A stretch of DNA of 64,000 nt from the NCBI RefSeq assembly GCF_963665245.2, contig NZ_CAXXEY010000003.1, positions 1,083,895-1,147,894 of the forward strand. The letters run 5' to 3'. The position numbers were made by a program, and so were the translations under genes. The notes below the pieces were generated by a model. That model made no database searches. It was not told the origin of the DNA and worked only from the letters and a program-made list of their open reading frames with translations. Positions 1-64,000 of the stretch are shown one piece after another. Numbering within the stretch: the stretch's first letter is position 1; each line of letters begins with the position of its first letter. The DNA comes from an uncultured Paludibaculum sp. (GTDB lineage Bacteria > Acidobacteriota > Terriglobia > Bryobacterales > Bryobacteraceae).

Positions 1-576
1 GCCCGGATCAGCGAGCTTCGGCCGGATATCGTTCTGCTCGACGTTGAGATGCCCGGATGCCGAGGTACAGAGGTGGCCGCCTCTCTGCCGGAGCCCCGGC
101 CCCACATCATCTTTTGCACCGCCTATGACCGCTACGCCGTCGAGGCCTTCGAGCTGCGAGCCATCGACTACCTGCTCAAACCAGTCAGTCGCGCCCGTTT
201 GGAACAGGCGCTGGCCAAAACGCGTGCCGCCGCCCCCAAGCTGCCCGCGCCCCAGCGATTCCTGGCTCGCGCCGGTGAACGCTACGTCGTCATCCCGGTC
301 GCCGACATCATCGCGTTCCTTTCGGAGTCGAGCCTGACGAAGCTCTGCACGCGCGACCGTGAGTACTGGATGGATCCCACGCTCAACGACCTGGAGGAGC
401 GACTGGGCGAGGCGCATTTCTTTCGCGTCTCGCGCTCCGCGTTGGTCCGGCTGGACGAGATCAAGGAAGTGGCCCCACTGCCCGGGGGCTCCGGCCAGTT
501 GACGCTCAAGACCGGACGCCGCGAAGAGGTGTCGCGCCGGCGGTTCCGGGAGTTGCTCGACCGCCTGGCAATGTAG
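1..576 (+). CDS. LytTR/AlgR-family response regulator (5'-truncated by window)
   Basis: Frame is open from base 1 (ARISELRPDIVLLDVEMPG, receiver Asp); AFELRAIDYLLKP; C-terminal LytTR FFRVSRSALV. Confidence 0.92.
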   Translation, partial: ARISELRPDIVLLDVEMPGCRGTEVAASLPEPRPHIIFCTAYDRYAVEAFELRAIDYLLKPVSRARLEQALAKTRAAAPKLPAPQRFLARAGERYVVIPVADIIAFLSESSLTKLCTRDREYWMDPTLNDLEERLGEAHFFRVSRSALVRLDEIKEVAPLPGGSGQLTLKTGRREEVSRRRFRELLDRLAM

Positions 577-1456
577 CCGTCTCCGTGCCGCGCGAGAGGA
601 CACCGAAGCACAACACGATCCAGACGCCCACGGCCAACGCCAGGTGTAGTATCTGCATCCACACCGGAGCCAGCAGCACGACATTCAATCCGCCCGCCGC
701 CAGTTGCACCACGGTCAACCCCAGCAGCCAGGACTTGGTCCGGCCGGCGAACTTCAATAACGCGGCAAGAATGAGGAATGCACCAGATGCCGACGCAATC
801 ACTGGGTGCACGAGGCGCAGTTGCAGCAGCAGCGGAGCCTCCTTCGAGAACTCCTGGCGCATGCCCTCCCGCAGCGAAACCGCCGGCCAGATCGTGTCGC
901 CGAGCGCTGCCACGACGCCGGTAATGCTGGCGCACAGAGCCACGCCCATGGCCGTCCATAGCAATGCCGGCACCCGGAGCCGGCTCCATCGATCATGTGT
1001 GGCCGACCATCCGCACCACGCGATCGCCCCCAGCAGCAGCAGAGTATTCGTCAGGTGCGCGCACAGATAGAGAGCACGCCCGGCTGAGGCATTCTTTTCG
1101 ACATACGCCAGAAGCACCAGTCCCGCGCCCAGCAGCGCCTCGACAATGATGAAGATCAGTGAGGCCCAGGCCGCCTTGCGCGCCAGATGCCCCTTGGGGA
1201 ATAGCTTGCGGCTCCACACCACCAGCGCGGCAACTCCAATCAGGGCCACGCCGCTGGTGAGCCGGTGTGTGAATTCGATGATCGTGCTCATGGTGGGCGA
1301 CGGCGGCATCACCTCGCCGTTGCACAACGGCCAGTGGCTGCCGCAGCCGGCGCCGGACCCCGAGGCCCGCACAAACGCGCCCCATAGCACGACGAACACA
1401 TTCCACCCCAGCATGGCCCACGCCAGCCGGACGAACGCCTGCACTCGATTGTTCAT
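506..1456 (-). CDS. ctaA: Heme A synthase, COX15/CtaA family
   Basis: GAFVRASGSGAGCGSHWPLCNG, IEFTHRLTSG, further conserved His in TM helices (HLTNT, HPVIA, HLALA). Confidence 0.88.
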   Translation of the reverse strand: MNNRVQAFVRLAWAMLGWNVFVVLWGAFVRASGSGAGCGSHWPLCNGEVMPPSPTMSTIIEFTHRLTSGVALIGVAALVVWSRKLFPKGHLARKAAWASLIFIIVEALLGAGLVLLAYVEKNASAGRALYLCAHLTNTLLLLGAIAWCGWSATHDRWSRLRVPALLWTAMGVALCASITGVVAALGDTIWPAVSLREGMRQEFSKEAPLLLQLRLVHPVIASASGAFLILAALLKFAGRTKSWLLGLTVVQLAAGGLNVVLLAPVWMQILHLALAVGVWIVLCFGVLSRGTETATLPGGRATPGTAGATPLRGVRS

Positions 1457-1477
1457 GACTTTCTACAATGAAACCGT

Positions 1478-2119
1478 ATGCCTTCCACTTTACGGGATGC
1501 GTGGACCTCAAGAGTACAAGTGGAGGACTACGAAGCCCACATGGCCGCCATCGGCCAGGCTCAGGCCAACGCGGCCCATATGGCGGACTTCCTCTCGCGA
1601 GTCGGCGAGCCCGGAGCCCGCCTCCTCATCGCAGGAGCCGGCACGGGCCAGATGTTCGACTACCTCCCGCCGGGCGCCTTCGACAGCTATCGCGCTTTCT
1701 TCACGGATATCAATCCGCGCTTCCTCGCAGCACTGCGCCGGCGCAGCCCCGGTGCGCTCTGTGTCGCCGATGACCTGGAGTCCTCCGCGCTGAAGGGCCC
1801 GTTCCACGCTGCCGCCGCGGTCCTCGTCCTGGAGCACATTCAGTGGCGTCAGGGTCTCGACACCCTGGCCGCCCTAAATCCCCGCTATCTCTTCCTTGTG
1901 CTGCAGCGCAACCCCGAAGGCATGACGACGGCCGTCAGCCCCACGCGCGTCCTGCCCGCCAGCATGCAGAACCTCGGCGGCCAGCACCCCGAACTCGTCG
2001 ACAAAAAGGAAGCGGCCACTCATCTTCAACGCCTTGGCTATGCGCTGATCGAGGAGTGGCCGCGGAATGTACCTGATTCGAAAGTGATGCTGGGACTGCT
2101 GTTCGAGCGCGTCCCTTAG
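1478..2119 (+). CDS. Class I SAM-dependent methyltransferase
   Basis: [10 protein letters not shown] motif I-like, acidic residue after beta2 (FTDIN), VLVLEHI. Confidence 0.75.
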
Positions 2120-2889
2120 CCGGCTCCGCCGCCGGCCGACTCTTCCCGGTACGTGGCCGATGCCTTGATGTAATCTCTGTGCATCCGCGCGATGTTCTCG
2201 ATCTTGATGCCCTTCGGACACACGGCTTCGCACTCACCCGTGTTTGTGCAGTAGCCGAAGCCCTCGTCCGTCATTTTCAGAACCATGCGCATCGCCCGGC
2301 GATCACGCTCCGCCTGCCCCTGCGGCAACTGGCCGAGGTGCGAGATCTTCGCCGAGACGAACAAAGACGCCGATGCATTCGGGCACGAAGCCACGCACGC
2401 GCCGCAGCCGATGCAGGCCGCCGCGTCCATCGCCATGTCGGCGCACTTCTTGATCACGGGCAGCGCGTTTCCATCCGGAGCCGACCCGGTGTTCACCGAA
2501 ATGAAGCCGCCCGACGCGATGATGCGGTCGAACGAACTGCGGTCCACCATCAGGTCTTTGATGACGGGGAAGGCCTTCGCCCGGAAAGGCTCCAGCCACA
2601 ATTCGTCCCCATCGTGGAAATGGCGCATGTGCAATTGGCACACCGTGGTGCCACGCTGCGGCCCGTGCGGCACGCCGTCGATCATGAAACCGCAGCAGCC
2701 GCAGATGCCCTCCCGGCAGTCGTGTTCAAACGTGACGGGATCCTCACCCTTCCGGGTGAGCTCTTCGTTCAGGACATCGAGCATCTCGAGAAACGACATG
2801 TGCTCGTTGGCGTTGGGCACCTCATAGCGCACCATCTTGCCCGCGGATGTGGCGTTCTGCTGGCGCCAGATGTTTAGGGTGATCTTCAT
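2116..2889 (-). CDS. sdhB: Succinate dehydrogenase/fumarate reductase iron-sulfur subunit
   Basis: CREGICGCC...C [2Fe-2S]; [12 protein letters not shown] and [12 protein letters not shown] clusters. Confidence 0.97.
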
Positions 2890-2901
2890 CTTCAGATGCC
2901 T

Positions 2902-4821
<1,920 letters not shown>

Positions 4822-4836
4822 GTGTGTATGCCCTCC

Positions 4837-5523
4837 TTACTTCACGAGCCCGACCAGCACGGCCAGAGGCATGGAAACATTCCCGATCCCGACCACCCAG
4901 CCATAGACCTTCGCCAGCGTCTTCAGCTTCGGTGTGTATTTCGGGTGGTTCACGCCCAAACTCTGGAACATGCTCCAGACGCCGTGGTAGAGGTGGATCG
5001 CCAGCAGGATGTTGGCAATGATGTAGAAGAATGACGCCGCGGGGTTTTGGAAGCCCACGATGACGTTGTGGTAGACGTCACCTTTGATGAACTGGCTGCC
5101 CAAGGCCTGCCCGGTGGTGAAGTGAAGGATGTGATAGATCAGGAACGCGCCCACGATCGGACCGCTCCAGATCATCGTCTTGGCCGCATAGCTCGTCGCA
5201 ATCGTTGCCTTCTTGACGTAGGCCTGCGGACGCGCATCGTTCTTCAGCCGCCACAACTGATATGCAGCCGTGATGTGTAGTACCGCCGCGGACAGCAGCA
5301 CGAACCGCACGAACCACAGCAGTCCGCCCAGGCTTTGCAGCATCTCGGCGTAGTGGTTCAGCTTCTCGGGGCCCTGATAAACCTGCAGGTTCCCGATCAT
5401 GTGGCCAAGCACGAAGCCGCTAAGAATAAAGCCCGTCACGGCCATGACCACTTTCTTGCCAATGACGGACTGATAGAAGGTTGCTGTTCTGTTTAGGCCG
5501 CTGTTGACAGCGATTGAGCTCAT
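4837..5523 (-). CDS. sdhC: Succinate dehydrogenase cytochrome b558 subunit (single diheme-type anchor)
   Basis: SVIGKKVVMAVTG, HMIGNL, HLYHGVWSMFQSLG; first gene of sdhCAB. Confidence 0.93.
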   Translation of the reverse strand: MSSIAVNSGLNRTATFYQSVIGKKVVMAVTGFILSGFVLGHMIGNLQVYQGPEKLNHYAEMLQSLGGLLWFVRFVLLSAAVLHITAAYQLWRLKNDARPQAYVKKATIATSYAAKTMIWSGPIVGAFLIYHILHFTTGQALGSQFIKGDVYHNVIVGFQNPAASFFYIIANILLAIHLYHGVWSMFQSLGVNHPKYTPKLKTLAKVYGWVVGIGNVSMPLAVLVGLVK

Positions 5524-5645
5524 CGAGGCACTCCGTTTTCCCCGGGGACTTATGTGGGGTGTGAGGGGCCATCCCTCCCTGTTACTTGGGATGCCCGGAA
5601 CCCACTATTGTATGCGAAATTTCGGAGTGCGGGGTACGTTGGCAA

Positions 5646-5674
5646 AGCGGGCCCGCTCAGGTGGCGGGCCCGCT
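5646..5674 (-). terminator. GC-rich hairpin, probable terminator after the 5716-6135 gene
   Basis: AGCGGGCCCGC-7 nt loop-GCGGGCCCGCT perfect 11-bp stem; only a short T-run follows on the - strand. Confidence 0.55.
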
Positions 5675-5715
5675 CAGAGGAGGAGAAGTGGTCTTCCGTT
5701 CAGCTCAAACAGTGC

Positions 5716-6135
5716 TTACTTGCGGTTGAGCGCCAGCACCACGCGCTCGGCCGGAGTATCTTTCGCCATCAGCAGTTGGGCGTGAGTCGCCGGAATGCGC
5801 ATCACCGAAGGCGAGCCAACGATCTGCGCCTGCGCCAGCCGATATGTGGAGCCCACGCGTTCGAACACAAGCTTTCCGTCGAAGCGCGACCTCGCTTCGC
5901 CGCCCGGAGCCACGATGATCGCATTCCTGCCTGACTCCTTGCCGGTCAGGAACAACACCGTGCCGCTGTCGGACGTCTCCAATAGGTAGTCGCCCGCCGG
6001 CAGCGAAACACTTGACGCCTCAAAGGCGAAGGGGATGCTCACCCGGGCCGTTGCGCCGAACGCCGGCATCGCCATCGTCAGGCTCATTGCCATCGCGATC
6101 ACACCAAAAATCGTGAATTTCTTCCCAGTAGTCAT
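5716..6135 (-). CDS. Small secreted beta-rich hypothetical protein
   Basis: Sec signal ending AFG-A; IPFAFEAS..LPAGDY motif shared with its neighbour. Confidence 0.8.
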   Translation of the reverse strand: MTTGKKFTIFGVIAMAMSLTMAMPAFGATARVSIPFAFEASSVSLPAGDYLLETSDSGTVLFLTGKESGRNAIIVAPGGEARSRFDGKLVFERVGSTYRLAQAQIVGSPSVMRIPATHAQLLMAKDTPAERVVLALNRK

Positions 6136-6275
6136 GGTCCCGTCTCTCCGTTCTTCTATCCGTTACTTTTCTTGGCTGGGCCGCTTGCCCGGCGGCCCTG
6201 CCGCTAACATCAAGAACGCATCCGCTACCAATTCGTTCGCTCTCGCGAGTCGAATTTACACCCGCGTCATTTGTT

Positions 6276-6623
6276 TCACTTGGAACGCGGCACACCTGCG
6301 CGGATCTCTTTCAGATGGAAGGTGCCATCCTTCTTGGCGAACACCAGGTTCACCTTCTTCTGGTCCGACGGCGTAGCCATGGATCCAGGATTGTAATTCA
6401 CCAGCGCCATTGCCGCTACGCCATTTACCGAGTGCAGCGTCACGACGGGCGAGGTGGGCTGATTGGCAAAGCTGTACTGGCCCGCCGGCAGCTTCTGGCC
6501 CGAAGCCACGAAGTCGAACGGGATGTTTACCCGCACATCCGGAGCGGCCGCTGAGGCCACCATTGAGGTCATCATCATGGCGGCCGTGGCCGCGTAAACA
6601 CACATCGAGCGCAGCGATTTCAT
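6276..6623 (-). CDS. Small secreted beta-rich hypothetical protein, paralogue of 5716-6135
   Basis: Signal peptide ending ASA-A; IPFDFVAS..LPAGQY. Confidence 0.8.
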   Translation of the reverse strand: MKSLRSMCVYAATAAMMMTSMVASAAAPDVRVNIPFDFVASGQKLPAGQYSFANQPTSPVVTLHSVNGVAAMALVNYNPGSMATPSDQKKVNLVFAKKDGTFHLKEIRAGVPRSK

Positions 6624-6755
6624 GGTCTGTTTCTCCAGTTCGTTCAGTGTGAGCCGGACGCTTGTTTCTGCTTCGCGTCCGCCTTCAATGCATTAAACGA
6701 ACGAAACACACGAATAGTTCGCTACGCTCCAAATGTGTTCGAAGTGTAAAACTCC

Positions 6756-7853
6756 TTACGCCATGACCCGGGCGAAGGCTGTTTTGAATTTCTCCATCTC
6801 TTCCCTGGTGCCCACGGTCACGCGGACATGTGTCGGCCAGATGGGCCACGAACGGCCGATGTACACATTCTGCTTAGCCATGGCCGCGATCACTTCGCGC
6901 GCCGGACGCTTTACGTCCACCATGAACTTGTTACTCACGGAGGGCACAAAGGAGTATCCCTTTTGCGTCATCCACGAGAACACGCCTTCTCGCACATCGT
7001 GCGTATACTTCTTCCTCTGCGGCACCAGGTCCTTCACCGAAAGACTGACGGAAGCTCCCACCATGCCCGTAGACGGCGTATAACCCGTCCCGAAGCCCAT
7101 CATCTTGCCCAACAGATCCGGCCTCCCAAACGCCGCACCAGCACGTAATCCGGCCATGCCATAGATCTTCGAAAACGTGCGCAGAACGATGACGTCCTTG
7201 CCCGCCGCCACCATATCCGTGCACGGCTTCGCATCGCTGAAGTGGATGTACGCTTCGTCCACCATCACGATGCTACCGGCCGGCTTGTTCTTCACCAGAT
7301 ACTCGATGTCCTCGCGCGCCGTCAGCGTGCCGGTCGGGTTGTTCGGATTGCAGAGATAGAAGACGCCCGCGTCGCTGCCGCCCGCGGCCAGCATGGCCTT
7401 CACGTCGTGCGCATAGCTCTTCGTCAACGGCACTCGATGTACCGGAGCGCCAAGGAACTGCGCCGCCCGCTCGCCCGCCTCGTAGCCCGGATTCGCCACC
7501 ACGAAGCTCCGCGACGGCGAACAGAAAGCCAGCACCGTGCGATGGAGCGGATCGCTCGAACCCGCGAACGCCCGAGCGTAATCTTCAGGCAGTCCTTCCT
7601 GTTGCGCCAGCGTTCGCGACAGTTTGATCGTCTCGCCGAAGAGATACCGCCCACCGCGCTTCAGGATGCCGTTCATGGCCTCCAGCGCTTCGGGACATGG
7701 CCCCAGCGGATTCTCATTCGCGTTCAACATCACCGCGTCGGCCGCGGGTTCGCCCACGAAGCTCAACTGCGCCAGCGCGGATTCGGAAAGGATGGTCAGC
7801 GCGGAGGCAACGCCCCCGAACGCACGTCTTGATAGAGCCCAGCTTTGTCCCAT
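6756..7853 (-). CDS. HisC-like class I/II PLP aminotransferase with Tat signal
   Basis: LSRRAFGG twin-Arg leader; NANENPLGP, CNPNNPTG, VDEAY, RTFSKIYGMAGLRAG. Confidence 0.9.
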   Translation of the reverse strand: MGQSWALSRRAFGGVASALTILSESALAQLSFVGEPAADAVMLNANENPLGPCPEALEAMNGILKRGGRYLFGETIKLSRTLAQQEGLPEDYARAFAGSSDPLHRTVLAFCSPSRSFVVANPGYEAGERAAQFLGAPVHRVPLTKSYAHDVKAMLAAGGSDAGVFYLCNPNNPTGTLTAREDIEYLVKNKPAGSIVMVDEAYIHFSDAKPCTDMVAAGKDVIVLRTFSKIYGMAGLRAGAAFGRPDLLGKMMGFGTGYTPSTGMVGASVSLSVKDLVPQRKKYTHDVREGVFSWMTQKGYSFVPSVSNKFMVDVKRPAREVIAAMAKQNVYIGRSWPIWPTHVRVTVGTREEMEKFKTAFARVMA

Positions 7854-8632
7854 TTTTCGATAATCCCTTTGACCAAGTCTGCCATCCGTTCTACCACCGC
7901 CTGGAAATAAACGGAAGCCTTGGCCTTATCGAACCGGACCGAGCCCTGCCCCGGCTGATACAGGATCACCGGAGTTGGGAATGGATACGCCGCCCATGTG
8001 CCCGCCGCCGGACGCGGAGTTTCCAGCTCTTTCGAGTACAGTTCCGGATGCACCAGCTTCTCGTCGATTGCCTGGATGAACGCAGTCTCGTTCCAGCCTG
8101 CGTGCCCGCCGTCTTCCCCGAATACCTTCAAGGTGACATCGCTGCAGATGGCCCACCAGTTCGTCACCAACATCCGAACACGCTGCTCGCGGCCGACCTT
8201 TTCCGCGATGTCGTTCAGAATCGCGGTCTGCGGCCCGCCGTGCCCGTTGATGACGATGATGTTGCGGAACCCGTTCCGTGCCAGGCCAGTGAAGATGTCA
8301 GTGACGAACGCCCGGTAGGCGGGCTCGGAGATCTGGAACGTCCCGGAGTACCCATCCAGACTGCCGGTCACGCCATAGTTCAACGGCGGCGCCACCAGTG
8401 CATTCAGCTTGGGTGCCATGGCTCTCGCCAGGGCGAGCGGCGCCGTATTGTCGGCCCCGTTATTGACCACCCCGTGAGCCTCCACCGTACCGGTGGGCAG
8501 CAGCACCGTCTGGATCTGCGCCGGAACCAACCGGCGGTACTCCATCCAGTTCAGATCGTTCAGTTCACGCGTGGACTGAGCCGGCAGGGTCAGCGCGGCC
8601 AGAAAAATGATCGCAGCGAGTCTGTGTACCAT
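7796..8632 (-). CDS. Creatininase-family amidohydrolase with signal peptide
   Basis: PTGTVEAHG, GADNT, INGHGGP, GGHAGWNETA; hydrophobic leader ending LPA-Q. Confidence 0.88.
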   Translation of the reverse strand: MVHRLAAIIFLAALTLPAQSTRELNDLNWMEYRRLVPAQIQTVLLPTGTVEAHGVVNNGADNTAPLALARAMAPKLNALVAPPLNYGVTGSLDGYSGTFQISEPAYRAFVTDIFTGLARNGFRNIIVINGHGGPQTAILNDIAEKVGREQRVRMLVTNWWAICSDVTLKVFGEDGGHAGWNETAFIQAIDEKLVHPELYSKELETPRPAAGTWAAYPFPTPVILYQPGQGSVRFDKAKASVYFQAVVERMADLVKGIIEKWDKAGLYQDVRSGALPPR

Positions 8633-8662
8633 GGCAATTGCCTTCCATGGTACATGCCCGCC

Positions 8663-9496
8663 TTAGTCCTCAATCGAGAACGAAGGTGCCTTCCGCAGGG
8701 GCCGGGCGCTGCACCGCGCAATCACCTGCTTCGCAATTGCGTAGAACCCTTCCGCCTGCGGCTCCTGCTCGCCCATCAGCGCGATGGGCCGCCCCGTATC
8801 CCCGCCAATGCGCACCTGCGGATTCAACGGCAGTTCGCCCAGGAACGGAATATCCATGGCCTCCGCCGTGCGGCGCCCGCCGCCTTCGCCGAAGATGTCC
8901 ACCTTCTGGCCGGTGCCCGGCACAATCAGGTAGCTCATGTTCTCCACCAGGCCCAGCAGTTCCACCTTCACCTGACGGAACATCAGGACGGCCTTCCGGC
9001 CATCCTCCAGAGCTACTTCAGAGGGAGTACTCACGACAATCGCGCCGGTAATTGGCGCGGTTTGGATCAGGCTCAACGCCACGTCGCCGGTGCCGGGCGG
9101 CAGGTCGATCAGCAGGAAGTCCAGCTCGCCCCAATCCACCTGGCGCATGAACTGCTGCATCACGCTGTGCAGCATCGGTCCGCGCCAGATCAGCGGCTTG
9201 TCGCCAGGATTCAGAAACCCCATCGACATCAGCTTCACGCCATGCTGCTCCAGTGGCTGGATCCGGTTCTCCACGGCATAGGGCGTGTCATGGATGCCCA
9301 TCATGAGTGGCACATTCGGACCGTAGACATCGGCGTCCAATAGGCCCACCTTCTGGCCGAGCTGCGCCATCGCGATAGCCAGATTCACCGAAACCGTGGT
9401 TTTGCCCACGCCCCCTTTGCCGGAGCCGATTGTGATCAGATTCCTGACGCCGTCAATCGGCATCTTCGGGGGTTCGTTCTGCGGAGGCATGCCCAT
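8663..9496 (-). CDS. mrp: Mrp/NBP35 (ApbC) Fe-S cluster carrier ATPase, short form
   Basis: GSGKGGVGKTT, DADVYGPN, WRGPM, DLPPGTGD, ENMS. Confidence 0.93.
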   Translation of the reverse strand: MGMPPQNEPPKMPIDGVRNLITIGSGKGGVGKTTVSVNLAIAMAQLGQKVGLLDADVYGPNVPLMMGIHDTPYAVENRIQPLEQHGVKLMSMGFLNPGDKPLIWRGPMLHSVMQQFMRQVDWGELDFLLIDLPPGTGDVALSLIQTAPITGAIVVSTPSEVALEDGRKAVLMFRQVKVELLGLVENMSYLIVPGTGQKVDIFGEGGGRRTAEAMDIPFLGELPLNPQVRIGGDTGRPIALMGEQEPQAEGFYAIAKQVIARCSARPLRKAPSFSIED

Positions 9497-9519
9497 AAGC
9501 CTTTAGTGTACCGTCCTGG

Positions 9520-11454
9520 CTACTTCTGGACGAACGCCCACAACTCCGCCGCATGATCCACAACCCTCTGGCGGTCGCGCTCCAGCAGGAAGCGCGACTT
9601 CACCAACTTGTCCGCCTCCACGCCGACTTTCTTCAGATACTCGCCCCTGCTCCCGTACCGCTGGACGATCGCCGCCTTATCGAACGCAAAGAACGAACCC
9701 AGCGTCGGGGCCATCTCCCGTGGTGCCCCCACCGCCGCAGTCCGCATATTCCAGCCCGTGAACGTCCCCAGCGGCACGGCCACCTCCGGCATCCGGATCC
9801 CGCCCAACTCATTCCCGTCCGCATCCACCTGGGGCACCAGCACTGGGAACGGTTTGCCCACCTTCGGCGGCTCCATCGTGATCACGCCAGTCGTTTCCCA
9901 GTCCGGACCATACGAGATGTTGTAGGCGACTTTCGGATGTTCAGGCAACGCCGCCTTCATCGACTTCGGCCAGTTCACCTTGTCGGGCCTCACAAGTTGC
10001 CCTTCCGTAATCAGCGGATACTGCGAAGCCGGCGGCTCCTTGCCTTCTTTGATCCAGGCCTGCATCGCGTCTAACAAAGCCCGCTGCAAAGGACGGTGGT
10101 CGTTCGGATTTAGCGGATACTGCGCGCTCGGGAGCATGTTGGGCAGTCGCCCCGGACCATGCTGCGATCCCGACACCACATACAGTCGCGTATCCGGCGA
10201 CATCGGCGCGTCCATCTTGCCGTCCACACTTACATGAATCAGGGCCGCGCACCGATTCCAGTACTCCCACGAGCCATTCGTGTAGAAAATCTTCGGCATT
10301 GTCGCCGGTTTCACCGCCATCAGCAAACCGTTCGGACTGCCAGTCTCCGGATCGTTCTGCGGCACATCCGTAAACGGAAAAACATCGGTCGGATACAGCG
10401 TATTGAAGTGCGCATACCCGTCCCGCGACGCCTGCCCGAACCGGAAGTTGAAGCTGCCGCGGCCCGCGCCGCCCACATCGGCCCAGACTCCGTCAAAGAC
10501 CTTTCGTCCCTTCTCGTCCTCGTTGAACCCGGAGTACAAGAACGTCCGCAGAAAACGCCCGCTCTGCGATATGCCGAACCCGATAGACCGCTTGATGAAC
10601 CGCCGCTGGTCCGCCAGCAGCGTCTCCGTCCCGCCGTACTTCATGAACGAGATGGCATCGCGCACCGCCGCCAGCCCTAACCCTTCCACGCGAGGATTCT
10701 CGGCCTGGTACACCACTTCGTAGATCTGCCCTGGCTGGAAACCGGACTCCATCTCGATCCCCGTCCGGTTGTCATTGAACTTCCACTGCGAGCTCACAAT
10801 CGTTTTCCGCGCCGCCAAAACCGTGGGTCTCACTGTCAGTGTTGCCGTCGTGCTGATGGCCGCGTACGTCGTGTGCTTTCGGTCCGACAGCGCCATCATG
10901 TTGGTCCTGGTGTCCGGGATGAACTCCGCTCGCACCAACCCGCGAATCGGTTGTCCCGCCAGCGTGGCAATGGGACTATCCAGCCGCAGCAACTTGTCGC
11001 CCGGAGGCGTATCCCACTGCCATCCCAGCCACATCAGCGTGTACCCCTGCTCCAGCAGGTTCATGTCACCAAACTCGTCATCGGTCCGCGGATCCGCTGA
11101 CCCTTTGGCGTAATTGAAGCGCGACAGCATGCCCTTGCCGCCCCGGTTCGACACCTCGAACAACACGGTGCCGTTGCCCTTCGCCGGATCGCGCGGCTTC
11201 AGAATGTAAAGGTCGGAAGTGAACTCGACCAGCCCGTGCTCGTTTCTCGTAGCCAGATCGAGATCGTGGACGGCTTTGTTTTGCGGAAGCGCCGGGTCCA
11301 CCGCGAATTGGACCTTGGCGATGATCCGTTCGTACGGGCCCGCTGGACCGGTCGACCGTCCGCCCAGCACATCGCTCCTCTCCACCATGTTGACGCTGAC
11401 TACACCCGCGCAAAGTGGCAGCGCGCAAAACAGGACAATTCCGGAAAGTCGCAA
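9520..11454 (-). CDS. Secreted alpha/beta-hydrolase-domain protein
   Basis: Signal peptide; GISQSG nucleophile elbow; FEVSNRGGK, GWQWD, GGIRMPEVAVP typical of this family. Confidence 0.8.
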   Translation of the reverse strand: MRLSGIVLFCALPLCAGVVSVNMVERSDVLGGRSTGPAGPYERIIAKVQFAVDPALPQNKAVHDLDLATRNEHGLVEFTSDLYILKPRDPAKGNGTVLFEVSNRGGKGMLSRFNYAKGSADPRTDDEFGDMNLLEQGYTLMWLGWQWDTPPGDKLLRLDSPIATLAGQPIRGLVRAEFIPDTRTNMMALSDRKHTTYAAISTTATLTVRPTVLAARKTIVSSQWKFNDNRTGIEMESGFQPGQIYEVVYQAENPRVEGLGLAAVRDAISFMKYGGTETLLADQRRFIKRSIGFGISQSGRFLRTFLYSGFNEDEKGRKVFDGVWADVGGAGRGSFNFRFGQASRDGYAHFNTLYPTDVFPFTDVPQNDPETGSPNGLLMAVKPATMPKIFYTNGSWEYWNRCAALIHVSVDGKMDAPMSPDTRLYVVSGSQHGPGRLPNMLPSAQYPLNPNDHRPLQRALLDAMQAWIKEGKEPPASQYPLITEGQLVRPDKVNWPKSMKAALPEHPKVAYNISYGPDWETTGVITMEPPKVGKPFPVLVPQVDADGNELGGIRMPEVAVPLGTFTGWNMRTAAVGAPREMAPTLGSFFAFDKAAIVQRYGSRGEYLKKVGVEADKLVKSRFLLERDRQRVVDHAAELWAFVQK

Positions 11455-11545
11455 ATGTCGGCTCCTCAGCTCACGATTCTATCCGACCCGGGCTATGCCG
11501 CCCCGGCAGTGGTCACGTCGGCCGGCAGAACCTTGGGCGAAACCC

Positions 11546-12184
11546 CTACCGTCCGCCGCTCAGTTTCTTCTCATCCGCCCGCAGCGACGCCAGAACCTCG
11601 GGCACAGTGGCCTTGTCCAGGGCAGCCACGGTCGAACCAATCCGGCCTTTCACCGCCGCCGCTAGGATCCCCTCCTGTTTGGCCCGGTTCGACCGCGTCG
11701 GCCCAGGGACTGACTCATCCCATTTCCGCAGTTCCGCGGCTGCGGTGGCGCCGGCTGCTCCACCGGTCTCGGCCTTTGACAGCCGCGCGATCAACTCCTT
11801 CACCGTCGTCAACACCTGCTTGCGGCGCTCCACCAGCACCGTGACCCTTTCCGTACCGGCCGTCGACCCGTCCGCGAATACGGCCGCCTGCATCTTCACA
11901 TACTCCGGCGCCGCTCCCACTGTCATGTTAGTAATCGGAATACGGCGCTCTTCGCCCGGCTTGATCGGCTCGGCCGTTGTCTCATCCTGCCAGAACGCAA
12001 ACCAGCTCCCCGGATAGTTCACCAGTTCGATCATGTACGACACCACCGGTTGCGATGAGGTATTGCGGATTCTGAGCACCGATCCAGCGTCCACCGCTTC
12101 CACCTTCAACTCCGGCAAATTCGATTGCGCCGCGCACACCGCCATCGAAACCAGCAGAGACGCGGCTAGTTGTTTGGGTGACAT
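11546..12184 (-). CDS. Secreted hypothetical protein
   Basis: 212 aa ORF with signal peptide (VCA-AQ), host-like codon usage. Confidence 0.7.
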   Translation of the reverse strand: MSPKQLAASLLVSMAVCAAQSNLPELKVEAVDAGSVLRIRNTSSQPVVSYMIELVNYPGSWFAFWQDETTAEPIKPGEERRIPITNMTVGAAPEYVKMQAAVFADGSTAGTERVTVLVERRKQVLTTVKELIARLSKAETGGAAGATAAAELRKWDESVPGPTRSNRAKQEGILAAAVKGRIGSTVAALDKATVPEVLASLRADEKKLSGGR

Positions 12185-12204
12185 CGGTAGCTATTATCCA
12201 CACA

Positions 12205-12239
12205 AACTGGCTGACATGCCAGTTGACAAGCGATACACT
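12205..12239 (+). promoter_or_regulatory. Sigma70-like promoter with overlapping inverted repeat
   Basis: CTGACA(12211-16)-17 bp-TACACT(12234-39); AACTGG-N8-CCAGTT palindrome spans the -35 box. Confidence 0.55.
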
Positions 12240-12255
12240 GTCTGGGGTTCAGCCT

Positions 12256-13182
12256 ATGCGCTCTTCACTTCTCCTCGCTTTCACCGCGGCCACGTGGCTC
12301 TCCGCCCAGGTCCGCTTCGCCCCCGATGCCATATCCGTAACCGTCGACGGCAAGCCGTTCACCACGTTCCACTACGGCGACAACGACGGCAAGCCGTTCC
12401 TCGCGCCCATCTATTCCGCTTCCGGGAAAATCGTCACCCGTGGCTTTCCCATGTGGATGCTCCCCGGAGAGAGCCGCGACCACCTCCACCACCGCGGGCT
12501 TTGGTTCACCTATGACGACGTCAATGGTGTGAAGTTCTGGGAGAATGATCCGACGTACACCAAGGGCCGCATTGGCCGCGTCGTGGTCCGCGACGCCAAA
12601 TGGAAGGATGGCGCGACGAAAGCCCCGGGCACCCTTTCGGCCGTGATGGAATGGCGCGATCCCGAGGGCAAGGTCCTCCTCGTCGAGAACCGCGACATGA
12701 CCTTCCTCTCCGATCCCACTCTGCGCATCATTGACTTCAACATCACACTCACCGCAGCCACCGATGTGACGTTCGGCGACACGAAAGAGGGGGCCTTTGC
12801 CATTCGTCTCCGTGAGAACTTCACTGAACGCAAAGGCGGCAAGATGACGAACTCAAACGGCCAGACCGGCATGGTCAATGTCTGGGGCAAGCGCGCCGCC
12901 TGGGTTGACTACACCGCCGAGGTCGACGGTGAGCGCCTCGGGGTCGCCATCTTCGATCACCCGAAGAATCCCAATGCGCCCACTTACTGGCACGCCCGCG
13001 ACTATGGTCTGTTTGCCCTCGACCCCTTCGGTCAGAACGCCTTCGATCCCAATGCCGAGGAACGCAAGACGAAGCTCGCCAAGGGGCAGAAGATCCAATT
13101 CCGCTGGCGCGTCGTCATCCATCCCGGCGACGCCGAAACCGGCCACGTCGCCGATCTGTTCAAGCAATTCGCCGCCCGGTAA
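12256..13182 (+). CDS. DUF6807 ('PmoA family') secreted beta-sandwich protein; not methane monooxygenase
   Basis: Signal MRSSLLLAFTAATWLSA-Q; DHLHHRGLWF, FDHPKNP, WHARDYGLFA; start re-set to ATG 12256. Confidence 0.82.
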   Translation: MRSSLLLAFTAATWLSAQVRFAPDAISVTVDGKPFTTFHYGDNDGKPFLAPIYSASGKIVTRGFPMWMLPGESRDHLHHRGLWFTYDDVNGVKFWENDPTYTKGRIGRVVVRDAKWKDGATKAPGTLSAVMEWRDPEGKVLLVENRDMTFLSDPTLRIIDFNITLTAATDVTFGDTKEGAFAIRLRENFTERKGGKMTNSNGQTGMVNVWGKRAAWVDYTAEVDGERLGVAIFDHPKNPNAPTYWHARDYGLFALDPFGQNAFDPNAEERKTKLAKGQKIQFRWRVVIHPGDAETGHVADLFKQFAAR

Positions 13183-13268
13183 CCGAGGTCGGTCGCTTGA
13201 CCCCTCCCCCGCGTTGGATGTAGTTTGTTGGTCGGCACGGGCCAGCATCCCGACAATCAGGAGTAGAT

Positions 13269-14294
13269 ATGAACTTGAGACTGATGGCATTAGGACTCTC
13301 CGCGGCGTTCGTCGCCCTGGTGTCGGTGAGCCCGGCGACCTATGCTCAACAGGCGGCGCCCGCAAACTGTCCGCCGGAAGGCTTCTGGGGTGGTTTCACC
13401 AAGGGCTGCCCACAGAGACAATCCGCGGTTCCGTCCGATATCGTCGCGATGATGGCCGCCTTACCGGAAAAGGCTTATGCCACGCCCAAGAGTGTCCGTC
13501 GCGTACTCGTCCTGGGCCGCGCCGCCGGCTGGGTCCACACCAGCATCCCGCTGGCGGCCAAGATGGTGGAGTACCTCGGCGACAAGACCGGAGCCTGGAT
13601 GACAACCATCACCTACGATGCGGCCGACATCAATGCCGAGAATCTGAAGAAGTACGATGCGGTGTTCCTCGCCAGCACTACTGGCGAATTCCTGAACGAC
13701 CCCAACGACAAGGCCGTCAGCGAAGCCCGCAAGAAGGCCCTGCTCGACTTCATCAAGAACGGCAAGGGCATCGCAGGCATCCACGCCGCCACAGACTGCT
13801 ACCACGCCACCATCAAACCCAGTACGCCTGGCGGCGTGCCCACTCTCTCCGGTACCTGGCCCGAATTCAATGAGGCGATCGGCGGCTTCTTCAAGTTCCA
13901 TTGGGTCTACCCAACGCTCATCCGCGTCAAGATTGACGATCCCACGAGCCCGCTGAACGCCATGTTCTCGCCCAAGGGCTATGACATCGTTGACGAGACC
14001 TACACGTTCGCCCAGGACTCCTTCACCCGTAAACGAGTCCATGTCCTGACGAGCGTCAACTACGACAAGATGAGCGCCGAAGACAAGGCCAAGGAGCCGG
14101 CCGCTACCAAGCGAACCGACGGCGACTACGCCATCAGCTACATCCAGCGTGTAGGCCAGGGTCGCGTATTCTACGAATCGCACGGCCACGACGAGAAGAT
14201 CTACTTCTCGCGCCCCTTCATCGAGCACATGCTGGCCGGAATTCAATACGCCATCGGCGACCTCCCGGCCGACGACAGTCCAAGCGCGAAGTAG
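13269..14294 (+). CDS. ThuA-like domain protein, secreted
   Basis: GWVHTSIP, STTGE, GIAGIHAATD, GRVFYESHGH; signal peptide. Confidence 0.85.
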   Translation: MNLRLMALGLSAAFVALVSVSPATYAQQAAPANCPPEGFWGGFTKGCPQRQSAVPSDIVAMMAALPEKAYATPKSVRRVLVLGRAAGWVHTSIPLAAKMVEYLGDKTGAWMTTITYDAADINAENLKKYDAVFLASTTGEFLNDPNDKAVSEARKKALLDFIKNGKGIAGIHAATDCYHATIKPSTPGGVPTLSGTWPEFNEAIGGFFKFHWVYPTLIRVKIDDPTSPLNAMFSPKGYDIVDETYTFAQDSFTRKRVHVLTSVNYDKMSAEDKAKEPAATKRTDGDYAISYIQRVGQGRVFYESHGHDEKIYFSRPFIEHMLAGIQYAIGDLPADDSPSAK

Positions 14295-14326
14295 CGCGAC
14301 GTCCGTCTCGAACAATCGGAACATCC

Positions 14327-14357
14327 GCCAGGCGAGAGTATTCATGCCTCGCCTGGC
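14327..14357 (+). terminator. Hairpin after the ThuA gene
   Basis: GCCAGGCGAG-11 nt-CTCGCCTGGC 10-bp stem, no U-tract. Confidence 0.4.
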
Positions 14358-14505
14358 CCATCAGGCTGCTCAATGGCTCGCCCTCGCGCTGCGAACTCCG
14401 ACTGCTCCCTGGAGTGGCGTGAGACGGGATGGTCAGCACGCTGTGGGCTTTACCCCCGGCCTGTCCACCGGGCCCGCCTGCTGAGGCGGCGAGCGCACGC
14501 CCCCC

Positions 14506-15960
14506 TCACGCCGGCCGCGTCCGCCCCTCCGCCTTGGCCTTCTCCAGGAGACCCGTAAGCCGCTCCACCACCTCCGCCTCTTTCAGGTACAAGTTGCCCG
14601 TCTCCGCCGGATCCCTGGTCATGTCATACAGCTCACCCGGTGCCTCACCCGGACCTGGCGTCACCGAGACTGGCTTCGTGAATCCCCCGGATCCTCGTCC
14701 GGCGATCAGTTTCCATTGACCCTCTCGAACCGAGAACATACCCTGCGCGGAATGATGGATCACCGACGTCCGCCGAGGGCCCCGGCCCGCGCGCCCCGCC
14801 ATCATCGCAGGCAGCAGACTGAAACTATCCTCCGCCGCCGCCTTCGGCAACTCCACTCCACTCAAGTCCGCCGCCGTCGCGACAACGTCGGTCAGACAGC
14901 TCAGATCGCCGCACGTCCGCCCGGCCTTCACCCGCCCCGGCCATCGAGCCAGAAACGGAACCCGGTGGCCACCGTCGAAGATGTCCGCCTTCATCCCGCG
15001 CCAGCCGTTATTCGCCCGATGCCCATACCGCGCAATCTCGTCCGCAGTCCAGTACGCCCCGTTGTCACTCGCAAACAGCACCAGGGTATTCTTCCGGATC
15101 CCGCTTTCCTCGATCGCGGCCAGTACCTGACGGACCGAATCATCGATCTGAGCCACGAAGTCGCCATACTCACCCGCCGTCGACTTTCCTTGGAACGGTG
15201 CCCGCGGCATCCACGGCGTGTGCGGACCCGTCATCGGAAAGTACAGGAAGAACGGTGCCTTCTTCACTGCCCGCTCTTTCACAACGGAAACGGCCTTGCG
15301 CGTGATCGTGGGCATCACCTCTCCGATATCAAAGTGCGGCGCAATCGCTCCGGCCCGCCAGAACGCGCCTCGCGGATTCGTACCGCCACTGCCAGGAGTC
15401 CTCTCGGTCGCTCGCTCCACCACCCTGTCGTTCTCGAAGTACAGATACGGCGCCATATCGAGCGATGCCGGAATGCCAAAGTAGTAGTCGAACCCGTGTG
15501 CGCGCGGCCCCGGCGACAGAGGTTGATCGAAATCCGTATGCGGCCGATCTCCCAGTCCCAGGTGCCATTTGCCCACCCCGGCCGTGTAGTACCCCCGCTC
15601 CCGTAACAACGATGGCAGGGTCAATCGCGCCTCTTCAATCAGGTTCGGCGAATCGCCCTGCAGTACCCCTCGCTTCAGTCGCGAACGCCAGCAGTAGCGC
15701 CCCGTGAGCAGACCATATCGCGTCGGCGTGCACACCGAGCTGGGCGAGTGCATGTCCGTGAACCGCACACCCTCCTCCGCCAGCCTATCCAGGTTGCGCG
15801 TCGCAATCCCCGACCGTGGGTTGTAGCAGCTCAGGTCCCCGTTGCCGAGGTCATCCGCCAGAATCAGGACGATGTTGGGCCGCTCCACCGCGGCCTGGCT
15901 GACACCGGTGTGCGCACCGAGGGCCAGCGTGGAACAGAAGGATCGTCGGGTAAGTGTCAT
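14506..15960 (-). CDS. Arylsulfatase (Cys-type, Tat-exported)
   Basis: TRRSF leader; ILADDLG; CTPTR formylglycine motif; GKWHLG. Confidence 0.94.
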   Translation of the reverse strand: MTLTRRSFCSTLALGAHTGVSQAAVERPNIVLILADDLGNGDLSCYNPRSGIATRNLDRLAEEGVRFTDMHSPSSVCTPTRYGLLTGRYCWRSRLKRGVLQGDSPNLIEEARLTLPSLLRERGYYTAGVGKWHLGLGDRPHTDFDQPLSPGPRAHGFDYYFGIPASLDMAPYLYFENDRVVERATERTPGSGGTNPRGAFWRAGAIAPHFDIGEVMPTITRKAVSVVKERAVKKAPFFLYFPMTGPHTPWMPRAPFQGKSTAGEYGDFVAQIDDSVRQVLAAIEESGIRKNTLVLFASDNGAYWTADEIARYGHRANNGWRGMKADIFDGGHRVPFLARWPGRVKAGRTCGDLSCLTDVVATAADLSGVELPKAAAEDSFSLLPAMMAGRAGRGPRRTSVIHHSAQGMFSVREGQWKLIAGRGSGGFTKPVSVTPGPGEAPGELYDMTRDPAETGNLYLKEAEVVERLTGLLEKAKAEGRTRPA

Positions 15961-15994
15961 GTCACCAGGAATGAGAACGCAGGAATCAGGTGAT

Positions 15995-16026
15995 TTCCCG
16001 GGGCGCGGCCATCGCGCGCCCCGGAA
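15995..16026 (-). terminator. Hairpin between TonB receptor and sulfatase
   Basis: CCGGGGCGCG-7 nt-CGCGCCCCGG stem. Confidence 0.45.
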
Positions 16027-16045
16027 CCAACTACCGCCATCAGGC

Positions 16046-19000
16046 TCAGAATGAATAACGCAAGCTCAGTTGAATGTTCCGCTCGCTCGACTTCGCGGTC
16101 ACTTTGCTGAACGTCGCACTGCGCGGATTCGTTGTCACCGCGCCCCAGTTGGGATGGTTCAGGAAGTTGAACGACTCGGCCCGCAGCAGCACCCGGTGCT
16201 TCTCGAAGATTGGGAACTCCTTCGAGAGCGACAGGTTCCAGTTCTGGAACCCCGGGTTGTAGATGTACTGGTTGCGCCCTTGCGTTGTCGAAAACGTGCC
16301 CGCCGCCGGAGCCGTAAACAACGCTCCGCTTCCGTCCGTCGCACGGAACCAGAAGTTGGAGTCGGCGGCACCTTGTGAAAACGCGCGCTCACCCCGCGAA
16401 AGCATTGGGTTCCCCCTTACCTCCCAGGGCTGAGAGTCGGAGCTCCCGATCCCCGCCAAGTCGTCGCTCGTTCCAATCGTCACAGGCGTGCCCGTCTGGA
16501 ACTGAATCGCGCTTGTTGCCATCCAGCCCCCCAATACACGCCCCGCCAGCCCCTTGTTGGTCTTCAGGAAGGGGATCTCGTAGATCACGTTCGTCACCGC
16601 CACATGGCGCGTGTCGAAGTCCGATGGGCCCCAGAAGTTCTTGTCGTCATATGCGTTGTACAGCCGTGCCCGGAAGTCCGAACCGTTATCCAGCGACTTC
16701 GAATACGTATACGCGAAGTTGAAGCTGAAGCCCTTTGCAAACCGCCGGTTCACGTCAAGCTGCATCCCCTGATACGCGCTCCGCGCCGCCGTCTCGCGGT
16801 ACGCGATATTCGTGTACCCCTTATACGGCCGCAGCACATTCACGTTCACAGCCTTGTTCGCCGCCACGGTCAAAGTCCCGACGGGAAGCTGATTCAGATC
16901 TCGCTCCCGCTCCATGTGCAATCCAACACGTCCCACATACGCCACCGAGACCGTGGTATCAAAGCCCACGTTCCGCTCATACGTCGCGTTCCAGTTGTAG
17001 GCGCTCGGAATCTTGAACTCCGGCTCGATGGTCATGAAGTAGAACGGAAACGCGTTGTTCGATCCGCCGCCTGGATTGTCCACCTGTCCGCTGGCAATCG
17101 ACGCCATCGGTTGGAACGGTGGGTTCCCACCCAGCAGGATATTGCCGCTCATGCTGGGCCGCGCAAAGAACCGGCCAAACCCGGCCCGCAGCACGTCCTT
17201 ACCCGAGATCGAGTACGCCAACCCCACTCTGGGTTGAAAGTTCATCGTCTGCAACTGGGGATACGCCTTGCTGCCGCCCGTGAACAACCGGTCATATGCG
17301 CCGGAATCCACGCCCGACACCCGGCCCTTCGCCTCCGACGGGAACCCGTTGCCTGGAATCACCACGCCGTTATACCGGTCGCCGCTCAGAATGAACCCCG
17401 TCTTTGGATCCTGCACCACCGCCTTCGATGGGTCATACTGCCGTGGATCGAAGATCGCGATGTTCCGCCACAGGCTGTACCAAAACGGCGTCATCAGCGT
17501 GTGCCTGATCCCGAACTCCACGCGCAGCTTGGACGACGCCTTCCACGAATCCTGCGCGAACCATTCGAACTGCTGCCCGCGGTAGGGCGTGTACGAGCGT
17601 GGTCCAATCTCCGCATACGTGTCGAACAAACCCAGCGCCGCGTTCGCCACCGCCAGGCCCGACGTCGCCGCTCCGGCTCGCGAATCGGTAAACACAAACC
17701 GGCCATTCTGGTTGTTCGTCCCGCCCGGCACACCCTGCACGTTGATCTGGTCGAAGTCGTTCTGCCCCGAATACTCGTACGAGACGCCTGCCTTCAGCGT
17801 GTGACTCCCCATGATCTTCGTCAGGCTGTCCGCCAGCACATAAATCGGCCCCGCCGACTTCGACGGATAGGGGCTGCCGTCCACCGTGGCGAAGTTCGCG
17901 ATCCCGATTGTCGGTACCTTGTCGGCGATCTCCTTCTGCTCGGGATAGATATACGGATAGTTGATGCCATACTGCCCGCGCGCGTACTTGCCGTTGTCCC
18001 GGTTCACGTCGATCCGCACCCGGTCCACACTCACCGATGCCTGCAGCTCATTAATCGTCGTCGGGCTCAACGTCCATGTCCAGTTCGTCGTCCACGTCTC
18101 GTTCGGCCGATCCCATCGTGGCGCGGCAATATCAAATCCCGTGTTGAACGCCTGATCCTGCTGGAACTGATAGTTGAGGTGGCGGAATCGCACCGCATGC
18201 CGTTCGCTCGGATTGAAGTCCACCGAGATCGTGTCCTTCCGCTGATCCGTCGGCTGCGGAGCCGTCGTGTAGTAGTTCGAAGCCCCCTGCAGGAACCCCG
18301 CCACCGGAGCCGGATACGCCTTCAGGAGCCCCAGCCCGTTGGCACTCACCCGCGACGCCGGAATCAGGTTGCCCGCGAAGGGTTGCCCCGTCAGCGGGTC
18401 ATTGATCGTCCGCACCTTCCCAAAGAAGGAGTTGCTCGCCGATAGCAGTTCCGAGAAGTCGCCCTGCCGCATCGCCAGAGACGGCACAATCTGCGCGCTT
18501 GTCTGCTCCTGGCGGTATCGCACATACTCCTGCGCCCACAGGAAGAACAGCTTGTTTTTCTCCTGATTCCACTTGCCCGGCACGTACACGGGACCACTCA
18601 CCACATATCCGAACTGGTTGAACTTGTTCGCCTGCCGCACATCGCCTGTCCGGTTGCGCGCCCACGTATTCGCATCCAGTTTTTCGTTCCGGAAGTACTC
18701 ATACAGACTCCCGTGAAAGTCGCGTCCTCCGCTCTTCGTCACAATCCTCACCTGCCCGCCCGACGCCCGGCCATACTCGGCGTTGTAGTTCGCCGTCAGC
18801 ACCTGGATTTCCTGCACGGTCTCCACGTCCACCGTCCCGACACTCGTGTTGTTCCCACGCGTCCGCACCGCCGGAGCCCCGTCATAGGTGATCATGTTAT
18901 CCGTCGTTCGCGATCCGTTGATCGCAAACCCGCCGTTCGTCAGATCGAAGCTGAACGCCTGCAATGAGCCACCCCGCACACCCGGTTTCAGCAGAGCCAG

Positions 19001-19471
19001 GTAGAGCGGATTACGCCCGTTCAGCATCATGTTCTCGATCTGCTTCCCTTCAATCAGCTTCCCCACCGTGGCCGTTTCGCTCTGGACCGTGGCGGCCTCT
19101 GCCGTCACTTCGACGCTCTCTGAAAGCGACCCCAGCGTCAGCGTCGCATCGATCGTCGCCGCCATGTTGGGATCCAGCTTGTTCTGCGTCTTCACATACT
19201 TCTTGAATCCCGGTGCCTCCACCGACAGCGCATAGACGCCCGGCGGCAGGCTGGGAACCACGTAATACCCGCTTTCATTCGTCGTGGCGTGCCGTTCCAG
19301 CCCCGTCGTCTCGTTCCGCAAGTCCACACTCACGTTAGGAATCCCGGCGCCTGCCGGGTCCTTCACATACCCCGAAACCTGGGCGCTGTCAGACTGCGCC
19401 AAAACCGTCCCCACACATAGGAAGAAGAGCGCGAGCAACGGACGTAGTTGTTTCATGACCTGTATCCTCAA
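16046..19471 (-). CDS. TonB-dependent receptor with N-terminal carboxypeptidase-regulatory-like domain
   Basis: 1141 aa; VSGYVKDPAGAGIP.., plug YNAEYGRASGG, C-terminal LSLRYSF. Confidence 0.93.
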   Translation of the reverse strand: MRIQVMKQLRPLLALFFLCVGTVLAQSDSAQVSGYVKDPAGAGIPNVSVDLRNETTGLERHATTNESGYYVVPSLPPGVYALSVEAPGFKKYVKTQNKLDPNMAATIDATLTLGSLSESVEVTAEAATVQSETATVGKLIEGKQIENMMLNGRNPLYLALLKPGVRGGSLQAFSFDLTNGGFAINGSRTTDNMITYDGAPAVRTRGNNTSVGTVDVETVQEIQVLTANYNAEYGRASGGQVRIVTKSGGRDFHGSLYEYFRNEKLDANTWARNRTGDVRQANKFNQFGYVVSGPVYVPGKWNQEKNKLFFLWAQEYVRYRQEQTSAQIVPSLAMRQGDFSELLSASNSFFGKVRTINDPLTGQPFAGNLIPASRVSANGLGLLKAYPAPVAGFLQGASNYYTTAPQPTDQRKDTISVDFNPSERHAVRFRHLNYQFQQDQAFNTGFDIAAPRWDRPNETWTTNWTWTLSPTTINELQASVSVDRVRIDVNRDNGKYARGQYGINYPYIYPEQKEIADKVPTIGIANFATVDGSPYPSKSAGPIYVLADSLTKIMGSHTLKAGVSYEYSGQNDFDQINVQGVPGGTNNQNGRFVFTDSRAGAATSGLAVANAALGLFDTYAEIGPRSYTPYRGQQFEWFAQDSWKASSKLRVEFGIRHTLMTPFWYSLWRNIAIFDPRQYDPSKAVVQDPKTGFILSGDRYNGVVIPGNGFPSEAKGRVSGVDSGAYDRLFTGGSKAYPQLQTMNFQPRVGLAYSISGKDVLRAGFGRFFARPSMSGNILLGGNPPFQPMASIASGQVDNPGGGSNNAFPFYFMTIEPEFKIPSAYNWNATYERNVGFDTTVSVAYVGRVGLHMERERDLNQLPVGTLTVAANKAVNVNVLRPYKGYTNIAYRETAARSAYQGMQLDVNRRFAKGFSFNFAYTYSKSLDNGSDFRARLYNAYDDKNFWGPSDFDTRHVAVTNVIYEIPFLKTNKGLAGRVLGGWMATSAIQFQTGTPVTIGTSDDLAGIGSSDSQPWEVRGNPMLSRGERAFSQGAADSNFWFRATDGSGALFTAPAAGTFSTTQGRNQYIYNPGFQNWNLSLSKEFPIFEKHRVLLRAESFNFLNHPNWGAVTTNPRSATFSKVTAKSSERNIQLSLRYSF

Positions 19472-21249
19472 GACCTCGAATTCAGCCGCCGCAGCGACAT
19501 CGCATACACACCGAAACCCGGTTTCCCCTCACCCGCCACACACCGCAGCCGCGCCGGCATCCGCCCCGCCGGCAGGCGTACCACCCCCACCCGCCGTTCT
19601 GCCCAGTTCATCACCGGAGCCTCCTTGCGCGGCACCACGTCGCGCATCACCACCGGGCCACCAGGGCTCTGCTGCTCCACCGCACACTCCACCGCCTCCA
19701 CCGCGCCCACCTGCACGGACAGCCGCGTCCCTACGGCTTCCGGCGGACACAACACGGTCAGTTGGATCTCGTACTCGCCGGGCTTCACTACATCCAGATC
19801 CCAACTCATGCCGTCGCCAACCGCCGTCCACCCCGACGCCCAGTCATGGGCCCATCCCGCTCCCTGGAAATACCGGACCTGCCCCTCCAGCTTGGCCTGC
19901 GTCGCGGTCAGCACCGCCGGATTTTCCTCCGCGTAGCCCACGGGAATCGGAAAGTGTTCCAGTCCGTGCGGCCGCATCACGTCCGCAAACCACTTCTCGT
20001 ACGCCGCCTTCAGCTCCGCCGCCTGCTCCGGATGCTCCGCCGCCACATTCTTCGACTCCCCCGGATCCGCGGCGACATCGTACAGCTCGCGCCCGTTCAC
20101 CAGATTGAACCGCTGCGTCCGCACCGCCCCTGGATACTGCGCCCCCGGATTCTTCGCCGGCTCGCCGTGCGTGAACAGCATCCGTTCCGGCCAGGCCCGT
20201 CCGTCACCCTCCAGCAGCGGCCGCAGACTCACCCCGTCCAGCGTGGGACCCTTCGGCCGTTCCACGCCCGCCAGGTCCAGCAGCGTTGGAAACAGATCAA
20301 TATGTGCCGCAATCCGGTCCACCTTCTTGCCCGCCGTCAGCCGGCCCGGCCACCGTACACACAACGCTGAGCGTGTTCCGCCCTCGTACACGCTCCCCTT
20401 CCGCCCGCGCAATCCACCCGTATACCGGTCCGTGTTCGGGCCGTTGTCGCCCAGGAAGATCACAATGGTGTCCTCGGCCAGCTTCCGTTCTTCCAGGTGT
20501 TGCAGCAGCCGGCCCACCTGGTCGTCCAGGCATGCCGTCAACGCATACGCGGCCGCCGTCTCCCGGGTCACGCCCGCCAGGTCGCGGAATCGCGCCCAAT
20601 ACCGCTCCGGAACCTGGAACGGCGAGTGGGGCACGTTGTATGCCATGTACAGGAAGAACGGCTCGCTCCGGTGCCCGTCGATGTACCGCATCGCCTCGCC
20701 GGTCAGCGCCTCCGTCACATACCCCTTCAGTTGGTGCGGCTTCCCGTTCCGTTCGAACTTCGGATCCCAGTAGTCGTACCAGTGCCCCGTCCGGAATCCG
20801 ACGAACTCCTCAAACCCCCGTGCATGGGGAACATAGGGATAGTTCTCTCCCAGATGCCACTTCCCGAACAGCGCCGTCCGGTATCCGGCAGGGCGCAGCG
20901 CCTCGGCCAACGTCACCTCCCCGGCCCGCATCGTCTCTCGTCCACCCGTCACGCCATGCACCCCGCACCGCAGGTGGTATCGCCCCGTCAGCAGACTGGC
21001 CCGCGTCGGAGCGCAGACCGGCGAGACGTGGAACCGCATGAACTCCACCCCTTCCCCGGCCAATCGGTCCAGGTTTGGGGTCGCCAGTAGAGGGTTCCCA
21101 TGCGCGGATAGATCGCCCCACCCCTGATCGTCGGAGAGAATCAGCAGGATGTTCGGACGAGTTCGCCCTGTCCGCCGCCCACCGGCCGCCAAAGGCGCCG
21201 CCGCGGTTTGCAGGAACTCCCGTCTACTGGTGGAAAATCGGTCGCTCAT
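19468..21249 (-). CDS. Arylsulfatase (Cys-type, Tat-exported) with C-terminal extension
   Basis: SRREFL leader; ILSDDQG; CAPTR; GKWHLG; stop overlaps TonB receptor start. Confidence 0.94.
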   Translation of the reverse strand: MSDRFSTSRREFLQTAAAPLAAGGRRTGRTRPNILLILSDDQGWGDLSAHGNPLLATPNLDRLAGEGVEFMRFHVSPVCAPTRASLLTGRYHLRCGVHGVTGGRETMRAGEVTLAEALRPAGYRTALFGKWHLGENYPYVPHARGFEEFVGFRTGHWYDYWDPKFERNGKPHQLKGYVTEALTGEAMRYIDGHRSEPFFLYMAYNVPHSPFQVPERYWARFRDLAGVTRETAAAYALTACLDDQVGRLLQHLEERKLAEDTIVIFLGDNGPNTDRYTGGLRGRKGSVYEGGTRSALCVRWPGRLTAGKKVDRIAAHIDLFPTLLDLAGVERPKGPTLDGVSLRPLLEGDGRAWPERMLFTHGEPAKNPGAQYPGAVRTQRFNLVNGRELYDVAADPGESKNVAAEHPEQAAELKAAYEKWFADVMRPHGLEHFPIPVGYAEENPAVLTATQAKLEGQVRYFQGAGWAHDWASGWTAVGDGMSWDLDVVKPGEYEIQLTVLCPPEAVGTRLSVQVGAVEAVECAVEQQSPGGPVVMRDVVPRKEAPVMNWAERRVGVVRLPAGRMPARLRCVAGEGKPGFGVYAMSLRRLNSRS

Positions 21250-21278
21250 AGGCTCAGCGGCAGTATAATCGCCATTGC

Positions 21279-22607
21279 ATGGCGCGCCCCCTGCCGGGCC
21301 GCCGGATTTCTCTGTGTTTTTCCCGTATGCTACAGGGACAAGTGAATGGTTCCAATAAGTTGGATGAGGGTGCGGTAACAGAGCGGCGAGCCCTGGTAAC
21401 GCGCGTTCTCAACTCGCCTCAGTTCATACGCTCCTCCCGCCAGAGGGAGCTCCTGTCTTTTATCTGCGAGCGCGCCCTGGCCAGCGAGAACCCTGAACTC
21501 AACGAGGCCGATATCGGCCACCATGTCTTCGGCCGCCCGGAGTCCTACAATCCCGGCGACGACAACATCGTCCGCGTCGCCGCCCGGCAACTTCGCACCA
21601 AACTCGCGGAGTATTTCGCCACCGACGGCCGCCACGAACCACTCGTCGTCGAGATCCCCAAAGGCGCCTACCTCCCGGTCTTCCACCCGGCTGGATCGCC
21701 CCTCCACCCCGAGCCACCGGAACCGGCACCCCGCCCGCGAAAGCCGGCCCTGGGTCTGGCTGCGGCAGCTACTGTGGCCGCTGTGCTCTTCGCCGCGCTC
21801 GCCACCTGGGCCTTTCTCCAGAACCGCTCACTACGCACCGAAGTCGACGCCCTCCGCTCGCCACCCACCCCTCTCAGCGAACTACTCTTCGATTCCCAAA
21901 ACCGCGTCAACATCGTCGTCACCGACGCCGGCTCGCAGGCTGTGCAGAACTTCGCCGGCCGCGTGGTTTCTGTCGAGGACTACGCCGCCCGCCGGCTTCC
22001 GCCATTGCCCGAGCACACGAGCGCGACTCGCTTCATCGAATCCCTCCCCCAAATGGCCAACACGGCCCTCGCCGACACCGTCATTGCGGCCACTATCGCC
22101 GAAGCCGCCGGGCGCCACCGCGACAGCATCCGAGTCCGCCACGCCCGCGAGGTTGCCCCGCGCGACTTCCATACCGAGAACTTCGTCCTCCTGGGCGGCG
22201 TCCGCGCCAATCCCTGGACCCGCCTCTTCGAGAACAACCTGAACTTTGCCTTCACCATCGACCCGGATTCCGGAGCGGCGTCCATCTCCAATCGCAAACC
22301 GCTGGCCGGAGAACTACCGCTTTATCCTCCTAGCCGCCCCTACCGTGCGGGCTACGGCCGCATCGCCGTGGTCCCGAATCTTTCCCAAACGGGCAAAGTC
22401 GTCCTGATCGCAGGCACCGGCATGGCGTCCACGGAAGGAGCCGGTGCCTTCATGCTCGACCCCGCGTCTCTGGCCCTCCTCCACACCACCCTCCACGCGG
22501 CAAACCTGAACACCCTGAAGTCCTTCGAACTGCTACTGGAAATGGAGACGGTCGAGGGCACACCAGTGAAAGCCCGCCTCCTCGCCAGCCGGGCGAATAC
22601 GAAGTAG
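21279..22607 (+). CDS. Membrane-anchored regulator-like protein (N-terminal winged-helix-like domain, one TM, large C-terminal domain)
   Basis: VFGRPESYNPGDDNIVRVAARQLRTKLAEYF..EIPKGAYLP, Pro linker, TM helix; alternative start 21327. Confidence 0.72.
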   Translation: MARPLPGRRISLCFSRMLQGQVNGSNKLDEGAVTERRALVTRVLNSPQFIRSSRQRELLSFICERALASENPELNEADIGHHVFGRPESYNPGDDNIVRVAARQLRTKLAEYFATDGRHEPLVVEIPKGAYLPVFHPAGSPLHPEPPEPAPRPRKPALGLAAAATVAAVLFAALATWAFLQNRSLRTEVDALRSPPTPLSELLFDSQNRVNIVVTDAGSQAVQNFAGRVVSVEDYAARRLPPLPEHTSATRFIESLPQMANTALADTVIAATIAEAAGRHRDSIRVRHAREVAPRDFHTENFVLLGGVRANPWTRLFENNLNFAFTIDPDSGAASISNRKPLAGELPLYPPSRPYRAGYGRIAVVPNLSQTGKVVLIAGTGMASTEGAGAFMLDPASLALLHTTLHAANLNTLKSFELLLEMETVEGTPVKARLLASRANTK

Positions 22608-22741
22608 CCACAAGCAGGCAGCCACCAGGCGGCCCCCCGGCTCAGAAGGTCACTGGAAGGATTCCCTACGGGCCGGGCTAAGACCACAAAAGAGAGTCCC
22701 ACACGCCTTGCGGGCCATCAAGCGGGAACGAGCTGCGCAAC

Positions 22742-22865
22742 GAACCCCAACCGTCAGGGAGTGGTCCCACTCCGTTGCGAACCGCGACTGGGAAAGAGCG
22801 TGCACCCGTCGCGCGCGTCTTCAATGGAGTCCCCCATGGCCTGTCGGGCCGCCAAAGTGGATGAT
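22742..22865. repeat. Degenerate REP-like intergenic repeats
   Basis: Two direct copies GAACCCCAACCGTCAGGGAGTG / GAACCGCGACTGGGAAAGAGCG and three CGGGCC-cored units in 22667-22860. Confidence 0.35.
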
Positions 22866-22926
22866 GCCGTATCCCAGTCCCAGTCCCCGAGTGAGGTTCC
22901 GCGGAAGGTGAACCGATCCAGATTGC

Positions 22927-24306
22927 TCACCTCGTGGCATCTTGCAACCGAATCGCGGCGAGAAAGCGGAGCACTTTAGGCCACCACTGCGCCTGAACTT
23001 TCGCGGTTGCCTCCGGTGTGCCGCCAATCTCGTCCGCCATGCGACCCCGCAAGCCTGCCGTCGGTAAATAGGTTAAGGGTAGCCAGTGGCCTGCACCTTG
23101 ATACGACACGTGCTCATCCGCATAGGGGTGGCCGTTTCGGCGCAGCCTGTCCATCGCTCGTCCACACATTAACGTGGAAGGCCACTTTCGATCATTACTG
23201 CCAGAGCCGAGCAGAACGGGACCGCGGATTCGCTCCACCGCGATCTGCACATCGTCGCTTTCGGCCCGGCCCAGGCTGTCAATAAACATCGGCTCCAAGG
23301 AGAGCGAAGTGCGAGTGAGACTGGCCCAGACATAACGAGCCGCAAAGCCGGGGGCAATGTGGAATCGGACATAGGGCAACGGCTTGCCCTGATAGGTCCA
23401 GGCAGGCCCACCTGGAAATCCATTTGCTGTCGCGCCCTCCCATCTCACATGGCTGCCAGATACGCCCACAACGCCGTTCACCTCCGGATAGGTAGAGCCC
23501 GCGATCAGGGCGGCCTCGGCGCCTCGGGAGCCTCCAATGATCGTAACCGTCGTGCCTTGAACGCCCGGAAGCAACTGCATGCAGTGAATCGCCCTGCCCA
23601 GGTATTCGACTGGTATTCTTTGCATGCCGGCCGGCAGTCCGTCCGTTCCGAAGTACGCCAAGGCCAAAGTCACGAATCCTCGCGACGCCAGCATGGCGCC
23701 TTCCGGGGTAGGAAACCCGCCTTCTGAACCGCCGAGAAGAATCACTCCGGGATGCTTGTGATCGTCACTTGGGCGGTAGAGGATCCCTACAACGCCATTG
23801 TTTTTGAAAGGTGCCACACGAACGCCTGGCGCCGCGAGATGACGGACGACCTGCGCGGTTCCCAGCACCCGGGCGCCGGAAGCTGCTTCAACATGGGTCA
23901 CGATTGGTTTGAACCAATCGACTAGGGAAAAGAACGCAGGCAAGGGCCGGCACGATCTGTCGGGCTCCATCGACCAGAACAGCCCCATACCGTCGATACC
24001 TGTATACGAGGCGGAGATTGGAGCCTGTGTGGAAAGGTCAATGGATCCATCTTGCCCGGTTCGGAAGACGGCGGAACTGCGCCACCAGCAGCTTCTCTGA
24101 TCTTCCGACGAGGCACGCAGGGTGATGCTGCGATTTGGGGGCAATCCCGTCATCCTGATCGTGACACGCTCGTCCATGAGTGCTGGATTCGGAGAGATCA
24201 GGAAGGCGGCTTGCCATTCATTGTCTGCTGCCAGGGCGTGGCAGTTCGCGTGTATCAGCCATGCCACGGCTAACGCCCGCAGGCCACGAACGATGCTGCT
24301 CTGCAT
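22927..24306 (-). CDS. Acyl-CoA thioesterase/BAAT-family hydrolase with signal peptide
   Basis: LLGGSEGG, GGSRGAE (GxSxG), GAGHW; start re-set to ATG 24306. Confidence 0.88.
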   Translation of the reverse strand: MQSSIVRGLRALAVAWLIHANCHALAADNEWQAAFLISPNPALMDERVTIRMTGLPPNRSITLRASSEDQRSCWWRSSAVFRTGQDGSIDLSTQAPISASYTGIDGMGLFWSMEPDRSCRPLPAFFSLVDWFKPIVTHVEAASGARVLGTAQVVRHLAAPGVRVAPFKNNGVVGILYRPSDDHKHPGVILLGGSEGGFPTPEGAMLASRGFVTLALAYFGTDGLPAGMQRIPVEYLGRAIHCMQLLPGVQGTTVTIIGGSRGAEAALIAGSTYPEVNGVVGVSGSHVRWEGATANGFPGGPAWTYQGKPLPYVRFHIAPGFAARYVWASLTRTSLSLEPMFIDSLGRAESDDVQIAVERIRGPVLLGSGSNDRKWPSTLMCGRAMDRLRRNGHPYADEHVSYQGAGHWLPLTYLPTAGLRGRMADEIGGTPEATAKVQAQWWPKVLRFLAAIRLQDATR

Positions 24307-24432
24307 ATCATCACTGTCAATGTTACGCACGCGGCGCTCGTCATGTTCGAATGAGAATCGAATTATCCATCGAAGCCCCGTTGGCCAGGATGGGCGCATC
24401 GAGAAAACGCAACGTCGGTCAACTCCGGGGCA

Positions 24433-24780
24433 TCAGCGCTTGACGTCGGTTGCGCAGGCCGGTGAGCGTTCGCCACCTCGGGCCAGTGTTGCTTCCAGGG
24501 ACTGCAGCTCAAGCATCGCTTTGCGAAGTATGTCGGCCTGCCGCTGCGGCCAAATGCCGCCATGCCCGGCGTTGTATTCCTTCGCGAACTGGGAGACCGC
24601 ATCGACCAGCGTGTTGAATCGCGCCTCGAAATGCCGTCGTCGCATCTCTTCTCTGGTAGCGGCTTCTCGTTGGTTAGCGCGGATTCGTTCCTTCAGCGCC
24701 ATCTCCGCGGCCTCCGCGGCTCGGGTCCTGTCTATGGGAGCGGCAACAAGCTGAAAGGCAAGGACGAATTGAACCACCAT
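24433..24780 (-). CDS. Small helical, probably secreted hypothetical protein
   Basis: 115 aa directly downstream of arsC; hydrophobic N-terminus. Confidence 0.6.
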   Translation of the reverse strand: MVVQFVLAFQLVAAPIDRTRAAEAAEMALKERIRANQREAATREEMRRRHFEARFNTLVDAVSQFAKEYNAGHGGIWPQRQADILRKAMLELQSLEATLARGGERSPACATDVKR

Positions 24781-24794
24781 GGCTCACCTCGCGG

Positions 24795-25208
24795 CTAGAC
24801 GGCTTTGGCGAAACCTTCGACGCGCTCCCTGATCTGATCGCGGATTCGTCGGAACGCGGCTCTCCTCACTTCTTCCGGTCCGTCCACAGCGGCCGGATCT
24901 TCAAAGCTCCAGTGAATGCGCTCCACCTTACCTGGCAGAATGGGGCAGCTCTCTTTCGCGTTGTCACAGACAGTGAAAACGTAACGGAATTCGTGGCTCA
25001 GAAATTCATCGACCGACTTCGATCGATGATTGGATATATCGATGCCCAGTTCCGCCATGACGGCGATGGCTTCGGGCCGGACCAGGCTTGGTCTCGTCCC
25101 GGCGCTGTGAACGTCAAAGCGGTCTCCAAGATAGTGGCGGAAAAGGCCCTCTCCCATCTGGCTGCGGGCCGAGTTGCCGGTGCAAAGCACGAGAATGCTG
25201 GGCTTCAT
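24795..25208 (-). CDS. arsC: Arsenate reductase, thioredoxin-coupled (LMW-PTP fold)
   Basis: CTGNSARSQM P-loop; TVCDNAKESCP redox Cys pair; HWSFEDPA. Confidence 0.9.
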   Translation of the reverse strand: MKPSILVLCTGNSARSQMGEGLFRHYLGDRFDVHSAGTRPSLVRPEAIAVMAELGIDISNHRSKSVDEFLSHEFRYVFTVCDNAKESCPILPGKVERIHWSFEDPAAVDGPEEVRRAAFRRIRDQIRERVEGFAKAV

Positions 25209-25211
25209 GGC

Positions 25212-25706
25212 TTAGGGCTTCTTGATTTCCTTCTCGTAGTACTCCCGGAATCGCTTGTTGATGTCGTCCCGGACCGCGCGGAACACTGTCAGCTTCTCGG
25301 CATCCGTCCCGCTTGCCTTTGCGGGATCCGGGAATCCGATGTGTGTGCGCACTCCGACCTTGCCACGGAAGGCAGGGCAGGACTTGTCCGCGTCGTCGCA
25401 TACCGTAATCACGTAGTCGAAGGACAGGTTGATGAATTGGCTGACACTCTTTGGAGTCCCGCCAGAGATGTCGATACCCACTTCGCGCATTGCCTGGATC
25501 GCAAAAGGATTGACCCGAGCAGCGGGCTTTGTGCCCGCGGAGAATACCTGCAGTCGGGGATCAAACGACTCCAGGAAGCCTGCTGCCATTTGGCTCCTGG
25601 CCGAATTGCCAGTGCACAGCACAAGAACACGAGCTTTGCCCGCGTCCGCCGCGGGCATCGTAGCTGCGAGCAGACACACCAATACCATCAGTTGCGCGAT
25701 GCGCAT
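25212..25706 (-). CDS. arsC: ArsC/LMW-PTP paralogue with N-terminal signal peptide
   Basis: MRIAQLMVLVCLLAATMPAADA leader, then CTGNSARSQM and TVCDDADKSCP. Confidence 0.85.
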   Translation of the reverse strand: MRIAQLMVLVCLLAATMPAADAGKARVLVLCTGNSARSQMAAGFLESFDPRLQVFSAGTKPAARVNPFAIQAMREVGIDISGGTPKSVSQFINLSFDYVITVCDDADKSCPAFRGKVGVRTHIGFPDPAKASGTDAEKLTVFRAVRDDINKRFREYYEKEIKKP

Positions 25707-25720
25707 TGTTGGAGCCCTCT

Positions 25721-25916
25721 CTACTTACAGAGTTGAACGATCTCTTCAGCCGTGATCATTTTGTTCCTCGCGCAGCATTCCACGCAAAGGAACGTAAGCA
25801 ACTCACAAAAACATAGGTGTTAGCGCTGTAGCGCAGGTTATGATGCGGAGTCTGGGTTCGGTCCCAATGGCGGCGAGCATGTCCACGAAGCGGACTGTTT
25901 GGTCTTCCTGAACCAT
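25721..25916 (-). pseudogene. arsR: arsR pseudogene: HTH core deleted plus a frameshift
   Basis: Hand translation: MVQEDQTVRFVDMLAAIGTEPRLRII / LRYSANT / ELLTFLCVECCARNKMITAEEIVQLCK* in three successive frames; AAGGAG RBS. Confidence 0.85.
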
Positions 25917-25931
25917 TAGCTCCTTCATTAT

Positions 25932-25963
25932 TTCCAAGATAACAGAAATATGGAACATGTCAA
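25932..25963 (-). promoter_or_regulatory. ars promoter/operator
   Basis: - strand TTGACA-16 bp-TATCTT preceded by TG; TTCCA-N14-TGGAA inverted repeat (25932-25955) over the spacer and -10. Confidence 0.65.
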
Positions 25964-26632
25964 GCGGATAGATTGGCTCGGGTGCTGCTGCACCAGGTCG
26001 CTGGGTTCAACTCGAGTCGGCAGTCCTCGCGAACCGCGCGATCATCCCAGCGGGCAAAGTGCCGACGGCTGAGGATCTGCGGATGAGGATCTTGCGATGC
26101 TCACTGGTCGAAGTGCTGGTCATGCTCACGGTCCGCGCGGCCTGCAATCGTACCTATCACTGGTTCGCGTTTGAGCCCGCGTTGGGACTATTGCCGTCTC
26201 GGCTGGATCCTGTGGCGGTAAACCTACATGGGAAACTGCTGTCAGCCTGCTCCGGTGCCAGCTCCAGCGGCGCTTCGGACGGTGAGTGTCCGAGGAGTAC
26301 GTCGAACTCTCTAGCCAGAGGAGCTTCGAATTCTCTGAGGTGCCGGGTGGGGCCGGAAGTGAGAGCCCGCGGCTGCCCGCAGCTCTCATGAATGATCAAG
26401 CCAATCATAGAATACCAAGTTAAATTATTGAAAACAAGACTAGATTTTTGTCCCTCATTCGCTTAGCATCGACCTCACCAAGCACCATTCCTGGTTGTGA
26501 AGCATCGCCCTCCGGAGGGGTTACCTGCGGCACGGGGCTGTGGGAGAACCATGCCTGAGCGGAGAGCCGCAGCCGGAGAGACGGGCGCTTTTTCGACACG
26601 GCCTTTCCATTCAGATCCCAAGGGAGGACTTC

Positions 26633-27670
26633 ATGATTCCGCAAGAGAAGTGCGAGGCAGTGACCCGCGGTCTGCGCGAGGCTTTCGGAGTATCAAAGTT
26701 CGAGGACATCTCGAAGCTCACCGGGGGGCATACCTCGTCCCTCGTCTTTCGCATCGTCGTGGGCGGCTCGCCATACGTGTTGAAGATCATCACGCGTACA
26801 GAGGATCCTACGCGCCACTACACCAGCATGAAGGCGGCGGCGGAAGCCGGTGTGGCGCCGCGTGTCTGGTACACCAGCATCGAGGACAGGATTTCGATCA
26901 CGGATTTTGTCGAGGCCAAACCTCTTGCGATATCGGAGGCGCTGATCAAGTTGCCAGCTCTGCTGCGGACGCTGCATGCGCTGCCGCCCTTCGGTCGGGC
27001 TCCTTTCAACACCACATGTACGTTCCTGCTCAACAAAGGACCGGCCTTGGACGGGTTCCTCCAGAAGTTTCGAACTGACAATATCCTGCCCAAAGCCGAA
27101 AGCGAGGAGTTCTTCGCCCGGTATACGGAAGTGGCCGCAGTTTACCCGTATGACGACGGGGAGATGGTGTCGAGCCACAACGACGTATTCAAACCGGACA
27201 ACGTGCTTTTCGATGGACAACGCGTGTGGCTGGTGGACTGGGAAGCTGCGTTCCTGAACGACCGGTATGCCGACCTGGCAGTGCTTGCGAATCACGTAGT
27301 CACGAATGACGACGAGGAGACGGTCTACCTTCAGGAATACTTTGGCGCGACGCCCGATCGTTACCAGCGAGCCCGATTCCATCTGATGCAGCAGCTCGCC
27401 CATTTGTTCTACTCCATGGTCTTCCTCTCTCTGGGTTCGGCGGGCCAGCCGGTCGATTGGAGTAGAGCCGTGCCCGGCTTCGACGACTATCATCGGCGCA
27501 TGTGGGCTAGGGAAGTTGACCTGGCGGACAACGATGTGCGGCTTACCTACGGCCGGGTTCACTGGGAGCGGGTTGTACAAAACGTGCGGCAGGCACGATA
27601 CAAAGAAGCCCTCAGAATTGTTTCTCAGCCGGAACCAACAGCGAAGGTCATCGCGCTCCGGTCTCTGTGA
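26633..27670 (+). CDS. Aminoglycoside phosphotransferase/choline kinase-family protein
   Basis: HNDVFKPDN Brenner motif, VDWE; GGAGG RBS before ATG 26633. Confidence 0.85.
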   Translation: MIPQEKCEAVTRGLREAFGVSKFEDISKLTGGHTSSLVFRIVVGGSPYVLKIITRTEDPTRHYTSMKAAAEAGVAPRVWYTSIEDRISITDFVEAKPLAISEALIKLPALLRTLHALPPFGRAPFNTTCTFLLNKGPALDGFLQKFRTDNILPKAESEEFFARYTEVAAVYPYDDGEMVSSHNDVFKPDNVLFDGQRVWLVDWEAAFLNDRYADLAVLANHVVTNDDEETVYLQEYFGATPDRYQRARFHLMQQLAHLFYSMVFLSLGSAGQPVDWSRAVPGFDDYHRRMWAREVDLADNDVRLTYGRVHWERVVQNVRQARYKEALRIVSQPEPTAKVIALRSL

Positions 27671-27676
27671 ATTGTG

Positions 27677-27720
27677 CATAAGGACTCGCTTATGTAATGC
27701 TACATAAGCAATCTCTTATG
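27677..27720 (+). promoter_or_regulatory. Twin palindromic operator CATAAG-N6-CTTATG
   Basis: Exact copies at 27677-27694 and 27703-27720; the second ends in the ATG of the ArsR-family gene. Confidence 0.8.
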
Positions 27721-28086
27721 CATCATTCGCCCAATACAGTCTTCAAGGCGGTTGCCCATCCCGCGCGCCGGAGAATCATCGACCTGCTGTCGCATTCGCC
27801 GTGTACGGTCAAGGAGCTGACGGCGTCTTTCACGATGTCTCAGCCAGCCGTCTCCCAGCATCTTCGCGAATTGCGCGACGCCGGGCTCGTTGCCTCCGAG
27901 ACGTTCGGTCCTGAACACCGCTATCGGCTGATCGCAAATCCCCTGCAGCAGGTGTTCGAGTGGACGGCGCAGTACAAACACTTCTTCGATCCCTCCGGCC
28001 ACGCATGGTCGTTTACGCCGGCTGCACCGGACCCCAAGCAGCCCATCGGCGGCAAAAGGAAAGGTGGTCCGCGCAATGGCAGTTGA
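27718..28086 (+). CDS. ArsR/SmtB-family transcriptional regulator (no Cys metal site evident)
   Basis: FKAVAHPARRRIIDLL, MSQPAVSQHLRELRDAGLV; alternative start 27697. Confidence 0.9.
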   Translation: MHHSPNTVFKAVAHPARRRIIDLLSHSPCTVKELTASFTMSQPAVSQHLRELRDAGLVASETFGPEHRYRLIANPLQQVFEWTAQYKHFFDPSGHAWSFTPAAPDPKQPIGGKRKGGPRNGS

Positions 28087-28579
28087 AGGTTCGACGCCTG
28101 ATCCCGGAGTGATCGTGCCTCATCTGGTAGTGCGCGACATGCCGGAGGCGCTTGATTTCTATACCAGCGCGTTCTCGGCCCGCGTTCTCTATCGCTCCGT
28201 CTCGCCGAGTGGTCAAGGGGAGCACGTCCACCTGCAAGTCTGGTCGTCGCTCATCCAACTCTCCACGGAGGAGCCTGACTACGAGCATCGCCGGATGGCC
28301 GGTGCGTTCCTGGCCTCGCCGGAGACCCTTCGAGGGACAAGTTGCGTCTTCCAGGTCGCTGTTCCGGACGTTGACGCAGCCTATCAACGGGCAGTCGATC
28401 ACGGAGCACTTCCAGCCATGCCGCCGGTGGATATGTTTTGGGGTGATCGCTATGGCTGGGTGCGCCATCCCTTTGGCCACATGTGGGCGCTTTGTACCAT
28501 TCAGGAAGTGCTGACGCCCGATGAAGTTGCCGCTAGGATGCGCGCATTCTCTTCTCAGATGAAAGGACATGAGGAATGA
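28076..28579 (+). CDS. VOC/glyoxalase (PhnB-like) protein
   Basis: PHLVVRDMPEALDFY, MFWGDRYG..PFGHMW. Confidence 0.88.
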   Translation: MAVEGSTPDPGVIVPHLVVRDMPEALDFYTSAFSARVLYRSVSPSGQGEHVHLQVWSSLIQLSTEEPDYEHRRMAGAFLASPETLRGTSCVFQVAVPDVDAAYQRAVDHGALPAMPPVDMFWGDRYGWVRHPFGHMWALCTIQEVLTPDEVAARMRAFSSQMKGHEE

Positions 28580-29103
28580 TCAAGGAACTGATTTCGGCCG
28601 TGATGATCTGTGGTGCGCTCTGCGCGCAGCAGCGGCCTGCCCAAAGCTCATCGGCCGATTCATGGCAGGCGTTGCGGTTCCTCGTAGGTACGTGGGAGTC
28701 GAAGACGCACGGCGGATCGGCCAACGCCGAGAGCTCCGGAACCTACACCTTTCAATTGGAGTTGCGAGACCACGTCCTTGCCCGGCACGCCGCGCCGGTT
28801 GCCTGTAAAGGCCCTGCCGGGTTCGATTGCCAGCATGGGGATCTGCTTTACATCTACCAGGACGCTCCGGGGCAGCCGCGGAAGGCGATCTACTTCGACA
28901 ATGAAGGGCACGTGATTCACTACACCGTCACCACCCCTGAGCCGAACATGGCTGTCCTCCTTTCCGATCCAGCACAACCCGGCCCCCAGTTCCGGCTCAC
29001 CTACGGGCTGAAGGGCGGCGTGATGGAGGGAAAGTTCCAGATACGCGTGCCGGGGCAGGACGACTTCCGACCCTATTTGGAATGGGGCGGAGCGAAGAAA
29101 TGA
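28576..29103 (+). CDS. Secreted beta-barrel-like hypothetical protein
   Basis: Signal peptide; LRFLVGTW, AIYFDNEGHVIHY; ATGA overlap with the VOC gene. Confidence 0.75.
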   Translation: MIKELISAVMICGALCAQQRPAQSSSADSWQALRFLVGTWESKTHGGSANAESSGTYTFQLELRDHVLARHAAPVACKGPAGFDCQHGDLLYIYQDAPGQPRKAIYFDNEGHVIHYTVTTPEPNMAVLLSDPAQPGPQFRLTYGLKGGVMEGKFQIRVPGQDDFRPYLEWGGAKK

Positions 29104-29259
29104 TGTTCTGAGTGGAGGTCGCAAAGGGGCTGGCACGGCTGACTGGCCGCGGCGCGGGTCAGTGCCACCGACACGTAGTCGAAAGCTGCTCTGCGTCCGA
29201 GGTGAAACGCCGTCCGCCGCCGCGTCAGGTCGACAACAGCATTCAGGCCTCATCAGAAA

Positions 29260-29997
29260 TCAGCGGTCCGCAACAAACTCCGCCGCGACAACTGCCGGAT
29301 GCTTCGTGCGGGCGTTCCGAAGCGTCCGCATGATCGTGGCGTTGCGAAATCCCGCGGCGCGGAATTCGTCAAGGAATGCACCTGCATCCTTCGCGCCGGC
29401 AATTCACGAGAACCAGTTATCGTTGCCGGACCTTAGGTGCTCAGGCAAGGGGGCACTCAGCACCAGTTCCGCACCCGAAACATGGCCTCCTGGACGAACC
29501 ACGCGGCCCAGCTCACGGAATATCTCTTCTCGAAATGGGTTGAGGTTGAAAATGCCATTGACCAGGGCGACATCGACCGACGAATCGGGGAATGGCAGTT
29601 GCTCGGCGGAGGCGCGCACAAACGACACCTGCGAAAGCCCGAGCCGCCTGGCGGAACGTCGTGCCCGGTCGAGCATGCCCTCACTAAAATCGATTCCGAC
29701 CACGCGACCTCTTCGCCTCACTCGCTGCGCTGCGATGAGGCTGTCCAGACCGGCACCGCAACCCAAATCGATCACGTCCAGTCCGTCACGGAGGGGCGCC
29801 TGCAGAGAAACGCTCGACACACCGGCGAAGGCAGCGACGGCTTCATCCGGAAGTGCGCGCAACAGATCATCCGGGTATCCAAGGTCGCGAGCAAAGACGG
29901 CACCTACGGGAAACGGATGTCTCCCGTCAGGGGCGTCGGCCGCGGCCGAGTAGGCCCTGCGCACTGACTCCCGCAACTCGTGTGAGCTCGTCGTCAC
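29260..29997 (-). CDS. ArsM-like SAM methyltransferase, probable selenoprotein (UGA at 29404-29406 read as Sec)
   Basis: DLGCGAGLD, GIDFSEGM; ...DNWFS-TGA-IAGAKDAGAFLDEFRAAGFRNATIMRTLRNARTKHPAVVAAEFVADR*; UGA aligns with the ArsM C-terminal Cys of xCxGGA; probable GTG start 29997. Confidence 0.85.
29371..29406 (-). other. Bacterial SECIS-like hairpin
   Basis: mRNA: UGA-12 nt-AAGGA UGC [AGGU] GCA (U) UCCUU; 8-bp stem with one bulged U and a G-containing apical loop. Confidence 0.75.
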
Positions 29998-30034
29998 GTT
30001 CTGCCCGCCACTTCGACCGTATTTGAAGCGGACG

Positions 30035-30709
30035 TCATCTCGGCGCCTCGCCCACGGCCACAGGCAATCCATTGGCCCGCCAGTCGGGGACTCCATCTTC
30101 CAGCCGGACAGCCCGAAAACCCTGAGAGCGCAGTAGTCTTACAGCCTCGACCGCCAGGACGCAGTAGGGGCCCCGGCAATAGGCGACGACTTCCCGGTCA
30201 CGCGGGAGCATCGTGAGCTGCGTTTCGAGTTCCTTGAGTGGAATGGACAGGGCACCGGGAATATGGCCCGCCCGATACTCTTCTCTCGGGCGAACGTCCA
30301 GCACGATCACTTCGGCCCGGCGTACGCGGTTCAGCAGTGCCTCTTTGTCGACCGGTTCCATCGACCCGCGATCGGTGTTGAACTGCCGGACAATCGCGTC
30401 GATTTCCGCGAGGCGGCTCTCGGCGAGCGTGCGCAGTCCCCGGTAGAAATCGCAGACCTGCTCGTCGGCGAGGCGATAGGTCACAAACACGCCTTCCTTC
30501 ACCGTCTCGACCAATCGAGCCGAATGTAGGACTCGAAGATGCTGAGAGGCATTGGCGACGCTCAATCCGGCTTCGCGCGCAAGCGCCTCAACTGTTCGCG
30601 GCCCCTGGCACAAGAGGTCCAGCAGTTCCAGTCTGGGCGGACTACCAACCGCCCTGCCGATGCGGGCGAGTTGCTCATAGACGGCTTTTTTTAGCGACGT
30701 TCCAGCCAT
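30035..30709 (-). CDS. ArsR/SmtB regulator fused to a rhodanese domain
   Basis: SPPRLELLDLL..SVANASQHL HTH; DVRPREEYRAGHIPGA and YCRGPYC rhodanese loop. Confidence 0.93.
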   Translation of the reverse strand: MAGTSLKKAVYEQLARIGRAVGSPPRLELLDLLCQGPRTVEALAREAGLSVANASQHLRVLHSARLVETVKEGVFVTYRLADEQVCDFYRGLRTLAESRLAEIDAIVRQFNTDRGSMEPVDKEALLNRVRRAEVIVLDVRPREEYRAGHIPGALSIPLKELETQLTMLPRDREVVAYCRGPYCVLAVEAVRLLRSQGFRAVRLEDGVPDWRANGLPVAVGEAPR

Positions 30710-30746
30710 GCAACGCTCAGGATACTCTGAGTGTAGGTCACTATCA

Positions 30747-30770
30747 TCAAATAATCAATTGAGTGATTGA
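30747..30770. promoter_or_regulatory. Overlapping TCAA-N8-TTGA palindromes in the divergent promoter
   Basis: TCAA(30747)-N8-TTGA and TCAA(30755)-N8-TTGA within an AT-rich 96-bp spacer. Confidence 0.55.
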
Positions 30771-30805
30771 ATATAATACTTTGCATCTGCTATACCGGAG
30801 ACTTC

Positions 30806-31633
30806 ATGAGCCAACCTCCCATCCCATTGCTCGACCACCTGCTTGGGCAGCCCTCGGCTTTCACGCCCGAAGACCTGATCGCCGCGGTTCGAGCGGAGCG
30901 TGCCCTGCCAGACAAGCCGGTTCCACCGGTCTGTGTTCTCGATTTCGACGGCGATCTGACCGACTGGCTCGTGTCCGTGCGGGCGGTGCTGCCTTGCGCT
31001 GACTGGGGGTGCTTTCACACGAAGATGTACGTGCTCGATGTCGATGGCATGTCCTGCGGCATCATTCCCCGCACCATCGGGGGCCCATACGCCGTCCTGG
31101 TCGCCGAGCAACTGGCCTCCTCCGGCGCGCGAGTTGCTTTGGGATTAACGTCTGCCGGTCGGGTCAGCCGCTCGCTCCCGGTGCCCAGTTTGGTGATTGC
31201 GACTCAGGCCATACGTGATGAAGGCACGTCCTACCACTACTTGGCACCGCAGGACGAGGCCCTGTGCCGGCCGGACGTCACCGACGCCCTTCTGAGCGAA
31301 TTGAGCTCACTCGACCTGCCAGTGTCATCCGGTCTGGTGTGGACCACCGATGCGCCGTATCGGGAGACGCTGCAGCAACTGGAGCAGCACAGCGATGCTG
31401 GAGCTTTGGCCGTGGAGATGCAGGCCGCCTCGCTATTCGCCTTCGGCGCGGCGCGTCAATTCCCTGTCGGGGTGGTGGCACACGTCACGAACGCCGTCGG
31501 CCACACGGAAGAGCAGTTTGACAAGGGTGAGGCTCAACTGAGCTTCGAGATTCTTAAGTCCATTTGCCGGGCTGGCCGCCGTATGTTGACGGGCTTGGAA
31601 CGCGGCCGGAACATCGATTCACACACGGCGTGA
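30806..31633 (+). CDS. Nucleoside phosphorylase (PNP/UDP family)
   Basis: IGGPYAVLVAE, AIRDEGTSYHY, WTTDAPYRET, AVEMQAA; GGAG RBS. Confidence 0.88.
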   Translation: MSQPPIPLLDHLLGQPSAFTPEDLIAAVRAERALPDKPVPPVCVLDFDGDLTDWLVSVRAVLPCADWGCFHTKMYVLDVDGMSCGIIPRTIGGPYAVLVAEQLASSGARVALGLTSAGRVSRSLPVPSLVIATQAIRDEGTSYHYLAPQDEALCRPDVTDALLSELSSLDLPVSSGLVWTTDAPYRETLQQLEQHSDAGALAVEMQAASLFAFGAARQFPVGVVAHVTNAVGHTEEQFDKGEAQLSFEILKSICRAGRRMLTGLERGRNIDSHTA

Positions 31634-31754
31634 CGCCCCCTCCGGCGCCCCGAAGCCCCTCAGCCCTTTGCGGCAGCGCCTTCGTGTCTCGGTCGACGAG
31701 TTCACAACAGACCGGCCGCTTGCTCCCCCATCTCCGGCCAGGTCCACGTGGAAG

Positions 31755-32006
31755 CTACCGTGACTTTGCGACTCTCGCAAAATTCCGCTCAAAGAGCTCA
31801 CGCGCCCGCTGCACGCCCTCCGGACTCAAAACCACCGATTTCGCTTTGCTCTTCGGGTCCGAAATGTACCCTTTGGTGTGCAGTCGGTCTAGGGCATCCC
31901 AGTCGTGCGACTTCCACGTGCGGGCGCCCCATTCATTCTCTTCGCAAATGGTCAGGCACAACAACGCCAGCACCATCTCATCGACTTTGTCTTGATCGTA
32001 GTCCAT
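31755..32006 (-). CDS. Small DUF6429-like protein
   Basis: DKVDEMVLALL, WKSHDWDALDRLH.KGYISDPKSKAKSV. Confidence 0.8.
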   Translation of the reverse strand: MDYDQDKVDEMVLALLCLTICEENEWGARTWKSHDWDALDRLHTKGYISDPKSKAKSVVLSPEGVQRARELFERNFARVAKSR

Positions 32007-32290
32007 GCGTCACTCGCCTTCAGGCGCGATAATAACAAACCGGCGGGATGCCTTTGCCACGAACGCCGCTGTGATCCCACCGACCGGTTTGGTCCAAGGA
32101 AGTACCGTGTAACCCGCCGGGCTCTCAGCACGGAGGAAGTCGCCCCAGCCCGGCACGCTCTCGGTCTGGCCACCAACTATGAATCCCAGCCCCCTCAGCC
32201 AGTAAGGCGACCGCTCCGCCCCCACATGGATCGAGCGAAAGGTAGTGCACCGCGAAACTGATACACCGCATGGCCCGTGTCGGGTCATGA

Positions 32291-32710
32291 CTAGACAAGC
32301 AGGGCGGCCACTGCCGCCTCGGCCACGGCGATGTCCTGCTCAACAGTCCCTGCGCTGGCGCCCACGGCCCCAATAATTGCCCCATCGGAAAGGATGGGAA
32401 CGCCGCCGCCGAAGATGACCACCTTACCGGCATTGCTTTCCTGAATGCCATAGAGAGGTTGCCCCGGCTGGGCAAGCCCGGCCAGAACAGTAGTCGTCTT
32501 GTCGAAGATTCTCGCGGTCACCGCCTTGTTGATGGCGAGCTCGATGCTCCCGATGAGTGCACCGTCCTGGCGCAGGAACGCCACCAGGTGCCCGCCGGCA
32601 TCAACCACCGCGATATTGTAGGCGATCCCCAGGCTCGTGGCCTTTGCTTCCGCGGCAGACAGCATTCGCTTTGCATCGTCGAGCGTGACGGTGGTGTATA
32701 TCCGTGGCAT
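32291..32710 (-). CDS. GlcG/HbpS-family heme-binding protein
   Basis: IAVVDAGGHL, LAINKA.TA, FGGGVP, IGAVGASAG. Confidence 0.9.
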   Translation of the reverse strand: MPRIYTTVTLDDAKRMLSAAEAKATSLGIAYNIAVVDAGGHLVAFLRQDGALIGSIELAINKAVTARIFDKTTTVLAGLAQPGQPLYGIQESNAGKVVIFGGGVPILSDGAIIGAVGASAGTVEQDIAVAEAAVAALLV

Positions 32711-32772
32711 GCCATCCTCGATCCTTTGGACGCCCTGCTGCACCTCCAGGAAGATGCAGCCAAGGGAAGCCG

Positions 32773-34149
32773 TTAGTTTTTGAACACAATCATCTTTTCA
32801 GCGGTCATCTCCCGCATGGTGTACGGAATGCCGCCAATCCCATAACCGGATTCGCGCCTTCCGCGGAATGGCATCCAATCCGTTCGAAACGCGGTATGGT
32901 CGTTCACCAGCACGGTCGACGCATCGAGGCGCTCAGCCGCGTAGAAAGCCGTGCGCAGGTCTTCCGTGAAGATGCTCGATTGAAAAGCGACCGGCAGGGA
33001 ATTGGCAGCGGCTAGCGCCTCGTCGAGGTGCTGAAACGCGTACACACAGGTGATCGGCCCAAATGCCTCCAGAGTCGAAACCTTCGCATTCCGCGGCGGA
33101 TGGACGAGAATGCCCGGCATCAGGGTGGTCTCACTGTGCCGCCCTCCGCCCATGAGGCGAGCGCCTCCGGCGACGGCTTCGTCAGTCCAGGCGGCCACCC
33201 TGGTTACCTCGCTGGGATGGATGAGAGGGCCAACTTCGGTTTCCGGCAAGAGTGGATCGCCTACCTTCAGGGCCGAGACGCGCGCCGAGAAGCGCTTCAG
33301 GAACTCTTCTTCCAAGGCCTCGTGGACATAGATGCGCTGAACGGAAACGCAAACCTGACCCGCGTGATAATACCCGCCCTTGACCAGCGGTTCGATGACA
33401 CGGTCCAGATCGGCTTTGCGATCGACGATCACTGGCGCCACTCCGCCGTGCTCCAGCGCACAGCGAGCGCCGGGAGCCAGCTTGGAACGGAGCGACCAAC
33501 CAACCTTTGCCGAACCGATGAAGCTGAGGAAGGCGATGCGCGGATCGGTCACCAGTGCCTCACTCAAACCGCGCTTCTCCGGCAGGAACGTCTGCACCCA
33601 GCCTTCCGGCAGGCCCGCCTCAGTGAGCAGGCCAACAAGTTCGAAGCAGCACAGCGGGGTTGCCGTGGCTGGCTTGACGATCACCGGGCATCCCACCGCA
33701 ACCGCGGGGGCCACCTGGTGAACTATCAGGTTGAGCGGATGATTGAACGCGGAAACTGCGGCAACTACGCCGATCGGCTCATGAATCGTGAAGGCCCGCC
33801 GGCCGGCACTCGCGCGCGTCATCCCCATCGGGATCTCCGCGCCCGCCGACACCCGCAGCATGTCCGCTGCATTGCGAATGCCGTCAATGGCGCGATCCGT
33901 CTCGACCAACGCATCCGTGAGCGGCTTGCCCCCCTCCCGCGCGATCAGGTGTCCAAACGTCTCTCGCCGGCTCTCGACGAGATCGCCCAGTCTGTTCAGG
34001 ATCTCGATCTTCTCGTACTTCTCCAGCCAGTGAGTCCGGTCAGCCAGAAGCCGCGCCGCCGTTGTCAGTTTGCGCTCCAGTGCCGCCTCGTCGTCGCCGG
34101 GCAAACTGGTTATGGGCTGCCGGTCAAATGCTTGAACGACTTCAATCAT
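32773..34149 (-). CDS. Aldehyde dehydrogenase family
   Basis: AFNHPLN, FIGSAKVG, LEHGG, AGQVCVS, EAFGP; start re-set to ATG 34149. Confidence 0.93.
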   Translation of the reverse strand: MIEVVQAFDRQPITSLPGDDEAALERKLTTAARLLADRTHWLEKYEKIEILNRLGDLVESRRETFGHLIAREGGKPLTDALVETDRAIDGIRNAADMLRVSAGAEIPMGMTRASAGRRAFTIHEPIGVVAAVSAFNHPLNLIVHQVAPAVAVGCPVIVKPATATPLCCFELVGLLTEAGLPEGWVQTFLPEKRGLSEALVTDPRIAFLSFIGSAKVGWSLRSKLAPGARCALEHGGVAPVIVDRKADLDRVIEPLVKGGYYHAGQVCVSVQRIYVHEALEEEFLKRFSARVSALKVGDPLLPETEVGPLIHPSEVTRVAAWTDEAVAGGARLMGGGRHSETTLMPGILVHPPRNAKVSTLEAFGPITCVYAFQHLDEALAAANSLPVAFQSSIFTEDLRTAFYAAERLDASTVLVNDHTAFRTDWMPFRGRRESGYGIGGIPYTMREMTAEKMIVFKN

Positions 34150-34204
34150 AAGAGCCTCGTTTCTCGGAAAATTCGTCTTCGCCCTGCGGAGGTTGCAGGC
34201 CGGT

Positions 34205-34627
34205 CTACTCTGCCTCAAACAGATCCCGGGACTGATGGGGCTGGCAACGCAGGTACTGATGCGGAGCGCGAACGGTGGCGCCCAGGCTGACGGCGGCATG
34301 CCATGGCCAGTGCGGATCGTAAAGCACGCCCCGCGCCAGGGTAACCGTGTCGGCGTCCCCCGTCGACACGATGGACTCCGCTTGTTCAAACCCCGAAATC
34401 AGTCCGACCGCAACCATGGGAATCTTCACCGCAGCCTTCACGGCGCTCGATATCCCAGCCGCCCGGCACCCAGTCTGTACCCGACACCCGCATGGAGACC
34501 GGCCGTTCGGCCGGGAATGCCTCGCGGACCGCATCGCCGAGTACTGGCACATCGGAGCAATGACGATTCGGTTGCGGAACTCGAGTTCCCGGATACGAAG
34601 CGGTCGGAACAGCGCGATCTGGGCCAT
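34205..34627 (-). pseudogene. NADH:flavin oxidoreductase (old yellow enzyme) remnant with two internal deletions
   Basis: N-terminal NRIVIAPMCQYSA; middle DAVREAFPAERPVSMRVSGTDWVPGGWDIE in another frame; C-terminal ADTVTLARGVLYDPHWPWHAA. Confidence 0.85.
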
Positions 34628-34665
34628 GCTGCTTCCCTCGTGTCCTGCGGCTGGGCATCCGTGCC

Positions 34666-35106
34666 CTACGCGGCACTACTTCTACTGCGTCGAGCAGCCA
34701 ATGAGGACGCCAACGCCTTCAGTCCATCTTCGTAGATGCCCTGGAGAAGTTTCGACGCCTCGTCTTCGCTTACACCCTGGGGACTGAACTTCCCGCTCCA
34801 CTCCACGCGCGAGCCTTCGCCCTCGGTCGCTGCGTCAACGCGGATGGTGGACAGATAGCCGGTGACAGGAAAGGGGGACTGCAGAATCGAATAGGTGTAG
34901 CTGCGTGCTCGGTTGTCGAACGCCTCCAGTCGCTCCACAATGGTCTCGCCGGTCGGGTTGGCAAGACGGCGCACCCTGCCGCCCTCGCTCAACTCACTGT
35001 TGGGTATATACGGAAGCCAATCGGGCAACGAACCGAATCCGCCAATCAGGTGCCACACCTCATCGGGTGCATCGGGAAGTTGGATGCTAGCGTAGGCGTG
35101 CGCCAT
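34666..35106 (-). CDS. SRPBCC (START-like) family protein
   Basis: VWHLIGGFGSLPDWLP, IVERLEAFD..RSYTY. Confidence 0.88.
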   Translation of the reverse strand: MAHAYASIQLPDAPDEVWHLIGGFGSLPDWLPYIPNSELSEGGRVRRLANPTGETIVERLEAFDNRARSYTYSILQSPFPVTGYLSTIRVDAATEGEGSRVEWSGKFSPQGVSEDEASKLLQGIYEDGLKALASSLAARRSRSSAA

Positions 35107-36130
35107 GGGCCACTCCTTCTGTTCGGTCGATGGGCAGCGGAGCCTCGGGCGAAACCAGCCCGCGTTTTCGCAACTCGGTCCAGAAGTCATCGGGGATCTG
35201 GGCCTTCAGTGCGTCCTGATCCTCCTGAATCCGGCTCGGTTTGCTCGCGCCCGGAATGATCGCGGCGACCGCAGGATGGGCCAATGAGAACTGCAGCGCC
35301 GCAGCCTTCATCGGAACACCGTAACGCTCCGCGACGCCCTTGATCCTCTCCACCTTCGCGAGGACCTCGGGCGCCGCCGCCGCGTACTCGAAGTTCTTGC
35401 CGCCCGCGAGCACGCCGGAACTGTACGGTCCGCCGACCACGATATCGACTCCCTTGGCGGCGGCCGCCGGCATGAGGCGCTGCAACGCCCGCTCATGATC
35501 CAGCAAAGTGTACCGCCCGGCCAGAAGCGTGCCGTCCGCGTTGGTTTCCGAAAGCCCCAGCATCAATTCCACCGGTTCAATCCGATTCACGCCCAGGCCC
35601 CAGCCTTTGATGATGCCCTCCTCCCGCAGCCGCGTGAGCGCCACGAATGCCCCTTTGCGGGCGGCCTCAAAGCGGGCTAGCCATTCATCCCCATGGAAGT
35701 CTTGCGCAATATCGTGAACCCAGACAAAGTCGATCCGGTCGACGCCCAAACGCTTCAGGCTGTCGTCGATGGAACGACGCGCGCCGTCGGCCGAGTAGTC
35801 GTAGATCATCCTGTTCGGGCGTCCATGCTCAAACAGCCCGGTCTTCTCTCCGAAGTCGCGCTTCGTCTCCACCTCGTCCAGGATGATTCGCCCGACTTTT
35901 GTACTCAGCACATACTCATCGCGCTTTCGCCCGGATAACGCCGCGCCGAGCCGGCTCTCGGCCAGGCCCGCGCCGTAGAAGGGCGCAGTGTCGAAATACC
36001 GGACGCCCTGCTGCCAGGCCGCTTCGACCGTCGCCGCCGCCTCTTCATCCGGAATACTCCGGAACATGTTGCCCAGCGGAGCCGTACCAAACCCAAGCGG
36101 TCCCGCCAGGAGATGCTTTCTGATGTTCAT
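35087..36130 (-). CDS. Aldo/keto reductase
   Basis: LGFGTAPLGN, YFDTAPFYG, STKVGR, AALQF. Confidence 0.93.
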   Translation of the reverse strand: MNIRKHLLAGPLGFGTAPLGNMFRSIPDEEAAATVEAAWQQGVRYFDTAPFYGAGLAESRLGAALSGRKRDEYVLSTKVGRIILDEVETKRDFGEKTGLFEHGRPNRMIYDYSADGARRSIDDSLKRLGVDRIDFVWVHDIAQDFHGDEWLARFEAARKGAFVALTRLREEGIIKGWGLGVNRIEPVELMLGLSETNADGTLLAGRYTLLDHERALQRLMPAAAAKGVDIVVGGPYSSGVLAGGKNFEYAAAAPEVLAKVERIKGVAERYGVPMKAAALQFSLAHPAVAAIIPGASKPSRIQEDQDALKAQIPDDFWTELRKRGLVSPEAPLPIDRTEGVAHGARLR

Positions 36131-36174
36131 AGTTGCTCCATTTCCATGCGCGGTCTCCTTCGTGCGCCGTGAGG

Positions 36175-36315
36175 TTACTTGGCGGCTTCTCGAAGCACAC
36201 GCATCCTCGTCGTTCTCACTCCGCCGTCGGCCAGTGCTGGCAGTTTCTCGAACCAGGCCTTCACGTAAGGCATGTTGTTGTGGGCTTCGAAGTCCTCCTG
36301 ATTAGCCAACACCTC
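36175..36315 (-). pseudogene. 3' fragment of an ABM/quinol-monooxygenase-like gene
   Basis: Hand translation EVLANQEDFEAHNNMPYVKAWFEKLPALADGGVRTTRMRVLREAAK*, no start of its own. Confidence 0.6.
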
Positions 36316-36566
36316 TCCGCGTAGAACTCAAACGCCCTATTCATGTTCTGGACGGTAATTCCGAAATGCTGGACGCCCCGGATTCGGCACCCGAGGGACC
36401 TGCCTGCTCCTGAGCTGGTTCCCGCAGGAGCGCTCGCGGAGCCGGTCTGACTGGCAGTTTGCGCCACGCCTGCCGTGCCGGCCAGGACGATCGCGGCCAT
36501 GGATTGTACTGCCTGCCGGCGGTTTGGCGTCGCCGGCTTCTGCTTTTCATTGCAATTAGTCAGCAT
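36316..36566 (-). pseudogene. 5' fragment of a Tat-type VOC-family gene
   Basis: NRRQAV leader, then GVQHFGITVQNMNRAFEFYAE, after which similarity stops. Confidence 0.7.
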
Positions 36567-36653
36567 CAACAGGTCCCTCCTCAGTGGTTGAATCACGCCG
36601 GCTGTCTGGCCAGGCGGTGGCACGGTCTTCCCTTATATGGCGGCCGCACCGGA

Positions 36654-37769
36654 CTATCGAGCCACCACTCCTTGCTCGCTCCTGCGCTGAGCCGGATCCG
36701 CGGCCTTGTCGACATTGAAGACAACCACCGCGCGGCCAATGATGTCCCCGGCGCGCAGCATCTCCAGATGATCGTTGATGTCCTCGAACCGGACTTTCTG
36801 CCCCGAGGAATGGATCTTCCCCTGCTGGGCTAGAGCCAGCACCTCCTGCAGGTCGGTGTGGTTTGCCCAGTATGAGCCGAAGTAGGAGAACTCGCCCGAA
36901 ACCAGGGGGAACAGGGGAATCGCGATCTCCGTACCCACCAGACCCACCGATACGAATGCGCCTGCGGTGGCAAGCAGCCCGAATCCGGTCTGTATCGTCT
37001 CTTTGGCGCCTACACAGTCGATGACAGCATCCAGCTTGCGCTTGCCTGTCAGCCGCTGCAGCTCGGCCCGCAGATCATCCAGCGACTTGCCGCGGGTGTT
37101 GATGGCATAGTCCGCTCCATGCTGTTTCGCCAGCGCAAGCTTCTCTTCGTTTCGCGCGAAAACCACCACCGTGGCTCCGGACCCGAGCAGCTTCGCGTAC
37201 TGCACCGCATAGCTACCCAGCCCGCTTGCGCCAAAGACCGCGATGACTCGATCCGGTCCAAGGACACCAGCCGCGCGCAGCTTCTTGATGCCCCGGTAGG
37301 GGGTCACTCCGGCATCCGTCAGCGGCGCCAGTTCCTCCCACTTCAACTTGGCATCCACACGGATGAGGTGACGATAGGGCACGGCGACGAACTCGGCGTA
37401 CCCGCCGGGTGGCCCAAACCCCGGCCAGCCGCCGTGCTCACAAAGCTGTTCGTTACCGGCACGGCATTGTCTGCAGGTCCCATCGCCCCAGCCGGCGGCA
37501 ACCACCACGGCATCGCCGATGGCGAGCTGAGCCGTCTCAGGCACTCGCTCGCCAATGGTTTCGACCAACCCCGCGATCTCATGCCCCGGTGTAATGGGGA
37601 ATTTCAGATTGAGTGCACTGTGGAAATACCCGTCCACAAGTTGTACATCCGACCGGCACATCCCGGCGCCACCCACCCGCACCAGAACCTCGTCGGGCGA
37701 TATTTCTGGGATCTTCACCTCTTCCAGTACGAGCGGCTGTTGGTAGCCGTGCATTCTCGCTGCAAGCAT
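36654..37769 (-). CDS. Zn-dependent NAD(P) alcohol dehydrogenase
   Basis: GMCRSD, GHEIAG, DGTCRQC..GNEQLC, GASGLG. Confidence 0.93.
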   Translation of the reverse strand: MLAARMHGYQQPLVLEEVKIPEISPDEVLVRVGGAGMCRSDVQLVDGYFHSALNLKFPITPGHEIAGLVETIGERVPETAQLAIGDAVVVAAGWGDGTCRQCRAGNEQLCEHGGWPGFGPPGGYAEFVAVPYRHLIRVDAKLKWEELAPLTDAGVTPYRGIKKLRAAGVLGPDRVIAVFGASGLGSYAVQYAKLLGSGATVVVFARNEEKLALAKQHGADYAINTRGKSLDDLRAELQRLTGKRKLDAVIDCVGAKETIQTGFGLLATAGAFVSVGLVGTEIAIPLFPLVSGEFSYFGSYWANHTDLQEVLALAQQGKIHSSGQKVRFEDINDHLEMLRAGDIIGRAVVVFNVDKAADPAQRRSEQGVVAR

Positions 37770-37917
37770 TTTCCATCCCTCCGTGTCTCAAATTTGTTTC
37801 GCTCCAACTCTTCTCCAACAATGTCCGGGCAACAGTCTGCCCAGCGGTGTGCCCCTCGTGCCATTTCGGGACCACCATGTTTTCTCTCAACCGCAACGGC
37901 TCGCCCGCTCGGGAGCC

Positions 37918-38646
37918 CTACAGCGCGTCAAACAGCCGTACGCATCGCTCCGCCGCACTGCGCGCACTCTGCGGATTGACGCCGGTAACCACCCGGCCGC
38001 AAGTGATCGAGTAGTCGTCGAAGGCATTCATGGGCGACGAGTAGTAAGCGCCCACCTTCGTCACGGCTTCGACAATCGGCAGCACGCCATCGGCCCGCAG
38101 CTTGTCCAGGATGGCGAAGATCATTTCGCCCTCGATCGTGAAACCGGTCACCGTTTTGCCTTCGATGATCGATTTGCCCGTCTTCGAGTCGAGGATGCCC
38201 GGCATGATGGCTGGGCCATGGCACACGGCGGCCACCACGCCGCCTCGATCCCAGATATCCGCTGCGGCCACCTGCAGGCCCGTCGCGGTCGGATAGTCGT
38301 AGAGTGCCGCGTGCCCCGCTGACGCGAAGAACACGCCGTACTCCTCCTTCTTCACGTCGGACGCTTTCTTGAGCTGGGAATTCAGCTTCACCTGGAACGG
38401 ATGTTTGGGATTGTCATAGACCGCCTTGTCGCTCCCCGCCAGAAACGGCAGTTGCAGCGAGTTGTAGTCCAGGCCGCAGGTGCCGGTCTCGGAAGCCAGG
38501 TCCACTTCGAATCCTGCATCTGAGAGCACCTCGTAGGGGTGCAGGGCTTCGGTGTAGAAGAGACCCGTCTTGTGGCCTCCTGGATAAATCGCGCCATTGA
38601 AGCTGGAAATCGCAATCAGCGCTTTTCGAGTGAGTTTCTTGGGCAT
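37918..38646 (-). CDS. DJ-1/PfpI (Hsp31-like glyoxalase III type) protein
   Basis: TEALHP Glu, SAGHAA, AVCHGP nucleophile, VTGVNPQSA. Confidence 0.9.
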   Translation of the reverse strand: MPKKLTRKALIAISSFNGAIYPGGHKTGLFYTEALHPYEVLSDAGFEVDLASETGTCGLDYNSLQLPFLAGSDKAVYDNPKHPFQVKLNSQLKKASDVKKEEYGVFFASAGHAALYDYPTATGLQVAAADIWDRGGVVAAVCHGPAIMPGILDSKTGKSIIEGKTVTGFTIEGEMIFAILDKLRADGVLPIVEAVTKVGAYYSSPMNAFDDYSITCGRVVTGVNPQSARSAAERCVRLFDAL

Positions 38647-38835
38647 GTTCGTTCCCCTCGTTTCGGGATGGTAGGACTACTTCCGCTTTGCTGCGCCGGA
38701 AGGAACGTTCGTCGGTGAAAGACCTCCGGTCAACGGATGGCAACCTCAGGTCTTTGAAGAACGGCTCCTGCGGAACGTCCCCAGTGTGCTCTGTCCGTCT
38801 GTAATCTTTGAAGCCTCAATCGGGCTGCCGGGACG

Positions 38836-38870
38836 CCCCCATCGGGTGCCGGTCACCCACCCTATTGGGT
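38836..38870. promoter_or_regulatory. Paired (A/C)CCC-N4-GGGT sites 23 bp apart upstream of the carbonyl-stress operon
   Basis: CCCC-CATC-GGGT (38836-47) and ACCC-TATT-GGGT (38859-70). Confidence 0.4.
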
Positions 38871-39241
38871 CATTCAGAGTTGGAAAGCGAAATGCGCCGC
38901 CGTCCGAAGAGCCGCGCGTCGACTGACCAGGCGCCCGGACCCAGGACGGTCAGGCCTGCGCCAATTGCGGCTGCGAGGTAATGCGCCGCGGCGCCGTCAC
39001 TTGTTCTCATCGCAAGCGAGAACTCCAACAACGCAGTCACAGCGCCTGAAATTGGGGTCCATAGTCCGGCGAGTAGGAAGACTCCCGCGAACGCGGCGAC
39101 GGCCGGGAGCCAAGTGTCACCACTGGGGAAGGATGGGCTCGCAATACATCGCTCGAGCAGGAAGCAGGAGACCGCCAGTCGCAGCAGCAGCAGGCCGCGG
39201 CCGGGCCAGCCATTCGCGAAGTTGGAATAAAGACGCTGCAG
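38870..39241 (-). CDS. DoxX-like small membrane protein with CTG start (absent from ORF track)
   Basis: (M)QRLYSNFANGWPGRGLLLLRL...LGPGAWSVDARLFGRRRI, 123 aa; in-frame TAG three codons upstream of the CTG. Confidence 0.8.
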   Translation of the reverse strand: MQRLYSNFANGWPGRGLLLLRLAVSCFLLERCIASPSFPSGDTWLPAVAAFAGVFLLAGLWTPISGAVTALLEFSLAMRTSDGAAAHYLAAAIGAGLTVLGPGAWSVDARLFGRRRISLSNSE

Positions 39242-39325
39242 AAGCCTTGGCTAAGACGATAGCGGGTCGCCGCCGGCGGGCGGAAGCCTGAAAAGGGTGG
39301 CCGCCGAAGCCCCTTTCGAGTGAAA

Positions 39326-39988
39326 TCAGGGTACGAGGATGCCGCGCTTCACGGCGATCATCACGGCATGGGTGCGATCGTTGGCCTGCAGTTTCGCCAG
39401 AATGTTCTTCACGCGGCTCTTCACCGCCTCTTCCGTGATGGAAAGCCGGCCGGCGATCTCTTTATTCGCGTGCCCGTCCGCGATGAGATGCAGCACGTCC
39501 ACTTCCCGGTCGGTCAGCGTTTCGTCCGTCAAGTGATCCGCCAGCACCGCTGCCACATCGGGCGAGACGGTCCGGCGGCCCGCGTGGACGCTTCGGATCG
39601 TGTCGAGCAGGTCCTTGTGCAGCAGGTTCTTCAGCAGATAAGCCTGTGCTCCGGCCTTCAGTGCACGCCTCACCTGAACGTCGCCGGAGTAAGTCGTCAG
39701 CACGATAATGGCGGCCTCCGGAGCCTGCTCGCGAATCGCGATAATCGCATCGATCCCGTGCATGCCCGGCATTTGCAGATCCATCAGCGTGATATCCGGC
39801 CTGTGCTTGCGGAACTGCTCCACGCCCTCTGATCCGCTGCAGGCCTCCGCCACCAACTCCAGATCCTTCTTGCCGGCAACCAGCGCGGCAATGCCCTCGC
39901 GAATCAGCGGGTGGTCGTCCACAACCAGGATGCGAATCGGTTGCGGTGTAGGAATCGGGCTGGCTAATCGGCTCGCTGGCGAACTCAC
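39326..39988 (-). CDS. NarL/FixJ-family response regulator
   Basis: VVDDHP, LMDLQMP, LuxR HTH LTDREVDVL..NKEIA. Confidence 0.95.
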   Translation of the reverse strand: MSSPASRLASPIPTPQPIRILVVDDHPLIREGIAALVAGKKDLELVAEACSGSEGVEQFRKHRPDITLMDLQMPGMHGIDAIIAIREQAPEAAIIVLTTYSGDVQVRRALKAGAQAYLLKNLLHKDLLDTIRSVHAGRRTVSPDVAAVLADHLTDETLTDREVDVLHLIADGHANKEIAGRLSITEEAVKSRVKNILAKLQANDRTHAVMIAVKRGILVP

Positions 39989-40005
39989 GGATGCCCTCGT
40001 TGGTG

Positions 40006-43005
40006 TCAGTATAAACCGGCGTTCCCTGAGTCCTCAAATCGCGCATAGGCGATCATTCCGGGAATGGTAACTTCGATCTCCGTGCCGCGGCGCAGTTCAC
40101 TCCAGATTTCGAACTGCCCACCAATGCTCGTCGCCCGTTCACGCATGCCCGGAAGCCCGTAGTGGCCTTTGCGGCGTCCGGAGGTCAGCACCTGCGGATC
40201 AATGCCGCTGCCGTCGTCGCGCACGCGCAGCCGCAAAGCCCCATCGTCATACCGGATGTCGAGTTCAATTTGCTTGGCTTGAGCGTGGCGAAACGCATTG
40301 CGCACCGCCTCGCGCGCAATCCGGTAGAGATCGTCACGAACGACAGGATGCAGTCGCCGCGGCGTACCCTCCACCAGGACGCGATAGCTGGTGTCGACGC
40401 CGGCCGGCTGGGTGCCCCGCATCTCGTCCCGGAACTCGCGGTCGACCGTAGCCAGGGACTCGCCGAGATCATCGCACTCCTCCTCGCCGCGCAGCGCCTG
40501 CACCGCGTCCCGTCCTTCCGTGATCGCCGCTGCCGCTTGATCGATAGCCGATCCCAAGGCCACGCCGGCCGCGTCCGGCTCCTCCGGCAGCATGTCCCGC
40601 ACAGCCTGGAAACGCAGGATCAGCCCGTGAAAGCTCTGTAGCAGCGTGTCGTGCAGCTCGCGCGCAATTCGCGTTCGCTCATCCAGCCGCTCCTGGAATC
40701 GCAGGTTCCACTGCTGTTGGACGGCTCGCAATCTCAACTGGTACGCGGCGAACCCGATGGCGCAGATCGAGAGGGCCGCGGAAGTGCGGAACCACAGCGT
40801 CTGCCACAGCGTCGGTTCGACATACAATGCGATTCCAGCGGGCGCTTCATTCCAAAGCCCATCGATGTTGCTCGCCCGCACTTCGAAACGATAGGAGCCC
40901 GGAGCCAAATTCGTATACGTCGCCTCACGCCCCGCTGTCGGTTCACTCCAGTCGCGATCGAAGCCCGCCAGCCGATAGCGGAACCGCACGCGATCCGGCG
41001 CTGCCAGATTCAGCCCGGCAAAACGGATCACCGTTCGTTGGCTGCCCGCCGGGATGGAGACCCTCTCGCCAATCTGCAACTGGCGGTCGTCCGCTGAGAC
41101 CTGTTGAAACTGAACATGCGTGGGCGGTGAGGGCTGCCTCAGCGCAGAGGGGTCGGCCATCACCAGCGTGTTGCCTAGCGACATCCAGATGCGGCCCCCT
41201 GCGTCCGTCGTGATGGAGCGGCTCGTTCGGCTCGGCGAGATAGCCGGCAGCCCATCATGGACACCGAACTGCCGGACAAATACGGAACCCGCGCCGTCAT
41301 TCAACAGTGCGCCGCGCTCCACGCGCAGCACATGATTCGATGTGAGGATCCACAGAAAGTCATCCCGGTCCACCGCAATCCCGAAGATTGGTTCGTGGAG
41401 CAACGGCTGGTTGGCAGCCGCTAGATAAGCCTTCCCCTTTTCGATTCGCCCAAGGCCCTGATCCGCCCCCACCCACAGGACACCGGATCCATCGGCCAGG
41501 ATGCAATTGATCCGGCCGGGCGGCACTCCGTCGCGGGCAGTGAAACTCCTCCACTCCCCGTTCGCCAGCGATGCGATGCCACTAGCGGTGGCGAACCACA
41601 TGACACCGTCCTGAGTCTGCTCAATCGCGGTCACGGTATTCAGATGAAGGCCCGCCGCGTTCGAGTGCAGCACCGTGTGCCCGTTCGCAATCTCCGCGAC
41701 CCCTGCGTTCTGCAGCCCCGCCCACAGAGCTCCTGCACCGCGCTGGAAGAGGGCGATGATCGGATGGTCGAGCCGTCCATCCTTCCTCGCCTGCGCATTG
41801 GCCGCGGCCACCTTGACATCCAGCAGCCCACCGTCCTTCTGCCCCAACCAGAGATTCTGTCCGCTGCCGGCCAGTGACGTGTAGTCGCCTGTGGCGAGGA
41901 CGCGCTCGCTCCGGCCCCCGGCAATCCGCACAAGCCCGAGATTCGGCCGAGCGCACCACACCGCCCCACGCTCGTCTGCGAAAAGCGCTCCGCCGCTCCC
42001 GCCTGAGGCGGCATCGAGAGGATAAGTGGTCAGAATCCGTTGCCGCAGCCGCACAACTCCGTTGGAGGTACCCGCCCAGACATCGCCTTCCCGGTCTTCG
42101 TACAGAGACGTCACTGGGTCAGGAGAAGAAGCCGCCACACAGCGCGTGGCGTTCTCGGAGCCCATCCGGCAAAGGCCTAGCGTCGACCCCACCCAGAGAT
42201 CACCCTGCCGGTCTTCCAGCATCGTCTGGATGTGCGTAGGGCCGAACAGTTGCCCCGGCGCGCTTGCCCCGTCCCATTGCAGTAACCCCTGGTTGGTCCC
42301 CACCCGGAAACCATGCGCCCCGAACGGAAGCAGGGCGTTGATCTTGACGTGACGCAGATCCTCCAACTGCGCAGGGAGCCGGCGATCTGGGTAGGCAAAC
42401 AGGCCCTGCAAGGCGGTGCCCATCCAGAACGTGCCATCGCGAGCCCGGACAGCCGCTGTGATGTCGGGGCGCGTGCCCTGCAGCGAAGTGAAGCTCCTGC
42501 CGTCGTAAGCGACCAGTCCTCGCCGCACCGTCGCGATCAGGATCGTTCCATTGTGCTCCTGATAGATCGCGGATAGCGGATCCTCCGGTTGACCGGGCAA
42601 ACGCGGCAGTTCCTCCAGTTCTTCACTACGGAGGCGCAGCCGCTGGAGCCCCTGGGTGCTGATCAGCAGATTCCCTTGTGAATCGCCCGCCAGAGCAAAG
42701 ACGGAGTCAATCGGTGTGCGGTTGGGGCCGGTCTGCCGGAACACTCGAAACACCGATCCGTCGAATCGGACCAGGCCGCGGTCGGTGCCAATCCAGAGAT
42801 ATCCGTCGTGGGTTTGCGTGATGCCGTAAATGCGGCCGCCGGGGTACCCGCGCGACACGTCCCACTCATCGCGGATATATTGCGGCAACTCGTTTTGGCT
42901 TGAGTTGCCTCTGGCGGCGGGCAGTCCGAAACATAGAATCGAGAGACCGGCAAGCACGCCGTATCGCCGCGAGCCGGTCTCAGGGCGTATATTCGAACCG
43001 GTCAA
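40006..43005 (-). CDS. Sensor histidine kinase: beta-propeller repeats + Y_Y_Y + TM + HisKA_3/HATPase
   Basis: QTHDGYLWIGT-type repeats, YTNLAPGSYRFEV, ERTRIARELHDTLLQ, DDGSG, GHYGLPGMRER; TTG start 43005 after GGAGG. Confidence 0.93.
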   Translation of the reverse strand: MTGSNIRPETGSRRYGVLAGLSILCFGLPAARGNSSQNELPQYIRDEWDVSRGYPGGRIYGITQTHDGYLWIGTDRGLVRFDGSVFRVFRQTGPNRTPIDSVFALAGDSQGNLLISTQGLQRLRLRSEELEELPRLPGQPEDPLSAIYQEHNGTILIATVRRGLVAYDGRSFTSLQGTRPDITAAVRARDGTFWMGTALQGLFAYPDRRLPAQLEDLRHVKINALLPFGAHGFRVGTNQGLLQWDGASAPGQLFGPTHIQTMLEDRQGDLWVGSTLGLCRMGSENATRCVAASSPDPVTSLYEDREGDVWAGTSNGVVRLRQRILTTYPLDAASGGSGGALFADERGAVWCARPNLGLVRIAGGRSERVLATGDYTSLAGSGQNLWLGQKDGGLLDVKVAAANAQARKDGRLDHPIIALFQRGAGALWAGLQNAGVAEIANGHTVLHSNAAGLHLNTVTAIEQTQDGVMWFATASGIASLANGEWRSFTARDGVPPGRINCILADGSGVLWVGADQGLGRIEKGKAYLAAANQPLLHEPIFGIAVDRDDFLWILTSNHVLRVERGALLNDGAGSVFVRQFGVHDGLPAISPSRTSRSITTDAGGRIWMSLGNTLVMADPSALRQPSPPTHVQFQQVSADDRQLQIGERVSIPAGSQRTVIRFAGLNLAAPDRVRFRYRLAGFDRDWSEPTAGREATYTNLAPGSYRFEVRASNIDGLWNEAPAGIALYVEPTLWQTLWFRTSAALSICAIGFAAYQLRLRAVQQQWNLRFQERLDERTRIARELHDTLLQSFHGLILRFQAVRDMLPEEPDAAGVALGSAIDQAAAAITEGRDAVQALRGEEECDDLGESLATVDREFRDEMRGTQPAGVDTSYRVLVEGTPRRLHPVVRDDLYRIAREAVRNAFRHAQAKQIELDIRYDDGALRLRVRDDGSGIDPQVLTSGRRKGHYGLPGMRERATSIGGQFEIWSELRRGTEIEVTIPGMIAYARFEDSGNAGLY

Positions 43006-44044
43006 CGACAACCTCCCCTTCCGCCGGATGCTGGGATGCGCTGTTCGGCAAATATAGCGCGATGCGAGCCGACTCCACGCCCGGAGTGGGAATCCCGAGC
43101 GTGAACTTGTGTTGGGCCACGACACGCTTGCGGTTGCCTGCGCTCGAGGTGGCGAATTCGATCTGGCCCGCTTCCCAGCGGAACGAGTGCGCGAAGTCGC
43201 CAGGCTGCAGATGGAACTCGTATAAATTGCTCGCGACCTGGTAGGGCTGTACGACAAATCGCGCACTCTGAATCGGCGCCGAGGAACGTCGGCGGATCAC
43301 CACGTCCATCTCGCGACTATTCTGATCGGCGCCCGAGTAATCCCACGTGAACATCTCCAGCGTGAGGTCGGGCGCCAGTTTGGAAAGGTCACGCACGGAA
43401 AATGAGTAGGTCCCATACCCCAGGCTTCGCGTCAGCGCGACCTCGGCGCATTCAAATCGCTCGCCTCGCTTGTTGATCCGAAGGTGGAGTGCCCCTCTGG
43501 CATCGGTCCAGGCGTTGGCCGCTGAATACGGATTGTTTCGCCCGCCGCGATTGCTGGCCGCGGTTCGAACCCGCCATTCATAGCCGCTGAACTGCAACAT
43601 GGGCGATGGCGAAGCGGAAGCACCCTTGGCGACGCCCACCGCAGCCACAAGCCCGCCAACGGCGGGCAGGGTCTGGATGCTCCGCTCCGGGCGATACCCC
43701 GGATCGACCAGCAGCGCGGCATAGTCGCTGCCCAGATGCGTGGCATTGCGCCACTTGGCGTTGGGCTGGATCCTGGTGAATGGGGCTTCCAGCAGGGGTT
43801 GCAGCCACCACGCTCCGTTCTTGGCGTATAGGACGATCTGCTGTCCCTGGTGAGCGCCCGCTACCGCACCTTCAATAATGTCGTGTTTGTCGGAACCGTT
43901 GACGTCCGCCAGTGGAATGCGCGTGAATCGAATGGTTGCCCGCGGCCCGCTCGGGGTGGTGCGGCAACCCGCCCCCAGTGTGCCCGCCGCAACGATGAGC
44001 TGTCGACGTGTGATTTCAGCCCGCCCTGCCACGATCGATGACAT
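42980..44044 (-). CDS. Exported (Tat-lipoprotein-like) protein with ConA/GH16-like C-terminal domain
   Basis: TRRQLIVAAGTLGAG-C leader; SGYEW, DARGALHLRI, SLGYGTYSF, EMDV. Confidence 0.7.
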   Translation of the reverse strand: MSSIVAGRAEITRRQLIVAAGTLGAGCRTTPSGPRATIRFTRIPLADVNGSDKHDIIEGAVAGAHQGQQIVLYAKNGAWWLQPLLEAPFTRIQPNAKWRNATHLGSDYAALLVDPGYRPERSIQTLPAVGGLVAAVGVAKGASASPSPMLQFSGYEWRVRTAASNRGGRNNPYSAANAWTDARGALHLRINKRGERFECAEVALTRSLGYGTYSFSVRDLSKLAPDLTLEMFTWDYSGADQNSREMDVVIRRRSSAPIQSARFVVQPYQVASNLYEFHLQPGDFAHSFRWEAGQIEFATSSAGNRKRVVAQHKFTLGIPTPGVESARIALYLPNSASQHPAEGEVVVDRFEYTP

Positions 44045-44088
44045 CCCGTGGATCAATTATTGCAGGATTCAACCTGCCACCAAGGCTC

Positions 44089-44179
44089 GCGCAATAACAA
44101 CTTCCCATCCGGAGCCCGGTGGGGCGGGGTTCAGTCTTGCCTCTTCGGAGCACCCGAAACCGCGCACCGATTATTGCGC
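44089..44179. repeat. REP-like element bracketed by 9-bp inverted repeats
   Basis: GCGCAATAA ... TTATTGCGC enclosing GGTGGGGCGGGGTTCAGTCTTGCC. Confidence 0.3.
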
Positions 44180-44519
44180 CACCCCAAAGAGAGTCTCCTC
44201 CTCGGTAAGCCTCTCGCCACCAGCCTCAGGCAGCCTCTGAAACCAACGCCCCTTCACCCCATAACTTTCCCGTTTCGACACGTGAGATTTCCTTCGGTGG
44301 GTCGAGAATTATCTTCTGCCGGCAATCTCACTCCCCAGGTCCCATCCGCCGCTTCGGACTCCGCACCCGGATCGGCTCGCACGGGTCGCTCCAGCCTGAC
44401 GCCCGTCGGCTATGGAGGCACGGCCATCGGCCCATGCTGCACCACGCACCTTTGGCGTGTGATCCACCCCGGCCCGGCGTCGTTTCGCAGACGCTGGGGT
44501 GATCCCCAGCAGGCCTCGG

Positions 44520-45278
44520 TCAGCCCCAGGTTGCGTCCAGGCTCAGGTACGCCAAGGCGTAGCGGCGCCCAAACTCGCGCAAGCCCGGAGTATTGAAGTG
44601 GACGGAGTCCCCTTTGTCCTTCAGACCCGCCGACGAGACGAAGGCCACCTTCCGGGCTCGCAAGGGCAATTGCGCCAGTTGCTCGTTCACCAGACCGGAG
44701 AATGGGCTCGCATCCGGCGTGGTCCGGAGAAACTCGCCTAACTGACCAACCACGACGGGCAATTCCGGAGCACCCAGTTCTCCGCGCAGCGCGTTCATCA
44801 TTGGCACCCATCGGGCCGTGTACGAGCGAGCCAGTTCCTCCTTGCTGCTGTCCGCCTCGCCCTGGTGCCACAGGATGCCGCAAAACACCCCGGCCGGAGC
44901 CGCCGCTTTCGCCCGGCGCACTGCTTGGGTGAACAACGTCCCGCCCGGCTTCCACTCGTCCAGGCTCGAGCCGCCCATGGCCGCCGGCACCAGCCCGATC
45001 CTCTGTTGCGGCCCGAAGTTGAGCAGAGTCCGGGCGAAGGAGCGCCCCAGGCCGACCGCCGCAATCGGCTTGTCGTAGTGAATCGGATCCACCGCCGGCT
45101 TCCACTCCATCTCCTTGCTCAAGGCAAGGACGCCCGGGACCGGCACTTGATCTTCCGCCTCCACCACACCACGGCCCGCCATGTTCGACTGGCCGGCCAG
45201 CAGGAACAGTTTCAGATTCGTGGTTTGTGCCTGGAGGGCCAGGCTCGCCGATCCGGCCAGAAATACTCTTCTCTGCAT
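44520..45278 (-). CDS. Sialate O-acetylesterase (SASA/CE6, SGNH-type), Tat-type leader
   Basis: AGQSNM, HQGE, DSVH. Confidence 0.9.
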   Translation of the reverse strand: MQRRVFLAGSASLALQAQTTNLKLFLLAGQSNMAGRGVVEAEDQVPVPGVLALSKEMEWKPAVDPIHYDKPIAAVGLGRSFARTLLNFGPQQRIGLVPAAMGGSSLDEWKPGGTLFTQAVRRAKAAAPAGVFCGILWHQGEADSSKEELARSYTARWVPMMNALRGELGAPELPVVVGQLGEFLRTTPDASPFSGLVNEQLAQLPLRARKVAFVSSAGLKDKGDSVHFNTPGLREFGRRYALAYLSLDATWG

Positions 45279-45291
45279 GGCGTCCTCCCCT

Positions 45292-46233
45292 TCAATTCGC
45301 GCAGCGCATCGGCTCGAAAACTTCGGTCGTGAAATAGCGCTCCATGCGGTCCGGCAGCACGGTCACCACCTGGGCCGTCGGGCCAAGCCGCCGGGCCATC
45401 TCCGCCGCCGCGGCGTAGTTCAAGCCCGAACTCGCCCCTACCGGGAATCCATGTCTCATCAGGTTGCGTGTCGTGGCCAGAGCGTCCTTGTCCCGGACCT
45501 CAATCACCTGCAGCCCCGGCAGTTCTTCGGGCCGGAAGATCTGCGAAACACAGTCCAGCACGCCCGGGATCCGCGAACTAAAGCTGCAGCACTCCACCTC
45601 CGGCGTGCTGCCCAGATCGACCGGCCGCGCATGCACGGGAATCGGTTCACAACCACTTTCGCGAATGCCTTGGTACAGCCCAAGCAGCGTCCCACCCGTA
45701 CCCACGCCGCTCACCACGGCATCCACTTGCCCACCCGGAATCTGGTCCAGCACTTCGCGCGCCGTGGCTTGCGCGTGTGCTGTGGCGTTCTCGGGATTCG
45801 AAAACTGGCAGGGCAGAAAGCCGTGGCATTCCGCCGCCAGCCTCTCGGTCTCCGCGATCGACCCGCGAATGCCCAACTCCTTCGGGGTGAGCCGGATCTC
45901 GCCACCCAACGCCCGGATCATCAGCACTCGCTCGTTGCTCACGCCCTCCGGCATCACCGCAATGAACCGCATGCCGAACTGGGCGGAAACCAGCGCCATC
46001 GCGATGCTCGTCGATCCGCTGGATGCCTCCAGCACGACACTGCCGGGACGGATGTGCCCCTCGCGCCAGGCCTTCGTCAGGATGTGGCGGGCAATCCGGT
46101 CTTTCGTCGAGCCGCTGGGATTCAGGAACTCCAGCTTGCACCAGACAACGGGGCCCTCGTCTTCTAGGCGGATCGGCGCCAAAGGAGTTGGCCCCAACAG
46201 GTGGAGATACGCATTCAGTTGTGGCAGCTTCAT
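45292..46233 (-). CDS. PLP-dependent cysteine synthase-family protein
   Basis: KLEFLNPSGSTKDR, EASSGST, GVGTGGT, GASSG. Confidence 0.88.
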   Translation of the reverse strand: MKLPQLNAYLHLLGPTPLAPIRLEDEGPVVWCKLEFLNPSGSTKDRIARHILTKAWREGHIRPGSVVLEASSGSTSIAMALVSAQFGMRFIAVMPEGVSNERVLMIRALGGEIRLTPKELGIRGSIAETERLAAECHGFLPCQFSNPENATAHAQATAREVLDQIPGGQVDAVVSGVGTGGTLLGLYQGIRESGCEPIPVHARPVDLGSTPEVECCSFSSRIPGVLDCVSQIFRPEELPGLQVIEVRDKDALATTRNLMRHGFPVGASSGLNYAAAAEMARRLGPTAQVVTVLPDRMERYFTTEVFEPMRCAN

Positions 46234-46278
46234 CTATTTCAGGCTACACACAAGCGGGCAATTGTGTATGAATGTCTT

Positions 46279-48234
46279 ATGTTCTCTCCCACCCGTCGTG
46301 CGATCCTGGCGGCGCCCGCCGCTACCCTGTTGTCCACCGCCCAGGATGTAAGGCAGCCGGTAGAGTCCCGCCGGCTGCTGGCTTCGCAGCACGATGCCAC
46401 TGGTTTCTCGACTGCGCTGCTGCCTCGGGAACAGTGGCGCCCCTATCCGCGGGCAGCGGACCGCGCCGCCTGGCAGTCGATACCGGCCGACCTGCGCTCT
46501 GCGTTCATCGAGGCAGCCGGCCGGCAGAAAGGCAAACCTTGGGACTCTCTGCCTGCCAGCGTCTTCCTCGACTTTCAGCGGAACGGCAACCGCTCTCGCT
46601 TCGAGAACCTCACGTTCGGGCGCCGCATTCGCCTCCGGCAGGCCGTGCTGGCCGAGTGCATGGAAGGCCAGGGTCGCTTCCTGGACGACATCCTCGATGG
46701 CCTCTGGCTGGTCTGCGAAGAGAGCTTCTGGGGTGTGCCGGCGCACATGGGTGCACAGAAAGCGGGCGTCGGCCTGCCCGACATCAGCGAGCCTATCGTA
46801 GACCTGTTCGCCGCCGAAACCGCCAACACCATTGCCTGGATCGACTACCTGCTCGGACCCGAACTGGAGCAGTTGTCTCCTCTCATTCGGCCAAGGTTGT
46901 CGACTGAGGTGCACCGGCGCATGCTCGACCCCTGCTCGTCCCGTAACAACTTCGGCTGGATGGGCCTCGACCCCGATCACCAGAGTCCACTCAATAACTG
47001 GACGCCCTGGATCGACTCCAACTGGTTGACCGCCAATCTCCTGATGGAGACCGACGCGTCCAAACGCGCCGCCACCGCCTACCGCATCCTGCAATCGGTC
47101 GACCGGTTCCTGGACTACTACCACCCCGATGGCGGCTGCGATGAAGGGCCAAGTTACTGGGGCCGGGCCGGCGCCTCGCTGTTCGACTGCCTGGAACTCC
47201 TCCACTCGGCTTCGAACGGACGTCTCGACTACTTCGGCGCCCCGCTCGTGCAGGCCATCGGCGCCTACATCTACAAGGCGCACATCGCCGGAGACTGGTA
47301 TGTGAACTTCGCCGACGCGTCAGCCCGCGTAGTCCCCAACGGCAACTTGGTCTGGCGCTATGGCCAACGGATCAAGGACCCGCGGATGGCTTCGCACGGA
47401 GCCTGGATCGCCGCGTCTCACCCGAAGCCTAACCTCGAGCCGGACGCGCTGGGTCGCACCATCGACCAACTATTTCACGCCAAGGACCTGCGGGCCGCCG
47501 CCGCCGGCGCCAAGCCGGCCCTGCTCCGGGACGTCTTCCTGCCCGGTGTCCAGGTCTTCGCCGCACGTGGAAGTCAGGGCTCCACGGATGGGTTCTACCT
47601 CGCCGCCCAGGGCGGGCACAATGCGGAAAGCCACAACCACAACGACGTGGGCAACTTCATCGTCTTCCACAACGGCGAACCGGTACTGGTTGACGTGGGT
47701 GTCGAAACCTACACAGCCAAGACCTTCTCCAGCCGCCGCTATGAGATCTGGACCATGCAATCGGCCTGGCACAACTGCCCCACCATCAATGGCGTGATGC
47801 AGCAGGCGGGCCGGCGGTTCGAGGCCCGGTCCGTGGCCAGTTCAACCGACGACAAGGCTGCTGTCTTCGGCCTGGAGATGCAGCACGCTTATCCGCCGGA
47901 AGCGGGTGTCCAGTCGTGGCGGCGCCAGATGCGCCTCGATCGCGCCGCCAACTCGATCGCTATCGAGGATCAATTCCGGTTGAGCAGGAATCAGTCCCTG
48001 GAGCTCAGTCTCATCTCCATCCGGCTTCCCAGGGAGGTTGCGCCGGGCGAGGTCCACCTGGAAGGCGGCTTCATACTGAAGTACGATCCTGCGCTGCGCG
48101 CTGTGATCGATCAGCACTCCGCCGCCGATGCCAGGCTACGGCCCATCTGGGGATCAACCGTGCATCGTATCCGGCTCACAACGAACACGCCTCCGTTGGA
48201 AGGTCGATACACTGTGACAATCACCCTCACATGA
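46279..48234 (+). CDS. Heparinase II/III-family polysaccharide lyase, Tat-exported
   Basis: TRRAIL leader; NNWTPW, GGCDEGPSYW, HNHNDVGNF; start re-set to ATG 46279. Confidence 0.88.
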   Translation: MFSPTRRAILAAPAATLLSTAQDVRQPVESRRLLASQHDATGFSTALLPREQWRPYPRAADRAAWQSIPADLRSAFIEAAGRQKGKPWDSLPASVFLDFQRNGNRSRFENLTFGRRIRLRQAVLAECMEGQGRFLDDILDGLWLVCEESFWGVPAHMGAQKAGVGLPDISEPIVDLFAAETANTIAWIDYLLGPELEQLSPLIRPRLSTEVHRRMLDPCSSRNNFGWMGLDPDHQSPLNNWTPWIDSNWLTANLLMETDASKRAATAYRILQSVDRFLDYYHPDGGCDEGPSYWGRAGASLFDCLELLHSASNGRLDYFGAPLVQAIGAYIYKAHIAGDWYVNFADASARVVPNGNLVWRYGQRIKDPRMASHGAWIAASHPKPNLEPDALGRTIDQLFHAKDLRAAAAGAKPALLRDVFLPGVQVFAARGSQGSTDGFYLAAQGGHNAESHNHNDVGNFIVFHNGEPVLVDVGVETYTAKTFSSRRYEIWTMQSAWHNCPTINGVMQQAGRRFEARSVASSTDDKAAVFGLEMQHAYPPEAGVQSWRRQMRLDRAANSIAIEDQFRLSRNQSLELSLISIRLPREVAPGEVHLEGGFILKYDPALRAVIDQHSAADARLRPIWGSTVHRIRLTTNTPPLEGRYTVTITLT

Positions 48235-49250
48235 TTCGAACTGAAGACCAACTCGAAGACGAGCTGAGCACGCCCTCCCACGAGGACGTCGCATCGGTAA
48301 AAGACCTCCGCGGTCCCATCCTGATTCTGGGCGCTGCCGGCAAGATGGGGCCTTCTCTCGCGCACCGCCTGAAGCGTGCGCTGGAGGCTGGCGGCAACCC
48401 CGCGAAAGTCATGGCCGTCTCGCGATTCTCGTCGGAGGGGTCGAGGGCGCAGTTTGAGTCCTGGGGGATCTCCACCATTCCGTGCGACATGCTCGTGCCT
48501 GGTGCGCTCGTGCACTTGCCGGATGCCGAGAACATCATCTACATGGCGGCCCGCAAATTCGGTTCCAGCGGTAACCCGTCTCTCACCTGGGCGATCAACG
48601 CCTTCCTCCCTGGCTTGGTGATGTGCCGCTATCAGGGTGCCCGGATCGCTGCGTTCTCCTCCGGCAACGTCTATCCGCTGGTCCCGGTCGAATCGGGCGG
48701 AGCCACCGAACAGACGCCGCCGCTGCCCCTGGGCGAGTACGCCCAGTCGGTGCTGGCCCGGGAGCGGATCTTCGAACACTCCACTTTGGAGTGGGGCACC
48801 CGCGTGGCGCTGATCCGCCTGAACTACGCTGTGGAGCTGCGCTATGGAGTCCTGGTCGACATCGGCCGCAAGGTGCTGGCCGGGACGCCGATCGATGTCA
48901 CCATGGGGCACGTCAACGTCGTCTGGCAGGGCGATGCCAATTCGGTCGCCATCCAGTTGCTGGCTCGCTGCGCCTCGCCCGCGTTTATTCTTAATGTCAC
49001 CGGGCCCGAGACCCTGCGCGTTCGGGACATCGCCCAGGAGTTTGCCCGCCATCTGGGCCGCCCAGTCGAGTTCCAGGGCGCCGAGGCGCCCACCGCGCTG
49101 CTGAACAATGCGGCTCTCTGCCATTCGATGTTTGGACGGCCGCGTGTGAGCGTGTCGCAGATGATCGAGTGGATCGCCCACTGGATCCATCAGGATGGCC
49201 GGCAGCTGAACAAACCTACACATTTCGAGAATCGGGAGGGGCGCTTCTAG
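48231..49250 (+). CDS. NAD-dependent epimerase/dehydratase
   Basis: GAAGKMG Rossmann motif, SSGNVY, GEYAQS; ATGA overlap with the lyase gene. Confidence 0.88.
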   Translation: MIRTEDQLEDELSTPSHEDVASVKDLRGPILILGAAGKMGPSLAHRLKRALEAGGNPAKVMAVSRFSSEGSRAQFESWGISTIPCDMLVPGALVHLPDAENIIYMAARKFGSSGNPSLTWAINAFLPGLVMCRYQGARIAAFSSGNVYPLVPVESGGATEQTPPLPLGEYAQSVLARERIFEHSTLEWGTRVALIRLNYAVELRYGVLVDIGRKVLAGTPIDVTMGHVNVVWQGDANSVAIQLLARCASPAFILNVTGPETLRVRDIAQEFARHLGRPVEFQGAEAPTALLNNAALCHSMFGRPRVSVSQMIEWIAHWIHQDGRQLNKPTHFENREGRF

Positions 49251-49252
49251 CC

Positions 49253-50215
49253 ATGTCCTGGCGCGAAAGTCTGCAACAGGGGTTGGTGATTCCCGCTCAC
49301 CCGCTGTGTCTTACCAGTGAGCGGAAGCTTGACGAGCAACGGCAGCGCGGGCTTACTCGCTACTACCTGGATTCGGGTGCCGGAGGAGTGGCCGTTGGCG
49401 TTCACACCACACAGTTCGAGATCCGGGATTGCGGCCTATTGCAGCCTGTGCTGGAGTTGGCGGCGCTGGAGGCGCATGGCTCTGACGCCATCCTCGTTGC
49501 CGGAGTCTGCGGCCCCACGAGCCAGGCCTTGCGCGAGGCGGCCTTGGCCAGGGACCTCGGCTACCAGACAGGTCTGCTCAGCCTGTCGGCGATGCGCGAA
49601 GCCAGCGTGCCCGAACTCATTGATCATGTTCGTGCCGTCGCCGAAGTGATCCCTGTGTTCGGCTTCTACCTGCAGCCGGCGGTTGGTGGCCGCGTGCTGC
49701 CCCACGAGTTCTGGCAGCGCATGTGTGAGATCGACAACGTCTGTGGCATCAAGGTGGCCCCGTTCCATCGGTACCAGACGCTCGAAGTAGTACGGGCGTT
49801 GGCCGAGTCGGGCCGAGCGCATGAGATTGCGCTCTACACGGGCAACGACGATAACATCGTGGCCGACCTGCTGACGCCGTTCACTTTCGGGGGAACAACG
49901 GTCCGCTTCTCTGGTGGACTCCTGGGCCAATGGGCCGTGGGCACAAAGAGCGCTGTACAGTTGCTGCGCCGCGTCCACGAGGGCACCAACCCTTCGTTAC
50001 TTTTGGCCCTGGGCGCCCAATTAACCGACCTCAACTCGGCCCTGTTCGACGTCAGGAACCACTTCCACGGATGCATCGCCGGCATCCACGAGGTGCTGGT
50101 ACGCCAGGGACGGATGGCAGGCCGCTGGTGCCTTAACCCCCACGAAGACCTTTCTCCCGGTCAGTTACACGAAATCGACCGGGTTCTGGCCGCCTATCCG
50201 CACCTCCTGGAGTAA
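49253..50215 (+). CDS. Dihydrodipicolinate synthase/N-acetylneuraminate lyase-family aldolase
   Basis: GVHTTQF, YLQPAVGG, GIKVAPF Schiff-base Lys. Confidence 0.87.
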   Translation: MSWRESLQQGLVIPAHPLCLTSERKLDEQRQRGLTRYYLDSGAGGVAVGVHTTQFEIRDCGLLQPVLELAALEAHGSDAILVAGVCGPTSQALREAALARDLGYQTGLLSLSAMREASVPELIDHVRAVAEVIPVFGFYLQPAVGGRVLPHEFWQRMCEIDNVCGIKVAPFHRYQTLEVVRALAESGRAHEIALYTGNDDNIVADLLTPFTFGGTTVRFSGGLLGQWAVGTKSAVQLLRRVHEGTNPSLLLALGAQLTDLNSALFDVRNHFHGCIAGIHEVLVRQGRMAGRWCLNPHEDLSPGQLHEIDRVLAAYPHLLE

Positions 50216-50349
50216 GTCGTTTATTTTCAATCCGGTTACAAACGTTTCAATGCAACATTAACGCGGACCGCCAGGAGTGGCTTTACGCCTTGGTCAGGAT
50301 GGTGATATATTCTCTCCAGTCGTAAAGTCCGCTTTCAGGGAGTCCCAAG

Positions 50350-50904
50350 TTGGACACACAAATTCATACCTCAGCGCAGCAAGCTGAACTCGAGGCAGTG
50401 ATCGCCTCCGGTATCTTTGCCCGCGCACCGTCTCTCGCGCAATTCCTCTCCTATATCTGCAAGAAGCACTTCTCCGGCGAATCACACCTGATCAAAGAGA
50501 CCAACATCGCCATCGAGGCGTTGGGCCGCACGGAAGGCTTCGATCCCAAGAAAGATTCCATCGTCCGAGTCGAGGCGCACCGTCTGCGTAAGCGGCTCAG
50601 GCAGTACTACGAAGGTGAGGGCTCGACGCACGAACTGCGCATTGAGGTCCCTCTGGGCGGATACGCCCCGGCATTCATTGAGCAGGTGCTCACGCGAACA
50701 AGCGAGCACCAGACGGAGGTGGTGCTGGAGAGCGCCGCCTTGCCCGAGGTTCTGCCGCCACCCGCGCCCGTCTGGAAGTTTCAGCCACGGTGGCTGATCG
50801 CGGCGGCCATTATGCTGATCTGCTGCGGCCTGGTGCTGTTCAGCAACAGCGCGCACGGAAACGAAACGGCCGCCACGGACGCGGTTGCCTCCGCGCTGCG
50901 CTAA
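50350..50904 (+). CDS. Short paralogue of the 21.3-kb membrane regulator (cytoplasmic domain + TM only)
   Basis: FDPKKDSIVRVEAHRLRKRLRQYY..EVPLGGYAP, TM, stop about 20 aa later. Confidence 0.7.
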   Translation: MDTQIHTSAQQAELEAVIASGIFARAPSLAQFLSYICKKHFSGESHLIKETNIAIEALGRTEGFDPKKDSIVRVEAHRLRKRLRQYYEGEGSTHELRIEVPLGGYAPAFIEQVLTRTSEHQTEVVLESAALPEVLPPPAPVWKFQPRWLIAAAIMLICCGLVLFSNSAHGNETAATDAVASALR

Positions 50905-50960
50905 GACCTGTCGGAGTGCGGCGTCACCCCTGCTCCCTTTCGAGTCGAGCCGCTACTATC

Positions 50961-50984
50961 AACCATCCTGATACAATGATGGTT
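50961..50984 (+). promoter_or_regulatory. Extended -10 promoter inside an inverted repeat, upstream of hpnJ
   Basis: AACCATC-ctgatacaat-GATGGTT; TG-A-TACAAT in the spacer. Confidence 0.5.
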
Positions 50985-51015
50985 TGGGAAGTACGATCAA
51001 AACTGGTAGGGGTGA

Positions 51016-52479
51016 ATGCGCACTCTCTTTCTGAATCCTCCTTCGTTTGAAGGCTTCGACGGCGGGGCTAGTTCCCGCTGGCCGGCCACGCGCGAGATCG
51101 AATCCTATTGGTATCCTGTCTGGCTTTGTTATCCCGCCGGCTTGCTGCCCGATTCGAAGGTCGTCGACGCGCCGCCGCACAAGATCACCATCGAGCAGAC
51201 CGTCGCCATGGCGAAGGACTTTGAACTGCTTGTGCTGTTCACGTCGACGCCAGGCTTCGATGTCGATGTAAAGATGGCGCGGATGATGAAGGACGTGAAC
51301 TCGAAGCTGAAGGTCTGCTTCGTGGGACCGCCCGTCACCACCGAACCCGAGAAGGCGCTCCGCGAGTCCGCCATCGACTTTGTCGTCCGCCGCGAGTTCG
51401 ATTACCAGATCGTCAACTATGCGAAGGGCACCCCGCTGTCGGAGTTGCCCGGCGTCAGCTACCGCAAGGACGGCGAGTTTATCCACAACCCCGAGGGCGG
51501 CTACATCGAGAACCTCGACGAACTCCCCTGGGTCACCAAGGTCTACAAACGCGACCTCGACTTCCGCCGCTATAACGTCCCGTTCCTGCTGAACCCCTTC
51601 ATCTCTCTGTATACGTCACGCGGTTGCCCGGCCATGTGTACGTTCTGCCTGTGGCCGCAGACCCACTCGGGCCACCGCTGGCGTCTGCGCTCCACCGACG
51701 ACGTGGTGAACGAGGTCCGCTGGGCGAAGGAAAACTTCCCTGGTTTGAAGGAGATCTTCTTCGACGACGATACTTTCAACTACAAGGGCAAGCGGACCAT
51801 CGAGCTCTGCAAGAAACTTGCTCCGCTGGGTGTGACCTGGTCATGCACGTCGCGCGTCACGACCGACTACGACACACTGTCGGCCATGAAAGACGCGGGT
51901 GGCCGGCTGATGATTGTCGGCTACGAGTCCGGCGACCAGCAGATTCTGAAGAACATCAAGAAGGGCGCCACCATCGACATGGCGCGCCGGTTCACGAAGG
52001 ATGCCCACAAGCTCGGCCTGACCATCCACGCCGACTTCATCGTGGGCTTGCCCGGAGAGAGCCGCGAGTCGCTGCGAAACACGATCAACTTCGCCAAGGA
52101 GATCGACTGCGAGACCATCCAGGTCTCCATCGCACATCCCTATCCGGGCACCGAGTTCTACGACTACGCACAGAAGAACGACCTGATCCAGATCGGCATG
52201 TCGATGACCGACGAGACCGGACACCAGTTGCCGAATATCGTCTATCCGGGTCTGAACCGGGGCGAGCTGGTCGAATGGGTGCAGCGCTTCTACGACGAGT
52301 ATTACTACCGTCCAAAGGCCGCTTTCCGCGTGGTGAGCAAGGCCGTCATGAACGGCGACGTGAAGCGCCTCTACAAGGAAGCCCGCGAGTACCTCAACCT
52401 GCGGAGCAAGCGCAAGCAGTTCGTGGCCGACCAGCAGGAGAGCACTGCCGCAGCGGCCCGGATGGCCAACGGCGACTAG
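51016..52479 (+). CDS. hpnJ: Hopanoid biosynthesis-associated radical SAM protein HpnJ
   Basis: FEGFDGGASSRWPATREIESYWYPVWL N-terminus; SRGCPAMCTFC CxxxCxxC. Confidence 0.92.
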   Translation: MRTLFLNPPSFEGFDGGASSRWPATREIESYWYPVWLCYPAGLLPDSKVVDAPPHKITIEQTVAMAKDFELLVLFTSTPGFDVDVKMARMMKDVNSKLKVCFVGPPVTTEPEKALRESAIDFVVRREFDYQIVNYAKGTPLSELPGVSYRKDGEFIHNPEGGYIENLDELPWVTKVYKRDLDFRRYNVPFLLNPFISLYTSRGCPAMCTFCLWPQTHSGHRWRLRSTDDVVNEVRWAKENFPGLKEIFFDDDTFNYKGKRTIELCKKLAPLGVTWSCTSRVTTDYDTLSAMKDAGGRLMIVGYESGDQQILKNIKKGATIDMARRFTKDAHKLGLTIHADFIVGLPGESRESLRNTINFAKEIDCETIQVSIAHPYPGTEFYDYAQKNDLIQIGMSMTDETGHQLPNIVYPGLNRGELVEWVQRFYDEYYYRPKAAFRVVSKAVMNGDVKRLYKEAREYLNLRSKRKQFVADQQESTAAAARMANGD

Positions 52480-52487
52480 CGCCTCCC

Positions 52488-52865
52488 ATGAAACCTGCCA
52501 CCGTGCTCCTGACAGCGGCGGTGGTCGTGTTGAACGTCCTCGGCAATTTTGCGCTCGGCTGGGGCATGAAGCACGCCCCGGCCAGTGCCGGCCCCATTCT
52601 GTCGCTGCTGCAACCGTTCGTCATTTTGGGGATTGTGCTGTTGATTGCCTGGACTCTGCTCCGGATCAAGTTGCTGGGGCGTGCCGACCTCAGCTATGTG
52701 GTGCCGGTCACGGCCGTGGGCTACGTTCTCAGTGCGGTGATGGGCGCCGCGTTCTTGAATGAGCATGTCTCGCTGCAGCGCTGGAGTGGGACGCTGTTGA
52801 TCTTTGCCGGTGCCGCCTTGACCGGACTTACCCCCGCGGCCACAGACCAGGAGCCAGAACGATGA
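52488..52865 (+). CDS. SMR/EamA half-transporter (ArnE/F-like)
   Basis: Four TM helices; ADLSYVVPVTAVGYV, FLNEHVS..RW.G. Confidence 0.82.
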   Translation: MKPATVLLTAAVVVLNVLGNFALGWGMKHAPASAGPILSLLQPFVILGIVLLIAWTLLRIKLLGRADLSYVVPVTAVGYVLSAVMGAAFLNEHVSLQRWSGTLLIFAGAALTGLTPAATDQEPER

Positions 52866-53173
52866 ACACCTGGCTGCTGGTGGGCGGCGTCGTACTCTCC
52901 ACCGTCTGCGCCGACCTGCTGCAGTCGCACGGGATGAGACGCGGCGGGGCGCAGTGGAAGGTTTCGCTCTCCTTCGTCTTCCTGGCAACGTCGTTCTTCT
53001 CGTTCACACAACTGCTCCTGGTGGCCGATCTGAGCTTCGCCGTCCCGGCCACCGCGGCCAGCATCGTCATCGAGACGTTGATGGCCAAGCTCGTCCTCAA
53101 AGAGAACGTGGACGTCCGCCGCTGGGCCGGCGCCGCACTGGTGGCTGCCGGCGTGGCCCTGCTTTCGCATTGA
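52862..53173 (+). CDS. SMR/EamA half-transporter (ArnE/F-like), partner subunit
   Basis: ADLSFAVPATA, LKENVD.RRWAG; ATGA overlap. Confidence 0.82.
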   Translation: MNTWLLVGGVVLSTVCADLLQSHGMRRGGAQWKVSLSFVFLATSFFSFTQLLLVADLSFAVPATAASIVIETLMAKLVLKENVDVRRWAGAALVAAGVALLSH

Positions 53174-53186
53174 GCTGTATCGACAA

Positions 53187-54314
53187 ATGCTGCCCCTTGT
53201 CATTCTCGTTGCCGGCGCAGTCGCGGTGGCATACCAGGCCACGGCGCTGCTGGCCTCGCTGATTCACGCCGGCGTGGCGCGCCTGCGTTACCGCAAGCCG
53301 CCGTCGGCGCCCAAGCCGCCCATCTCGATCCTCAAACCCGTGAGAGGCCTGGACGAGGGCTTTGCCGGGGCGATCCGCAGTCACGCCGTGCAGGACTACC
53401 CCGAATACGAAATCCTGTTCGGTGTCCGCGATCTAGACGACCCGGCTGTGCCTGTCATCCGCGCACTCATCGCCGCGCACCCCACCCGATCGATCCGGCT
53501 CGTTCATTGTCCTGAGGATGCACCCAATGCCAAGGTGGCGATCCTGATCGAACTGGAGAAGCAGGCACAGCACGCCATTCTTCTGGTAAACGACGCCGAC
53601 ATCACGGTGCCTCGGGACTACCTGCAGCGCGTGGTGGCCCCGCTCGACGTCAGAGAGACCGGCGTCGTCACGTGCCTCTATCGAGCCACCGCATCTTCCG
53701 CGGCCGGGCAGTGGGAGGCGCTGGGCATCGCGACAGATTTCATTCCCTCCACATTGGTCGCTCCGTTGGTGGGTGTGAAGGAGTTCGGACTCGGCTCAAC
53801 CCTGTGCTTCCGCGCCGAAGATCTGAAGGCGATCGGTGGTTTCGAAGCGCTGAAGGAGTACATCGCCGACGACTACCAACTGGCCAAGCGGATTACGGCG
53901 TTGGGCCGCCGTTCGTTCCTTTCCGAGGTCGTAGTCAGCACGACGCTCTCCGATCCCGGTTGGGTCGCGGTGTGGCGGCACCAGTTGCGCTGGGCCCGCA
54001 CCATCCGCGTATCCCGGGGTGGCGGCTATCTTGGGTTGCCGGTGACACAGGCGGGGCTTTGGGCCGTCCTCAACTGCCTCGTGGGCAACTGGTCGACCGC
54101 CCTGGTCCTGCTGGTGGCCCGCATCTCGATGGGCGCGGTGGGCGGGTTTGTGGTGCTGCGGCATTGGCCAGCGCTGCTGGCCGCCCCGTTGATTCCGCTG
54201 TGGGACCTGTGGGCCTTCGTGGTCTGGTTGGCCGGCCTGATGGGCCGGAGCGTGTACTGGCGTAACAGGAAGACAGAACTTCTGCCCGACGGCCGGATGA
54301 AAGACCCGAACTGA
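53187..54314 (+). CDS. hpnI: Hopanoid-associated glycosyltransferase HpnI (GT2/GT21 ceramide glucosyltransferase-like)
   Basis: SILKPVRGLD, NAKV, NDADI, IADDY, HQLRWARTIR. Confidence 0.88.
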   Translation: MLPLVILVAGAVAVAYQATALLASLIHAGVARLRYRKPPSAPKPPISILKPVRGLDEGFAGAIRSHAVQDYPEYEILFGVRDLDDPAVPVIRALIAAHPTRSIRLVHCPEDAPNAKVAILIELEKQAQHAILLVNDADITVPRDYLQRVVAPLDVRETGVVTCLYRATASSAAGQWEALGIATDFIPSTLVAPLVGVKEFGLGSTLCFRAEDLKAIGGFEALKEYIADDYQLAKRITALGRRSFLSEVVVSTTLSDPGWVAVWRHQLRWARTIRVSRGGGYLGLPVTQAGLWAVLNCLVGNWSTALVLLVARISMGAVGGFVVLRHWPALLAAPLIPLWDLWAFVVWLAGLMGRSVYWRNRKTELLPDGRMKDPN

Positions 54315-54318
54315 GCGT

Positions 54319-55107
54319 CTATTCGCGGCAGATGCCGCGTTGGCTGCCGCGGACGAACTGGACGAGATGCAGCGTGTGCGGTGTAGGCACTTCGGTTTCG
54401 ATCCGCGTGAGCGCGTCCTCCAGCTTGAGGTTCGACCGGAACAGCAGCTTGTAAGCCGTCTTGAGGGCCGACACGTCGGCCAGCTTGAAGCCCGCGCGTT
54501 TCAGGCCAACCAGATTGAGGCCTTTCGCCGCGATGTTGAAGTCGGAGTAGAGGAAGTAGGGCGGCACGTCGCTGTTCACCCTCACATTGCCTGCGATCAT
54601 CGCCAGGCGGCCGATCTTCGAGAACTGATGGACGACCACGCCGCCGCTGATGAACGCCTGGTCCTCGACTTCCGCATAGCCGGCGATGAGCGAGCAACTG
54701 GCGATGACGATATTCGAGCCGACGATGCAGTTGTGGGCAATGTGGCCCGAGGTCATCACAAAGTTGTCGTCGCCAACGATGGTTTTGCTTTCGGGCGCCG
54801 TACCACGCGAGATGGTCCAGTGCTCCCGGATCTTGTTGCCGTTGCCGATGATGAGGTAGCTGCGCTCGCCCGTGAAGTTCTTGTCGAGCGGATCGGTGCC
54901 GAGGATGACGCCGGCGGAGAACTCGTTGCGGTCGCCGATGGTGGTCCAGCGCTTGACCAGGACGTAGGGTTCCAGCAGGCAGCCCGCCCCGATGACGACA
55001 TCCTGCTCGACGGAAACAAATTCCCCTATTCTTGTTTGCGGCCCAATGACGGCATCCGGATGGACTCGGGCCGTCGGCGCCACATAGGCCGAAGGATCAA
55101 CGGGCAT
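54319..55107 (-). CDS. lpxA: Acyl-ACP:UDP-GlcNAc O-acyltransferase
   Basis: Hexapeptide repeats; IRE..TISRGT, HIAHNC, VHQF, LNLVGLKRAGF. Confidence 0.88.
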   Translation of the reverse strand: MPVDPSAYVAPTARVHPDAVIGPQTRIGEFVSVEQDVVIGAGCLLEPYVLVKRWTTIGDRNEFSAGVILGTDPLDKNFTGERSYLIIGNGNKIREHWTISRGTAPESKTIVGDDNFVMTSGHIAHNCIVGSNIVIASCSLIAGYAEVEDQAFISGGVVVHQFSKIGRLAMIAGNVRVNSDVPPYFLYSDFNIAAKGLNLVGLKRAGFKLADVSALKTAYKLLFRSNLKLEDALTRIETEVPTPHTLHLVQFVRGSQRGICRE

Positions 55108-55153
55108 AAACTATTAATGATACAGGTCCCTCCTGGGACAAGGAGACACCCGA

Positions 55154-56134
55154 TTGCTGGTGCGTGAAATCGCGGAGCAGCTCAGCGCAACGTTTGAAGG
55201 CGACGGAGAGCGACCGATCGAAGGCGTGGCCCCGCTGGATTCAGCGGGCAGCCACCAGATCTCCTTTGTGGGGAGCCGGCGCGCCGTCCGGGACGCCCAG
55301 GCCTCCGCCGCCGGGTGTTTGATTGTCGGTCTGGATTTCGCCAACACCGGCGGACGCACGGTGATCCGGTCAAAGGACCCACGCGCGGCCTTCGCGAAGG
55401 TCATCCCCAGACTGCAGAAGCTTGAGGTGCCGGAGCCCGGCATCCATCCGACGGCCGTCATCGGCAAGGACTGCCACATTGGCGAGGGCTGCACGATCGG
55501 GCCCTATTGCGTCCTGGGCGACCGTGTGGAATTGGGCGCAAACAGCCGGCTGTACGCCCATGTAACGATCTACTCCGACGTCACCGTTGGGGCGCGTGCC
55601 CTGATCCATGCTGGAGCGGTGCTGGGCGCCGACGGCTTCGGGTTCGTTTTCGAGAACGGACACTATTCAAAGTTCCCGCAGATCGGCCGAGTAGTGATCG
55701 GCGACGATGTCGAGATCGGCGTGGGGAGTGCGGTGGACCGTGCCGCCCTGGGCGTCACCAGCATCGGCGACGGGACGAAGCTCGACAACATGGTTCACAT
55801 CGGCCACAACTGCCGCGTGGGCCGGCATGTGGTGATTGTGGCGCAGACGGGGATGGCGGGCGGCACCGTGATTGAAGACTATGCGGTGATCGGCGGCCAG
55901 GTGGGGTTGGGCGACAATGTCACCATCAAGTCTGGCGCGGTGCTGGGCTCGGGCTCCGGGGTGCTCTCTTCCAAGATTGTTCGCGGTGGAGGCGAGGTCT
56001 ATTGGGGCACGCCGGCGCGGCCGTTGAAGGAGTATCTCGAAGCGTTGGCGAACGTGGCGCGAATCCCGCAGCTCAGGCGCGAGATCGCGGAGTTGCAGGA
56101 GCGGCTGAAGGCCCTGGAGAAGAAAGAGGAGTGA
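55154..56134 (+). CDS. lpxD: UDP-3-O-acyl-glucosamine N-acyltransferase
   Basis: GADGFGF, KFPQIGRV, KLDNMVHIGHN, QTGMAG; TTG start after AGGAG. Confidence 0.93.
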   Translation: MLVREIAEQLSATFEGDGERPIEGVAPLDSAGSHQISFVGSRRAVRDAQASAAGCLIVGLDFANTGGRTVIRSKDPRAAFAKVIPRLQKLEVPEPGIHPTAVIGKDCHIGEGCTIGPYCVLGDRVELGANSRLYAHVTIYSDVTVGARALIHAGAVLGADGFGFVFENGHYSKFPQIGRVVIGDDVEIGVGSAVDRAALGVTSIGDGTKLDNMVHIGHNCRVGRHVVIVAQTGMAGGTVIEDYAVIGGQVGLGDNVTIKSGAVLGSGSGVLSSKIVRGGGEVYWGTPARPLKEYLEALANVARIPQLRREIAELQERLKALEKKEE

Positions 56135-56532
56135 GAATCATCGTCGGCGGTCTGGGGCGCAAGACCGGCAAGACCACACTCGTTTGCCGGATCATCGCGC
56201 TGTCGCCGGAACGCGCGTGGACCGCCGTCAAGATCTCGCACCACGCTCCGTTGGAAGGTACCGCGTACACGTTGCAGTCCGATGCTTCGGAAGGCGACAC
56301 GAAGCGGTTCCTGGCGTCGGGCGCCGCACGCGCCTACTGGCTGCGGGGCGACCTGATAGCGGCGTTGCCGGAACTGCGGGCCGTCCTCGCCCAATCGTCC
56401 AACTGGATAGTGGAATCCGGGCAGGCCATCCGGCACCTGGAACACGATTTTGCCCTGCTGGCCGTGGATCCGGCGAACATCGACGACGAGAAGGTACTGG
56501 GGCTACTCGACCGCGGGGAAGTGGATGGATAA
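56131..56532 (+). CDS. Small MobB-like P-loop protein coupled to lpxD
   Basis: GGLGRKTGKTT, AVKISH, DTKRFLASGA, IVESG; GTGA overlap. Confidence 0.65.
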   Translation: MRIIVGGLGRKTGKTTLVCRIIALSPERAWTAVKISHHAPLEGTAYTLQSDASEGDTKRFLASGAARAYWLRGDLIAALPELRAVLAQSSNWIVESGQAIRHLEHDFALLAVDPANIDDEKVLGLLDRGEVDG

Positions 56533-57150
56533 CGCCAGAGACTGGCCTTCGCCTCGGGCTTGCAGCCGGCCGGAGCAATGAGTGACAAAGCGCCGGACAC
56601 CGCTGCCGGGCGCGGGCGGATCGATGGCGCGCAGCAGGTCTTCCATCTCGGCCCGCACCTCTGACTGGATATCGAGCCTGACGAACGACGTTTCGTTCTC
56701 CAGATTGATGCGAATGGGATCGCGAGCCTGGGCGACGCCCCGGAAGAAAGCGATGAGGTGATGGCAAAGCGGTTGCGCAAGCTGGGCGGGCAGCAGAGCG
56801 CGGGTGAGTGAATCCGAGAGGCAGATCTCGATGTTGCGTTCCTCGTGCAGAGCCAACTCGGTGCCAATGCTGATGAAGTGATCATGCAGGGCCACGGGTA
56901 CCAACTCGGCGGCGTTCAGACGGAGAGCCAGGGCCGCGTCCTCGATGAGCCAATGGGCATGCTGGACCATCCGCCGGAGCCGCTCGCATTGCGTCTGAAT
57001 TTCCGGAGATTCCTCCGCCAGCACCATATCGAGGTAGTAGGCGATCGACTCGATCCCGCTGAGTGGCTGGCGCAGTTCATGAGCGAGATGACGGAGCAAA
57101 AGCTCCTGGTCTGCCTGCACGAGATAGGACCTGTCGATTCCGGACGCCAT
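56503..57150 (-). CDS. HisKA-domain protein with degenerate catalytic domain (phosphotransferase-like)
   Basis: LAHELRQPLSGI H-box; no N-box Asn or DxGxG recognisable; no sensor or TM. Confidence 0.7.
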   Translation of the reverse strand: MASGIDRSYLVQADQELLLRHLAHELRQPLSGIESIAYYLDMVLAEESPEIQTQCERLRRMVQHAHWLIEDAALALRLNAAELVPVALHDHFISIGTELALHEERNIEICLSDSLTRALLPAQLAQPLCHHLIAFFRGVAQARDPIRINLENETSFVRLDIQSEVRAEMEDLLRAIDPPAPGSGVRRFVTHCSGRLQARGEGQSLALSIHFPAVE

Positions 57151-57177
57151 ATTTCGGAACTCCCAAAGAATAGCACC

Positions 57178-58086
57178 TCAACGCCGGCCGGGGTGGCGGT
57201 CTTCGTGATCTTCCTTTCCTTCCAAATGCGTGAGGATCTCCACGGGCCGATCGAGGCACTTTTCCAACTCGGCCTCCAACCGCGTGGCGATGGCATGGGC
57301 TTCGCCGATGGGCAACAGATCAGGAAATAAAAGGTGCAACTCGACCAGGACACGGCCGCCGGTTTCGCGCAGACGGAACTGGTGATATTCGACGCCCGCC
57401 TCAGCGGCGAGCGTGTCCAGGCGCGCGCGGAGGAGTTGTTCCGTCTCCGGATCGGCGTAGTCGAGCAGGCCGCGGGCGCTGGTCCACATGAGCATGCCGC
57501 CGGACCACAGGATGTTCAGCGCCATGATGATGGCGCAGATGGGGTCGAAGGGCTTCCAGCCCGTCACCATTACTAGCACCAGGCCGACGATCACGCCGAG
57601 ACTGGTCCAGCAATCAGTGAAAACATGCTTGCCGTTGGCGACGAGGATGAGTGAATTGTTTTTGCGTCCGGTATGGATGAGATACCAACCCAAAGCGCCA
57701 TTCAGCAGGCCGGCGGCGAGCGTGATGAGAGTGCCCAGGCCCAGCGATTCCAACTGCAGGCCCTGCATCCATTTGTAGACTGCCGTCACGATGATGGCCA
57801 CGGCCGCGGCGGCAATCAAGGCGCCTTCGAAGCCGGCGGAGAAGAACGTGATGCGTTCGTAGCCATAGTGGAACCGGTCGGTGGCAGGCCGGCGGCTAAG
57901 CCAGAGACTGAAGGAGGCGAAGGCCACTGCGGCGAGGTGGATGATGGATTCCAGAGCGTCGGAAAAGATGGCCGACGATCCGGTGAGAAACCATGCGCCC
58001 GTCTTGGCGATCAGCATGGCCACGCCGGTCCAGAGTGAAAGCCGCATGGCGATCACTGGAGCATCGGAGCCGTTACTCTGGGGCAC
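57178..58086 (-). CDS. Cation diffusion facilitator transporter
   Basis: SDALESIIH, HYGYERI, NGKHVFTD, DPICA, EAH.IA. Confidence 0.92.
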   Translation of the reverse strand: MPQSNGSDAPVIAMRLSLWTGVAMLIAKTGAWFLTGSSAIFSDALESIIHLAAVAFASFSLWLSRRPATDRFHYGYERITFFSAGFEGALIAAAAVAIIVTAVYKWMQGLQLESLGLGTLITLAAGLLNGALGWYLIHTGRKNNSLILVANGKHVFTDCWTSLGVIVGLVLVMVTGWKPFDPICAIIMALNILWSGGMLMWTSARGLLDYADPETEQLLRARLDTLAAEAGVEYHQFRLRETGGRVLVELHLLFPDLLPIGEAHAIATRLEAELEKCLDRPVEILTHLEGKEDHEDRHPGRR

Positions 58087-58141
58087 GGACTGATTGTACT
58101 AGACGCATTCCCGCATTGCGCCCCGTAGAGGGCGAAGACGC

Positions 58142-59272
58142 TCAGCCGAGGCGGCTGGCCCGCTCGGCTACAACGGTTACCTGCATGTCACTGGCGAGGC
58201 GGACCACCTTCATCACGAAGTCGCGCAGCACCACCAGCCCCACCAGCCGCTTGGGCGGTTTGGACAGAAAGATCTGGGTGACGCCGTTGCGACGCGCAAA
58301 CTCGACCAGTGCGGCCGCCTGGTCTTCGCCTTCCAGGACTCGGGTCTCCACACGCAGCTTGCGGGCGAACTCCAGGTGCTGCTCCAGCGCCAGACGCGCC
58401 GGCGCGGGCAGTTGGGACAGGTCCGCCACGGGCAGAATGCACACGGCAAAGCAGTCCGCCTGAAGGTAGTCCGCCACGCGGCGCCCGCGCCGGATCAACC
58501 CCGCTGTCGTGGGCGATTCGGAGATATGGATGAGGATCTTCTCCCTGAGGGTCTCCCTATTGCCGTTGGTGGCCGTGTGTTCCGAATGAACGATTGGTTC
58601 GGTCTCAGTGTGGCGAACATCCACTTCGTGCGCTGCCTGACGCATGGCTAACTCCCGCAGAGCCGCCAGGGCCGGCTCCTTGAAAAAATTCTGTATGGCG
58701 CGTTGCGCCTTGTCCGGCGCGTAGACCACTCCGCGTTGCAGCCGGTTGAGCAACGCGGTGGGCGGCACATCGACGAGAACGAGTTCCGCGGCCTGCTTCA
58801 CCACCCAGTCCGGAATCGTCTCGCGAACCTGAATGCCGGTAATCTCCCGCATCTGGTCGTTCAGGCTCTCCAGATGCTGGATGTTCATGGTGGTGTACAC
58901 GTCGATGCCCGCGTCGAGGAGAGCCATGACATCTTCCCAGCGTTTCCCTCGCTCCACTCCGGGCACGTTGGTGTGGGGGAACTCGTCCACCAGGCAGGTC
59001 TCGGGCTGGCGGGCGAGAATCGCCGGCGTGTCCATCTCCTCGAAGGTTCGTCCCCGGTAGTCGATTGTGCGCCGTGGGATCAGTTCGAGACCCTCTATCT
59101 TGGCGATGGTGTCCTGCCGGCCATGCGGCTCAAAGTAACCCACGACGACGTCGTGGCCGTCGCGTTGCAGTTGCTGGCCCTCCTCCAGCATTTTGAAGGT
59201 CTTGCCGACGCCGGCCGCGTATCCGAGGATGATCTTCAGCCGCCCCGCTGGGTGGGGCCCCGGCTCAGTCAC
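58142..59272 (-). CDS. kdpD: Truncated KdpD (KdpD N-terminal + USP domains only), copy 2
   Basis: GYAAGVGKT, VDEFPHTN, TTMNIQHLESLND; USP; no TM or kinase domain. Confidence 0.88.
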   Translation of the reverse strand: MTEPGPHPAGRLKIILGYAAGVGKTFKMLEEGQQLQRDGHDVVVGYFEPHGRQDTIAKIEGLELIPRRTIDYRGRTFEEMDTPAILARQPETCLVDEFPHTNVPGVERGKRWEDVMALLDAGIDVYTTMNIQHLESLNDQMREITGIQVRETIPDWVVKQAAELVLVDVPPTALLNRLQRGVVYAPDKAQRAIQNFFKEPALAALRELAMRQAAHEVDVRHTETEPIVHSEHTATNGNRETLREKILIHISESPTTAGLIRRGRRVADYLQADCFAVCILPVADLSQLPAPARLALEQHLEFARKLRVETRVLEGEDQAAALVEFARRNGVTQIFLSKPPKRLVGLVVLRDFVMKVVRLASDMQVTVVAERASRLG

Positions 59273-60396
59273 ATTGCTCCTCCAGAGTGAGGGAAGATTC
59301 TGACGTCAATGCCTTCGGATTCCAGGACGAGCCGCTCCACGGGGTTGGGCCGCCAACTGTTCCACCAGCGAGTACGCTGGCTGTGACCCACGAAGATCTG
59401 GGTAACGCCGTGTTCACCGGCAAATTTGACGATGGCGCCCACTGGATCCTCGCCATGCAGGACGTGAACCTGCGCGTGCGCCTCCTCAGAAAGTCGTAAG
59501 TTCATGTCCAGCGTCTTGCGGTCTTCCTCGCCCAGATCGCTCTGCTCCACATAGACGGCGTAGAGCTCACCATGGAAGCGCTCGGCCTGCCGGCGGGCCC
59601 GGCGGATCATCAACGCCGCGTTGGATCGAGGAGTCAAGCAGACCAGAATCCTCTCGTTCGCCCCATAGTGCTGCTCCAGGCCGTTCCTGTGCAAGTACTC
59701 TTCCAACTGATGATCCACCACTTCCGCGGCGAGCAAAAGGGCGATCTCGCGCAGTTCCGAGAGCTGTCTGGCGAACTCCTCAGGGGCTAACGGTACGCCG
59801 GGCTTACTGTTGGCGCGATCGACGCAGTACTCGGGTGGAGCGTCGACGATCTCAATCTCGTCCGCCGTCAGCAGGAACGAGACCGGCACAGACTCCTTCG
59901 CCACCCGGCCGCGAATGGCCTCCACCTGCTGCTGCCGCTCCTGCACATACTGCAGATTGATGGAGGTAATGACGGAAATACCGCTGAGCAGGAGTTCCTC
60001 GACATCCTGCCAGCGGTACTGGTTCCTTGAGCCGGGCGGATTGTTGTAGGCCAGCCCGTCGATGAGACACACCGAGGGATGGCGTTTTTTGATGGTGGGG
60101 ACGTCCACCGCGGGTGCCCCCATGTCCATGCGTGGCGGGATGACCTCAAAATGCCCAATGAGCTCCGTCACATCATCGGACACCGCATGTTGCGCCGCGG
60201 CGACCACCACGTCCTGGCCGCGCTGTTTTCGGCGCCTACCCTCGTCCAGCATCCGGAACGATTTGCCCACTCCGGAGGCATAGCCGAGGAAGATCTTCAG
60301 CTTTCCGCGTCGCGCATGGCGCTCTTCCATCTCGGCCTGCCGGAGGAACTTCTCCGGACTTGGCCTGCGATCCACTTCAGTCATAAACCGCTCCAC
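59269..60396 (-). CDS. kdpD: Truncated KdpD (KdpD N-terminal + USP domains only), copy 1
   Basis: GYASGVGKS, IDGLAYNN..RWQDVEELL, LRELREIAL-like helix; USP; no TM or kinase domain. Confidence 0.85.
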   Translation of the reverse strand: MERFMTEVDRRPSPEKFLRQAEMEERHARRGKLKIFLGYASGVGKSFRMLDEGRRRKQRGQDVVVAAAQHAVSDDVTELIGHFEVIPPRMDMGAPAVDVPTIKKRHPSVCLIDGLAYNNPPGSRNQYRWQDVEELLLSGISVITSINLQYVQERQQQVEAIRGRVAKESVPVSFLLTADEIEIVDAPPEYCVDRANSKPGVPLAPEEFARQLSELREIALLLAAEVVDHQLEEYLHRNGLEQHYGANERILVCLTPRSNAALMIRRARRQAERFHGELYAVYVEQSDLGEEDRKTLDMNLRLSEEAHAQVHVLHGEDPVGAIVKFAGEHGVTQIFVGHSQRTRWWNSWRPNPVERLVLESEGIDVRIFPHSGGAM

Positions 60397-60397
60397 T

Positions 60398-60982
60398 TCA
60401 CTTGGCTGGTGGGAACTTCTGATCCATAGCCATATTCAGGGCCAACACATTCACGCGCGGCTCGCCCAATATGCCCAGGTCGCGGCCTTCCGTGGTCTGG
60501 TCGATCAGGGCGTTGACCTGCTCCACGCCGACACCCCGCGCCGATGCCACGCGGGCCGCCTGGGCCAGGGCCGCGGCCGGAGTGATGTGAGGATCCAGCC
60601 CGCTACCGCTGGCGGTGAGGATGTCGGCCGGGATTGGTTCGGTGTAGCCGGGGTTCTCCTTGTGGAACTGGTCAGCCGAGGCTTTCACGCGGTCCACCAG
60701 TTTCTGGCTCGTTGCGCCGAGATTTGATCCGCTGGACGCCGCGGCGTCATAGCCGTCGGAGCCGGCGGCCGACGGGCGCGGATGAAAATAGCCCGGCTTA
60801 CTGAAGTTCTGTCCGATCAGGCTCGATCCCACGACGCGGCCGTTGATCGAGAGCAGACTGCCGTTCGCCTGACGGGGGAACAGCACCTGGCAGAGCGGCG
60901 TGACGATGCCGGGGTAGGCGAGACCGGTAAGCGCAGTCAGTACCAAGGTCAATCGCAATCCGGGTAGAAGTTGTTTCCACAT
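60398..60982 (-). CDS. kdpC: K+-transporting ATPase subunit C
   Basis: QANGSL, LIGQNF, FHPRPSA, TASGSGLDPHI, VNVLALN. Confidence 0.96.
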   Translation of the reverse strand: MWKQLLPGLRLTLVLTALTGLAYPGIVTPLCQVLFPRQANGSLLSINGRVVGSSLIGQNFSKPGYFHPRPSAAGSDGYDAAASSGSNLGATSQKLVDRVKASADQFHKENPGYTEPIPADILTASGSGLDPHITPAAALAQAARVASARGVGVEQVNALIDQTTEGRDLGILGEPRVNVLALNMAMDQKFPPAK

Positions 60983-60992
60983 ATAGGCCTCC

Positions 60993-63122
<2,130 letters not shown>

Positions 63123-63124
63123 GA

Positions 63125-64000
63125 CTAGAAGAGCCTCCCCTGTTGCATCAGGAAGTGTTCGACGATGGGTGTCAACGACAACGCCGGGAAGAAAGTGAGT
63201 GCGCCGACAATGACGACGGTGCCCGCCAAAAGGCCCACAAAGAGGGGGCCATGAGTGGGGAATGTGCCGCTGGTGACGGGCACGCGCTTCTTGGCGGCCA
63301 GACTGCCGGCGGCCGCCAGCAGCGGGATGATCATCAGGAACCGGCCCACCAGCATTGCCAGCCCGATGGTGAGGTTATACCAGGGGGTGTTCGCGCTGAT
63401 GCCGGCGAAGGCGCTGCCATTGTTCGCGGCGCCGCTGGAGTAGGCGTAGAGAATCTCCGCCAGTCCATGCGGTCCGCTGTTGTTCAGGTTTCCGGTGCCT
63501 GCCCCGTAAGAGCCGTTCCAGTATGCGTCTTTCGGGAACTGGATCACGGCCGTGATGCCCGAGAACAGCAGGATGGCGGCCGAGGTGGCGAGCATCGCCA
63601 GCATGGCCATCTTTACTTCCTTGCTCTCGATCTTTTTGCCCAGATATTCCGGCGTGCGGCCCACCATTAGTCCGGCGATGAACACGGCGACGATGGCGAA
63701 CAGGAGCATGCCGTAGAGCCCGGCGCCTACACCACCGAAGATGACTTCGCCCAGGTGCAGGTTGAAGAGCGGGACCAGGCCCCCCAGCGGTGTGAAGCTG
63801 TCGTGCATGCCGTTGACGGCGCCGCAACTGGCGTCGGTGGTGGCGGTGGCAAAAAGAGCGGTGGCGGCGATGCCGAAGCGTACTTCCTTGCCCTCCATGT
63901 TGCCGCCGGGTTGGTTGGCGGTGGCCGCGGTCTGCAGGCCCATCTTAGCGAGGATCGGATTGCCGGCCTGCTCGGATGCATAGAGCGCAAAGACTCCGGC
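63125..64000 (-). CDS. kdpA: K+-transporting ATPase subunit A (5'-truncated by window)
   Basis: [34 protein letters not shown]; frame open to the window edge. Confidence 0.97.

Follow-up and report, generated by a model that had tools for sequence, protein, structure and literature searches.

Within the window (the whole stretch of 64,000 nucleotides that was analysed, from an uncultured Paludibaculum sp.), two arsC genes lie head to tail on the minus strand, with 3 bases between the stop codon of arsC-A and the ATG of arsC-B (Table 1). They are followed by a gene for a protein of 115 amino acids (aa), probably the last of the operon, and preceded by the remains of an arsR gene and a promoter-like sequence, beyond which lies a scrap of a divergent acr3. 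A first-pass annotation, made from the letters of the sequence, had read this locus as a tandem pair of ArsC genes of the low-molecular-weight protein-tyrosine phosphatase (LMW-PTP) fold, both retaining the CX5R and CX6C motifs and one apparently exported. The pair and its motifs are confirmed by the residues of the two proteins: ArsC-A has a P-loop reading C31-TGNSA-R37-S, a redox pair reading C103-DDADKS-C110 and a catalytic aspartate in D127-P, and the P-loop of ArsC-B reads C9TGNSAR15S. Four independent DNA runs match positions 22000-29000 of the window without any difference, so neither the arsC pair nor the other features of the locus are an artefact of assembly.

Table 1. Positions of the genes, gene remnants and signals of the ars locus in the window
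Feature	Position	Strand	Description
115-aa gene	24433-24780	minus	YNAGxGxxWP motif; conserved, after leaderless arsC
ArsC-B (137 aa)	24795-25208	minus	Leaderless thioredoxin-type ArsC, predicted cytoplasmic; C9/R15, C81/C88, D104
ArsC-A (164 aa)	25212-25706	minus	ORF; LMW-PTP-fold ArsC
Mature ArsC-A domain, residues 23-164 and stop	25212-25640	minus	LMW-PTP fold; C31/R37, C103/C110, D127
ArsC-A leader, residues 1-22 (MRIAQLMVLVCLLAATMPAADA)	25641-25706	minus	Predicted Sec-type signal peptide, cut after A20-D21-A22
arsR pseudogene	25724-25928	minus	N-terminal (..LAAIGTEPRLRII) and C-terminal (ELLTFLCVECCARNK..) pieces left
Sigma-70-like promoter	25936-25963	minus	TTGACA, 16-nt spacer, TG-TATCTT; upstream of arsR remnant
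acr3 3' remnant (66 bp)	26104-26169	plus	Divergent arsenite-efflux gene, about residues 334-354 of 361

Fold and affinities of the two proteins

In the textbook scheme of arsenic resistance, ArsC acts in the cytoplasm: arsenate that has entered through phosphate transporters is reduced there and the arsenite is pumped out. To our knowledge, the characterised thioredoxin-coupled ArsCs are all cytoplasmic and depend on cytoplasmic thioredoxin for their reduction. Pfam LMWPc is matched by ArsC-A (E 1e-16) and ArsC-B (E 1e-22) and is the sole Pfam match of each, and the top NCBIfam match of both is the thioredoxin-type ArsC model TIGR02691, with scores (111.5 bits for ArsC-A, 139.5 for ArsC-B) below its equivalog cut-off of 174.3 bits. 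Since the leaderless ArsC-B also falls below this cut-off, the shortfall reflects lineage distance and is not peculiar to the copy with a leader. A Foldseek search with the AF2 model of ArsC-A (mean pLDDT 87.8) returned Deinococcus indicus ArsC2 (8P5N) as the top match at a target-normalised TM of 0.93, followed by Bacillus subtilis ArsC (1JL3), which is also the nearest solved sequence; the domain further superposes on pI258 ArsC. Across the solved thioredoxin-type ArsCs, target-normalised TM ranged from 0.86 to 0.93 at 36-44% identity.

ArsC-A thus shares with the thioredoxin-coupled enzymes (1JL3, Staphylococcus aureus pI258 1LJL and D. indicus ArsC2 8P5N) the fold, the CX5R(S) loop, the Cys82/Cys89 pair, the catalytic Asp and the setting in an ars operon. 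ArsC-B is an ordinary member of that group with no targeting signal, whereas ArsC-A and the 52 members of its clade, described below, differ from it in carrying a predicted Sec or Tat leader. Other enzyme types were considered and rejected. An LMW protein-tyrosine phosphatase of the Wzb/Etp/Ptp type is contradicted by the score of the Wzb model (26 bits against a cut-off of 243) and by the absence of the D-P-Y-Y phosphatase loop, ArsC-A reading D127-P-A-K at this point and possessing both extra cysteines. A glutaredoxin-coupled ArsC (R773 type, PF03960) and a molybdopterin ArrA were set aside on account of the sole Pfam match of the two proteins.

The leader of ArsC-A and the clade that carries it

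The N-terminus of ArsC-A reads MRIAQLMVLVCLLAATMPAADA followed by GK, and comprises a single arginine (R2), a hydrophobic core of some 15 residues, a proline at -5 (P18) and A-D-A before the predicted cut. Leaders were classified by rule. The window leader passes the test for n-h-c architecture and a small-x-small signal peptidase I site, as do 116 of 120 homologues under these rules, and, having one arginine, does not match the twin-arginine motif (S/T-R-R-x-F/L-L), which places it in the Sec type. In the AF2 model, leader residues 3-14 form a detached helix of low confidence (pLDDT 51-59) and residues 16-20 are disordered. A lipoprotein signal was rejected: C11 is preceded by V-L-V, leaving it without G, A or S at -1, and it is unconserved beyond the closest relatives.

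Whether such a leader is translated depends on where the gene starts. An in-frame TAA lies 21 nt upstream of the ATG at 25706 (M1), making this the first possible start, and a Shine-Dalgarno-like GAGAGGG precedes it. The public gene call (P0001, 148 aa) begins instead at M17, the ATG of which has no such sequence before it, and 86 of the 116 leader-bearing homologues have no methionine between leader and domain that could serve as an alternative. A start at M17 was hence rejected for the family and is unlikely in the window copy; as far as the family goes, this disposes of the concern raised in the first-pass annotation that translation might really begin after the leader. At least some gene calls, that of this genome among them, trim the leader and so conceal the feature that points to export.

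The leader is widely shared. Among the 120 best homologue clusters (66-80% identity), 116 have an N-terminal extension (median length 24 aa, median uncharged stretch 18 aa), with K or R near the N-terminus in 98 of them and a small-x-small site in 115; the four leaderless exceptions, which include the window's own entry, look like truncated gene calls. Leader sequences drift freely over a mature domain that stays 66-80% identical, as is usual for signal peptides. The closest relatives, 79-80% identical to ArsC-A over the whole protein, include P0002, with the leader MPVARLMVLVCLFAASMAAADA, and carry basic residues (GKAR, GKKR) in positions +2 to +4 after the predicted cut, where they are unfavourable for Sec export in E. 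coli.

A scan of genomes, one for each species, gave 80 loci, and a leader-bearing ArsC is encoded at every one of the best 52. These 52 belong nearly without exception to Bryobacteraceae, Solibacteraceae, Paludibaculum and other Acidobacteriota, members of the Bryobacterales among them; one carrier, Paludibaculum fermentans (locus L032), is a cultured species. By contrast, the remoter loci of the scan (at most 61% identity; Chloroflexota, Ignavibacteria and Bacteroidota) are leaderless. In a neighbour-joining (NJ) tree of 117 ArsC domains taken from the scan loci, the 52 leader-bearing proteins form a single clade with no other sequence inside it, sister to leaderless ArsCs and apart from the leaderless partners encoded at the same loci; ArsC-B clusters with the leaderless partners from other loci. 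The survey of signal-bearing homologues that the first-pass annotation had proposed uncovered a leader-bearing clade of 52 members situated in ars operons, and its reading of the Sec-type leader as a genuine feature is upheld by the conservation of a leader in 116 of 120 homologue clusters and in every member of the clade. When 1.8 billion proteins are clustered at 50% identity, this clade reduces to essentially one representative (P0121).

Within the clade, 33 leaders are Sec-like and 19 are canonical twin-arginine signals (T/N-R-R-x-L-L with a weak h-region), such as MKLTRRNLLIAAAGLPLLGA, MNLTRRQLVLAAMATPALPLAA and MQMKTRRELLGGLIALPSLA, and the Tat-type leaders are spread over no fewer than three distinct stretches of the tree. 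That an export signal is kept while the pathway switches between Sec and Tat is strong evidence for selection on export itself.

The catalytic apparatus has been kept just as strictly. Equivalents of C10, N13, R16, S17, C82, C89 and D105 are invariant in all 52 exported members, the P-loop motif is invariant in these and in 65 of 65 leaderless relatives, and the C82/C89 pair and Asp105 have their equivalents in every relative compared, exported and leaderless. Some features are peculiar to the exported clade: the loop between C82 and C89 reads CDDADKxC as opposed to CDNA[RKA]ExC in the leaderless set, and there is a one-residue insertion and a basic extension of the C-terminal helix relative to the leaderless ArsCs compared. 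Other signatures of the clade (FLxSFD, HIGF) are shared with the leaderless relatives L053 and P0145, so the signature as a whole is only a hint and may reflect lineage and not substrate.

The ars operon in relatives and its decay in the window

In the relatives, exported arsC genes belong to arsR-controlled ars operons and have arsR, arsM, acr3, arsA/arsD, arsP and arsH as neighbours, and a small thioredoxin-like gene, arsA/arsD, arsP and arsH are often close by. Three arrangements are typical: acr3 divergent from arsR, followed by the exported and then the leaderless arsC; arsR, exported arsC, arsM and leaderless arsC; and arsR, arsM, exported arsC, acr3 and leaderless arsC. In 30 of the 52 loci the exported gene is followed, on the same strand and no more than 3.5 kb downstream, by a leaderless arsC, which in 18 is directly adjacent. 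The arsM gene stands between the two arsC genes in six close relatives, and many loci with an exported arsC are without it. The 115-aa gene, which has no Pfam or NCBIfam match, occupies the same position in five relatives (L008, L025, L018, L019 and L085). An ICE-like element that also has genes for a coupling protein, a relaxase and an integrase as well as mer genes carries one of the exported-arsC clusters.

Set against these loci, that of the window has decayed. DNA alignment with L001, L005 and L007 reveals a 142-bp internal deletion in arsR, which takes out the winged helix-turn-helix and shifts the frame, and a 1-base gap further downstream; with the intact L007 ArsR as query, tblastn matched only residues 6-27 and 87-113 in the window. 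The acr3 remnant is recognisable by tblastn at 81-86% identity over 21 aa and by blastn at 82% identity over 66 bp to the L001 gene. Also gone is arsM, which in the six closest relatives that have it stands between the two arsC genes; the junction shows a 4-bp overlap. The genes arsC-A and arsC-B and the 115-aa gene are intact. With arsR, acr3 and arsM lost, the window copy of arsC-A could itself be on its way to loss. GC content falls to 0.565-0.59 over roughly 23-28.5 kb of the window, where the flanks have 0.62-0.65, a dip suggestive of an acquired island.

The state of acr3 bears on an argument of the first-pass annotation, which had observed that the operon holds no arsB or acr3 and reasoned that a periplasmic reductase would need no efflux pump. 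The observation is literally true, there being no intact pump gene beside the 66-bp remnant, but acr3 is missing here because it was deleted; its absence arose secondarily and does not characterise the system. Homologous loci usually have acr3, and often arsA/arsD and arsP, beside the exported arsC, and the argument that periplasmic reduction dispenses with a pump accordingly fails.

Upstream of the arsR remnant, the sequence at 25936-25963 is the only promoter-like match in 24300-26500, where 0.6 would be expected by chance. L001 and L005 keep both of its hexamers, and L007, the aligned stretch of which begins downstream of the -35 box, keeps the -10. The promoter probably drives the arsC pair; as arsR is broken, arsC-A, arsC-B and the 115-aa gene are probably expressed constitutively from this retained arsR promoter. 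Among the public runs searched there was no RNA run with the locus; the four runs that do contain the locus yield contigs of 12-52 kb at even depth and look like DNA.

Possible arsenate reduction before uptake and its alternatives

On the strength of the leader and its conservation, export of ArsC-A is highly probable. What the protein would do once exported is harder to predict, and we give even chances to the reading that it is the precursor of an arsenate reductase of the thiol-cascade type that acts in the periplasm alongside the cytoplasmic copy, and belongs to a clade that acquired an export signal. ArsC-A would be exported by Sec, or by Tat in many of its relatives, and cleaved between ADA and G. 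The mature enzyme would then reduce periplasmic arsenate to arsenite before the phosphate transporters could admit it, the cascade running from C31 to C103 to C110 (equivalent to Cys10, Cys82 and Cys89), and a housekeeping periplasmic thiol-reducing pathway would re-reduce the C103-C110 disulfide at each turnover. The benefit to the cell would be a smaller entry of arsenate through phosphate transporters, with ArsC-B and Acr3 dealing with whatever does enter. Periplasmic arsenate reduction by ArsC-A, as predicted from sequence, may equally prove right or wrong.

An enzyme of this kind requires a supply of electrons outside the cytoplasm. The route, as the first-pass annotation had already supposed for a DsbD/CcdA-type reductant, would pass from a membrane transporter of the DsbD/CcdA/ScsB type to a TlpA/ResA/CcmG-like thioredoxin, by analogy with periplasmic peroxiredoxins (PMC3322552), among which the cell-envelope peroxiredoxin PprX of Caulobacter is reduced by a ScsB/DsbD-type route via TlpA (PMC3322552). 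No gene for a DsbD/CcdA-type transporter or a periplasmic thioredoxin was found in the six loci annotated with Pfam, so the source of electrons for ArsC-A is purely what we infer. Gene clusters built from the 52 loci likewise revealed no linkage to DsbD/CcdA or TlpA/ResA (cluster c0, in which ArsR was merged with antisense ORFs, was read by eye and left out of the counts), and a periplasmic protein containing cytochrome c (cluster c18) appeared in only 4 loci; nor does the exported arsC have a gene of the thioredoxin system as a consistent neighbour. Among the representatives at 50% identity, ArsC is fused to GNAT, ArsR, MIP, PhoU and a second ArsC only, and in none to a periplasmic thioredoxin domain. 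The distinctive C82-C89 loop and the insertion of the exported clade could reflect a different redox partner, although these residues offer a hint only.

Export need not imply that inorganic arsenate is the substrate, and the first-pass annotation had left room for a periplasmic phosphatase or an arsenate trap. An exported ArsC-A might be a reductase of organoarsenicals (methylarsenate or aromatic forms), a phosphatase, or a binder or sensor of arsenate, a possibility that we consider unlikely but deserving of weight. The company of arsM, which lies between the arsC genes in those six relatives and is with arsP and arsH a common neighbour, speaks for such another role, as do the clade's own C82-C89 loop and its one-residue insertion, and ArsCs of the LMW-PTP type are known to keep weak phosphatase activity. 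Yet arsM is missing from many of the loci, the FLxSFD and HIGF signatures extend to leaderless proteins and may mark lineage, and in its P-loop the protein does not differ from ArsCs that reduce arsenate. More telling are the cysteines: a phosphatase or an oxyanion trap needs no C82/C89 pair, and their invariance in 52 of 52 exported members suggests that the reductase cascade is in use, leaving a phosphatase or trap as the less likely alternative. We know of no bacterial reductase identified for pentavalent methylarsenate, and that the exported ArsC should be this enzyme is improbable.

A further alternative concerns the leader. Were it an uncleaved N-out/C-in anchor, the catalytic domain would be tethered on the cytoplasmic side of the membrane near phosphate transporters or Acr3 and fed by thioredoxin, and the problem of the reductant would vanish. 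Sec-type members have a cluster of K and R (GKKR, GKAR) on the C-terminal side of the core and about one positive charge in the n-region, such that the positive-inside rule could favour a domain that stays inside. Against this, the cores of about 12-16 residues have the length expected of signal peptides, are short for a transmembrane segment and are followed by Pro/Gly and A-x-A sites; basic residues in the c-region are normal in Tat signals, and the 19 Tat leaders of the clade, with their short, weakly hydrophobic, Gly/Pro-rich cores, would be unable to anchor anything. KKR also precedes strand 1 of leaderless ArsCs (MKKRVLILC), and is thus a feature of the fold, with no value as a signal of topology. 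An anchored ArsC-A is, on balance, quite improbable.

Least probable of all, and very much so, is that the leader is untranslated here or the gene a decaying relic, with ArsC-A starting at M17 as a redundant cytoplasmic duplicate: the database call at M17, the loss of arsR, acr3 and arsM and the low GC relative to the flanks would fit, but the 16 codons before M17 are open and specify a leader that matches the leaders of close relatives such as P0002, M1 follows the in-frame stop and has the Shine-Dalgarno sequence that M17 lacks, neither the two arsC ORFs, which retain all catalytic residues, nor the 115-aa gene is damaged, and an internal start is impossible in 86 of the 116 relatives.

Returning to periplasmic reduction as the preferred reading, a known parallel is the respiratory arsenate reductase ArrAB, which likewise reduces arsenate in the periplasm, is in some cases exported by Tat, and is what "periplasmic arsenate reductase" denotes in the literature that we found. 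ArrAB is an energy-conserving molybdopterin/Fe-S enzyme of the DMSO reductase family, whereas ArsC-A is a 15-kDa, cofactor-less thiol enzyme of detoxification operons, with no relation to it in sequence or fold. Frequent redeployment of ArsC within ars loci is also seen in ArsN-ArsC, ArsR-ArsC, MIP-ArsC, PhoU-ArsC and tandem ArsC-ArsC proteins, most of which add soluble cytoplasmic domains and one of which, the MIP fusion, adds a membrane channel (Pfam matches). Unlike ArsC-A, these variants leave the compartment of the catalytic domain unchanged. In concept, a relocated, normally cytoplasmic thiol reductase using imported electrons matches the envelope enzymes fed by DsbD, ScsB or CcdA, namely PprX via TlpA (PMC3322552) and periplasmic Msr domains; the substrate and fold of ArsC-A differ from theirs and no partner thioredoxin or transporter is linked to it, so the likeness is one that we infer.

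Soils, peat and paddy fields are rich in Bryobacterales. A two-compartment defence in the soil members of this order, in which a Sec- or Tat-exported, cofactor-less ArsC recharged by imported electrons reduces arsenate before its uptake, has in our estimation slightly less than an even chance of being correct. The enzyme family is known, and it is the predicted compartment, and hence the redox partner and the physiological logic, that would be new. Full-text searches of the literature on ArsC export and on Acidobacteria ars genes yielded no description of a signal-bearing ArsC, and databases name the homologues of ArsC-A plainly "arsenate reductase", so that an exported ArsC group in soil Acidobacteria is apparently undescribed. 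If the prediction is true, the enzyme would be the first of the ArsC type for which activity outside the cytoplasm is shown, and abundant soil bacteria would produce arsenite without uptake of arsenate or efflux of the product. A conserved clade of exported ArsCs would add a pre-uptake step to the model of arsenic resistance and lengthen the short list of reductive thiol enzymes in the oxidising envelope, raising in turn the question of the partner that recharges them. Extracytoplasmic arsenate reduction by Bryobacterales would further affect the mobility of arsenic and the way in which counts of arsC in metagenomes are read.

A few leader-bearing ArsC-like proteins unrelated to the clade also exist, for example P0159, which has a textbook Tat signal. 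Its gene adjoins, in convergent orientation, that of a phosphate-selective porin, a single case that fits a link to the entry of phosphate and arsenate.

Remnants of the ars genes

Apart from one short stretch (see table), acr3 has disappeared from the window, a loss of about 1 kb. The arsR gene is a pseudogene, in which the internal deletion has removed the winged helix-turn-helix and left the N-terminus and the C-terminal ECC metal-binding motif in different frames. The six closest arsM-bearing relatives (loci L001, L002, L005, L007, L008 and L025) carry arsM between both arsC genes. It is missing between the genes for the leader-bearing, predicted exported ArsC-A and the leaderless ArsC-B (25208-25221), where the flanks meet with a 4-bp overlap, and its absence represents either a clean deletion or an ancestral adjacent state, as in more distant relatives.

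The arsR ATG lies only 7 nt past the end of the promoter -10 hexamer, a spacing common to L001, L005 and L007 in the DNA alignment, which suggests that arsR mRNA is leaderless. Across the -10 region runs an inverted repeat, ATTTC-N10-GAAAT, which may serve as an ArsR operator.

Features of the window beyond the two arsC genes
Feature	Position	Strand	Description
sulfatase	14506-15960	-	twin-arginine leader
sulfatase	19468-21249	-	twin-arginine leader
115-aa protein	24433-24780	-	conserved, function unknown; YNAGxGxxWP motif, hydrophobic N-terminus
arsR pseudogene	25724-25928	-	internal deletion of 142 bp
arsR promoter region	25926-25963	-	-10 hexamer and inverted repeat
acr3 3'-end remnant, 66 bp	26104-26169	+	arsenite-efflux gene, divergent orientation
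ArsR-rhodanese fusion	30035-30709	-	first gene of second arsenic-like pair

The predicted exported ArsC and its neighbours

The public gene call for ArsC-A (P0001, 148 aa) starts at M17 (region 25656-25706, minus strand), so the predicted signal peptide is hidden; three further homologue clusters (P0058, P0069 and P0099) look similarly trimmed. The 115-aa protein has no match in Pfam or NCBIfam. Its gene also lies 3' of the leaderless arsC at a minimum of five further loci, and given this recurring placement it may be an ars-associated gene that awaits characterisation.

At L085 (1-20510) the order is arsR, arsM, arsC for a predicted exported protein, acr3, a pyridine-nucleotide disulfide oxidoreductase gene, arsC and a 116-aa gene. 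This cluster, adjoined by merC/merR, is carried by an ICE-like element that encodes a relaxase, an integrase and a T4SS coupling protein. Judging from this gene content, the arsC for the predicted exported protein is mobile. At L087, P0159, an unrelated ArsC-like protein, has a textbook Tat signal (SRRRFL...AFA), its gene tail to tail with that of a phosphate-selective porin (Porin_O_P; L087 8001-9765).

The low-GC stretch and its surroundings

The flanks have a GC content of 0.62-0.65, but across approximately 23000-28500 it is only 0.565-0.59, and the genes there are also lower in GC at third codon positions, a compositional dip that fits a horizontally acquired island. Besides the ars remnant, this stretch includes genes for an APH-family kinase and an ArsR-family regulator, and a glyoxalase-family gene. 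A second arsenic-like pair lies at 29404-30709 (-), in which the ArsR-rhodanese fusion is followed by a 230-aa SAM methyltransferase that has 32-33% identity to ArsM and stops short of ArsM's C-terminal cysteine region.

The twin-arginine leaders of the window's sulfatases are clear (MTLTRRSF... and ...STSRREFL...), and a TonB-dependent-receptor-like outer-membrane protein is encoded between them.

Follow-up and report, generated by a model that had tools for sequence, protein, structure and literature searches.

The locus considered here raises the question of what chemistry is open to a methyltransferase built like the arsenite methyltransferase ArsM when selenocysteine (Sec) appears to stand in its active site and the other catalytic cysteines of ArsM are missing. 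The gene lies in a 64-kb window, by which we mean the whole stretch of DNA that was analysed (64,000 nucleotides), and is a complete coding sequence on the minus strand (29260..29997) for a predicted selenoprotein of 245 aa, a SAM-dependent methyltransferase. Its frame runs unbroken from a GTG start at 29997 through an in-frame TGA at 29406..29404 and a further 47 codons to the stop TGA at 29262..29260. A sequence-only reading had given the gene the span 29404–29997, which holds as far as the UGA, but the gene ends at 29260. Alignments of orthologues begin at residues 1–8 from the GTG start and end 47 residues past the UGA. An ATG at 30096 was rejected as the start, since it would overlap the upstream gene and the orthologues align from the GTG; the terminal TGA (29260..29262) was likewise rejected as a second Sec codon of the UXPK-star kind, because orthologues have TAA or TAG there. 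The 245-aa protein matches the Pfam families Methyltransf_31, Methyltransf_25 and Methyltransf_11 with E-values of 1e-22 to 1e-28 and has a class I SAM-binding Rossmann domain, the motif I of which reads DLGCGAG. The sequence was identical in four independent sequencing runs, with no variant at the UGA.

From comparison with its relatives, the gene is judged to encode a genuine selenoprotein. Homologues were sought among protein cluster representatives with the 197-aa part N-terminal to the UGA as query, and the metagenome scan was run with an alignment of closer relatives. (A contig search with a single-protein query returned mostly generic methyltransferases, matched through DVIDLGCG, and locus L001 was its only useful match.) The 82 relatives recovered are 44–79% identical, and all 82 loci carry TGA at the Sec198 codon, whereas the true terminal stop is mixed among related loci (TAA in 31, TAG in 30 and TGA in 12). 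The C-terminal tail of 47 codons past the UGA (IAGAKDAGAFLDEFRAAGFRNATIMRTLRNARTKHPAVVAAEFVADR; 29263..29403, minus strand) is conserved as protein in all complete orthologues, which share the same end point. Its entropies at codon positions 1, 2 and 3 (0.69, 0.59 and 1.61) reveal conservation of the coding type, and in a HMMER alignment it lines up with the CLGGA...GF region of ArsM. Cysteine replaces Sec in 20 cluster representatives of the clade and in Haloprofundus and Chelatococcus plasmid genes.

Folding and covariation also point to a SECIS-like apical hairpin (AAGGAUGC-AGGU-GCA(U)UCCUU; 29371..29391, minus strand), with a bulged U in the stem and the loop AGGU starting 23 nt past the U of the UGA. 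In a comparison of 76 distinct sequences, pairing in the equivalent 7-bp stem amounts to 94.4%, with changes on both sides in four of the seven pairs and 13 compensatory cells, a covariation to be read with the caution that the stem overlaps conserved codons (KEGGAFL). The observed pairing was reached by none of 500 shuffles. The fold of the single sequence gave a z-score of −0.95, which is not significant, and was set aside as a sign of a SECIS; the support for the hairpin is thus comparative. No tRNA was found in the 64-kb window, and scans covering the proteins of about two-thirds of its genes found no sel genes.

To judge by its sequence, the protein belongs to a large clade that descends from the ArsM/AS3MT fold, here called NG-type after its N-G motif. 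The best matches in sequence and structure are ArsM/AS3MT themselves (CmArsM, 4FS8/4FSD/6CX6; CrArsM, 5EVJ; human AS3MT, 8XT7; NF008823/PRK11873), with which it shares the N-terminal helical region, the Rossmann SAM domain, motif I, the start of the As-binding domain and a W-x-x-C/U-x-x-G-A motif that lines up with the As ligand Cys224. It differs from them in being only 245 aa long (ArsM has about 350–400), in lacking the large C-terminal domain and in having Sec rather than Cys. The structure model that the sequence-only reading had proposed as a check was built with AF2 on P0016, a Cys-form homologue 44% identical to the window protein, and has an ArsM-like fold: at a pLDDT of 95.5, its top 13 Foldseek PDB matches were CmArsM, CrArsM and hAS3MT (TMq 0.57–0.71). 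The window protein is accordingly predicted to have an ArsM-type fold. Against the NCBIfam arsenite methyltransferase model NF008823 (cut-off 263 bits) it scores 164.1 bits, with other NG-type proteins at 178–242 and the canonical relatives P0073, P0090 and P0150 at 286–320; by these profile comparisons and alignments, a canonical As(III) methyltransferase it is not.

The alignments further indicate that, of the four cysteines on which ArsM catalysis depends, the clade keeps an equivalent of Cys224 alone, beside the SAM methyl group, and has lost the other three. In HMMER alignments with the CmArsM and CrArsM structures, FAGV60SS corresponds to FYGC72GS, VNG148IFNL to SNC174VCNL and FS-U198-IAGA to GE-C224-LGGA. 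Val60 (codon 29818..29820, minus strand) thus takes the position of CmArsM Cys72 (hAS3MT Cys61), Gly148 (29554..29556, minus strand) that of Cys174 (hAS3MT Cys156), and the UGA codon for Sec198 (29404..29406, minus strand) pairs with the As-binding Cys224 (Cys206 in human AS3MT). The sole cysteine of the read-through translation is Cys80 in the SAM motif I DLGCGAG (29758..29760, minus strand); there is no Cys N-terminal of motif I and, because C80 stands alone, Cys44 (hAS3MT Cys32) has no equivalent. Alignment and translation therefore bear out the replacements at VNGIFNL and FAGVSS and the single Cys in DLGCG that the sequence-only reading had reported, and equivalent cysteines are found nowhere else in the protein.

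These replacements are not peculiar to the window. In 74 orthologues conservation reaches 95% or more at F57, G59 and V60, and N147 and G148 are invariant; H27, F29, F57, W195, F196, N228 and R230 are close to invariant. The F-x-G-V and N-G motifs are common to all 82 relatives, in which the only conserved Cys is that of motif I. More widely, the position of Cys72 is V in 71% of the clade versus C in 72% of canonical relatives, and among the 150 nearest cluster representatives G occupies that of Cys174 in about 123 domains, against C in 25 canonical domains. Cys80 is kept in 97% of close orthologues and is Ser (GSG) in many wider relatives, so it is not a catalytic requirement. In CmArsM and hAS3MT the first methylation needs Cys44/Cys72, and both steps need Cys174/Cys224 (PMC6138428; PMC3877260). 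Because Cys44, Cys72 and Cys174 are absent, the protein's own residues cannot run the canonical ArsM cycle, and the earlier view that a multi-thiol cycle is unlikely here is upheld by their clade-wide absence and by a score below the ArsM cut-off. The clade probably departs from ordinary arsenic methylation in its chemistry or in its substrate.

Parts of this picture have been described before. An 'arsenite methyltransferase' selenoprotein family with a UxxG motif (Fomenko et al., 2007; WP_011987699.1) is listed in PMC13188914, PMC9312934 and PMC2398784, where its Sec is paired with the catalytic Cys of AS3MT and where loss of the other ArsM cysteines goes unmentioned; as far as those reviews describe it, its Sec occupies the same UxxG position, which reads U-I-A-G here. 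Three models of double or triple selenoproteins, NF047649 (methyltransferase/UXPK-star), NF041537 (ArsM/AhpD) and NF041536 (ArsM/DUF2284), attributed in PMC13188914 to Haft & Tolstoy (2025), appear from their matches to share the NG-type domain. They are the best models for the window protein, which scores 191.5, 181.9 and 152.3 bits over positions of about 10–230 and reaches none of their cut-offs (510, 460 and 575, respectively); another NG-type Sec protein, P0030, scores 368 bits on positions 1–203 of NF047649. Unlike the proteins of these three models, the window protein stands alone, with a single Sec and no AhpD, DUF2284 or UXPK tail, and the stand-alone NG-type form has no curated model. 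A literature search found no biochemically characterised member of the NG-type clade.

The best explanation, to which we assign a probability of roughly 0.35, is that this is an NG-type selenoprotein methyltransferase in which Sec198 would capture a soft atom X, SAM would methylate it and an outside thiol would release it. In the first step the Sec198 selenolate would bind the soft-atom substrate through a single Se–X bond, in the pocket that forms the arsenic site of ArsM. The lone pair of X would then attack the SAM methyl group, and an outside thiol or redox partner would attack the Se–X(S) bond, freeing the methylated product and regenerating the selenolate. Release could fall to thioredoxin or GSH, or to proteins that relatives carry as fusions or neighbours (AhpD, OsmC, rhodanese, TusA and NifS types). 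The tasks of ArsM's ligand and redox cysteines would in effect be outsourced, and selenium may bind more tightly at a single point, and exchange faster, than sulfur would. When the ArsM cycle reaches its one-ligand stage, DMAs(III) is held by Cys224 and by no other residue (PMC6138428), which shows that a single anchor at this site can suffice. The first choice for X would be sulfane-level selenium or sulfur delivered by NifS/rhodanese-type carriers, giving methylselenol or methanethiol, with a one-ligand arsenical almost equally likely. That the enzyme acts on another soft substrate, as the sequence-only reading had suggested, is plausible, with support from the contexts of sulfur/selenium relay and arsenic genes.

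The idea of outside partners is supported by the company that NG-type domains keep. They are fused to AhpD/CMD, TusA, cysteine desulfurase and ArsR HTH domains, and with weak matches below the Pfam cut-offs to HMA and MerC. In Haloprofundus, CMD and OsmC genes lie directly upstream of the NG-type gene, and an OsmC gene is also upstream of P0064. The TusA fusion is followed by DsrE.

For the orthologue group of the window protein, neighbours lend support to selenium or sulfur as X. The gene 37 nt upstream (30035..30709, minus strand; Pfam HTH_5 and Rhodanese) encodes an ArsR/SmtB-type HTH fused to rhodanese; it matches an NCBIfam metalloregulator model and, more weakly, the TsoR, BigR and rhodanese (seleno)protein models. 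An ArsR–rhodanese gene is directly upstream in five of the 56 orthologue loci that have upstream DNA, and is probably regulator and operon partner of the methyltransferase. At L088, which has ArsR–rhodanese and phosphorylase neighbours in common with the window, the regulator and the methyltransferase are separated by a NifS-like desulfurase, and NifS-like genes are also near the orthologues at L131 and L148. The commonest neighbour (nine loci) is a PhnD-type binding protein that best matches the model 'putative selenate ABC transporter' at 218 bits (cut-off 250); the matches of the radical SAM neighbours are also below curated cut-offs. Taken as a whole the gene context gives a mixed and weak signal, most orthologue loci having none of the listed neighbours. 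Two arsenic functions suggested by genes of the window were considered and set aside. Acr2-type arsenate reductases carry a CX5R motif, and the loop of the rhodanese domain reads C-R-G-P-Y-C-V; the C–As lyase ArsI typically has a vicinal Cys pair, which the VOC/glyoxalase gene at 28064..28579 lacks, and this gene has no NCBIfam match.

Several points count against selenium or sulfur. To our knowledge, methylation of an enzyme-bound persulfide or perselenide is without precedent in the ArsM family, and all the characterised relatives that we know of methylate arsenic. Arsenic-linked contexts (a fusion with canonical ArsM by an SBF/Acr3-family gene, TIGR04282 and the ArsC-like genes of the window) also appear to speak against it. 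If the NG-type substrate is sulfur or selenium, a possible functional analogy is offered by MddH, MddM1/2 and TPMT/INMT, which use SAM to methylate H2S, MeSH or selenium species (PMC11445057; PMC12904073; PMC10844679). Their descriptions set them apart, however, as enzymes of UbiE/UbiG-type or TPMT folds with no described Cys or Sec anchor, and indeed the H2S/MeSH methyltransferases MddH and MddM need no covalent anchor (PMC11445057; PMC12904073).

The rival that survives best, which we regard as possible while leaning against it, is a specialised arsenical methyltransferase. Here Sec198 would bind a one-ligand arsenical, that is, DMAs(III) or another dialkyl arsenical, for the last methylation (e.g., DMAs(III) to trimethylarsine), or alternatively As(III) with its other two ligands supplied by a partner CxxC protein or GSH; an external dithiol, from AhpD, OsmC or Trx, would reduce the As(V) intermediate. 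The nearest relatives in sequence and structure are all As(III) methyltransferases, and the retained residue is the one that holds DMAs(III), DMA being bound by one Cys, MMA by two and iAs by three (PMC6138428; PMC3877260). Gene context adds to this. At L145, L149 and L111 the gene sits in clusters with TIGR04282, 'arsenosugar biosynthesis glycosyltransferase' (174.6 bits, cut-off 134), and those at L145 and L149 also carry two radical SAM genes; a literature search on TIGR04553 and Rv1681 gave no useful result. In P0001 a single protein, encoded directly after an SBF-family gene, joins AhpD to both a canonical ArsM domain and an NG-type Sec domain, SBF being a Pfam family that we take to include the Acr3 arsenite pump. 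P0016 is near PHO4 and an LMW-phosphatase/ArsC-like gene, and the window itself carries two ArsC-like genes of the Trx type (24795..25706) as well as two of the ArsR family.

The arsenic genes are, however, loosely attached. The ArsC-like genes of the window are 3.5 kb from the methyltransferase, beyond a gene block of opposite orientation, and were rejected as a conserved link because none of the 80 orthologue loci has them. Searches by tblastn of 447 kb around these 80 orthologues gave no match to one Acr3-family query (L167) or to ArsC-type queries (L168 and window), and matches to canonical-ArsM queries only at L164 and L159, of which the former proved to be a second NG-type domain. ArsR-family regulators, moreover, sense many things other than arsenic, and the links to NifS, TusA, DsrE and rhodanese would go unexplained unless these are mere thiol partners.

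That the protein is an ordinary ArsM, methylating inorganic As(III) with small thiols of the GSH type in place of the missing cysteines, is improbable. There are precedents for ArsM enzymes with fewer cysteines than usual, namely TtArsM and BlArsM, neither of which uses Sec. BlArsM reportedly retains the equivalents of Cys174 and Cys224. It is a two-cysteine ArsM (Huang et al., 2018, as cited in PMC8649762), whereas TtArsM, from Thermus thermophilus, is a single-cysteine enzyme that lacks the canonical As site but, given GSH, forms MMA and DMA in vitro, and that confers arsenite resistance (PMC8649762). The preferred substrate of ArsM is As(GS)3 (PMC6138428), and the window protein keeps both the overall fold and the Cys224 site. 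Against this, mutation of these cysteines is reported to abolish activity on As(III): the C156S form of hAS3MT is inactive on iAs and MMA, and CmArsM needs Cys44/Cys72 for its first step (PMC6138428; PMC3877260). TtArsM keeps C77 and lacks the Cys224 site that the window protein keeps and, C77 being at a different position, represents a different solution. The Val and Gly replacements are fixed across a large clade, which indicates a different selective regime, and the score falls some 100 bits under the curated ArsM cut-off.

A ping-pong mechanism, in which SAM methylates Sec198 and the resulting Se-methyl-selenocysteine passes the methyl group to the substrate, had also been raised in the sequence-only reading and is very unlikely. 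In its favour, selenolates are excellent nucleophiles, and Sec198, if placed like Cys224, would lie a few angstroms from the SAM methyl group. The chemistry is nevertheless unattractive, for selenoethers donate methyl groups poorly and the S-methyl-Cys of Ada/MGMT is a stoichiometric dead end. Members of the clade with Cys would do worse still, and no methyl relay is suggested by context. Least tenable is the reading of the TGA as a real stop or of the gene as a pseudogene, the product being a truncated methyltransferase of 197 aa, since this would suit P0002 (MDP6775597.1, named 'methyltransferase domain-containing protein' at NCBI) and the gene calls of most close relatives in the protein collection, which end at the UGA, as well as tRNA-Sec and sel genes going unseen in the parts of the window examined, but is already contradicted by the comparative data, namely the TGA-only codon as against mixed stops at the true end, the protein-level conservation of the tail with coding-type substitutions, the covarying hairpin at SECIS distance and homologues with Cys at the UGA position, which itself pairs with the catalytic Cys of ArsM.

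Returning to capture of a soft atom by Sec198, we tentatively suggest that NG-type proteins form an unrecognised 'single-chalcogenolate' class of SAM methyltransferase, working through one Se/S–X bond with separate carrier and redox proteins and opening a route to volatile selenium, sulfur or arsenic. For enzymology the clade would amount to a natural experiment on the four catalytic cysteines of ArsM, three of them gone and the fourth upgraded to selenium. The function of NG-type proteins would test the disulfide-cascade model of metalloid methylation, and could reveal a chemistry of capture, methylation and release via outside thiol partners. Loci that combine Rv1681-type radical SAM proteins with an arsenosugar-type glycosyltransferase could, by the same token, make an unknown organo-arsenic or organo-selenium metabolite. 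There are also consequences for annotation. Metagenomic surveys of arsenic methylation can mistake NG-type relatives for arsM, and the clade signature (F-x-G-V, N-G and W-x-x-U/C-x-x-G-A) would correct both this mislabelling and gene calls truncated at the UGA. Metagenomes from soil, rhizosphere, sediment and peat commonly contain the gene. If the proposal is true, soil bacteria would have a route to volatile methylselenol/DMSe, methanethiol or trimethylarsine in which synthesis of the full-length enzyme depends, through its use of Sec, on the selenium supply, and the NG-type gene may add to the volatilisation of selenium, sulfur or arsenic.

The reading frame of the Sec methyltransferase runs on the minus strand from a GTG at 29997 through the TGA at 29406..29404 and a further 47 codons to a stop at 29262..29260; the extent proposed in the sequence-only reading, 29404-29997, covers the part up to the UGA, but the gene continues to 29260. 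An ATG at 30096 was rejected as the start, as it would overlap the upstream gene. The read-through product of 245 residues belongs to the class I SAM methyltransferases (Pfam Methyltransf_31/25/11), and among solved structures it matches two arsenic methyltransferases best, CrArsM and CmArsM (E about 1e-16). Structure-chain alignment, including that to CmArsM which had been proposed as a check, places Val60 (FAGVSS) opposite Cys72 (FYGCGS), Gly148 (VNGIFNL) opposite Cys174 (SNCVCNL) and the UGA (FS-U-IAGA) opposite Cys224 (GE-C-LGGA), and the product has a single cysteine, C80, within DLGCG. All elements of the original observation, namely VNGIFNL in place of SNCVxNL, FAGVSS at the N-terminal Cys region and a sole Cys in the SAM-binding DLGCG, are therefore correct.

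Relatives drawn from a representative protein library and one metagenome scan include 82 loci (L001, L081, L085-L164; 44-79% identity). The codon is TGA in all 82, and most close library matches stop at the UGA, exactly two residues past a Trp that does not vary. The tail that follows is strongly conserved in these loci (IAGAKEGGAFLxEFRAAGFxxAxxLRTxRNARTKNPxVLAAEVxAxR), with entropies of 0.69 (first codon position), 0.59 (second) and 1.61 (third), as in coding-like evolution. The terminal stop varies (TAA in 31 loci, TAG in 30, TGA in 12), so the constraint on TGA falls on the internal codon only. Twenty related cluster representatives have Cys in place of Sec, as do genes carried on plasmids by Haloprofundus salinisoli and Chelatococcus sp. 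CO-6, and the window sequence is identical in four sequencing runs. A SECIS-like hairpin (29371..29391, minus strand; loop AGGU, bulged U) begins about 16 nt past the UGA; its stem is 94.4% paired across 76 distinct sequences, with both-side changes in 4 of 7 pairs, and the observed pairing was reached in 0 of 500 shuffles. Folded from the window sequence alone, the hairpin has no significant z-score; it supports Sec and is not decisive by itself, its stem overlapping conserved codons. In the window and the four relatives nearest to it (L085-L088) the stem pairs one base out of register and contains a bulged U (AAGGAUGC/GCA-U-UCCUU); the other ~70 sequences have an unbulged GGAAGG/CCUUCC stem. 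No Sec machinery is visible in the examined parts of the window. On comparative grounds, decoding of the UGA as Sec may be taken as established.

The loss of cysteines extends beyond this one protein. Among 74 full-length orthologues no Cys is conserved other than that of motif I (97%), and Sec198, F57, G59, V60, N147, G148, W195 and F196 are each conserved in at least 95%. In the 150 nearest cluster representatives at 50% identity the motif states co-vary: about 123 NG-type domains combine F-x-G-[VT] with N-G (73 end at the Sec position and 20 have Cys at position 198), and 25 canonical domains combine G-C-G-N with S-N-C-V (Cys at position 198 in 20 of 23 readable). By this comparison the missing cysteines are confirmed as a character of the clade, which is large and mostly Sec-using. 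Database translations of a few NG-type relatives (P0004, P0121, P0031, P0101) have Gly, Arg or Glu at the Sec/Cys position; the Gly cases might be real substitutions, or might stem from gene calls made under a code in which UGA means Gly.

In CmArsM, conversion of As(III) to MAs requires all four cysteines, the arsenical being bound by Cys174 and Cys224 and electrons being supplied from Cys44 and Cys72 via a disulfide cascade (PMC6138428). The human enzyme hAS3MT is inactive in both steps as C156S or C206S, and binds iAs through three Cys ligands, MMA through two and DMA through one (PMC3877260). An enzyme with the Cys224 site alone can hold, unaided, one-ligand species only, and the canonical cycle is unlikely in the window protein. 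The suggestion that a single-Sec site implies a different chemistry holds to the extent that this is not a canonical ArsM, the other three Cys sites being lost clade-wide and the NCBI arsenite methyltransferase model (cut-off 263 bits), which scores canonical proteins at 286-320 and NG-type proteins at 164-242, giving it 164.1 bits; the alternative chemistry itself is unproven.

Directly upstream of the methyltransferase, at a distance of 37 nt on the same strand, lies an ArsR/SmtB HTH-rhodanese fusion (30035..30709, minus), a pairing that recurs in 5 of 56 orthologue loci having upstream DNA. Its rhodanese loop reads C-R-G-P-Y-C, and its HTH part carries a Cys close to the DNA-binding helices (LLCQGP) and another in the final helix (EQVCDFY). 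This spacing may resemble that of BigR and SqrR, which sense persulfide, more than that of an As(III)-binding ArsR. Locus L088, which has the ArsR-rhodanese and phosphorylase neighbours in common with the window, carries a NifS-like cysteine desulfurase between regulator and methyltransferase, and L131 and L148 also have NifS-like genes close by. In nine loci the neighbours include a PhnD-type binding protein, accompanied by PhnC and PhnE; its best model is 'putative selenate ABC transporter' (218 bits, under the cut-off of 250). An Rv1681-family radical SAM protein is a neighbour in six loci. TIGR04282 ('arsenosugar biosynthesis glycosyltransferase') is matched above cut-off in L145, L149 and L111, in the first two clustered with a second radical SAM gene. 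There (L145:6703-14421, L149:4917-12387) genes on the same strand encode an Rv1681-family radical SAM protein, the Sec methyltransferase, a NUDIX hydrolase, a membrane protein, TIGR04282, a GT2 glycosyltransferase, a radical SAM/SPASM protein and a large membrane protein, and may specify biosynthesis of an organo-arsenic or organo-selenium compound. Most orthologue loci lack all of these recurrent neighbours. At L164:3133-4900 (plus) one open frame holds two tandem NG-type domains, the first window-type and the second L001-type, with an in-frame TGA at each Cys224-equivalent position; the product is probably a double selenoprotein.

Elsewhere in the window, a tandem gene pair resembling thioredoxin-type arsenate reductase (ArsC, pI258 family; 24795..25208 and 25212..25706, minus), 3.5 kb from the methyltransferase, has the CTGNSARSQM and VCDxAxxSCP motifs and scores 139.5 and 111.5 bits against NCBIfam TIGR02691, under the cut-off of 174.3; the second gene has a hydrophobic signal-like segment at its N-terminus. 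Such genes were not found near 80 orthologues of the window protein. A second ArsR-family regulator (27697..28086, plus) overlaps the start of a VOC/glyoxalase-family gene (28064..28579, plus), after which comes a 175-residue protein without family match (28576..29103).

Wider NG-type relatives are fused to, or encoded beside, partners of several kinds. P0001 (608 residues; L167:3839-6779) joins AhpD/CMD to a canonical ArsM domain, its three cysteines all present, and to an NG-type domain ending at the Sec position, and its gene is directly preceded by one of the SBF family, the Pfam family to which the Acr3 arsenite pump belongs. Another NG-type domain is fused to TusA, with a DsrE gene next, and others are fused or adjacent to cysteine desulfurase, ArsR HTH or DUF2652; HMA and MerC partners are weak matches under Pfam cut-offs. 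CMD and OsmC, or OsmC alone, lie directly upstream in two unrelated cases: an apparent operon on a Haloprofundus salinisoli plasmid (L165:5946-8613) comprises a CMD/AhpD-family gene, OsmC, a Cys-form NG-type methyltransferase and a second class I methyltransferase, and OsmC also precedes the Sec-form P0064 (L170).

All of these contexts share cysteine-based carrier or redox proteins; most simply read, the clade leaves the roles of the ligand and redox cysteines to other proteins. Next to SAM, Sec198 would capture a substrate atom X through a single Se-X bond; the methyl group would then pass from SAM to X, and an outside thiol partner would free the product. We tentatively favour selenium or sulfur at the persulfide level as X (probability about 0.35), which fits the operon partners of the window orthologue group, namely rhodanese, NifS and the selenate-like binding protein. 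Homology to ArsM, the fusion with an ArsM domain next to an SBF/Acr3-family gene, and the arsenosugar-type cluster speak for an arsenical instead, be it DMAs(III), a dialkyl arsenical or As(III) held jointly with a partner CxxC; this identity for X is almost as likely. It is improbable that the protein is an ordinary ArsM methylating As(III) with outside thiols; the published single-cysteine As(III) methyltransferase TtArsM from Thermus is a precedent (PMC8649762), but its cysteine lies at a position other than that equivalent to Cys224 and Sec198. Ping-pong transfer through a Se-methyl on Sec198 is very improbable, and a true stop at the TGA can scarcely be entertained against its invariance in 82 of 82 loci, the coding-type conserved tail, the mixed terminal stops and the Cys homologues.

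When the Cys-form homologue P0016 is modelled with AlphaFold (pLDDT 95.5), the 13 PDB entries most similar to the model are structures of CmArsM, CrArsM and human AS3MT, pointing to a predicted fold that is ArsM-like without the C-terminal domain. The top-scoring NCBIfam models for the window protein are the fused selenoprotein families methyltransferase/UXPK-star, ArsM/AhpD and ArsM/DUF2284; unlike these it is stand-alone, with a single Sec, and falls below all their cut-offs. The NG-type P0030 matches the UXPK-star model at 368 bits over positions 1-203, so at least this family is built on the NG-type domain, as the other two also appear to be. For Cys forms in cultured organisms PGAP has no name more specific than 'methyltransferase domain-containing protein', and the NCBI record of the Sec-form P0002, which is cut at the UGA, is named alike. 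An 'arsenite methyltransferase' Sec family, its motif being UxxG, has been on record from Fomenko et al. 2007 onwards (PMC13188914, PMC9312934, PMC2398784). The window protein is a variant within the ArsM-family selenoprotein methyltransferases, and its clade is widespread and, among the records checked, poorly annotated.

Follow-up and report, generated by a model that had tools for sequence, protein, structure and literature searches.

A recurrent trio of ArsR-rhodanese regulator, selenocysteine methyltransferase and NP-I-fold enzyme genes as a possible chalcogen response module

The persulfide-responsive regulons of BigR/Blh, SqrR and CstR (cst) hold genes of SQR, PDO, DsrE and transporters. 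The YgaV-YgaP operon of E. coli, which encodes an ArsR-family protein and a rhodanese as separate (unfused) polypeptides, responds to sulfide, YgaV being an autorepressor of the SqrR/BigR type (PMC9774250). Rhodanese modules occur in ArsR-type regulators as well, and a C-terminal rhodanese-like domain is carried by the DNA-binding regulator ChrB (PMC3817168). As to the methyltransferases, a Sec-containing "arsenite methyltransferase" family (UxxG) is among the listed prokaryotic selenoproteins (PMC13188914), and a precedent for methylation as a means of detoxifying reactive sulfur species is reported in PMC13089183. The locus considered here resembles ygaVP in that an ArsR-family repressor is coupled to a rhodanese; the differences are that both make up one polypeptide, that invariant cysteines occur in the rhodanese loop only, and not in the HTH domain, and that the outputs are a Sec methyltransferase and an enzyme of the NP-I fold. 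No described pathway with this trio was found in literature searches, in agreement with the initial annotation of the locus. Its features within the 64-kb window (the whole stretch of DNA that was analysed) are as follows.

29260-29997, minus strand: gene of the ArsM-like, SAM-dependent selenocysteine methyltransferase (245 aa, Sec198, TGA stop at 29260-29262)
29374-29389, minus strand: SECIS-like hairpin GGAUGC-AGGU-GCAUUC, beginning 14 nt past the UGA
29404-29406, minus strand: in-frame UGA decoded as selenocysteine (WFS-U-IAGA motif)
30035-30709, minus strand: ArsR-rhodanese fusion gene (Pfam HTH_5 and Rhodanese)
30710-30805, no strand assigned: divergent promoter/operator region of 96 bp separating the regulator operon from the phosphorylase-like gene
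30753-30772, no strand assigned: predicted ArsR-rhodanese operator AATCAATTGAGTGATTGAAT, one mismatch to ATTCAA-N8-TTGAAT
30772-30777, plus strand: candidate -10 box, a perfect TATAAT sharing base 30772 with the 3' end of the operator
30806-31633, plus strand: phosphorylase-like gene of the PNP_UDP_1 (NP-I) fold (275 aa; PF01048, 88.4 bits)

We put at about one half the probability that this locus is a self-regulated module of chalcogen (sulfane-sulfur and/or selenium) methylation or response, and not an arsenic module. Its layout is the one given in the initial annotation: the ArsR-rhodanese gene, with its CRGPYC loop, lies upstream of the Sec methyltransferase gene, whose GTG start (29997) is exactly 37 nt past the TGA stop of the former, while the gene of the PNP/UDP family diverges from them across a 96-bp AT-rich spacer (38.5% GC compared to 62.4% in the window). 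The two overlapping TCAA-N8-TTGA palindromes reported for the spacer are also present, at 30747-30762 and 30755-30770 (together 30747-30770).

The 64-kb window contains three such palindromes, with an expectation of 0.55; a count of three is reached in 2 of 100 shuffles. The second of the overlapping ones is more than a chance occurrence, since it is kept upstream of orthologous regulators, where it makes the core of a conserved operator; no conserved counterpart of the first was seen in the comparisons made. With up to two mismatches, ATTCAA-N8-TTGAAT was found no farther than 150 nt upstream of 63 of the 85 ArsR-rhodanese genes, versus 54 of 1700 background windows drawn at random from the same loci, and the site at 30753-30772 is its only match of this kind in the window. 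The 30755-30770 palindrome is thus predicted to be one copy of a family-wide operator. A dimer of the ArsR-rhodanese protein would bind it within the shared divergent promoter region and repress the operon that encodes the regulator and the Sec methyltransferase, as well as the phosphorylase-like gene that diverges from it. A divergent layout with the operator in the spacer recurs in five other loci (L015, L027, L048, L084, L161); L017 is divergent too, but no operator was scored there by the motif scan. In the co-directional L164/165 the operator is located downstream of the phosphorylase-like gene, so whether the genes are co-regulated would vary with their arrangement. The TATAAT box may act as the -10 element of the phosphorylase-like gene, though the consensus scan gave no full -35/-10 promoter at it. 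A GGAG sits 6-9 nt ahead of the ATG of this gene, and this start is backed by alignment with 17 homologues.

The regulator (224 aa) belongs to the ArsR/SmtB family (NCBIfam HTH_metalloreg, NF033788, 68.5 bits with a cut-off of 55) and contains Pfam HTH_5 (PF01022, 46.8 bits versus 22) at residues 24-68 and Rhodanese (PF00581, 59 bits) at residues 123-212; the BigR model NF040642 gave 32.3 versus 155. The best solved relative of its HTH half is a mycobacterial ArsR-family fragment (2kko/3gw2, 91 bits), and the fusion also has YgaV (3cuo) and YgaP (5hbl) as solved relatives. The active-site loop of the C-terminal domain is C178-R-G-P-Y-C183. In nine orthologues the sequence AYCRGPYC is constant and C178 and C183 are the only invariant cysteines; those of the HTH half, C34 and C86, vary and are absent from several of the nine. 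No CXC arsenite motif was detected in the HTH domain, which has C34 and C86 only. A Cdc25/Acr2-type CX5R loop, as in rhodaneses that act as arsenate reductases or phosphatases, was considered and rejected, as Val and not Arg follows the X5 stretch (CRGPYC-V). We suppose that the rhodanese domain is the receiver of the signal: its C178-RGPY-C183 loop would accept sulfane sulfur or selenium and, once loaded, could form a bridge of the di- or trisulfide type, with the repressor leaving the DNA. If this is true, ArsR-rhodanese proteins, at least 551 relatives of which were retrieved by the AYCRGPYC pattern search, form a large class of one-component sulfur/selenium sensors, in which a sulfurtransferase domain rather than an HTH cysteine pair is the receptor.

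Like the BigR/Blh, SqrR and CstR regulons, ArsR-rhodanese loci of other genomes contain SQR-like, MBL/PDO(-rhodanese), DsrE and transporter genes. Among 80 metagenome loci anchored on the regulator, we counted MFS (20), MBL/PDO-like (19), DsrE (18), SQR-like (12), ArsM-like methyltransferase (12) and NifS (8) genes. A sulfur/selenium theme fits these partners. The locus described here differs from the above regulons in the fusion of the rhodanese to the repressor and in the lack of those genes in the window; as none of the modelled sulfide/persulfide partner families (SQR, PDO, DsrE, NifS) was found in the 64 kb, the sulfur reading rests on relatives.

Another explanation makes the ArsR-rhodanese protein a metalloregulator, responding for instance to Cu, Cd, Te or chromate-like oxyanions, and assigns the methyltransferase to a metal-resistance island, in which it would detoxify tellurite or selenite. 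Several trio loci are indeed set in metal-resistance neighbourhoods, with RND CzcCBA-like pumps, P-type ATPases or a Csp copper-storage gene on their flanks, and one of the methyltransferase subfamilies partnering the phosphorylase-like gene matches TehB. Moreover, a rhodanese-like domain is found in ChrB, which senses chromate (PMC3817168); ChrB differs, however, from the regulator considered here in its DNA-binding family, its MST-like loop, its chromate signal and the lack of a CRGPYC loop. Since no conserved set of metal ligands was found in the HTH half of the nine orthologues, and the commonest partners of the regulator are the SQR-like, MBL/PDO-like and DsrE genes, we regard metal sensing as unlikely.

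Comparison of homologues indicates that the methyltransferase is a true Sec/Cys protein. Among the fetched loci, the Sec codon corresponds to TGA in 13 homologous genes and to TGC (Cys) in four; the alignments run on past this codon (e.g., 57% identity over 243 aa with L045), and a Cys homologue of the same length (P0122, 245 aa) is 72% identical over 99% of the query. The evidence from the hairpin is computational. In eight Sec-type homologues RNAalifold predicts a stem of 6 bp capped by a G-rich loop of 4 nt; none of the eight has lost any of the six pairs, and one pair is changed on both sides in three sequences (UA to AU twice and to GC once); a second methyltransferase clade has a different perfect hairpin at an equal distance from the UGA. 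The single-sequence fold of the hairpin is unexceptional (z = -0.91), it matched no Rfam family, and no tRNA genes were found in the 64-kb window. The majority of database homologues are called at 196-197 aa, i.e., they end at the Sec codon, at which public annotation routinely truncates this clade.

The SAM-binding class I fold is evident from the matches to Pfam Methyltransf_31 (99 bits) and Methyltransf_25/11. The best NCBIfam hits are ArsM-type selenoprotein models, all of them below the cut-off (191 versus 510; 181.7 versus 460), and the ArsM model PRK11873 gave 163.5 versus 263. The protein shares its fold with ArsM (CmArsM, 4fr0/4kw7); in an alignment of about 64 bits the TGA codon (Sec198, motif U-I-A-G) occupies the position of Cys224. 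It differs both from ArsM and from the UxxG selenoprotein family in its scores below the model cut-offs and in that Cys72 is replaced by Val and Cys174 by Gly, which leaves one of the three As(III)-binding cysteines, in the form of Sec. Considering the missing equivalents of Cys72 and Cys174 and the ArsM cut-off not being reached, As(III) is probably not the substrate. Sec198, the sole reactive residue, at the position of ArsM Cys224, may instead bind a chalcogenide through a Se-S or Se-Se linkage, and the bound chalcogenide would then be methylated with SAM. In the source databases the homologues are labelled "arsenite methyltransferase". If our interpretation is correct, this widespread clade consists mostly of selenoproteins without the arsenite ligands, a point of relevance to surveys in which the arsenic methylation potential of soils is judged from counts of arsM genes.

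Nucleosidases of the PNP_UDP_1 fold are known to serve SAM enzymes, MtnN/Pfs acting on MTA and SAH, and HpnG and MqnB acting after radical-SAM adenosylation. The phosphorylase-like enzyme resembles these nucleosidases in partnering SAM methyltransferases and radical-SAM genes, but differs from them in having Asn in place of the catalytic Asp and in its negligible scores with the models of MtnN (NF004079, 17.1 versus 169) and HpnG (16.7 versus 187). No NCBIfam equivalog was reached, uridine phosphorylase giving 53.8 versus 280. The AlphaFold2 model (pLDDT 87.7) has the NP-I alpha/beta fold (Foldseek probability 1.00 to 1odi, 1lx7 and 1jds), its best matches being hexameric PNP, UP and MTAP (T. 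thermophilus PNP 1odi, E. coli uridine phosphorylase and S. solfataricus MTAP 1jds; TM 0.63-0.82, 19-26% identity). As in these enzymes, S116 of the phosphate loop (S/T) and the E-M of the ribose motif are kept. In contrast to them, the family has G113 and Q206 in place of Arg87 and of Glu181 from the ribose-binding E-M-E motif (both in confidently aligned regions), and it has N229 at the canonical Asp204; these replacements are invariant in 200 sequences. Where Arg24 and Arg43 would be expected, the segments DFDGDLTDW (46-54) and 60-72 have no basic residue in the family consensus, according to a low-confidence alignment that places the acidic DFDGDLTDW where the GDPxR motif lies. The family also has 40 extra N-terminal residues and invariants of its own (D48, D50, D53, W67, C69, H71, R89 and R119), and at E 1e-5 it comprises at least 6,000 homologues (the count exceeding this number) from Acidobacteriota, Planctomycetota and archaea. 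Judged by the alignments, the family is highly conserved and has a remodelled phosphate pocket, and its chemistry is probably not phosphorolysis. If this holds, an NP-I-fold family with a remodelled phosphate site that partners SAM enzymes is hereby singled out.

Canonical PNPs accept arsenate, and the initial annotation had proposed a sulfur/selenium/arsenic module in which the phosphorylase could activate arsenate for the methyltransferase. In a module of the latter kind, arsenolysis of a nucleoside would produce ribose-1-arsenate, to be reduced by thiols to arsenite and methylated by the ArsM-like enzyme, with the regulator sensing arsenite. The ArsM-type families nearest to the methyltransferase, the database labels of its homologues and two ArsC-like LMW-PTP genes about 4 kb away (24795-25706) agree with this scheme; both ArsC-like genes, however, are under the NCBIfam cut-offs, and no Acr3/ArsB-type gene was found among the ORFs screened near the trio. 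The three phosphate/arsenate-binding arginines, Arg24, Arg43 and Arg87 of E. coli PNP, have no counterpart in the phosphorylase-like enzyme (Gly at Arg87, no basic residue in 46-54 and 60-72), so the formation of ribose-1-arsenate is unlikely. Also against the scheme are the single As(III) ligand left in the methyltransferase together with its score under the ArsM cut-off, the regulator having no CXC motif and its invariant cysteines solely in the rhodanese loop, and the sulfide and persulfide genes that accompany the regulator in other genomes. We therefore consider an arsenic module extremely improbable and abandon the proposed arsenate activation, whereas the sulfur/selenium part of the earlier proposal stands, fitting the SQR-like, MBL/PDO-like, DsrE and NifS partners found elsewhere.

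As for the role of the NP-I-fold enzyme in the chalcogen module, it might cleave the N-ribosidic bond of a SAM-derived nucleoside, a by-product or an intermediate, by a mechanism bypassing the canonical phosphate site; this is the least certain step of our reading. The clearance of SAH, in particular, is favoured by the partners (several methyltransferase classes, radical-SAM genes and rare fusions) and contradicted by the invariant Asn at the catalytic Asp position of the adenine-cleaving relatives. N229 aligns with Asp204 of PNP and with the corresponding Asp of S. solfataricus MTAP; that adenine-cleaving PNP, MTAP and MTAN have the catalytic Asp there argues against SAH, MTA and 5'-deoxyadenosine as substrates. 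T. thermophilus PNP, like the phosphorylase-like enzyme, has Asn at this position.

The enzyme could alternatively supply the methyl acceptor, either by freeing a thio- or seleno-substituted or 6-oxo-type base for a TPMT-like S- or Se-methylation, or by letting sulfur or selenium act as the nucleophile where phosphate normally would, with a 1-thio- or 1-seleno-ribose being formed and then methylated. By the PNP specificity rule, the invariant N229 would suit lactam and thiolactam bases more than adenine; D48, D50, D53, C69 and H71 replace the phosphate pocket; NifS, DsrE, rhodanese and a ThiS/ThiF-rhodanese set are sulfur-relay partners; a single Cys or Sec is conserved in every one of the partner methyltransferase subfamilies; and the partner domain of one fusion weakly matches TPMT. 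The putative active-site placement of C69 and H71 comes, however, from alignment and secondary structure, and the radical-SAM and TIGR04282 partners are explained less simply in this way than by a role with SAM-derived nucleosides. We therefore hold the supply of the acceptor to be rather unlikely. A very doubtful, more specific version is that the pocket has switched from arginine-lined to Asp/Cys/His, and that persulfide or perselenide delivered by proteins (NifS, DsrE, rhodanese) would replace phosphate in the nucleoside cleavage. The resulting 1-thio- or 1-seleno-ribose would be methylated by the single-Cys/Sec methyltransferase, and the rhodanese of the repressor would be the persulfide/perselenide receptor. 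If true, this would represent a bacterial "selenosugar/thiosugar" detoxification route.

The initial annotation had suggested checking whether the neighbourhood of the three genes is conserved, and this was found to be the case. In 13-14 of 80 species genomes, a full-length ArsR-rhodanese gene (49-70% identity) lies at most about 5 kb away from the phosphorylase-like gene (about 7 kb in L073); the arrangement is divergent, co-directional or interleaved with NifS, DsrE or FA-hydroxylase genes. All three genes come together in L026, L027, L048, L067, L077, L080, L085, L112, L134, L161, L164/165 and L167. In ten contexts anchored on the Sec methyltransferase, the phosphorylase-like gene adjoins in six and the regulator in four. 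In 34 of the 80 genomes, a SAM methyltransferase gene belonging to any of three subfamilies is no farther than 5 kb from the phosphorylase-like gene, often directly next to it on the same strand; by the gene maps, it is the immediate neighbour in about 23 of 80, versus an estimated expectation of roughly 3%. Radical-SAM genes of the Rv1681 family are neighbours of the phosphorylase-like gene in 6 of 80, and its partners also include TIGR04282 genes.

One might still think that the three genes are not functionally coupled, the phosphorylase-like gene being a housekeeping nucleoside-salvage gene that became a chance neighbour of the regulator/methyltransferase operon in one lineage. In 46 of the 80 genomes no methyltransferase is found within 5 kb of it, the ArsR-rhodanese gene is near it in only about 16% of the genomes holding it (about 84% without, n = 80), and the trio loci are mostly from Acidobacteriota, so that their counts are inflated by shared ancestry. 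The linkage, however, outlives the rearrangements and extends to Planctomycetota and one Brocadiaceae-labelled genome, the number of immediate methyltransferase neighbours exceeds the estimate, the two genes overlap in L166 or are fused (three cases, both domain orders), and the active site is unlike that of salvage PNP and UP. Chance neighbourhood is thus quite improbable, and the trio is a recurrent module in many soil bacteria, with differing gene orders and in differing phyla. The fusion proteins are singleton clusters, which may be assembly or frameshift artefacts. The sequencing runs that carry the locus sequence are of DNA only, and the contigs from four DNA runs (one sample) show zero differences over positions 27500-33500.

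The trio was confirmed in the sequence at the positions and in the order described in the initial annotation, together with the 37-nt gap, the spacer and both of its palindromes. The features of the locus are as follows.

Ends at 29103: 175-aa ORF matched by neither Pfam nor NCBIfam, converging flank on the methyltransferase side
29260-29997 (-): class I SAM methyltransferase gene, GTG start at 29997, 37 nt past the regulator stop
29404-29406 (-): TGA inside the methyltransferase frame, which continues to 29260
30035-30709 (-): ArsR-rhodanese regulator gene, 224 aa
30753-30772: predicted operator copy, AATCAATTGAGTGATTGAAT, one mismatch to ATTCAA-N8-TTGAAT, the sole such site in the window
30806-31633 (+): phosphorylase-like gene, 275 aa, PNP_UDP_1 (PF01048, 88.4 bits)
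31755-32006: DUF6429 gene, converging flank on the phosphorylase-like side

Since converging genes flank both sides, the local unit consists of the methyltransferase and regulator genes, the spacer, and the divergent phosphorylase-like gene. The regulator combines an ArsR-type HTH (PF01022, 46.8 bits) with a C-terminal rhodanese domain (PF00581, 59 bits in Pfam), the loop of which reads C178-R-G-P-Y-C183. The 96-bp spacer has a GC content of 38.5% (vs 62.4% for the window) and contains TCAA-N8-TTGA at 30747-30762 and 30755-30770, this pattern occurring three times in the 64 kb vs 0.55 expected. The third occurrence, TCAAATCCCGTGTTGA at 18132-18147, lies within a long ORF and does not match the extended operator. 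Contigs from four DNA runs of one sample are identical across 27500-33500, so the TGA of the methyltransferase gene is not a one-off read error; the runs carrying the window sequence are all DNA assemblies from this single sample. No match was found when the window was scanned with Rfam and for tRNA genes. At 27697-28579 (+), the gene of a second, short ArsR/SdpR-like regulator (129 aa) runs into the 5' end of a 171-aa ORF, which had no match among NCBIfam models; the 175-aa ORF comes next.

Each of the three genes served as the anchor of a neighbourhood analysis, and neighbours were labelled with HMMs built on Pfam-checked clusters; these replaced longest-ORF and GC1-GC2 gene calling, because in GC-rich loci antisense shadow ORFs had chained unrelated clusters. 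With the phosphorylase-like gene as the anchor, a full-length ArsR-rhodanese gene (49-70% identical product) was found within about 5 kb (about 7 kb in locus L073) in 13-14 of 80 species genomes, and a SAM methyltransferase gene of one of three subfamilies (19, 18 and 2 loci) within 5 kb in 34 of them, these and the other neighbourhood counts being inflated by common ancestry within Acidobacteriota. The remaining neighbours of this anchor were DsrE (15), FA-hydroxylase-family (9), NifS (8) and MBL-rhodanese (5) genes. Around the regulator, in 80 metagenome loci, many of them short, we found MFS (20), MBL/PDO-like (19), DsrE (18), SQR-like flavoprotein (12), ArsM-like methyltransferase (12), NifS (8), phosphorylase-like (6) and FA hydroxylase (6) genes. 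The Sec methyltransferase gene had the phosphorylase-like gene adjacent in 6/10 contexts and the regulator gene in 4/10. By estimate, chance would put one single-copy gene this near another (5 kb or less) in about 0.2% of cases. Gene order is variable, and the carriers of the linkage include Planctomycetota and a Brocadiaceae-labelled genome. Two loci (L027 and L048) have the order NifS, methyltransferase, DsrE, regulator and divergent phosphorylase-like gene; in L161 the latter diverges from the regulator, NifS and methyltransferase genes; in L164 the trio is co-directional and its stop codons overlap the start codons that follow, and in L166 the phosphorylase-like and methyltransferase genes overlap. 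Conservation of the neighbourhood across genomes is thus found from all three anchors, and the three-gene module is real. The window has its minimal form: an HMM search of the whole 64 kb revealed no DsrE, NifS, MBL, SQR or MFS member.

Across nine regulator orthologues only two cysteines are invariant, both in the rhodanese loop, the HTH-half cysteines C34 and C86 being variable. Among 85 ArsR-rhodanese genes taken from genomes and metagenomes, 63 have a match to the operator consensus (two mismatches or fewer) in their upstream 150 nt, mostly 10-25 nt ahead of the start codon; the background in random windows of the same loci is 54/1700. In the window the operator lies 44 nt upstream of the regulator ATG and 33 nt upstream of the phosphorylase-like ATG, and its 3' end has one base in common with a perfect TATAAT at 30772-30777; a scan for consensus promoters and terminators found no promoter in the spacer. 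Divergent layout and spacer operator recur in L015, L027, L048, L084 and L161; in L017 the layout is divergent and no operator was scored. Judging from position and conservation, the regulator would bind 30753-30772 and repress both promoters. Where the genes are co-directional (L164/165), the operator is downstream of the phosphorylase-like gene and ahead of the regulator, which indicates that control of the former varies with the arrangement. Operator-like sites with 0-1 mismatch also adjoin phosphorylase-like genes at L004 1874-1893, L072 1689-1708 and L074 8076-8095, contigs on which no ArsR-rhodanese gene was found, which hints at occasional control in trans. The operator stands upstream of phosphorylase-like genes with no linked regulator in one or two cases only (L004, L072), which does not establish a general trans-regulon. 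The structure 2kko presumably represents the HTH half of mycobacterial Rv0324/Mb0332, an ArsR-rhodanese protein; literature searches on Rv0324 and rhodanese gave no description. An inverted repeat, CTCAG-GATACT-CTGAG, at 30716-30731, 6-21 nt 5' of the regulator start codon, may form a hairpin in the 5' UTR or serve as a further site for a protein.

Comparison of the fetched loci leads us to regard the methyltransferase as a selenoprotein. At the codon aligned to the window TGA, 13 genes have TGA and four have TGC (Cys), and the similarity runs beyond it (e.g., 57% identity over 243 aa in L045). Eight Sec-type relatives could form a 6-bp stem with a G-rich tetraloop from 14 nt past the UGA, with all six pairs intact in 8/8 and one pair altered on both sides in 3/8 sequences, partly via a synonymous Ala codon; a second methyltransferase clade has a different perfect hairpin in the same place. 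It is only this comparison that points to a SECIS-like element, the single-sequence fold downstream of the UGA being unexceptional (z = -0.91). In the public protein collection, the majority of close homologues (P0123-P0240) are 196-197 aa long, cover 78-80% of the query and end at the Sec codon. It follows that Sec is what the clade commonly has, and that annotation often misses it. ArsM-like enzymes with Sec have been catalogued before, a Sec-containing "arsenite methyltransferase" with a UxxG motif being a listed selenoprotein family (PMC13188914).

As for the substrate, the enzyme is probably not an arsenite methyltransferase: in the alignment to the ArsM of solved structure (CmArsM), Sec stands at Cys224, Val at Cys72 and Gly at Cys174, and none of the ArsM-type NCBIfam models reaches its cut-off. 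A covalently held chalcogen substrate would suit a single reactive Sec/Cys better than tri-coordinate As(III). Several homologues bear the name "arsenite methyltransferase" in a clade without two of the three arsenite-binding cysteines. Little speaks for an arsenic module: besides the family resemblance of the methyltransferase, two tandem LMW-PTP/ArsC-like genes lie about 4 kb away (24795-25706, -), but they score 139.5 and 111.5 vs the NCBIfam arsenate-reductase cut-off of 174.3, and the N-terminus of the second is signal-peptide-like.

The phosphorylase-like family is a tight one, with at least 6181 homologues at E 1e-5 (8000 candidates scored); the best among the matches listed are 61-88% identical, only 278 representatives of 50% clustering pass 1e-30, and the family is found in Acidobacteriota, Planctomycetota, Nitrososphaeria and Bathyarchaeota. 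An exact-protein look-up of the window protein returned no record, and PADLOC no defence-system match. Its AlphaFold2 model is confident (pLDDT 87.7) and best matches hexameric NP-I enzymes (TM 0.63-0.82, 19-26% identity), namely T. thermophilus PNP, the uridine phosphorylases of E. coli, Salmonella and Vibrio, and S. solfataricus MTAP. NCBIfam equivalogs are far from reached (uridine phosphorylase 53.8 vs 280, AMP nucleosidase 47 vs 264, MtnN 17 vs 169). In the well-aligned part, E. coli PNP Arg87 is replaced by G113, Glu181 of the E-M-E ribose motif by Q206 and Asp204 by N229, all three invariant among 200 family members. An acidic DFDGDLTDW occupies the strand-loop-helix that in PNP bears GDPxR24, and the consensus opposite Arg43 is W67-x-C69-F70-H71, with no basic residue; this N-terminal third was mapped by the position of its secondary structure and by alignment, at low confidence, to the E. 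coli sequences. The loss of Arg87 and the acidic or non-basic segments at Arg24 and Arg43 indicate that the canonical phosphate/arsenate site is absent. Together with the replaced ArsM cysteines, this tells against the proposal that the phosphorylase activates arsenate for the methyltransferase. Asn at the Asp204 position is typical of 6-oxopurine-specific PNPs, and Asp of adenine-cleaving PNP, MTAP and MTAN; S. solfataricus MTAP has Asp at the N229 position.

The trait common to the partners of the phosphorylase-like gene is the use of SAM. The three methyltransferase subfamilies look unrelated, are all of class I and are often directly adjacent on the same strand. Among cultured carriers, Granulicella aggregans M8UP14 (L013) combines a member of the phosphorylase-like family with a methyltransferase partner. 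Three methyltransferase::phosphorylase-like fusions (P0246, P0257 and P0259) show both domain orders; all of them are singletons when clustered at 90% identity (P0246 on three contigs) and may be artefacts. Radical-SAM genes of the Rv1681 family are neighbours in 6/80 genomes. A second conserved cluster (L023, L034, L041, L051, L062, L065, L070) unites the phosphorylase-like gene with a GT2 glycosyltransferase, a TIGR04282/DUF2064 protein (142.7 bits vs the cut-off of 134), a secreted 245-aa protein without Pfam match and an Rv1681-family radical-SAM enzyme. There is also a single TIGR04282::phosphorylase-like fusion (P0243); an arsenosugar reading, suggested by this neighbour and fusion, was not adopted, the radical-SAM neighbour belonging to the Rv1681 family and not to ArsS.

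The simplest common thread might be cleavage of a SAM-derived nucleoside, which may be a by-product (SAH, for example) or an intermediate formed by adenosylation; MtnN, HpnG and MqnB cleave such nucleosides in known pathways. The SAM link of the partners favours SAH clearance, one of the two roles initially proposed, over the arsenate option. Plain adenine nucleosides are made less likely by Asn in place of Asp and by the change in the ribose motif, and we therefore put a SAM-nucleoside step at about 40%. Alternatively, the enzyme may supply the methyl acceptor: a lactam/thiolactam base, or thio- or seleno-ribose.

Some parts are known: the rhodanese domain in ArsR-type regulators has long been noted (PMC3817168), and NP-I is a classic fold. 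We place the module as a whole within a known kind, that of stress-responsive ArsR-type repressors with detoxification genes. In agreement with the initial annotation, which knew no pathway with this trio, literature searches gave no description of the three-gene module; nor did they yield one of ArsR-rhodanese proteins as a sensor family whose operator is defined, of missing arsenite ligands in the Sec methyltransferase clade, or of a phosphorylase-like family with a remodelled site. The NP-I-fold enzyme could bring new chemistry.

Sulfur or selenium is favoured over arsenic by the partners of the regulator elsewhere, which are the content of known persulfide regulons, and by the NifS and DsrE genes and a ThiS/ThiF-rhodanese set accompanying the enzyme-methyltransferase pair. 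It is also favoured by the sulfide-responsive, unfused counterpart in E. coli, YgaV-YgaP (PMC9774250), and by a recently reported precedent for the disposal of reactive sulfur species by methylation (PMC13089183). A metal or metalloid signal is still a live rival, since metal-resistance genes flank several trio loci: in the flanks of L161, L164, L166 and L167, the frequent neighbours are genes for RND efflux (CzcCBA-like), a P-type ATPase or Csp copper storage.

In the JGI locus of the homologue P0207, the phosphorylase-like/Sec-methyltransferase pair directly follows PALP, JAB, ThiS and ThiF-rhodanese genes, the gene content of sulfur-carrier-protein cysteine biosynthesis.
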